Shown: piece by piece, positions 1 through 20,000 of the stretch
Layout: each line of letters begins with the position of its first letter
Numbering within the stretch: position 1 is the first letter of the stretch
Origin: an uncultured virus (IMG/VR IMGVR_UViG_3300037991_001647)
Lineage: Duplodnaviria; Heunggongvirae; Uroviricota; Caudoviricetes
DNA length: 20,000 nucleotides
Virus record (IMG/VR): IMGVR_UViG_3300037991_001647
Span: 51,782 to 71,781 of that record
Reading direction: 5' to 3' (one strand)
Program-made: the position numbers and the translations under genes
The notes under the pieces: generated by a model
Told to the model about the DNA's origin: nothing
The model's input: the letters and a program-made list of their open reading frames with translations, nothing else
Databases searched by the model: none

Positions 1-159
1 TTTCACTATTTCGTCTTTTAATTTTAGTTTTTCGACTTTCATATTTTGAACGTCAGAATGTCTATTATACTCTTTTATTATCTCGTTGTCAAGATGCCTA
101 TGCACTTCTTTTAACTTTTGTAATCTTCTTGACTTTCCTCTTAGACCTGTTGCCATCAT
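1..159 (-). CDS. YdcH/DUF465-like small coiled-coil protein (runs off the window at its 3' end)
   Basis: Not in the ORF track. Manual translation: MMATGLRGKSRRLQKLKEVHRHLDNEIIKEYNRHSDVQNMKVEKLKLKDEIVK. The H..LD..I and K..KL.LKDEI pattern is typical of DUF465. AAGGAG SD upstream. Confidence 0.75.
   Translation of the reverse strand, partial: MMATGLRGKSRRLQKLKEVHRHLDNEIIKEYNRHSDVQNMKVEKLKLKDEIVK
64..92 (-). promoter_or_regulatory. Perfect sigma70 consensus promoter inside the DUF465-like ORF
   Basis: Minus strand TTGACA(92-87)-17 bp-TATAAT(69-64). Confidence 0.75.
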
Positions 160-180
160 ATAATACTCCTTTTGTTGAGT

Positions 181-208
181 TACTATAGGGGAAAACTCCC
201 CTATAGTA
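181..208. terminator. Perfect 12-bp stem-loop after the permease gene
   Basis: TACTATAGGGGA-AAAC-TCCCCTATAGTA. The T-tract follows on the + strand only, so it may be a processing/stability hairpin or block antisense transcription. Confidence 0.55.
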
Positions 209-219
209 TTTTAAATTTG

Positions 220-1512
220 TTATGATACTACAAAGTATAGTATCGATACAGCCGCAATAGCAAGAGAACCTGCATTGAGTTCGCTATGTCTACCACTACA
301 AGCCTTAATTACAACGTGTGCAATAAAGCCTAATGCTATACCATATGCAATATTAAATGTTAGAGGCATAATAATTGCCGCCAATACTGCTGGTGCATAT
401 TCACTTACATCATTCCAGTCAATATCTTTTAAGTTACGTAAGAAATACGTAGCAATAAAGACTAATGCTGGTGCAGTTGCATATGCAGGAATAGATTGTG
501 CCAATGGTGCTAATACCAAACACAATGCAAATAATACTGCTACTGTAACCGCAGTTAGTCCTGTTTTACCGCCTTCTTTGATACCAGCACCACTTTCAAT
601 ATATGATGTAGTGTTACTTGTACCAACTAAAGCACCTACTGTTGTTGCAGTTGAATCTGCTAATAAGGCTCTATCAATTCCTTCAACTTCGCCTTTTTTA
701 TTGACTTTACCTGTTAAGTTAGCAACACTTGTTAGTGTTCCTGCCGTATCAAAAAAGTCAACAAATAAGAATGCAAAAGCAACTCCGATAAATCCAGCAG
801 TTGCAATCATACTAAAATCTAATGTAAATGCGTGTGATGGATTCGGTACTGAACCTACTACACCATTTAAATCAGCAATTCCTGTTACCCAAGCAATAAT
901 AGATACTGCTAAGATACCAATAATAATTGCACCTGGAATCTGTCTTTTATCAGCGATAGCCATTATAGCAAAACCAAGTCCTGCTAATAGAACAGGCCAA
1001 CTAGAAATATCACCAAGACCAACTAATGTTGCCGGGTTATCTACTACAACTCCTGCATTTTTCAAACCAATAATAGCAAGAAACAAACCGATACCTGCGC
1101 CGATACCTAGTTTCATTCCTTTTGGAATACTATTAATGATGTATCTTCGTGCTGGAGTTAAACTTAAACCAAGAAACACAATACCTGCGATAAACACAGC
1201 CGCCAGTGCTTGTTGATATGTGTACCCCATTCCAAAAATAACACCGAATGCAAAAAAGGCATTCAATCCCATTCCTGGTGCTAGACCTACAGGCCAATTA
1301 GCCCATAGTCCCATAATGAGAGTACCAATTACTGCCGCAATAATTGTTGCAGTAAACACGGCACCGAAATCCATTCCAGTACCTTCAGTTGACAAAATCG
1401 CAGGGTTTACCACTGTGATATATGCCATTGTAAGGAATGTCGCAAGACCGGCCATTACTTCCGTTCTGACCGTTGTTTTCTTCTTAGACAAACCAAATAG
1501 TTTTTCTAACAT
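220..1512 (-). CDS. NCS2 family nucleobase permease, AzgA/GhxP-type (guanine/hypoxanthine/adenine)
   Basis: 430 aa polytopic membrane protein with motifs TEVMAGLATFLTMAYI.VNP.IL, LAPGMGLNAFF, DFFDTAGTL, TTSYIESGAGI.EGG.TGLTA and MPLTFNIA.GI. AGGAGGA SD at 1519-1525. Confidence 0.95.
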   Translation of the reverse strand: MLEKLFGLSKKKTTVRTEVMAGLATFLTMAYITVVNPAILSTEGTGMDFGAVFTATIIAAVIGTLIMGLWANWPVGLAPGMGLNAFFAFGVIFGMGYTYQQALAAVFIAGIVFLGLSLTPARRYIINSIPKGMKLGIGAGIGLFLAIIGLKNAGVVVDNPATLVGLGDISSWPVLLAGLGFAIMAIADKRQIPGAIIIGILAVSIIAWVTGIADLNGVVGSVPNPSHAFTLDFSMIATAGFIGVAFAFLFVDFFDTAGTLTSVANLTGKVNKKGEVEGIDRALLADSTATTVGALVGTSNTTSYIESGAGIKEGGKTGLTAVTVAVLFALCLVLAPLAQSIPAYATAPALVFIATYFLRNLKDIDWNDVSEYAPAVLAAIIMPLTFNIAYGIALGFIAHVVIKACSGRHSELNAGSLAIAAVSILYFVVS

Positions 1513-1535
1513 TATATTTCCTCCTGTTAGTTGTA

Positions 1536-3077
1536 TTAACCAAAAAGATCCGAGACAGTATCAGGTGTAGAATATTCTTTCTTTTTACCTTTTACCGCCT
1601 CGGTAAATTCTTCAGTTCTTACATTTGCTTCCTCAAACTCCATAAAGTCCGGAGTAGTGGAAATGTTTTGGACACGTGAACCTTCACATTTTCTTAAGAA
1701 TGCTTTAAAGTCAGTTAACATATCCATTGGATTATCTGATACAAATAGTTCCTCTACAAACTTTGCAAAGTATAATACTGTATCAGGTACAACATCACTT
1801 AACACATTTGTTTTACCTAAAGTTATGTTGTGTATATCGATTTTATCACGTAACATTTCATATTCGTGGTCAAATCTTCTTAATGCATCTTGCATACCAC
1901 GTATATGATATTCTGTATTATGTGCTTGAATCAATATGTACGATAAACTATCCCAACTTGATTTTGCTTCCTTCTTGTTCCTATTCAACATACCTGGTTG
2001 CATATAGTTGATATCACGCATATTAAGTCGTGAACCAATTGCTCCATCGTACATCCAAGGTTGATTCGGATTAGAAATATCTTGTCTCCAATTCAACTTT
2101 TTAGTTTTATAAGACCAAGCACCGGCACTCAAGTCAGGATAGTCATATGCTAGTCCTTTAGATGCAGTGATATAGGGAGAAGCCGCATCAAAGGAAATTG
2201 TGATGTTCGGATTTACACGTTCTCTAAGTTGTCTTTGTATGGCTGTCAAATAACAACCCCAAGGGAGAACACTAATGCCTAAAACGTGTATCCAAACATC
2301 GTCACCTGCTAATAGACCATCATCACGCATACGTATTAATCGTCTTAGCAAGAGTTCTGCATCACCGGCGTGGTCACCTGCCATCGCATATCCTTCGAAT
2401 GCTCTGTCGCCATATACTTTTGGATCGTTAAATTCTTTAACGTTTTGATACCACTTTTCACTAGTTTCCCAATTAGCACCGTGAAGTGTATTAAGAAATT
2501 TAGTTTTGCCAGGGATACGATTATCTATAAAAAACTTATGATTAAATATTGTTTTCTCTAAACAATCATCAGGACTTTTTAATCCTGTTCTATCACGATA
2601 CTGTGGAAGATATGCCCATAAAGGAATATCAAGTGTCATACTATAATCACAATATTCCTCTAACCAAGTCATAATTCCACAACGTGTCTTTTGCCAATCA
2701 GCACCATTTTCGAAATTACTCCAGTCAAGTTTCCAAGCACCACTACCAATTTGATAGCCTCCCGAATCACCAACTAATACTGTATTTTCTCTGTTACGAT
2801 TAACAACCATACCATCATCTTGTTTAGTACCATCTAAATCAAGATTGGCGTGACCGGCTGAATAAAGCCCGTGTGAGTAATACACATAGCCTTTATCCTT
2901 ATCAAATATATTCAGTCCTTCAAGTCCGTGTTCAAACTTCTTTGGAATACGTTCTGGTGGGAACATATCTGTCTTGTCCGCATAATGTTGTGAGATTTTA
3001 CGAACATAGAAATTTGAAATAGCAGGCAAAAATATAGCATAGCCTGAACTTAGATTATTCTTACCTAAGTCTATCAC
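1536..3077 (-). CDS. tRNA-guanine transglycosylase (TGT)/DpdA-like base-exchange enzyme
   Basis: 513 aa with DSGGYQ, MTLDIP, HVLG, SFDAASP and a late HN motif in TGT order. Lacks the CxCxxC zinc motif of bacterial tRNA TGT. GTG start just after the clamp stop. Confidence 0.8.
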   Translation of the reverse strand: MIDLGKNNLSSGYAIFLPAISNFYVRKISQHYADKTDMFPPERIPKKFEHGLEGLNIFDKDKGYVYYSHGLYSAGHANLDLDGTKQDDGMVVNRNRENTVLVGDSGGYQIGSGAWKLDWSNFENGADWQKTRCGIMTWLEEYCDYSMTLDIPLWAYLPQYRDRTGLKSPDDCLEKTIFNHKFFIDNRIPGKTKFLNTLHGANWETSEKWYQNVKEFNDPKVYGDRAFEGYAMAGDHAGDAELLLRRLIRMRDDGLLAGDDVWIHVLGISVLPWGCYLTAIQRQLRERVNPNITISFDAASPYITASKGLAYDYPDLSAGAWSYKTKKLNWRQDISNPNQPWMYDGAIGSRLNMRDINYMQPGMLNRNKKEAKSSWDSLSYILIQAHNTEYHIRGMQDALRRFDHEYEMLRDKIDIHNITLGKTNVLSDVVPDTVLYFAKFVEELFVSDNPMDMLTDFKAFLRKCEGSRVQNISTTPDFMEFEEANVRTEEFTEAVKGKKKEYSTPDTVSDLFG

Positions 3078-3080
3078 TTA

Positions 3081-3836
3081 CTAACTGCCTGATTTTGCTG
3101 GAAGAATGTATTCGTATAGACCTAATCCACTGTCTACTTGAATCATCATTGCACCTTGGTCTGACATTTTAACACTCATTGTGCTAGTATCACCAAGTTT
3201 CAAGATTGTCAAAACAGTTGCTAGAGGAAAACTCCAACCTGTTTTTAACTCACCACTGACGTTATGTGCAAAAGGAAGTTCTACTCTATCAGTAGACCTG
3301 TCACCAATAAAGAATTTTAGTGTACCATCTACTGTCTTTACAGTAAACAACGGATCGAAAGCACCTAAAATACTTGAAAAGTATTGTAAGTCTTTGATTG
3401 CTTTTTGTGTTGGCATAACTTCAACGTCCCACTTAGCACCTTTAAAGTTTGCCGTTTTGATTTGTGCATCAACTAACTCTGAAACAATTACACGATAAGT
3501 TGATTGCATTGCACCAGGAATTTCAAATGAAAGTTGTGTTGGAACTTTCTCACCATTACGTTCTTCGTGAACGACTTCAACTGATGCTTTAACTGATTTA
3601 CCCTCTTTATCTTCACCTTCGTAGTTCAGATAACCATTTAATACCCCAAGTCTACCTAGACCGAATTTACCTTGAAACTCTGGTACTGGTTTATGAAGTT
3701 TGCCTCGCAATACTACAGTTCTGTCATCATCCATAGCATCTATAGATGTGCCATTTTCATCTGTAGTTACTTTTGCCGCTTGGATAATACCTAATGAATG
3801 AGTATGCTTTACAATATCTTTTAATATATCTTGCAT
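3081..3836 (-). CDS. DNA polymerase sliding clamp (gp45/PCNA-like processivity factor)
   Basis: 251 aa, typical clamp size. Alternating helix/strand pattern (IDAMDDDRTVVL, GKFGL..L..L, C-terminal YEYILPA). Located in the PolB cluster. AAGGAG SD. Confidence 0.7.
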   Translation of the reverse strand: MQDILKDIVKHTHSLGIIQAAKVTTDENGTSIDAMDDDRTVVLRGKLHKPVPEFQGKFGLGRLGVLNGYLNYEGEDKEGKSVKASVEVVHEERNGEKVPTQLSFEIPGAMQSTYRVIVSELVDAQIKTANFKGAKWDVEVMPTQKAIKDLQYFSSILGAFDPLFTVKTVDGTLKFFIGDRSTDRVELPFAHNVSGELKTGWSFPLATVLTILKLGDTSTMSVKMSDQGAMMIQVDSGLGLYEYILPAKSGS

Positions 3837-3866
3837 ATTTTGTTCTCCTTATGGTTTAATATTACT

Positions 3867-3895
3867 ATACTATCAGTTTTCAATACCAATGTCAA
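3867..3895 (-). promoter_or_regulatory. sigma70-type promoter for clamp-TGT-permease genes
   Basis: TTGACA(3895-3890)-17 bp-TAGTAT(3872-3867), about 30 nt upstream of the clamp ATG. Confidence 0.65.
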
Positions 3896-4424
3896 TGCTT
3901 TTTTTCTTTCTTCCTGATACTGGATTGTCTACCCAATGTATCTGATTAGGAGGCATAAAACCCCATATAAACCAAGCATTTCCAAATGTAGGTGCACCTT
4001 TTCCAGTAAAATCAATACGATTGTTATACACAAGTGCGGACATTCCTTTGTCCATAAACATCTGTCCTCGCTTTAATCCCTGAAAACTTGTCACAGGAAG
4101 TAACAAAGCAAATGGTTTACCTAGTGAATAACAATGTTCTAAAAACTGATCCTTCTTACTATATGGTGGATTGGTTATAACACCATCAAAGATATCAGAC
4201 CGTCCACAATCAAAAAAATCCCTAGAACCAGACCCAACCATATTATAGCCGTGTTTGGTAAATCCTCTAAGAATGCTTGAACTTTTTCCGCTAGTCGCCT
4301 CATAGTAAGTTTTCTCCTTATCTAAGTATTTCAGTAAAGGTATGATTTGATCCTCAGGAGTGTAACACTCGTCTGACTCAGTATTCGTTGCTCTACGATT
4401 TATTAAGTCCGTATAAGTGTTCAC
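3873..4424 (-). CDS. Small N6-adenine (amino) DNA methyltransferase
   Basis: 183 aa. DECYTP, degenerate SAM-binding motif I (YYEATSG), catalytic ITNPPYS, and GKPFALLLP. GTG start overlaps the upstream TGA. Confidence 0.82.
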   Translation of the reverse strand: MNTYTDLINRRATNTESDECYTPEDQIIPLLKYLDKEKTYYEATSGKSSSILRGFTKHGYNMVGSGSRDFFDCGRSDIFDGVITNPPYSKKDQFLEHCYSLGKPFALLLPVTSFQGLKRGQMFMDKGMSALVYNNRIDFTGKGAPTFGNAWFIWGFMPPNQIHWVDNPVSGRKKKSIDIGIEN

Positions 4425-4567
4425 CCAAAGAACCTATCAATTACTGCTATTACAAAATGATATGAGAAAAATGCAAACACACAAAATAGTACAAACTTTA
4501 GAAATTTGTTCATTCCATCATCTGACATCTTTTCCCAATCAGGTCTATTATCTGGTCTACCAAACAT
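4421..4567 (-). CDS. Small single-pass membrane protein (48 aa)
   Basis: Manual translation: MFGRPDNRPDWEKMSDDGMNKFLKFVLFCVFAFFSYHFVIAVIDRFFG. TAATG overlap upstream and GTGA overlap downstream. Confidence 0.75.
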   Translation of the reverse strand: MFGRPDNRPDWEKMSDDGMNKFLKFVLFCVFAFFSYHFVIAVIDRFFG

Positions 4568-4680
4568 TATGACACCTGTATTGCAATATAAATGCAAAGT
4601 ACTAGAATGGCAAGTTTGCCATAGTCAAGGTCAAAATCTGTACCTTCACCATACTTTTTTCTAAATTCGCTGAACTTCAT
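4567..4680 (-). CDS. Small single-pass membrane protein (37 aa)
   Basis: Manual translation: MKFSEFRKKYGEGTDFDLDYGKLAILVLCIYIAIQVS. Strong AAGGAGG SD and TAATG overlaps at both ends. Confidence 0.75.
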   Translation of the reverse strand: MKFSEFRKKYGEGTDFDLDYGKLAILVLCIYIAIQVS

Positions 4681-5474
4681 TATTTCCTCCTTGCTTTGTT
4701 TTTAATTTCTATTATCTTTTTTAGTTTCGTTAGTTCTGGTGTAAAAAAGTCTTTTATCATTTCTTCATTTGTACAATCATTAAAGTGTGTTTCATCACAA
4801 AGTATTTTTTCTTCACCATACTTTTCTACATAATAATCGTGTGCATTCTTACCTTTGAAATCAATACATATTATATCTTTCATCATTTGTTTATACCCAG
4901 GTAAGTTCATAAAGTTCCAAGACTTTTGCCAACATATAGGAGTAATGTCTAACATCTTACATAATTTTAATGATTGATGTATATCTAACATACCCCAAAA
5001 TTCCATTGCGGCATCAACTGATGCTATATTCCATTGTACCTTATTCCAAATATTAAATTCTTTTTTAGTATCACAAATTTTTTTCCAATCCATTTCTTGA
5101 TGAAGATTTCTCATATATGGCCATATAGATACAGAATTTTCATATACCTTTGTTTCCATATCATTTAAATCTGTATCATTCCAAATTTGTTCATACATAT
5201 CTGGTTTATCTTCACCTAATGCTTTTACATTTAACATAGACCTATTGTTTACAAATTCTATTATCAAACCATCAATATCATATTTTTCTTTTAAGTATAC
5301 AATCTTATTTAGGTAAAGTTCGGTTCCCTTGCCTGAACAGGCACTATTATAAAATTTTATATCAGGATTATATTTCTCTAACCATTTAGTAAATGGTTCT
5401 GCAATCTTAATTTTATCCTTGCTTAAATGACTGCCTACACTATAACTTGAACCAATTATTCCAACTTTACACAT
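4680..5474 (-). CDS. SGNH/GDSL hydrolase-like protein
   Basis: 264 aa with block I IIGSSYSVG, block II NSACSGKG and block V DETHFN (DxxH). Confidence 0.6.
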   Translation of the reverse strand: MCKVGIIGSSYSVGSHLSKDKIKIAEPFTKWLEKYNPDIKFYNSACSGKGTELYLNKIVYLKEKYDIDGLIIEFVNNRSMLNVKALGEDKPDMYEQIWNDTDLNDMETKVYENSVSIWPYMRNLHQEMDWKKICDTKKEFNIWNKVQWNIASVDAAMEFWGMLDIHQSLKLCKMLDITPICWQKSWNFMNLPGYKQMMKDIICIDFKGKNAHDYYVEKYGEEKILCDETHFNDCTNEEMIKDFFTPELTKLKKIIEIKNKARRK

Positions 5475-8267
5475 TTAAAAATCAAATAAGTTAGTAAAAG
5501 TTTCTGATGCATTTGCATCACTCAAATCCCATTTAAGAACACCTATTAAGTTTTGTAGTTTCTTATCAATAATTGTTGCTTCCATTTCTTCATCATCAAA
5601 TGGGAGTTCTTGAAACCACTGAGGAATTCTAGTTTCATCAATAGGATATGCCACACTAGTCATCTTCATATTGTTAGGTCTTAGTTTACAAACAATAGTT
5701 TTCATACCATCAACAATCTCTAATGCATACTTGTCTTGATGTAATTCTCTTAACAAGTTCCAATTGATTGCCGCCGATACGTGACCAGGCAAATGCACTT
5801 TATCTTTTTTACCTTCTTCTTCGCCTTCTAGTTTGAATTCTCTACTTTGTGACTTAGCAAGTTTACTAAGTTTATTTCTATACATTGTAATATTATTAAC
5901 ACGTTTAGGAGTACCTTTCTCCCAACCAGGCTTTGCTCTGAATTCTTTCTTAAACTCTTTGACCATATCAATAACATCTTCTTGTGTACCATCTGTTAGA
6001 ATTTTAACAAGAACATCACTTAAAAAGTTTTGCATATAGTCTGGAGTATCACTTCTTTTCAAGTCAAGACCCATTGCTTTAACCTTACCAGGTTTACCAT
6101 CTACATCTTTTCTTACACCTTCATCATCATAGATTAACATTGCGTATCTTTTCTTTTTGATAAAGATTGCCATAGATGCCGCATTCTCTCGACCTGCTAC
6201 AATAATCTCTCCTTGTTTACGAGGACAATTAAAGAAGTCTTTCATAAAGTCAGGGAAACTTGTGTTGACTTGATTTGCTACTTCGTCATACAGTTCTACT
6301 ACTCTTTCTTTTGACCATTCAATTTCACCAGCATCAATCTCTTTTTTGTATACAGGATACATTGAATAATAGATACTATCTGTATCTCCATATATAACTG
6401 CAGGACCTTTATAATCATATGTTCCTTCAATTACTTCGTTTGTTTTAGAACCCATATGTCTTGTAATACAACGACCAGTTAGTGTTGTACTTTGACCAAT
6501 ACGTTTATCATAGAAACGACAACCAGGATTTAAAATCGCACCATATAGTGAATTCAAGTTAATCTTTTTAACAAGTTGTCTTTTATCCCAGAATGCGATT
6601 TGTTCTTTATCGCCTTCTTCAATCGCTTTCTTTTTGTTTGCTTGTAATACTTTTCTTTCAGCATACCAACGTTCTAACAAACTTGGAATGATACCTTGTA
6701 CATCTTGTCTGAATACTGTACCATTGGCACTGATTGCCCAATCTAAATCTTTACTGAATACTAAATTATATAATTCAGCACCAGTCATATCTGCTTTTTC
6801 TCCAGTCTCTAGTAACAGATTAATCTTTTCAGTTTTATCTTTTTCATTCATCAATCTAAATTCTTCTGCACTAAACGTATCTTCCCAAGCCTGAGCCGCT
6901 CCGAAACCTTTACTTCCACCTCGTCTACCATTTGCAATTCTATCACCAATCAATTTATCTGTATGTGTTGGTTCTAGTTGTGCAACAATAGTTTCGGGAC
7001 TCATATTTAATGCACGAATAACTGAAGGATAAAGTGAATTGATATCAATACCTGCTACCCATCTTTGTATACCTGTCTTTGGATTTGCAACAAAGGCACC
7101 TGCCGCCTTTTGCTTTTCTGCTTCTTCTAGTTCTTCATCTGTTGGTTCTGAATCTTCTTCTCCCCAATCTTTCGCTTTTCTATCTGGCACAACCATCTTT
7201 CTACGATGTGCCTCATTTATAATTGCTTGTTCTGTAACTGCAACTGCACCCATAGTTGTTTTGATATTAACTGTATTGTCGTGTGCAATCTCATTTGCTA
7301 AATCAATGAATTGTAATTTTTTATCTAAGTTGCCTAATAGTGCAACGTCTTGTCTGTTATATTCGATAAACTTATAAAAGTCTTTGTTGTATAAAGTATC
7401 TAATGTTCCTTCATACGCAATTTTCTTTTCACCTAATTCATATTCACCAATAGTATCTAGTGAGTATGAATGCATTTCGTGATATGTATACTTACGATAT
7501 AGTTCAAGATAGTCAAGATGAATACGACCTGATAAGTCATATGTCACACTTTCTTTACCAAATCTAACTACACGCCTTTCGTGAGGAAGTAGATCCCATA
7601 AACAAAGTTTACGTGTATGAGACTTACTCATAATATTTGTAATACGTCTAACTGTATATGGAATATCGAAACCCTCTGAGTTCCAACCAGATAATACATC
7701 TGCATCATCAATCAATGCAATGAAATCGTTTAACATATCTACTTCACTAAGATAGATAAACGTATCATCAAATCTACTTGCTAGTTCTTCTGCCTCTTTA
7801 AGACCTTCACCTTCACGCATATGTTTTGGCGGGATAGCAAACGTAACAAGTTTATCTACCCATTGCAAATAAACTGTGATTGCAGTAATAGGCATAAAAG
7901 GATCCTCTGGAGGAGCAAAGCCTCTGTCTGCATCAAAGTCTACTTCGATATCAAAAAATGCACAATGAAGTTTCGGAGAGTCAACTCCGTTATAGTTTTC
8001 ACTTAAACATCTTACTTCAGGTTTGATATCACTTTCGTAAAACTTTTTACCTGAGTTTATTCGTCTTTCTTTGTGAAGGTCTTTGAGTCTTTTACATTTG
8101 ATTTGACGTACTTTATCACCGTGTATACTTGTATGCTCTCCTCTTGGATCCTTTATATAAAAAGTTCTCCAAGCAGGAAAGTCATTGTATACACGTTTAC
8201 CATTAATTCGTTCAACTACTTGAACGATATCTTTTTCTTTGTTATAAAATGCGTCAACATAACTCAT
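5475..8267 (-). CDS. polB: Family B DNA polymerase with 3'-5' exonuclease (gp43-like)
   Basis: ExoI FFDIEV, ExoII GWNSEGFDIPY, ExoIII YNRQDV. Motif A DINSLYPS, motif B KINLNSLYG, motif C YGDTDS. C-terminal NLFDF clamp-binding-like tail. Confidence 0.98.
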   Translation of the reverse strand: MSYVDAFYNKEKDIVQVVERINGKRVYNDFPAWRTFYIKDPRGEHTSIHGDKVRQIKCKRLKDLHKERRINSGKKFYESDIKPEVRCLSENYNGVDSPKLHCAFFDIEVDFDADRGFAPPEDPFMPITAITVYLQWVDKLVTFAIPPKHMREGEGLKEAEELASRFDDTFIYLSEVDMLNDFIALIDDADVLSGWNSEGFDIPYTVRRITNIMSKSHTRKLCLWDLLPHERRVVRFGKESVTYDLSGRIHLDYLELYRKYTYHEMHSYSLDTIGEYELGEKKIAYEGTLDTLYNKDFYKFIEYNRQDVALLGNLDKKLQFIDLANEIAHDNTVNIKTTMGAVAVTEQAIINEAHRRKMVVPDRKAKDWGEEDSEPTDEELEEAEKQKAAGAFVANPKTGIQRWVAGIDINSLYPSVIRALNMSPETIVAQLEPTHTDKLIGDRIANGRRGGSKGFGAAQAWEDTFSAEEFRLMNEKDKTEKINLLLETGEKADMTGAELYNLVFSKDLDWAISANGTVFRQDVQGIIPSLLERWYAERKVLQANKKKAIEEGDKEQIAFWDKRQLVKKINLNSLYGAILNPGCRFYDKRIGQSTTLTGRCITRHMGSKTNEVIEGTYDYKGPAVIYGDTDSIYYSMYPVYKKEIDAGEIEWSKERVVELYDEVANQVNTSFPDFMKDFFNCPRKQGEIIVAGRENAASMAIFIKKKRYAMLIYDDEGVRKDVDGKPGKVKAMGLDLKRSDTPDYMQNFLSDVLVKILTDGTQEDVIDMVKEFKKEFRAKPGWEKGTPKRVNNITMYRNKLSKLAKSQSREFKLEGEEEGKKDKVHLPGHVSAAINWNLLRELHQDKYALEIVDGMKTIVCKLRPNNMKMTSVAYPIDETRIPQWFQELPFDDEEMEATIIDKKLQNLIGVLKWDLSDANASETFTNLFDF

Positions 8268-8527
8268 TAAAGAGTTCTACCTACTGTATGTAATACCTGT
8301 TCTACGTCATCAAACTCTTGTTTTGATTCTTGTAGTTTTGATTTGTGTGCGATTGTTATTGCTTTATTTAGTACACTAGGTTTGATATCAAACTCATCTG
8401 CGATTGCTTTCACAGTATCACGTAAACCACCTTTAAGGTCGTCTACTTCTTGTAGTACGTTCATACCTTCGTCTACTAATTGCTTTAGTCTTGCTTTGTC
8501 CTCTGAACTTAGATTGTCTATTGACAT
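8267..8527 (-). CDS. T4 DsbA-like small dsDNA-binding protein/transcriptional regulator
   Basis: 86 aa helical protein (LKQLVDEG...LKGGLRDTVKAIADEFDIKPSVLNKAITIAHK). TAATG-coupled to polB. Full-length SD TAAGGAGGTGAT. Confidence 0.6.
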   Translation of the reverse strand: MSIDNLSSEDKARLKQLVDEGMNVLQEVDDLKGGLRDTVKAIADEFDIKPSVLNKAITIAHKSKLQESKQEFDDVEQVLHTVGRTL

Positions 8528-8548
8528 ATAAAATCACCTCCTTATATT

Positions 8549-8578
8549 AAAAAAGAGTGCCCTATTTCTAGAACACTC
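8549..8578 (-). terminator. Rho-independent terminator-like hairpin
   Basis: Minus strand GAGTGTTCTA-GAAA-TAGGGCACTC-TTTTTT: 10-bp stem with 2 G-U pairs, GNRA loop, U6. Confidence 0.8.
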
Positions 8579-8582
8579 CTTA

Positions 8583-8611
8583 ATAATACATTATGTGACT
8601 TTGAAAGTCAA
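8583..8611 (-). promoter_or_regulatory. sigma70-type promoter with overlapping palindrome
   Basis: TTGACT(8611-8606)-17 bp-TATTAT(8588-8583). Palindrome TGACTTT-G-AAAGTCA at 8596-8610. Confidence 0.6.
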
Positions 8612-8614
8612 TAC

Positions 8615-10546
8615 TTATTTTTGATTTAACTCGTTTATTTTTTGTGCTAAAGCATCAATCTTTTCTAAATCAGAGTCATTTAAGTCTGACATACGTTTTG
8701 GATCTGATTTAAGTTTGATTTTCTTACCGCCTACTTCAATAGTATCGCCTTTTTTCTTGCCTGCTTTAGCGGCCGCATCTAGAGCCTGATAGAAATCATT
8801 GTACTCTGACATAACAATTTTTGCTGACCTTGATACAATCTCATCTGCAACTTTGTCTGCGTTAAATACTTTCTTGGTACTCATTGGACCTCCTGCTTGA
8901 CCTATTTGACCTTTAACAAAGTTAACTGCCTTCTTAGCAAGATTTAGTCCACCTTTGCCTTTCTGCACTGCTCCACCGATTTTATCACCAATGTTACTTG
9001 CAGTTCTGGCCATACCTACTGCTTTTCTTTTATCCATTCCTTTTGAAATAGCATATTCGGCTCCTAACTTTGCTACGTTACCAATCTTGCCTTCTTTCAT
9101 AGCACCTAAGGCAAAGTCAGCAATCTTTAACATACCTGCTTTTGTCTTTAGCATATTATCAATTTTTTCTTTGTTAGCATCGTTAACTTTATCATAAACT
9201 TGTGATACCGCTGATGCAGTAAATAAGTCTACTTTCATTTGACCATCATCAAATTTAACAGGCATATTTTGTTTGTCTGCTACAATTTTCTTGATAGTAT
9301 CCATTGCACCTTCTTCAATCGCTACTGATTCCTCAGTATGTAAATGTGCATCAACACCTGAAGTGCCTTTTAATTTTTTCATTTCAGCATACTTTTTAGC
9401 CGCCTCGTAAGAAGTTTTTGCTTTAACTTCTTCTTTGCCGTGCTTTGCGTGAACAACTGTATATGTATGTTCTTCTGCCTCTACTAGACCCATTTCTTTT
9501 GCAATCTTGTAACGTAACTTGTCTGCATCACCTGGTTCCATATCAGCACTACCTCTACGTCTTGCTTCCATATCAATCTTACTTGCATTTTCTTTGCCAA
9601 GTTTTTCTATGTCGCTGAAACCCATTCTGCTTTCACGCATTTCACTTGATGTTTCCATACTTGCTACGCCATCTTTTTGCATACCTTGTTCTGTAAAGTC
9701 AACATTCATTTTAACCATTTTTGAAATTTCTTTTGCAAAACCTGAATCTGTATAGATAGTCCAAGGACCGTCGTGTGTTACATCTACTTTTCTGTAACCA
9801 TCATCTTCATCACCGTGTANNNNNNNNNNTAGAAATCCACCTGGCTCAAAAGGGTTTTCAACTTCAATCTTTGATACTTTAACAGACTTTGGATTATTTC
9901 CTTCTTTATCCCAAATACTGTCACCTGCTAAAGGAACTTCTTTTGCAGGGATTGACATAGTTGTTTCTGGTTCTTCCTTAATACCCATCTTTTTTGCTTC
10001 GTCTTCTAATTCTGCTTTTCTACGCATAACTTCTTTTTTAAGTTTTTCGTCTTTATGAGTGTTTGGATCCATTTGAATATCTTGCAATGCTTTTTTCTTG
10101 GCCATATAATCTTCTTTGTCCTTGAGAGATGTCGAGTGTGAAGATTCTTCTACGCCTTCTTCTTTATTATTCATTACTGCATCGTAATCTGCCATTTCTT
10201 GTTCATCTGGCATTTCTTCTGCACTTGGTGTATCCATATCCATTGCTGGTTCTTCTGGACCCATATCCATATCACTTGGTGATTCTGGATCTAATGCTGG
10301 CTCATCTGATGCCGCACCTAATTCTAATGTGTGCATTCTAGCCGCTAGACTATCAGTCATACGTTCATACGCCTCATAGGATTTATTGTGTTGATTAGAA
10401 AATGTTAATGCCAAATCGTGAATTGCATCACGGGCATTTTTACCTGATTCAAGTTCTTGTTTGAGTTGTTCTGTAGAACGATTTAGGTAATCTTCAAACT
10501 CATCATTTGAGATTACAAAGTTCTCAGTTAATTGTGTAAGTTTCAT
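8615..10546 (-). CDS. Modular putative virion internal (poly)protein, about 643 aa; spans an assembly gap
   Basis: N-terminus MKLTQLTE. Short modules separated by VEES, IKEE, MRES, LVEA, IEEG, MKEG, MSEY. Acidic Met/Pro-rich linker. ATGA overlap with the upstream gene. Function is inferred. Confidence 0.6.
   Translation of the reverse strand: MKLTQLTENFVISNDEFEDYLNRSTEQLKQELESGKNARDAIHDLALTFSNQHNKSYEAYERMTDSLAARMHTLELGAASDEPALDPESPSDMDMGPEEPAMDMDTPSAEEMPDEQEMADYDAVMNNKEEGVEESSHSTSLKDKEDYMAKKKALQDIQMDPNTHKDEKLKKEVMRRKAELEDEAKKMGIKEEPETTMSIPAKEVPLAGDSIWDKEGNNPKSVKVSKIEVENPFEPGGFLXXXXHGDEDDGYRKVDVTHDGPWTIYTDSGFAKEISKMVKMNVDFTEQGMQKDGVASMETSSEMRESRMGFSDIEKLGKENASKIDMEARRRGSADMEPGDADKLRYKIAKEMGLVEAEEHTYTVVHAKHGKEEVKAKTSYEAAKKYAEMKKLKGTSGVDAHLHTEESVAIEEGAMDTIKKIVADKQNMPVKFDDGQMKVDLFTASAVSQVYDKVNDANKEKIDNMLKTKAGMLKIADFALGAMKEGKIGNVAKLGAEYAISKGMDKRKAVGMARTASNIGDKIGGAVQKGKGGLNLAKKAVNFVKGQIGQAGGPMSTKKVFNADKVADEIVSRSAKIVMSEYNDFYQALDAAAKAGKKKGDTIEVGGKKIKLKSDPKRMSDLNDSDLEKIDALAQKINELNQK
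9820..9829. other. Assembly gap (10 N)
   Basis: Run of N. True length and reading-frame continuity are unknown. Confidence 0.99.
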
Positions 10547-10785
10547 TTTGCATCTCTCTTTATCATAGGACTCTTAACAGGTTTGTTATATACTAAATTT
10601 CCAACACTTGGACTAAAACCCATTGCATATTCCTTTTGTTTCTTTTTCTTTTTAGGTGTCAAATAACCGAAAGGGTCTACAGCCTTTCTGGCATCTTTAG
10701 CCTTTGTTCCTGGTGTCATAGGAAATACGACACTTGAAAAGTTACCAGAAACTATGCTTTCACCTAAAATATCAAATATTTTCAT
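10543..10785 (-). CDS. Small basic protein (80 aa), putative virion internal protein
   Basis: Start revised from TTG 10800 to ATG 10785 (MKIFDILGES...), 5 nt after GATAAATA. Lys-rich. Confidence 0.65.
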   Translation of the reverse strand: MKIFDILGESIVSGNFSSVVFPMTPGTKAKDARKAVDPFGYLTPKKKKKQKEYAMGFSPSVGNLVYNKPVKSPMIKRDAK

Positions 10786-10790
10786 AATAC

Positions 10791-10798
10791 TATTTATC
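10791..10798 (-). promoter_or_regulatory. T4 gp55-type late promoter-like motif GATAAATA
   Basis: One mismatch to the T4 late consensus TATAAATA. Intergenic and repeated at 19331-19338. Confidence 0.6.
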
Positions 10799-10805
10799 AA
10801 ATTAA

Positions 10806-12146
10806 TTAGATTTTATCCCACTTGGAAACAATGTTTTCGCCATCTTCTATTAATTCGTGATAATGTGGGAAATGTTCAGCAAAAGATATCTTTCTTCTAT
10901 CTTCTAATTTCTTGAATTGTATCCAGGCCTCGCCTTTAATATTAGGGTCTACAGGACTTTCTACAATAGATTTCATAGTTTCCATAAGTGACATATACTT
11001 TTCTTTTTGATACATATCTACTTCCATAGAGTTTAAGAAGTCTATTTGTTCGTCTATTGCTTTTGCGTGATGAGGTTCCAATGCTGATACAGATAAATGA
11101 GCAGGATTATCTACCCAATTACTGTGCATATGTATCTTATTTTTATAATTATGTAGTTTTAATTTATCATCAAGATATATTAAAAAATCTTTAAAATAAG
11201 GCAAACTTAAACTGTTATGGGCACAACCAAATCCAACTAATAGATTAGGTAATTCTTTCCCCTTTTCAAAAAACAAGTCTAAGTTTTTATCCCAAGTATC
11301 CCATATTAATCCCCACCTTATAATTTCACTACGTTTTCCTATGGCCTCACCTGATATTTGCATATCATATATTATGTTTGGAGTTCTTTTAACAAGTTCT
11401 ATGAACCTATCAAACTTATGTCTTGGAAAATTCATATTAGTAGTAACTGTTATTACTACCTTTTGCTCTGACTTAGGATCCATCTTATCATTTATGTTTA
11501 CCATAAATTCTTCAATAAACTTATACATATGTTCAGTAAAGAATGGTTCTCCGCCTAATAGACTAAAGTTAACGTGTTCTCTATCTTTTAAAGAATGATC
11601 CCAATATGAATTCAATATCTTAATAACTTTATCAAATATCAAATCTTCTGTATCAGGAAATCTTTGACCTAATTCTTTTTGCCATCTTGTGCTAGACCCA
11701 CCCCAACAATAAACACAAGCCATATTACATTTGTTTGTTAATTCTATTTCAATGAATTTCATATTATCAAATCTTCTCATCTTTTGATGAAAAGCAATTC
11801 TTTTTTTAGGGTGTTGTAAACTTTTTCTTAAATCCCTTTTCATATGAAAATCATAATTTTTTGTGTATTCAGTTCTTACACTACGTCCACCTGCATCTTC
11901 TGATTTCCAACAGAAAGTACAATCTTCACTACGTGTACCACCACTAAGTTCCCATTTTCTTCTTTGTAGCACAGGGTGATTAAAAAGAAAATCTTCTGTT
12001 AAGGTATCCAATGTAAATGTTGTTGCATCTTCATCTTTTTTATTCATTACAGTTTTACAACACCATTTTACATTTTTACGAGGTAAAGNNNNNNNNNNTT
12101 GTTCTAAGTAGTGTACTCGTGGATTAATGTTTTCGATGTTTGGCAT
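10806..12146 (-). CDS. Radical SAM protein with N-terminal SPASM/twitch-like Cys region; spans an assembly gap
   Basis: CNMACVYC (CxxxCxxC), LLGGEPF, VTTN. N-terminal WCCK and CTFCWKSE. TAATG-coupled to the 1425-aa gene. Confidence 0.88.
   Translation of the reverse strand: MPNIENINPRVHYLEQXXXXLPRKNVKWCCKTVMNKKDEDATTFTLDTLTEDFLFNHPVLQRRKWELSGGTRSEDCTFCWKSEDAGGRSVRTEYTKNYDFHMKRDLRKSLQHPKKRIAFHQKMRRFDNMKFIEIELTNKCNMACVYCWGGSSTRWQKELGQRFPDTEDLIFDKVIKILNSYWDHSLKDREHVNFSLLGGEPFFTEHMYKFIEEFMVNINDKMDPKSEQKVVITVTTNMNFPRHKFDRFIELVKRTPNIIYDMQISGEAIGKRSEIIRWGLIWDTWDKNLDLFFEKGKELPNLLVGFGCAHNSLSLPYFKDFLIYLDDKLKLHNYKNKIHMHSNWVDNPAHLSVSALEPHHAKAIDEQIDFLNSMEVDMYQKEKYMSLMETMKSIVESPVDPNIKGEAWIQFKKLEDRRKISFAEHFPHYHELIEDGENIVSKWDKI
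12089..12098. other. Assembly gap (10 N)
   Basis: Run of N near the 5' end of the radical SAM gene. Confidence 0.99.
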
Positions 12147-15100
12147 TACTTCTTTTTAGTCCTCAGTAGTTTCTTTGGAAACCCATCTTTATCTACATCA
12201 TTACCAAACTTCTTCGCTTGTTTGATAATTTCATTGGGTCCTACATCTACTGAGGTATTTATGCCTGGTATAACACGACCTACTCCGGCCGCTTCCTTAA
12301 CTTCATTTGTTAAAATACTTTTTAGTTGATTAATAGTATCGTTAGTTGTTGACGTATGATGTTTAATAGCAACACCACCTGCTTGTTTCCAAGCATTTAC
12401 GTTTTTACCATAGTCATCAATTAAGATGTTTGGTGTACCATCAGGTTGTTTAGCATATTGAGATTTATTATGGTCAATAATAACTTTCTCAGGTTTAAAG
12501 AAACCCAAATGTTTATTAACCCATTCACGTTTGCCTGGATCAACATTAGGATCGTTAGCAAGAGGTGAACTTAAAATTTTATATGAACCGTGCATTTGTT
12601 TTATAGCAGTTAATAATTCTTTATAACCTGCTAAAGGAGGTAGATTTTCCCAGAAGTTAGGAGTATCTACAATCTTCTTTAATGCTTTTGGTATTTCTCT
12701 TTTTGGTATATCTCTATAAGTTTTGACGTTCATAAGTTTAGCCCATTCTGTAAAGAAGTCAACTAATACTCCGTCCATATCTACAAACACTTCTGATTTA
12801 GATTCTTCTGCCTCTGTCATCTCTGCTTGAGGTATACTAGGTCCACCTGATGATTTAGTTTGTTTCTTTGTCTTATTACCAAACTTATCTTTTACATAAT
12901 TGTATGCACCTATAGCCGCACCACCGCCTGATGTACCTGCACCTGCAATTTTATAAGCAGGATCTGTCATTAACTTACTTGCTATCTTTGGTCCATATGT
13001 TCTTGCTAAATGGGCCGCACCTTGTATTGCTGGATATATCCATTCTTTCACATCTGATTTTGCAAATGCTCCCATATAATCAGGTATCTTTGTTTTAACC
13101 CAAGGACCTCTGTGCATAAATCTTGCACTCATCATAACATTTGTACCAAAGTATTCTTCTGGTCTCATTATCATTACTTGATATTGTCTCTTTTCATTAT
13201 CAACACCTACAACTTCTACTTCCATTTCATCGTGTTTCTTACCTTTGTAAGTGATGCCGTGACCTGTCATAAATCTTGAAACTTTTTCTAATACAATACT
13301 TTCTTGTACTGGTACTTTCTTTAGTAAATCTTCTTTACTTAATTTGTAATTAGATTTCATCCATTGGTCTTGTAAGTCTGTTAGTAACTGACCAAGTTGT
13401 GGTCCTGCTCTATATCCCATTGCAAGTAAATCTTTGCCATTTACTGGAAACTCAGGCTTTTCAAAAGAATGCACTGTATCATAAACATCATTCTTATTAT
13501 GCATATTTGCCCAAGCAAGTAAATGGTCTTGTGATACACCTTTAACAAGCATATCTTTTGCTTGTTTTGGATTAATGTTTTGACCTTTATGTTTAATTAA
13601 AAAGTCAAGCATTTCTGTATCATATTTACTCATCTTCCATTCTCTTGCAATATTACTATTGTCTAATAATATAGCAAGTGAAATAATAGGACCTGCAGGT
13701 TCACCTAACTTAGATGGTTTGATACCACCTAATCCAATCATTTGATTGACACCTGTTTTATTCATCCATTCAAGTGATTCTTCTGCATTAGTAGACATTA
13801 AAAGTTTTGACATTTCTTGCCAAATTCTTTCAACTGATAATCCTTTTATGCCTTGTACATTATCTTTGATAGCATTCAAAGTATCTTCATCCCATTTTGG
13901 ATTATCTAATTTAGATTGAAATCTAAAGTATCTTAAAATTCTTAAGTAATCTTCTTTAATTCTTTCTGCAGGATCTCCTACAAACTTTGAAACTTTATCT
14001 TGTAAGTCGTCCATACCACCATTGTAATCATAGATGTTACCATCAATATCCATTGACATTGCATTGTAAGTTAAGTCTCTACGTTTAGCATCTTCTTCCC
14101 AACTACGAACAAACTCAACTTCTGCCCTTCTACCATCAGTTTCTTTGTCTGCACGTAGAGTTGTTATTTCAAATGGTTCATCATCAATAACGGCAGTAAT
14201 TGTTCCGTGTTCTATTCCTGTAGGAACAGTTTTTACTTTTGCTTTATCAAGCATATTCATCATTTCATCTGGTGTAGCATCTGTGGCAAAATCAATATCT
14301 TTAGGTTCTTTACCTAAAGCAATATCTCTTACTGCACCACCAACAATTCTTACTTCGTAATCATTGTCTTTGAATATCTTATCTAATTTTTTAATAGCAG
14401 GAGTAATAATTGGTTTTATGTTTATTGATTCTTCATTAATGCTTTCTTTTTTCTTTCTACCTGCACAATGAGCCTTTTGTGAAAAGCCTTTTGGATTTGA
14501 GCAATTAATACTTTTCTTATATTTGTTACTCCACTTTTCAAATATATCACCTTCAAATAATTCGTTACCATATAATCCTAAATACTCTTGCTCAAGTTCA
14601 CGCCAGTTAATTTTGTCATTTGTTTGCATTGCCAACATCATTGCATAGTAACCAAGTGAATGTCTAAGTTTACCATTAGTTTCTTTATACTTTCTTTTAA
14701 GTATTTTATGCATCATTTGTGCCATATTGATATATGCTTTTTTGTTTATTGCGTGTCCTAACTTACGAGCAACTACACCAAATGGTGTTTCTTCATTTAC
14801 TTGTTTTTCAAATTTCCAAGACTTAACTTTATTTGGAAGAATAACTCCACGTGGTGCTGATAGTTTATTAACATCTAAATCATCGCCCCACCATACACCA
14901 TCAAGTCCTAATGTTTCTGCATATAAAGGTAATACATATTCTAGTACACCAGTTGCTTCAATTCTACTTTGACCTGTTGCTTTCTTTAATTTGTCAGTAG
15001 GAACAATACCACCTTTGTCTATATCAACATCATAGTCTTCTAATTCATCGCCGTGTTCTGCTTTCGCATCAGCCATTGAATTAAATGTTTGACTAAGAGT

Positions 15101-16423
15101 ATCATCCATTTCGTCATCATACCAACTTACTGTAACAGTTTCCTGTTGCTCAAGAAATCCATTATCAATAGCCCATTGTTTGATTTGATTGTTTTGTTGT
15201 GATGTAAGTTTATGTGTATCTAAAAATGTATTGTTTTGTTTTGTTGCAGTATATGTATCGCCTGAAACTTGTCCTCTAGCAATACGTCTCCAAGCATCAG
15301 GTTCTGTACTAACACTTAACCCGTTTCCTTCATAACTAAAGTCACCTTTTTTACTTGCATCTAAGGTACCTACGTGATATAAATCTTTTAAAGATATTGT
15401 AGGAAACTTTGTTTCTTCATTTACTTGTTCACACTTACAAGGTTCAGCATAGCATTTACCACACACCCATTCATTTACAACTGATTTTAATTCATCTGGT
15501 AATAAAGCAATCGCTTGTTTTCTTAAATTCTGATTACCCTTTGTCATAACTCTTAATAAGTCTGCCTTTTCTGCGTGATATACTTTAGCAAACTTAGGAT
15601 CATTTTGTGCGATATCTTTACCATTGCTTATCAAGTCTGCATACTTAACTGTTTGTGCCTCTGCACTAACACCTGCTAGTTTGTCTCTATCGATTGCTTT
15701 ACGTGTTTTTCTATTACCATCTTCTGGTTTACTTACATCTGTAAGTTCAACAACTAGTTTAGCAATCTTAGGACCAAACTCTCTTGTTATGTCCATAGGT
15801 GTAGTATTTGTATCTTCAACTGTATCGTGTAATAAAGCCGCCGCCTGTTGTTCTATAGTACCGCCTGCTTGTTTTACTATATTTCTAACTTCATCTAAAT
15901 GAACATAATACGGATCACCAGTATACTTTCTCTTGTGGTCTTTATGAGCCTCTTGTGCAAACTTTTCTGCTTTTGCTATTATATCCATTTCTTCATTTTC
16001 TGTGTATATGTCTTTGAAGTATACACGAGGAAATTTTAATGTCAATGATAATAATTCGTTTCCGTCAACATTTGCACGTAATATTCTAACTGGATCACCA
16101 GAATTTAAAGCGGCCAACCATCTATGATGACCATCAATAATATAATCATCACTACTTGCTAGTAATGGTTTAGGATTTAGACCTTCGCCTTTTTCTTTAT
16201 TCTTGTTTAATTGTTTTGTAACACCCTGGTCAGAAAATTCTTTCTGCATAGGTTTTAAGTCTTTTGCTTGTACGATTTCAGGTTTTAGATTGACACCATT
16301 ATCTTTTAGATATGATTTGTATTCTGGATAGTCTAATTCTTTCACTTGAGGCATCTTATCTCTTGCGATACCCATAGTGTCTGAAGCCTTAGGCTTTACA
16401 ATTTTGAACTCCTCGAGTTTCAT
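12146..16423 (-). CDS. Multidomain polyvalent protein: ParB/Srx-like + SpoT/Mesh1-type HD hydrolase + ART-like + CCA-adding tRNA nucleotidyltransferase + HAD 5'(3')-nucleotidase
   Basis: IIDGHHRW (about 16120-16140). AHKDHKRKYTGDPY..H, ALLHDTVEDT, VKYADLISN (about 15490-15988). LYHVG..G.GLSVST..GLDGVWW (about 14806-15412). VGGAVRD/DIDFAT/EITTLR/RRDLTYNAM/EDYLRILR/SVERI (about 13310-14428). VFVDMDGVLVDF/ILIDDY (about 12315-12790). Confidence 0.9.
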   Translation of the reverse strand: MKLEEFKIVKPKASDTMGIARDKMPQVKELDYPEYKSYLKDNGVNLKPEIVQAKDLKPMQKEFSDQGVTKQLNKNKEKGEGLNPKPLLASSDDYIIDGHHRWLAALNSGDPVRILRANVDGNELLSLTLKFPRVYFKDIYTENEEMDIIAKAEKFAQEAHKDHKRKYTGDPYYVHLDEVRNIVKQAGGTIEQQAAALLHDTVEDTNTTPMDITREFGPKIAKLVVELTDVSKPEDGNRKTRKAIDRDKLAGVSAEAQTVKYADLISNGKDIAQNDPKFAKVYHAEKADLLRVMTKGNQNLRKQAIALLPDELKSVVNEWVCGKCYAEPCKCEQVNEETKFPTISLKDLYHVGTLDASKKGDFSYEGNGLSVSTEPDAWRRIARGQVSGDTYTATKQNNTFLDTHKLTSQQNNQIKQWAIDNGFLEQQETVTVSWYDDEMDDTLSQTFNSMADAKAEHGDELEDYDVDIDKGGIVPTDKLKKATGQSRIEATGVLEYVLPLYAETLGLDGVWWGDDLDVNKLSAPRGVILPNKVKSWKFEKQVNEETPFGVVARKLGHAINKKAYINMAQMMHKILKRKYKETNGKLRHSLGYYAMMLAMQTNDKINWRELEQEYLGLYGNELFEGDIFEKWSNKYKKSINCSNPKGFSQKAHCAGRKKKESINEESINIKPIITPAIKKLDKIFKDNDYEVRIVGGAVRDIALGKEPKDIDFATDATPDEMMNMLDKAKVKTVPTGIEHGTITAVIDDEPFEITTLRADKETDGRRAEVEFVRSWEEDAKRRDLTYNAMSMDIDGNIYDYNGGMDDLQDKVSKFVGDPAERIKEDYLRILRYFRFQSKLDNPKWDEDTLNAIKDNVQGIKGLSVERIWQEMSKLLMSTNAEESLEWMNKTGVNQMIGLGGIKPSKLGEPAGPIISLAILLDNSNIAREWKMSKYDTEMLDFLIKHKGQNINPKQAKDMLVKGVSQDHLLAWANMHNKNDVYDTVHSFEKPEFPVNGKDLLAMGYRAGPQLGQLLTDLQDQWMKSNYKLSKEDLLKKVPVQESIVLEKVSRFMTGHGITYKGKKHDEMEVEVVGVDNEKRQYQVMIMRPEEYFGTNVMMSARFMHRGPWVKTKIPDYMGAFAKSDVKEWIYPAIQGAAHLARTYGPKIASKLMTDPAYKIAGAGTSGGGAAIGAYNYVKDKFGNKTKKQTKSSGGPSIPQAEMTEAEESKSEVFVDMDGVLVDFFTEWAKLMNVKTYRDIPKREIPKALKKIVDTPNFWENLPPLAGYKELLTAIKQMHGSYKILSSPLANDPNVDPGKREWVNKHLGFFKPEKVIIDHNKSQYAKQPDGTPNILIDDYGKNVNAWKQAGGVAIKHHTSTTNDTINQLKSILTNEVKEAAGVGRVIPGINTSVDVGPNEIIKQAKKFGNDVDKDGFPKKLLRTKKK
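14786..14805. repeat. 20-bp exact direct repeat, copy 1
   Basis: TGTTTCTTCATTTACTTGTT; the minus strand encodes QVNEET. Confidence 0.95.
15410..15429. repeat. 20-bp exact direct repeat, copy 2
   Basis: Identical to 14786-14805. Spacing is 624 bp = 208 codons. Confidence 0.95.
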
Positions 16424-16428
16424 TGTAA

Positions 16429-18183
16429 TTAGTCACCTCTTTTTAAATCAGTTCTAACTTGTTGTTTACCAGTTTGTGGTCCAACAATTTTCATCTTTTT
16501 GACTATTTCTTTGAAACCGTTTTTAGTTTTGATATAGTTCTTTACTAGTTCTTTTTGTTCTGGTTTCATAATATCGTGATAAGCCATTGTGAAACGTCTA
16601 GCCATATCAGGAGTTACTTTTAATACTTCACCATCGTAGAACTTAATAGGGAAAGGATCGTTATCTTTACGTGATGCTAAGTTATCTAAAACTCTTAAAG
16701 GATCAGATTGTTTAACTGCTTTACCTGGTTGATATTCTACAATAACATAAAACTCTGAAAGACCGTCACCTACTGAAGGTTGTTTCTTTGCTAGTTTCTT
16801 ATTTCCATAACCACCTAGTTGAGATAAAGGTTTCTTACTTCCGTAACCTTCTTCAACATCGTCATCCATCTTACTTAAAACATCTTTAATATCATCTGCA
16901 TAATATCTTGAATCGTTCCATACTGCATAACGACCTAAGTCTGCACTATCATTGTCTGTAACAATTTTAGTTACTGGTTTCTTTTCTGTTCCGTCTTTGT
17001 TCCATCTTTGTGATACTAAAACTTCTTGACCTTTATATCCAAAAGTGATATCTCTGCCACCTGGCATTTCTTTATAGTTCATTAAAGACGCACCCATATG
17101 GTCAGCAACTTCTTGATAATACCATTCTTCTGTATCATCATAATTTTCTACAACACTTTCTTGTGTAGATGGGTTTTCAGTTTGAATATCAACAATAGTT
17201 GCGGCCATATCGCCCATTGCAAGAGATATTTTTCCGTCTCTATTGTATAAGAAAAACTTAACACCACCTGGAATACCTTCTGCACTAATTTGTTGCATTG
17301 AAAATTTTGATAGATTGTATTTCTCTGATTTAGTACGTCTACCCATTTTAAATGGTTTATATTTTTCACCACGTTTAAATGCTGAGTCATACCATAGATA
17401 AATTGTATCACCAAACTTTAATTCATTAAATATTTCAAGTTTTTCTTCAGGTGTGATATTTCTTTTTGGTGCGATGATACCTTCATCTTCTTTAACTGTT
17501 CCTTCTTTATCACCTACTTTTTTACCAGGAGCATTATAAACTGTACCACCTTTTTCTTTTTGAAGTCTTCTCATATTTGCTTTTGAACCTTTAGCAACAT
17601 ATTCACCGTTGATTACAAGTCCATACATCGTAGATTTTGGTATTGGCATTTCTTCTACTTTCTTAGTTGCAGGATCATCGTGATTGTATCCTGCTTTATC
17701 TAGTCTATCGTGTTGCTTTTTCTTTTTAGCAAACTTGGCTTTATAATCATTCTTAGTGCCTTTGTACATCATATGCGGTTCATATTCATCATCTTTAGAC
17801 TCGACTGGAAATTCTTGATTAGATGTTTTGAAGTCTGGTTTACGCATAACACTTTTTGCAACTAAGTCTAATTCTTTGTTGTCTCTATCCCATTTTAAAA
17901 CAAAAGGCATATTAATATCAGTAGACAAATCTTTCATAACTGCCTCTGCATCTGGACCCATTTGTGCAATAGGTTTGCCCCATTTTTTAAATTCTTGTTT
18001 GAATAGTCTTGTTAATTCTGACATAGTAATTTGCTTTTTATTTCTTTCATCGTTTACACGGTCAAGAAAATGTTTTGTAAACTCTACATCGATACCTACT
18101 TTTGCAAATAACTTATCTGCAAAACGTTCAAGTTGGTCAATATCACTTTGTGATATTTCTTTATCTACTTCATCCAGTCTCAT
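16429..18183 (-). CDS. Modular putative virion internal (poly)protein, 584 aa
   Basis: N-terminus MRLDEVDKE. Modules separated by PVES, KVEE, TVKE, TQESVVEN, DVEEG, GLSE. N-terminal EFTKHFLDRVNDERN domain. C-terminal domain is paralogous to one in the 643-aa protein. Confidence 0.6.
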   Translation of the reverse strand: MRLDEVDKEISQSDIDQLERFADKLFAKVGIDVEFTKHFLDRVNDERNKKQITMSELTRLFKQEFKKWGKPIAQMGPDAEAVMKDLSTDINMPFVLKWDRDNKELDLVAKSVMRKPDFKTSNQEFPVESKDDEYEPHMMYKGTKNDYKAKFAKKKKQHDRLDKAGYNHDDPATKKVEEMPIPKSTMYGLVINGEYVAKGSKANMRRLQKEKGGTVYNAPGKKVGDKEGTVKEDEGIIAPKRNITPEEKLEIFNELKFGDTIYLWYDSAFKRGEKYKPFKMGRRTKSEKYNLSKFSMQQISAEGIPGGVKFFLYNRDGKISLAMGDMAATIVDIQTENPSTQESVVENYDDTEEWYYQEVADHMGASLMNYKEMPGGRDITFGYKGQEVLVSQRWNKDGTEKKPVTKIVTDNDSADLGRYAVWNDSRYYADDIKDVLSKMDDDVEEGYGSKKPLSQLGGYGNKKLAKKQPSVGDGLSEFYVIVEYQPGKAVKQSDPLRVLDNLASRKDNDPFPIKFYDGEVLKVTPDMARRFTMAYHDIMKPEQKELVKNYIKTKNGFKEIVKKMKIVGPQTGKQQVRTDLKRGD

Positions 18184-19301
18184 TGTTTTGTTCCCTTTAA
18201 GAGTTTGATTTCTTTTTGTAAGATATCAACTGCTTTGATTAATTTTTCTATTTTGTCGTCCTGAGCCAAATCAGCAACGTCACTATCTTTTTCGTTCTTT
18301 TCAACATCTGCTAAAAGAGCCGATAGAACATTATCCGCTTGAGGATATTTTGTTTTTAATTGCATCAATGCTCTTGCAGTTTTAGGATCAAAACCTTTTA
18401 GCATATCTTCTGGCTTTTCTTTCTTTGGTTGGTCTTCATCCATCTTTGAAAGTTTTGCCGCGATTGCCATTTGTCTACGTTTTGCTTTTGACTTGCCTTT
18501 AAACTGTGGAGCATCACTTTTATAGAAATCTTTTACTACGTCACCCATTGGTGTTTTCTTTGTAATCTTTTCTTCTAACGAGTTTAATAATTCTGCCTCA
18601 ACAATTTGTTCATACAAAGAACGTTCTTCCCAATCTTCACTAATAGTTGTTTCTTGTAATTTAGATTTGAATAACTGCATTACGTCTTGAGGTATATCTG
18701 AACGAGAATATAAGTCTTGTAAAATTTGCTCTAGTTCTCTTTCATCTGCATTCTTAATCATATTACGAATTTGTGTAGCACTTTGCATTTGCTCACCTCT
18801 TACTTTAAATTGAAAAGTAGGAACTGTAGCAATATAAGAATGGTCACGTAATGGTTTAGCATTTTCAATACCAGGCCATTTTTGAATGTGAGCAGGTTTA
18901 CCTTTATTCTCACCTCTTACTAATAGTTTAGGTCCGTTTGCTGGGAAATCAAATCTTGGATCTTCTGCCATATCTTTTTCTGATACTGCATAAACAACTA
19001 TAGTATTATCTGGATCAAATCTATCTGTAATTTCTGTAGCAAGATAAGGTACTTTTGCTTGTACAATAGCATTTGGATCAACACCTGCTAATTGCATCAT
19101 CTTTTTCTTTTCATCGAAAGAGAAAGGTGACTTGTGGTCATCTGTTTTGTTAGAAGATGCTATGAAAACTTTAGCACCGTTGTACTTTTGTTTTAGGTAT
19201 TTGTATACTTTTCCGTGTCCAATGTGAAACGGGTGAAATCTACCTGGATATATTACAACAAGATTGCTATTTTCATTCTCAAATAAATCATATAATTTCA
19301 T
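18180..19301 (-). CDS. HIGH-motif nucleotidyltransferase (cytidyltransferase-like) with C-terminal accessory modules, 373 aa
   Basis: VVIYPGRFHPFHIGHGKVY, KSPFSF.EK..MM, SATQIR. Start revised from TTG 19349 to ATG 19301 (MKLYDLFENE), downstream of GATAAATA and an AAGGGA SD. Confidence 0.82.
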   Translation of the reverse strand: MKLYDLFENENSNLVVIYPGRFHPFHIGHGKVYKYLKQKYNGAKVFIASSNKTDDHKSPFSFDEKKKMMQLAGVDPNAIVQAKVPYLATEITDRFDPDNTIVVYAVSEKDMAEDPRFDFPANGPKLLVRGENKGKPAHIQKWPGIENAKPLRDHSYIATVPTFQFKVRGEQMQSATQIRNMIKNADERELEQILQDLYSRSDIPQDVMQLFKSKLQETTISEDWEERSLYEQIVEAELLNSLEEKITKKTPMGDVVKDFYKSDAPQFKGKSKAKRRQMAIAAKLSKMDEDQPKKEKPEDMLKGFDPKTARALMQLKTKYPQADNVLSALLADVEKNEKDSDVADLAQDDKIEKLIKAVDILQKEIKLLKGTKQ

Positions 19302-19330
19302 CGGATTTCCCTTTAATTTATTGTTATGTG

Positions 19331-19338
19331 TATTTATC
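19331..19338 (-). promoter_or_regulatory. T4 gp55-type late promoter-like motif GATAAATA
   Basis: About 30 nt upstream of ATG 19301. Same octamer as 10791-10798. Confidence 0.6.
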
Positions 19339-19366
19339 TTTAAATTCAAATATCCAGGTATGGCTA

Positions 19367-19386
19367 ACCCGGGAATACACCCGGGT
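19367..19386. terminator. GC-rich intergenic hairpin
   Basis: ACCCGGG-AATACA-CCCGGGT in AT-rich intergenic DNA between the sigma70-driven small ORFs and the late block. No clear U-tract. Confidence 0.4.
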
Positions 19387-19409
19387 CAAATAAGAGGCTT
19401 GAGATTATA

Positions 19410-19607
19410 TTAATCTAAATCGCATTGCCAATATTTTCCGTCAAACCAAGCACGTAGCCCACCTAACGGATAATCTTTATGTTCAAAGAAGATATAAGGA
19501 CGACCACTTGCGTCTATTTTTTGCTCTATAATATCGGCTTCTTCTAAAGGTATTAGTCGTTCTGCACCAGTATCTTCGTAAACTGCACTATTAAAAATTC
19601 GTATCAT
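19410..19607 (-). CDS. Hypothetical protein (65 aa)
   Basis: ORF with AAGGA SD, in series with its neighbours. Confidence 0.75.
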   Translation of the reverse strand: MIRIFNSAVYEDTGAERLIPLEEADIIEQKIDASGRPYIFFEHKDYPLGGLRAWFDGKYWQCDLD

Positions 19608-19617
19608 TTATTATCCT

Positions 19618-19851
19618 TTATGAAAAAAGTGGTTGAAATGTTGAGAACACTTTATTATAAGCATTCACTTCATATTGATAAGGCTCAAAGAATTCATCAT
19701 CATCCTCAGAACCAGAATTACAGTGGTCTTCCCAGGCAGAGTTCATTAACTCCATACCTTTAAGAAGGTCACCAGAACCAAAGTTAGAAATAATACCTTT
19801 TGAGTCTTCAAAAGACAATTCCATTTCGAAAAAACTAGGGATACGAAACAT
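19618..19851 (-). CDS. Hypothetical acidic protein (77 aa)
   Basis: GAGAGG SD and a sigma70 promoter directly upstream. Confidence 0.75.
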   Translation of the reverse strand: MFRIPSFFEMELSFEDSKGIISNFGSGDLLKGMELMNSAWEDHCNSGSEDDDEFFEPYQYEVNAYNKVFSTFQPLFS

Positions 19852-19881
19852 ATTTAACGACCTCTCTTTTCTGATTACTTA

Positions 19882-19912
19882 ATTATAATAGCACGATTCG
19901 TGAATCTGTCAA
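19882..19912 (-). promoter_or_regulatory. Early/sigma70-type promoter
   Basis: TTGACA(19912-19907)-16 bp-TATTAT with extended TGn (TGcTATTATAAT). The spacer holds GATTC-AC-GAATC. Confidence 0.7.
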
Positions 19913-19916
19913 GTTT

Positions 19917-20000
19917 TTAGTCGAATAAATGTGAGAATTGAGCCGTCATTTTTGTAAACATTACAGGGTCTTTTTCTACTAATATTGCTTTTCTATTTAA
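19917..20000 (-). CDS. 3' end of a probable N6/N4 DNA methyltransferase
   Basis: Manual translation: LNRKAILVEKDPVMFTKMTAQFSHLFD*. The LNR..I..E.D pattern matches the C-terminus of beta-class amino-MTases. Only 27 aa are visible. Confidence 0.55.
   Translation of the reverse strand, partial: LNRKAILVEKDPVMFTKMTAQFSHLFD

Follow-up and report, generated by a model that had tools for sequence, protein, structure and literature searches.

Why would a phage carry a purine permease directly behind a putative DNA-modifying transglycosylase, and does it import the base that it installs or make it? The question is raised by a 20,000-nucleotide stretch from an uncultured tailed phage (the window), part of a marine jumbo phage genome of ~340 kb whose hosts are probably SAR11-like alphaproteobacteria. 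An ORF survey of the window placed the genes for a sliding clamp, a DpdA-type enzyme and an AzgA-like permease on the minus strand, separated by 3 nt and 23 nt, among the following features:

1..159, minus strand: start of a small coiled-coil ORF (64 aa, DUF465-like) that extends past the window edge
64..92, minus strand: perfect sigma70 site, TTGACA-17-TATAAT (12/12 matches), inside the small coiled-coil ORF
181..208, no strand assigned: hairpin, 12 bp, G+C; U-run on the non-coding strand only
220..1512, minus strand: AzgA-like NCS2 purine permease ORF, 430 aa, optional insert, kin to SAR11 genes
1536..3077, minus strand: DpdA-type transglycosylase ORF, 513 aa, GTG start, predicted TGT barrel
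3081..3836, minus strand: clamp ORF, 251 aa, predicted PCNA fold; phrog_12062 (annotated unknown)
3867..3895, minus strand: promoter of the sigma70 type, TTGACA-17-TG-TAGTAT, sharing sequence with the 3' end of the methyltransferase gene upstream
3873..4424, minus strand: small DNA methyltransferase-like ORF (phrog_799, E value of 1.1e-29)
5475..8267, minus strand: family B DNA polymerase, C-terminus ..TNLFDF

An earlier note had described three tightly packed genes behind a sigma70 promoter and named them as a clamp, a TGT/DpdA-like enzyme and an AzgA-type permease; this layout was confirmed, and the three identities are borne out below. Promoter matches across the window are at the chance level (75 versus 81 ± 9 in shuffled sequence). 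The clamp promoter is conserved as TTGAC[AT]...TAnn[AG]T at all 19 distinct clamp-upstream regions of relatives. The site at 64..92, present at 10 of 18 distinct junctions, is positioned suitably for driving the genes that follow, dpdL-apt-GT-folE-queE; the ORF around it matches DUF465 weakly in the copy of relative L001 (E value of 0.0027, below the cut-off).

A TGT-fold enzyme behind a sliding clamp

The AF2 model of the clamp ORF (pLDDT of 90.3) had PCNA-type clamps as all of its top Foldseek matches (best E value of 7.6e-12, TM score of about 0.65); as modelled, it has the two-domain fold of a PCNA/gp45-type clamp. It lies immediately upstream of dpdA at 105 of 108 loci. The C-terminal tail of the enzyme ends in ..SDLFG, and a pair consisting of the clamp and this tail was modelled; DpdA may conceivably ride on the adjacent clamp through it.

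Sequence searches of Pfam, PHROGs, NCBIfam and PDB gave no match for the 513-aa ORF, which was placed by folding only. Foldseek matched its predicted structure to TGT (E value of 2.5e-7). In VIA, the scores were Z 16.8-17.6 for tRNA TGTs, Z 15.5 for bacterial DpdA 7ui4 and Z 14.6 for Cap10; the best TGT (Z 17.6, rmsd 4.5, 306 aligned) compares with Z 11.9 for the next fold. The model thus points to a TGT-type (beta/alpha)8 barrel. E. coli TGT has the motifs DSGG, FDEC and FDCV, which we take to contain the catalytic and guanine-binding aspartates; hhalign aligned SFDAAS of the ORF with MFDCV of TGT and EGYAMAG with DGYAVGG. In a diverse 109-row alignment, aspartates at the catalytic positions are present in 108 rows (D104), 108 rows (D150) and 109 rows (D297), and the window's ORF has the catalytic and guanine-binding aspartates of the TGT/DpdA superfamily. 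Residue 199 is H in the window's enzyme and Q in 92 of the 109 rows. The CxCxxC zinc motif of E. coli TGT is absent from the ORF, and the PF01702 profile matched 0 of 36 records (14 of 14 controls), so that both marks of tRNA-acting bacterial TGTs, the CxCxxC...H zinc site and PF01702, are missing.

Judging from sequence, the ORF is orthologous to QCG76197.1 of phage PA5oct (37% identity over 455 query residues, E value of 4e-102), a protein that stands in the DpdA3 column of Data S1 of Cui 2023 (PMC10516641). A deep HMM of the enzyme family detected the DpdA2 of ACP17 (E value of 1.6e-10) and the DpdA3 of phiST (CGPG_00065, 6.5e-4), with the DpdA3 proteins of RHph_I1_18 and Ahp1 at about 0.2; in the BFVD comparison, the nt-1 and phiST proteins gave 5e-10 and 5e-3, respectively. 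The family comprises 2,748 matches at 90% clustering and 1,064 clusters at 50%, and it has no profile in the libraries searched. PA5oct DNA is restriction resistant, which was read as modified G, and the data point to a motif; the section of that source covered here (PMC12191111) describes no mass spectrum. From genomic context and by analogy with PA5oct, the window's enzyme would act on DNA.

Genes for base synthesis lie just past the window edge

The earlier note saw no folE, queD, queE or queC in the window and proposed that the phage salvages its modified base rather than making it. The absence is literally correct but is an artefact of the window edge, since folE, queE and dpdL lie 0.2-4 kb past it on the same strand; with these genes at hand, and queD in a sister genome, the proposal does not hold. 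Beyond the small ORF, dpdL, apt (adenine phosphoribosyltransferase, APRT), GT (a glycosyltransferase), folE and queE follow on the same strand (G000 C1:51762 down to 48017). The assignments rest on PF01227 for folE (E value of 3e-47), phrog_2076 for queE (1.6e-51) and NF002636 for the APRT (179.5 bits versus a cut-off of 125); the DpdL is 56.5% identical to that of PA5oct, and its LGYPHRHIF matches the LxxxHRHxF of Cui. No queD was found in the 72-kb G000 fragment that carries the window (about 20% complete). The gene is present in the complete sister genome G001, beside uvsX, and in G002, G003, G019 and Paride. A search of G001, G002, G003 and Paride gave no QueC. A QueC-like match in G000 (C1:15469-16131, 24.4 bits summed versus a cut-off of 22) lies distant from the cluster amid radical-SAM genes and was treated as another, candidate PP-loop protein.

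FolE, QueD and QueE convert GTP to 7-carboxy-7-deazaguanine (CDG). Decarboxylation of CDG to 7-deazaguanine by DpdL is a prediction of Cui 2023 (PMC10516641). The gene set of this DpdL-type dDG pathway (FolE, QueD, QueE and DpdL, without QueC) is present if queD is taken from sister G001 rather than G000. Where 5 kb or more of sequence follows dpdA (73 loci), dpdL was found at 73, GT at 69, folE at 65, queE at 59, AzgA at 8 and YhhQ at 2, and neither queF nor queC was near any of them. G001 additionally encodes PRPP synthetase, a second PRTase, IMPDH/GMP-reductase-family and nucleoside-phosphorylase-family enzymes, DHFR and ThyA.

The permease resembles SAR11 purine symporters

The only match of the permease was PF00860 (E value of 2.8e-51), with none to PF02592 or TIGR00697 (YhhQ/QPTR). 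It matches the plant transporters AZG1 (1.9e-71) and AZG2 (8e-53) and is 43% identical to AdeP, 36% to GhxP and 79-82% to SAR11 (Pelagibacteraceae) copies. The AZG2 contacts Y56, M138, D345, F396 and E398 correspond to Y31, M81, D252, Y304 and E306, which, together with PF00860, gives the permease the AZG-type TM1, TM3, TM8 and TM10 substrate residues of an AzgA-like NCS2 protein. At 24 binding-region positions, these contacts included, the window, 58 of 59 other distinct viral rows and 14 of 14 SAR11 rows are identical, and dpd-linked copies show no specialising change. The permease most likely imports ordinary purines: adenine, and probably also guanine or hypoxanthine. The PHROG 27398 label "tail protein" was rejected, since it fits a Moraxella phage record that matches the permease and is annotated as such. 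A single ring atom separates 7-deazaguanine from guanine, so the unchanged pocket is also compatible with 7-deazaguanine cargo.

A tree of 101 distinct rows, built with a quick method after leaving out reverse-oriented, short (<380 aa) and stop-containing rows as well as L156 and L170-L204, placed one mostly viral AzgA clade as sister to SAR11. In close SAR11 loci, a PF00156 PRTase is the next gene after AzgA in 17 of 17 cases. A co-occurrence check across phages, as the earlier note had suggested, did not tie the permease to the enzyme: AzgA occurs at 8 of 98 informative dpdA loci, and 90 lack it. The simpler alternative of that note, purine supply, gained support from the SAR11-like binding region and from the 59 of 80 viral AzgA loci without a dpd or que gene within about 6 kb; the other 21, on several tree branches, lie in or beside deazaguanine genes. 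No dpdA was found in the seven larger AzgA records outside dpd slots, all fragmentary; records outside these slots are 1-32% complete. Of the small AzgA/YhhQ records, 49 were checked, a set that omits 28 other short loci; dpdA was found in 10 of them, all with folE beside the transporter. G017 and G018 belong to the same phage family, and both records lack the polymerase region.

The hairpin and the AzgA/YhhQ exchange

The three genes had been said to end at a hairpin. The DNA hairpin at 181..208 is real but probably does not mark the end of an operon, because the terminator call is on the plus strand only, the coding strand has no trailing U-run, and contigs X1, X2 and X7, from RNA libraries of two studies, span it, although a contig is no proof of a single transcript; contig depth in these libraries could not rank genes. 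All 6 distinct junctions with a transporter carry the hairpin (-17.6 to -22.0 kcal/mol), and none of the 12 without one does (-6.3 kcal/mol or weaker). AzgA appears to have arrived behind dpdA together with its own hairpin, which travels with the transporter.

In L005 and L006, whose DpdA is 92% identical, AzgA's slot holds a 229-aa YhhQ followed by a similar hairpin. The L005 ORF (9558-10247) is a YhhQ/QPTR protein by Vut_1 (69 bits, cut-off 27.2) and TIGR00697 (89, cut-off 50.95); this YhhQ-after-dpdA case is a single haplotype. AzgA and YhhQ have five genomic slots in common: behind dpdA (8 AzgA and 2 YhhQ loci), immediately behind folE (8 and 7), behind a gpt-like PRTase that lies between folE and queE (3 and 4), in the uvsW island (11 and 6) and in the nrdB region (9 and 2). 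These are general cargo hotspots, in which 17 of 202 neighbour gene clusters recur across slot groups (one a reverse-frame artefact); cluster 34, counted at the nrdB and uvsW slots, is presumably a PRTase by motif and has no Pfam match at 1e-6, and the PRTase counts for these two slots carry no weight here. Deazaguanine genes are linked to YhhQ at 13 of 21 loci, compared with 21 of 80 for AzgA. In five incomplete SAR11 genomes, YhhQ was found in one, and QueC gave only weak matches, to 373-379-aa frames in four.

Model and alternatives

We favor, with a probability of about 0.6, a known DpdL-type DNA-modification module joined by a mobile purine-supply gene. FolE, QueD (encoded elsewhere) and QueE would supply CDG from GTP, the DpdL-type T-fold protein would probably decarboxylate it, and DpdA would swap guanine in new phage DNA for 7-deazaguanine. 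AzgA would be an accessory gene of SAR11-like origin inserted behind dpdA; the adjacent APRT and other phage salvage enzymes could turn the imported purines into nucleotides, and import might offset the GTP spent on replication and on modified-base synthesis.

The phage may instead make the base and also import or recapture 7-deazaguanine or CDG that leaks from the infected cell or is set free when neighbouring cells lyse, with AzgA and YhhQ interchangeable. This tentative reading is kept alive by the replacement of AzgA by YhhQ at the identical position in sister phages. The five shared slots, the YhhQ that accompanies queF, queC and folE in Vibrio phage 2.275.O (28.6% homolog), and Zallot 2017 (PMC5372724), which does not settle whether deazaguanines also enter through adenine and hypoxanthine/guanine transporters, also favor it. 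The slots are cargo hotspots, however, the replacement is one haplotype, AzgA is linked to deazaguanine genes less often than YhhQ, and dpd-linked copies are unspecialised; moreover, the YhhQ family of preQ0/preQ1 transporters is PurR regulated and may carry other purines (PMC5372724), and phage YhhQ was uncorrelated with any dpd group in Hutinet 2019 (PMC6884629). We are doubtful of a broader proposal, that marine jumbo phages whose DpdA is of the PA5oct type import or recapture 7-deazaguanine bases through either of two unrelated but interchangeable transporters, SAR11-type AzgA and YhhQ, and that a clamp-tethered DpdA installs these bases at the replication fork. A phage devoid of synthesis genes and dependent on imported 7-deazaguanine is very hard to credit: the window lacks que genes and the G000 fragment queD, but folE, queE and dpdL are adjacent on the same contig, the fragment is largely incomplete while its complete sister has queD, and most dpdA loci do without AzgA.

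It is improbable that the TGT-fold enzyme modifies tRNA or, as Cap10 does, protein. Although tRNA TGTs score above bacterial DpdA and Cap10, and G001 encodes a tRNA-Asp(GTC), the enzyme lacks the zinc motif and a PF01702 match, stands behind a clamp at nearly all loci with no queF or queC nearby, and has an orthologue in a phage whose DNA is restriction resistant. The permease could also be near-neutral cargo, or have a non-metabolic role such as a change in the host membrane, and sit here by chance, but this seems quite unlikely. Its patchy presence among phages >90% identical and its many unrelated genomic positions would fit a passenger, but 58 of 59 other viral rows have a full-length protein with the predicted binding site intact, contigs from RNA libraries of three studies cover the gene, and it recurs next to purine PRTases and folE.

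Comparison with known systems

PA5oct and Paride share with this phage orthologous DpdA and DpdL and the order polB-clamp-dpdA, with GT, dpdL, PRTase and queE nearby; PA5oct has DpdA, FolE, QueD, QueE and DpdL without QueC (Cui 2023, PMC10516641, Data S1). Neither phage has AzgA or YhhQ, their folE and queD lie elsewhere whereas folE is inside the cluster here, and they have a gpt-like PRTase and the usual Q in place of APRT and H199. Cellulophaga phage phiST likewise has DpdA3, DpdL (30% identical), FolE, QueD and QueE, but its DpdA3 (259 aa) is weakly similar to the window enzyme, and its near-complete G replacement is not to be assumed here, since PA5oct points to a motif. As in the phage YhhQ/QPTR clusters (Pantoea Vid5, Providencia PSTCR4/7 and Vibrio 2.275.O; PMC6884629), a nucleobase transporter lies inside a deazaguanine cluster, although the transporter here is of the NCS2/AzgA type. 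The permease shares family, length and substrate-contact residues with the AzgA-like purine:H+ symporters (E. coli AdeP/AdeQ and GhxP/GhxQ, AZG1/AZG2 and SAR11 AzgA), but it is phage encoded and moves between numerous sites in jumbo phage genomes.

The modification core is of a known kind, within a large enzyme family that has no library profile. The literature covered, which excluded most subscription journals, held no chemical identification of the DNA base for this DpdA family, no report of an NCS2/AzgA protein as a deazaguanine carrier (AzgA and PF00860 are absent from Quaiyum 2024) and no report of a SAR11-related purine permease spreading in marine jumbo phages. The cultured members PA5oct and Paride make the identity of the base testable now. 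On the ordinary reading, a SAR11-related purine permease has spread through marine jumbo phages as an accessory gene. The exchange of AzgA and YhhQ at one slot, in phages more than 90% alike, is a concrete candidate for purine permeases carrying 7-deazaguanines; if such import were true, AzgA would count as a new family of deazaguanine transporters, and modified bases would become a common good for SAR11 cells infected by phages.

Organization of the locus

The window occupies the final stretch, positions 51,782-71,781, of a viral contig of 71.8 kb (G000 C1; about 20% complete; GC content, 33.7%). A family B polymerase gene and a small methyltransferase gene precede three minus-strand ORFs separated by gaps of 3 and 23 nt, so the tight packing described in the earlier note was confirmed.

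3895-3867, minus strand, sigma70-type promoter (promoter scan and conservation in relatives)
3081-3836, minus strand, clamp ORF (251 aa)
1536-3077, minus strand, DpdA-type enzyme ORF
220-1512, minus strand, AzgA permease ORF
181-208, hairpin with its U-run on the non-coding strand

The sigma70 promoter noted earlier before these genes also held up, being kept in 19/19 distinct upstream regions from relatives; by count it is not special (75 promoter sites in the window versus 81 in shuffles). The genes had further been said to end at a hairpin. The hairpin exists, but it appears not to be the operon end: its U-run is on the wrong strand, and RNA-library contigs from two studies span it, although bridging contigs do not prove a single transcript. 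It was present in 6/6 distinct junctions with an inserted transporter versus 0/12 without, and it looks like a piece of the inserted cassette.

The C terminus of the methyltransferase ORF (3873-4424) and the clamp promoter (3867-3895, TTGAC...TGATAT) share the same bases. In some relatives this C terminus resembles a clamp-binding tail (FDSLFDL, FDNFFDL); from the sequences, the promoter, rather than clamp binding, may have shaped it. Elsewhere in the window, a 1,425-aa ORF (12146-16423) combines HD, CCA-adding/poly(A) polymerase, and NT5C nucleotidase domains, and short N runs in the assembly (8615-12146) give X on translation of ORFs 10546-8615 and 12146-10806.

The DpdA-type enzyme and the clamp

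Library profile searches with the 513-aa enzyme, which has 2,748 relatives, gave no match. Its AlphaFold model (pLDDT 82) matched TGT in Foldseek (E 2.5e-7), and VIA Z scores were 14.6-17.6 against TGTs, bacterial DpdA, and Cap10, versus 11.9 for the next fold. In a diverse alignment, D104 (GDSGG), D150, H264, and D297 are each kept in 108-109 of the 109 rows, and the enzyme lacks the CxCxxC zinc motif seen in tRNA TGT. Cultured relatives are the Pseudomonas jumbo phages PA5oct and Paride (36.5%), Sinorhizobium phage Phosso, and Vibrio phage 2.275.O. The PA5oct counterpart, QCG76197.1, is listed as DpdA3 alongside FolE, QueD, QueE, and DpdL in supplement DS1 of Cui et al. 2023 (PMC10516641). 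Fold, catalytic residues, and this match establish the TGT/DpdA-like identity first proposed from the sequence. The subfamily label and expected modification level are uncertain, since by profile comparison the family is nearer ACP17 DpdA2 (E 1.6e-10) than phiST DpdA3 (6.5e-4), yet is published as DpdA3. Residue 199, aligned with the TGT IIQG motif, is His, versus Gln in 92/109 relatives, a change that may shift base specificity in the clade.

DpdA would exchange bases in DNA, and the product would be dDG or a glycosylated derivative; a target other than DNA is very unlikely. Passages of a preprint (PMC12191111) describe PA5oct DNA as resistant to five restriction enzymes, a finding taken to indicate modified G within GA/GG, and as a target of modification-sensing END nucleases.

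The clamp model (pLDDT 90) matched PCNA-type clamps throughout the match list (best E 7.6e-12), and its gene is directly upstream of dpdA in 105/108 loci. The enzyme ends in ..SDLFG, similar to the polymerase ..NLFDF; this type of tail is retained in the close clade and absent from four distant relatives checked. A modelled complex of the clamp with enzyme residues 474-513 (run agreement, at least 0%; partner pLDDT, at least 48) scored 0.42, versus 0.00 for the best control; the score mark was reached by 116/157 solved complexes and 2/215 mismatches, with 18 solved complexes and both mismatches at 0.60 or below. Resemblance to solved clamp-peptide complexes may drive this score, and the model weakly suggests that the clamp would tether DpdA through its C-terminal tail.

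Base synthesis genes adjoin the window

The same strand continues beyond the left end of the window with a 64-aa ORF, dpdL (its product is a DpdL orthologue, 56.5% identical to that of PA5oct, and carries the motif LGYPHRHIF), a gene for an adenine PRTase that scores above NCBIfam cut-offs, a glycosyltransferase gene, folE, and queE.

92-64, minus strand, perfect sigma70 site
G000 C1:49660-50751 (source contig, just outside the window; L041:9661-10752), GT-B glycosyltransferase, between apt and folE

QueD is encoded by the complete sister genome G001 and by phage genomes G002, G003, and Paride, in none of which QueC was found. Where at least 5 kb of sequence follows dpdA (73 loci), dpdL occurs in 73, the glycosyltransferase in 69, folE in 65, queE in 59, AzgA in 8, YhhQ in 2, and queC and queF in 0. 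With dpdL, folE, and queE adjoining the window and queD in G001, the idea of salvage instead of synthesis was not borne out. The phage has no need to import a modified base, and its depending wholly on an imported one is extremely improbable. The glycosyltransferase is 42.7% identical to ACP17 gp124, whose gene sits between DpdA2 and DpdL of ACP17, and sugar hypermodification is possible.

The folE gene (G000 C1:48916-49593) is 85-92% identical to that of relatives' loci L001-L006 and L011-L013 and 36-41% to the rest of L001-L040; with two versions among close relatives, folE was therefore replaced within the clade. A long plus-strand series of genes for small-molecule enzymes, radical-SAM proteins among them, occupies G000 C1:274-26569; one of its products (C1:15469-16131) is a PP-loop protein that matches QueC weakly.

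Role of the permease

The permease is, as first noted, an AzgA-like NCS2 protein: it is 43/42% identical to E. coli AdeP/AdeQ and 36% to GhxP/GhxQ, and has the AdeP/AZG-type TM3 motif. Its nearest cellular relatives are from Pelagibacterales (79-82%), where a PRTase follows AzgA in 17/17 close loci, and viral AzgA forms one clade (SH-aLRT 96; two MAG rows included), sister to SAR11. A SAR11-like host would fit this kinship and the permuted tmRNA of G001 (L384:1184-1530, tag ANDNYQPEMAMAA), a form typical of alphaproteobacteria; G001 also has 10 tRNA genes.

The permease is optional at the dpdA locus. In the 98 loci that extend 1.5 kb or more past dpdA, AzgA occurs in 8 (4 haplotypes), YhhQ in 2 (1 haplotype), and neither in 88, including all 59 distant loci; at 8/98, the co-occurrence check showed that the permease is not fixed to the enzyme. 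AzgA was present in 5/32 records chosen by dpdA, each time as the adjacent copy, and was not found in the 92%-complete G002, Paride, Phosso, or 2.275.O. Of the viral AzgA loci (best 80 of 97), 21 adjoin dpd/que genes; the other 59 are elsewhere, usually with uvsX, uvsW, or nrdB as a neighbor. The 24 positions mapped by alignment from the AZG2 substrate-binding region, as described in parts of PMC11992111, are the same as the window's in 58/59 other viral rows and 14/14 SAR11 rows; that the permease is a passenger is quite unlikely. A scan of 137 selected G001 proteins found PRPP synthetase, a second PRTase, IMPDH/GMP-reductase and phosphorylase family members, DHFR, and ThyA. PA5oct, reportedly with modified G (passages of PMC12191111), has neither AzgA nor YhhQ. 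Because the permease is optional, lies mostly at non-dpd loci, and has SAR11-like binding positions, and given these supply genes and PA5oct, we favor ordinary purines as its probable substrate, at a probability of roughly 0.6.

Recapture of a deazaguanine by the permease is a doubtful alternative, though one with specific points behind it. In L005 and L006 (DpdA 92% identical), a YhhQ-family protein occupies AzgA's slot; it exceeds the cut-offs of Pfam Vut_1 and of TIGR00697 ("queuosine precursor transporter") but not that of the stricter NF008406 (150.5 versus 252). AzgA (80 loci, best of 97) and YhhQ (21 viral loci) have five slots in common (the positions behind dpdA, behind folE, and behind a gpt-like PRTase gene that lies between folE and queE, plus the uvsW island and the nrdB region), and the two may do the same job. 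However, these slots are cargo hotspots, in which 17/202 neighbor clusters recur, and dpd/que linkage is tighter for YhhQ (13/21) than for AzgA (21/80, best 80 of 97). YhhQ itself possibly carries other purines, according to portions of PMC5372724, which call deazaguanine import by AdeP/GhxP-type permeases unknown. Sections of PMC6884629 noted phage YhhQ genes without correlation with dpd groups, and a term search found neither AzgA nor PF00860 in a survey of Q-precursor transporters published in 2024 (PMC11130926). In loci L057, L074, and L301-L303, folE adjoins AzgA or YhhQ in the uvsW island, well away from the dpd cluster, which gives the impression that folE and a transporter travel as a pair.

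Ordinary purine supply would also suit the exchange itself. Each base exchange spends one GTP and frees one guanine; an importer with a PRTase would therefore be useful to the phage without any special specificity.

Follow-up and report, generated by a model that had tools for sequence, protein, structure and literature searches.

A putative clamp-binding peptide in the PA5oct-type large DpdA transglycosylases of a marine jumbo phage and its relatives

The T4 DNA polymerase gp43 carries the C-terminal sequence SLDFLF. In T4 and RB69, gp43, gp55 and gp33 each contact the gp45 sliding clamp through an epitope in which an unstructured, divergent linker ends in a short hydrophobic-acidic peptide (PMC2988020, PMC9690074). 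The consensus of these T4-type C-terminal clamp ligands is given as LDFL (PMC9690074), and the T4 epitopes are described as interchangeable and as able to work from an internal position (PMC2988020). The T4 clamp is also a DNA-tracking platform for late transcription (PMC2988020, PMC9690074); to ride the clamp is thus not necessarily to move with the fork. Cellular enzymes that act at the level of single bases likewise reach new DNA by a clamp-binding peptide, as with Dnmt1 and MUTYH on PCNA and mycobacterial Nei2 on the beta clamp (PMC9690074); those enzymes serve cellular maintenance or repair and use a PIP-box or beta-clamp consensus, whereas the case considered here would involve a viral counter-defence modification and a viral clamp. 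The same idea of a DNA-modifying enzyme riding the clamp underlies an older in vitro claim for the T4 alpha-glucosyltransferase and gp45. A recent study with C-terminally His-tagged enzymes failed to reproduce that link either in vitro or in vivo (bioRxiv 10.64898/2025.12.06.692756), and therefore no accepted phage example of a clamp-riding DNA-modifying enzyme was found in the literature.

The closest described chemistry is the DpdA3/DpdL system of the Cellulophaga phage phiST, which makes dDG and, like the locus described below, combines FolE, QueD, QueE, DpdL and a TGT-fold enzyme without QueC (PMC10516641). The two enzymes differ in that the phiST DpdA3 has 259 aa and the enzyme studied here 513 aa, and only the latter has the tail that is the subject of this report. 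The passages of Cui et al. 2023 on phage 7-deazaguanine insertion treat it as post-replicative and make no mention of a clamp (PMC10516641), and the literature passages on DpdA do not describe how it locates the phage's DNA while leaving the host's alone. Full-text searches, in which hits were partly viewed and few subscription journals were represented, returned no title or abstract opening linking DpdA to a sliding clamp.

The window analysed here, a stretch of 20,000 nucleotides, forms the end of a viral contig of 71.8 kb, and every feature located in it below lies on the minus strand. The nearest cultured relatives of its polymerase, clamp and transglycosylase are PA5oct/Paride-like and other jumbo phages, and a complete relative record of 342.6 kb (G001) encodes an enzyme 93% identical to the window copy. 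The end of the window is present in 20 of the 24 sequencing runs listed, 18 of these 20 being labelled marine or seawater metagenome. The window phage is a marine jumbo phage.

The enzyme of interest (513 aa, 1536..3077) is identified as a large DpdA-type transglycosylase of the PA5oct type by its TGT fold, its invariant aspartates and its PA5oct orthologue. The original prediction called it TGT-like, which holds by fold, since Foldseek matched its model to tRNA-guanine transglycosylases (E 2.7e-8, TM about 0.41 by query), but not by family, as neither Pfam nor PHROGs gave a match; a comparison with PDB sequences likewise yielded no real match. The TGT-type TIM barrel has three aspartates (D104, D150 and D297) that do not vary across 58 aligned rows and that, by order and motif, would correspond to Asp95/130/256 of Salmonella DpdA (PMC10164549). 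The PA5oct protein QCG76197.1 is an orthologue of the window enzyme (36.5% identity over 89%), and Data S1 of Cui et al. 2023 (PMC10516641) files it under DpdA3. The window enzyme was not accepted here as a DpdA3 in the strict sense. The best 150 of 1063 representatives at 50% clustering were taken and 36 under 400 aa dropped, and the family profile built from the remaining 114 sequences gave 8.9 bits to the phiST DpdA3 and 1.9 bits to that of CP220, the DpdA2 of ACP17 scoring 31.5 bits; hhalign probabilities to the phiST and CP220 proteins, used as single-sequence templates, were 10.9 and 0.2. Neither profile nor hhalign thus links the family to these DpdA3 type members, the subfamily filing appears doubtful on these comparisons, and the name PA5oct-type large DpdA is used instead.

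A DNA substrate is already predicted for this enzyme through its published PA5oct orthologue, and the enzyme probably exchanges guanine in phage DNA for a 7-deazaguanine. The surroundings of the gene are informative in this respect. A small ORF at 1..159, taken from the ORF list, leads into a downstream modification cluster just outside the window (contig 48017-51762), recognised by Pfam and by signature, which comprises DpdL-like, PRTase, glycosyltransferase, FolE and QueE-like genes; the orthologues of this cluster in G001 match PF00156, PF00534 (weakly) and PF01227. One product, a T-fold protein, shows the signature of DpdL (LxxxHRHxF), read here as LGYPHRHIF. FolE, QueE-like and DpdL-like genes are thus all present in the contig, and QueD is encoded elsewhere in G001. 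Directly downstream of dpdA lies an accessory NCS2 nucleobase permease gene (220..1512, PF00860), which was found at 8 of the 40 loci of the close group and at none of the 80 distant loci.

A target in tRNA, or another non-DNA target as for the TGT-family CBASS protein Cap10, with the tail being incidental, is a very improbable alternative. It would agree with the identity of the top structural matches, which are tRNA transglycosylases, with the GUN-anticodon tRNAs of relatives (Asp in G001; Asp, Asn and His in a second related record, G002), with a PolyA-polymerase/CCA-type domain encoded in the window and with the non-DNA target described for Cap10 itself. However, the enzyme has no match to PF01702, and QueC is missing from all three related records, so that no preQ0/preQ1 route is present in them. 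The CxCxxC motif, the zinc site of bacterial tRNA-guanine transglycosylase, occurs in 0 of the 114 representatives. The zinc site is kept in Salmonella DpdA too and does not separate enzymes of DNA from those of tRNA (PMC10164549). Also standing against a tRNA target are the DpdL signature next door, the listing of the orthologue as DpdA3 (Cui et al. 2023, PMC10516641) and the resistance of PA5oct DNA to five restriction enzymes, from which its authors infer a modified G in GA and/or GG (PMC12191111). The earlier argument for a DNA rather than a tRNA substrate was drawn from the tail; DNA is indeed the most likely substrate, but because of the published orthology and the gene context and not because of the tail.

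A sliding clamp is encoded immediately upstream of dpdA. The original prediction invoked a clamp and left the product unnamed; it is a 251-aa protein of PCNA fold (3081..3836), whose model (pLDDT 89.7) matches PCNA in Foldseek with E 3.5e-12 and TM 0.61-0.68; the PA5oct clamp is QCG76195.1. The clamp gene ends 3 bp upstream of the DpdA start, and a clamp is found in 177 of the 188 loci with a complete DpdA, within 700 bp of it in 168 of the 177. The clamp loader phrog_168 was identified in G001 by a search that took in 123 of the 275 listed proteins of 120-900 aa. The system resembles T4 and RB69 in that clamp and, as seen in G001, loader are phage-encoded and in that the polymerase shares a peptide with a putative non-polymerase client. 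It differs from them in that the client is a base-exchange enzyme and not a transcription factor, and in that the clamp is PCNA-like and belongs to PA5oct-type jumbo phages, where docking is putative.

The original prediction started from four C-termini, all of which are confirmed on the minus strand in the ORF translations of the window: TVSDLFG* of the transglycosylase (1536-1559), TFTNLFDF* of the family B DNA polymerase (PolB; 5475..8267, PF00136), whose tail at 5475-5501 serves as the reference peptide, QFSHLFD* of a 27-aa fragment (19917-19940) and FQPLFS* of a 77-aa ORF (19618-19638). It had further proposed that LF-x endings be counted across the genome, equal frequency in unrelated proteins being held to tell against them, and such endings are near chance level genome-wide. 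In G001, 10 of 447 ORFs have [LM]F among their last five residues (7.8 expected), as do 9 of 452 in G002 (7.1 expected), and an LF-type ending is common to both members in only 4 of 237 orthologue pairs of these two records, namely PolB, DpdA, a 167-aa protein and a 298-aa protein. Since the counts are not enriched, the bare LF-x ending was rejected as evidence. The 298-aa protein carries a weak GT2 lead (30% of one Atlas cluster) and is an unlikely client.

Resemblance to the polymerase tail was therefore scored with a profile built from 35 distinct PolB tails. The polymerase tail itself is conserved, with LF in the last five residues of 118/118 complete PolB ends (loci L001-L123). The tail of the window enzyme scores -0.5 on this profile, a value equalled by 8.2% of background proteins (92nd percentile), whereas the 27-aa fragment scores 14.8 (0.2% of background) and the 77-aa ORF 10.8 (0.4%). 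The single tail of the window enzyme is within chance and the family-wide pattern is beyond it; because the window tail is so weak a match, the case for a clamp client rests on the family.

Within the close clade, the terminal peptide V-S-D-L-F-G* (1536..1556) behaves as a short linear motif; like the T4-type ligands, it is hydrophobic-acidic and C-terminal. In 20 close rows, position 508 is V or I, 511 is L or M and 512 is F without exception (20/20 each), whereas 503, 506, 507 and 509 vary; only the hydrophobic residues among the last seven are fixed, which is the pattern of such motifs. The peptide follows a linker that was originally described as charged and flexible. The charge is evident (10 acidic and 6 basic residues among the last 48), and disorder is predicted for residues 468-501 (1575..1676) by pLDDT below 50 at 468-495 and 497-501, but much of the linker is invariant in the 20 close rows, so that within the clade it does not behave as a variable spacer.

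Conservation of the tail in homologues, one of the checks proposed for it, holds for the terminal position in the close clade and not in the more distant homologues listed, most of which have the motif internally. Among the best 120 of 2748 homologues, an [LM]F-x(1-2) end occurs in 5/5 at 79-93% identity and in 0/115 at 43-47%. Nevertheless, 83 of the same 120, which are strongly interrelated, score above the 99th background percentile on the PolB profile, the matches lying mostly 21-35 residues from the C-terminal end. Distant homologues carry an internal copy such as NTFGSLFE, resembling their own PolB tails (NTFGSLFSFE). In alignment A1, FxxLF occurs in the last 50 residues of 27 of 52 distant rows, with L at position 480 in 27/27, and the window enzyme has at the position where these relatives show F-x-x-L-F the apparently decayed sequence DFMEFE (1632..1649). 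A quick tree of 74 rows places the window clade on a long branch (0.81) within a group of 32 rows, 20 of them with the internal motif, and requires at least seven changes of the terminal state, forced by well-supported branches. The simplest reading would be that the internal copy decayed and a terminal copy was gained, the order of these events being the conditional part.

These observations bear on an alternative in which the enzyme acts on DNA and many relatives dock on the clamp through the motif, but the link has become weak or been lost in the window clade, where the terminal V-x-x-L-F might fold back on the barrel, aid an oligomer contact or stability, or bind too weakly. The low profile score of the window tail (-0.5, reached by 8.2% of background) and the long branch (0.81) leading to its clade would agree with such a loss, as would a short helix modelled for residues 508-512 (pLDDT about 54-60) and the lack of a tail on the neighbouring methyltransferase in the window subclade. 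It is harder to reconcile with the fixation of hydrophobic positions alone in 20/20 close rows, with one close homologue that ends SNMFDF in PolB-like fashion and with the recurrence of terminal placement (at least seven changes on the quick tree), and we regard it as unlikely.

The wider family shows the motif well above expectation. A terminal [LMF]F is present in 24 of the 114 representatives against 18/646 in the background (Fisher p 6.5e-11), and shuffled tails gave a mean of 4.0 and a maximum of 12 in 500 shuffles. With either motif pattern allowed, the count is 46/114 against 34/646, the shuffled mean being 8.6 and the maximum 18 in 200; these looser patterns were chosen after inspection of the data. 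The remaining 68/114 representatives show neither pattern, some of them possibly being cut at contig ends, and this state is found in 41 of the 57 representatives under 480 aa versus 27 of the 57 longer ones. Two loci (L228 and L255) encode a DpdA without the motif although both a clamp and a PolB tail are present. When it was asked whether tail-less DpdA proteins belong to clamp-less phages, a scan seeded with short representatives lacking the tail brought up mostly long loci linked to a clamp; a pattern scan from the alignment of tail-bearing representatives gave nothing usable.

A census of neighbouring genes compared families. It covered 3254 distinct complete ORFs from 199 loci, with 44 families having at least six 70% clusters. 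The PolB profile was passed by 13/17 clusters of PolB, a circular result since PolB was the training set, by 11/20 clusters of DpdA and by no cluster of the other 42 families, which include the clamp, QueE, FolE and a glycosyltransferase. A looser pattern, formulated post hoc, was found in 16/17 PolB and 15/20 DpdA clusters, the next families having 4/9, 2/6 and 2/6. Neither the ligase nor the RNase H-like protein of G001 was among the nine proteins with a whole-length profile match of at least 8. The claim of a peptide shared with the polymerase is thus borne out for the enzyme family far beyond background. The consensus, F-x-x-L-F-[DES], differs from the LDFL of T4, as do the window tail VSDLFG and the PolB tail FTNLFDF, and the placement of the motif differs between lineages, some having it at the very end and others inside the protein.

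That all these resemblances arose by chance in an AT-rich, Phe/Leu/Asn-rich proteome is scarcely credible. Bare LF-x endings are indeed at chance level, which probably accounts for the 77-aa ORF and possibly for the 27-aa fragment, but no composition-preserving shuffle of the tails gave counts as high as those observed, and 0 clusters of the 42 neighbouring families pass the profile.

Likeness to the phage's own polymerase tail is apparent for the DpdA family and weak for the window copy. In 16 clusters, the similarity of the DpdA motif to the PolB tail of the same phage was 270, against 228 +/- 20 for shuffled pairings (p 0.018, kinship ignored). In the Vibrio phage 2.275.O, NNNDLFGW of DpdA stands beside NNTDLFDW of PolB, and in the T4-like ACP17 the DpdA2 ends TLDELFE and gp43 ends SLDDLFE; such an ending is also found in ACP17 gp26, an unlikely client and the third case among the 30 proteins read. 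The PolB of another locus (L282) ends V-D-D-L-F-G, the pattern of the window enzyme's tail.

A different partner common to PolB and DpdA, such as a replisome protein, the host beta clamp, a protease or a chaperone, might bind the peptide instead. Docking of the PolB tail on the clamp in the window phage group is itself an expectation by analogy, and D-L-F resembles the end of the bacterial motif QL[SD]LF. Against this distinctly unlikely explanation, the motif follows the PolB tail of the same phage, both in the comparison with shuffled pairings and in ACP17, clamp and dpdA are neighbours in 168/177 loci, and B-family phage polymerases are described as binding their own clamps by C-terminal motifs (PMC3201878, PMC2988020).

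The two other proteins put forward originally as clamp clients have little to recommend them, as nothing beyond the motif score speaks for either. The fragment ending QFSHLFD* (19917..20000) comprises the 27 C-terminal residues of a gene that runs off the contig. It was taken for a partial methyltransferase, an identification that was not confirmed: searches of Pfam and PHROGs at E<=10 assigned it to no family, relatives were found in 0/5 related records, and the sole blast match had E 0.26. A match to it at the level of a DNA pattern was discarded as a wrong-frame chance match, and contigs from four runs covering the fragment supplied no upstream sequence. The fragment may resemble the last helix of N6/N4 methyltransferases, and if this is right the peptide would lie in a folded helix and not in a tail. 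The 77-aa accessory ORF (19618..19851) has relatives in 51 loci, but neither G001 nor G002 contains it. Among these relatives, 14 distinct ends are mostly M-x-x-L-F-[AS] and lie within a longer conserved block; the ending is probably due to chance and the ORF was not counted as a client. A promoter-like repeat, which behaves like the junction of a cassette, precedes it.

A better methyltransferase case than the fragment is the small DNA methyltransferase with an NPPY motif at 3873..4424 (phrog_799, E 1e-29), an adenine methyltransferase whose gene sits between those of PolB and the clamp. The window copy has no tail. An F-x-x-[LF]-F end is found in 11 of 19 distinct relatives, all of them in one 70% cluster that forms a sister subclade.

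The window enzyme, a PA5oct-type large DpdA, is a probable client of the phage's own PCNA-fold clamp, a reading to which we assign a probability of roughly 0.65. The originally proposed picture of a base-exchange enzyme riding the clamp thus keeps the clamp and the shared peptide, but the window tail is weak and coupling to the fork is putative. In chemistry known from the literature, FolE, QueD and QueE would make CDG, which DpdL is proposed to decarboxylate to a DG-type base. The TIM barrel would then swap guanine in phage DNA for the 7-deazaguanine, as fold, invariant Asp residues and orthology suggest, and the hydrophobic-x-x-L-F peptide on its disordered tail may dock where the polymerase tail is expected to bind the clamp. 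Such docking would hold the enzyme on clamp-loaded new phage DNA and raise both its local concentration and its selectivity for phage DNA. In the window clade, the older internal copy would have decayed and a weaker terminal copy would serve in its stead, the two positions being as aligned and their order conjectural.

The tail would be a recruiting aid and no requirement for DpdA chemistry. None of four short DpdA3 proteins (phiST, CP220, Ahp1_CNU-2021 and RHph_I1_18) carries it, and guanine is fully replaced in phiST and CP220 (Cui et al. 2023, PMC10516641). The tail is therefore dispensable for complete replacement; as an explanation of complete guanine replacement it was rejected, and it cannot be the general answer to that question.

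A broader proposition, which we put forward tentatively and hold to be somewhat less than even in its odds, is that unrelated large lytic phages, PA5oct-like jumbo phages and T4-like phages among them, share a portable clamp-docking peptide for DNA-modifying enzymes, so that 7-deazaguanine insertion follows the fork. The peptide would be tuned to the polymerase tail of each phage and would have been repeatedly moved, gained or lost, and its clients would be DpdA enzymes of several subfamilies together with adenine methyltransferases. If true, new DNA would be shielded before host nucleases arrive, and clamp-coupled DNA modification would have its first accepted example in a phage. It may also help to explain the failure of some DpdA enzymes expressed alone in E. 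coli, and suggests that clamp and loader be co-expressed when DpdA enzymes are reconstituted. The clamp-docking peptide offers a concrete and cheap test of these ideas in the cultured phages PA5oct, Paride and ACP17.

The pairing of a DpdA tail with a polymerase tail is also found in a cultured T4-like phage. The published DpdA2 of ACP17 (L293:2692-3966) shares the same C-terminal peptide with gp43 of that phage. In phage Phosso (locus L042) and in locus L214, the DpdA gene precedes the primase and helicase genes instead of adjoining the clamp gene, and the enzymes end in EGLF and SLFTI, respectively; the PolB of Phosso terminates in TFNDLFTF. An entry in Data S1 of Cui et al. (2023; PMC10516641) gives a protein of RHph_I1_18 (L292:9071-10339) as DpdA3. 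This protein carries a DUF3310 annotation and lacks a clamp-type tail at its end, and the 'DpdA3' column of that data set may mix several families.

Tails of this kind are also present on other proteins. The adenine methyltransferase encoded in the window (3873-4424) has relatives at L017:6678-7262 and related loci, and a PolB-like tail is present in one subclade and absent from the subclade of the window; the tail-bearing and tail-less subclades are thus a natural gain-or-loss pair. In the complete relative G001, the second-best terminal match to the profile of PolB tails is a protein of 298 aa (L140:16343-17239), for which there is a weak GT2 lead. This protein ends in AFGSLFD and its orthologue in the related genome G002 in KNALFSF; it is possibly a further DNA-acting clamp client.

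Near the end of the window lies a 36-bp promoter-like element (19882-19917, minus strand), in which TTGACA and TATAAT enclose an inner inverted repeat. Allowing up to 7 mismatches, two copies were found in the contig of this record, six in G001 and none in G002. The element is common to contigs of four runs while the flanks differ on either side, as at a junction between exchangeable gene cassettes. In a 1425-aa protein (12146-16423, minus strand), Glu-rich spacers link HD, PolyA-polymerase/CCA-type and NT5C domains; the whole resembles, we infer, a packaged polyprotein that serves in tRNA repair. In the tRNA cluster of G002 near 132737-132811, ARAGORN called a tRNA with a CTA anticodon, possibly an amber suppressor or a miscall.

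In 8 of 40 close loci, dpdA is separated from the deazaguanine genes by an inserted gene for an NCS2 nucleobase permease (220-1512, minus strand, in the window). This permease could import purine bases, and the label 'tail protein' given to its family in PHROGs is probably wrong. Immediately outside the window (contig positions 48017-51762), genes for QueE-like, FolE, glycosyltransferase, PRTase and DpdL-like proteins form one run with DpdA. The glycosyltransferase gene also adjoins that of DpdL in the PA5oct, Phosso and ACP17 regions, an adjacency hinting at a sugar-bearing deazaguanine.
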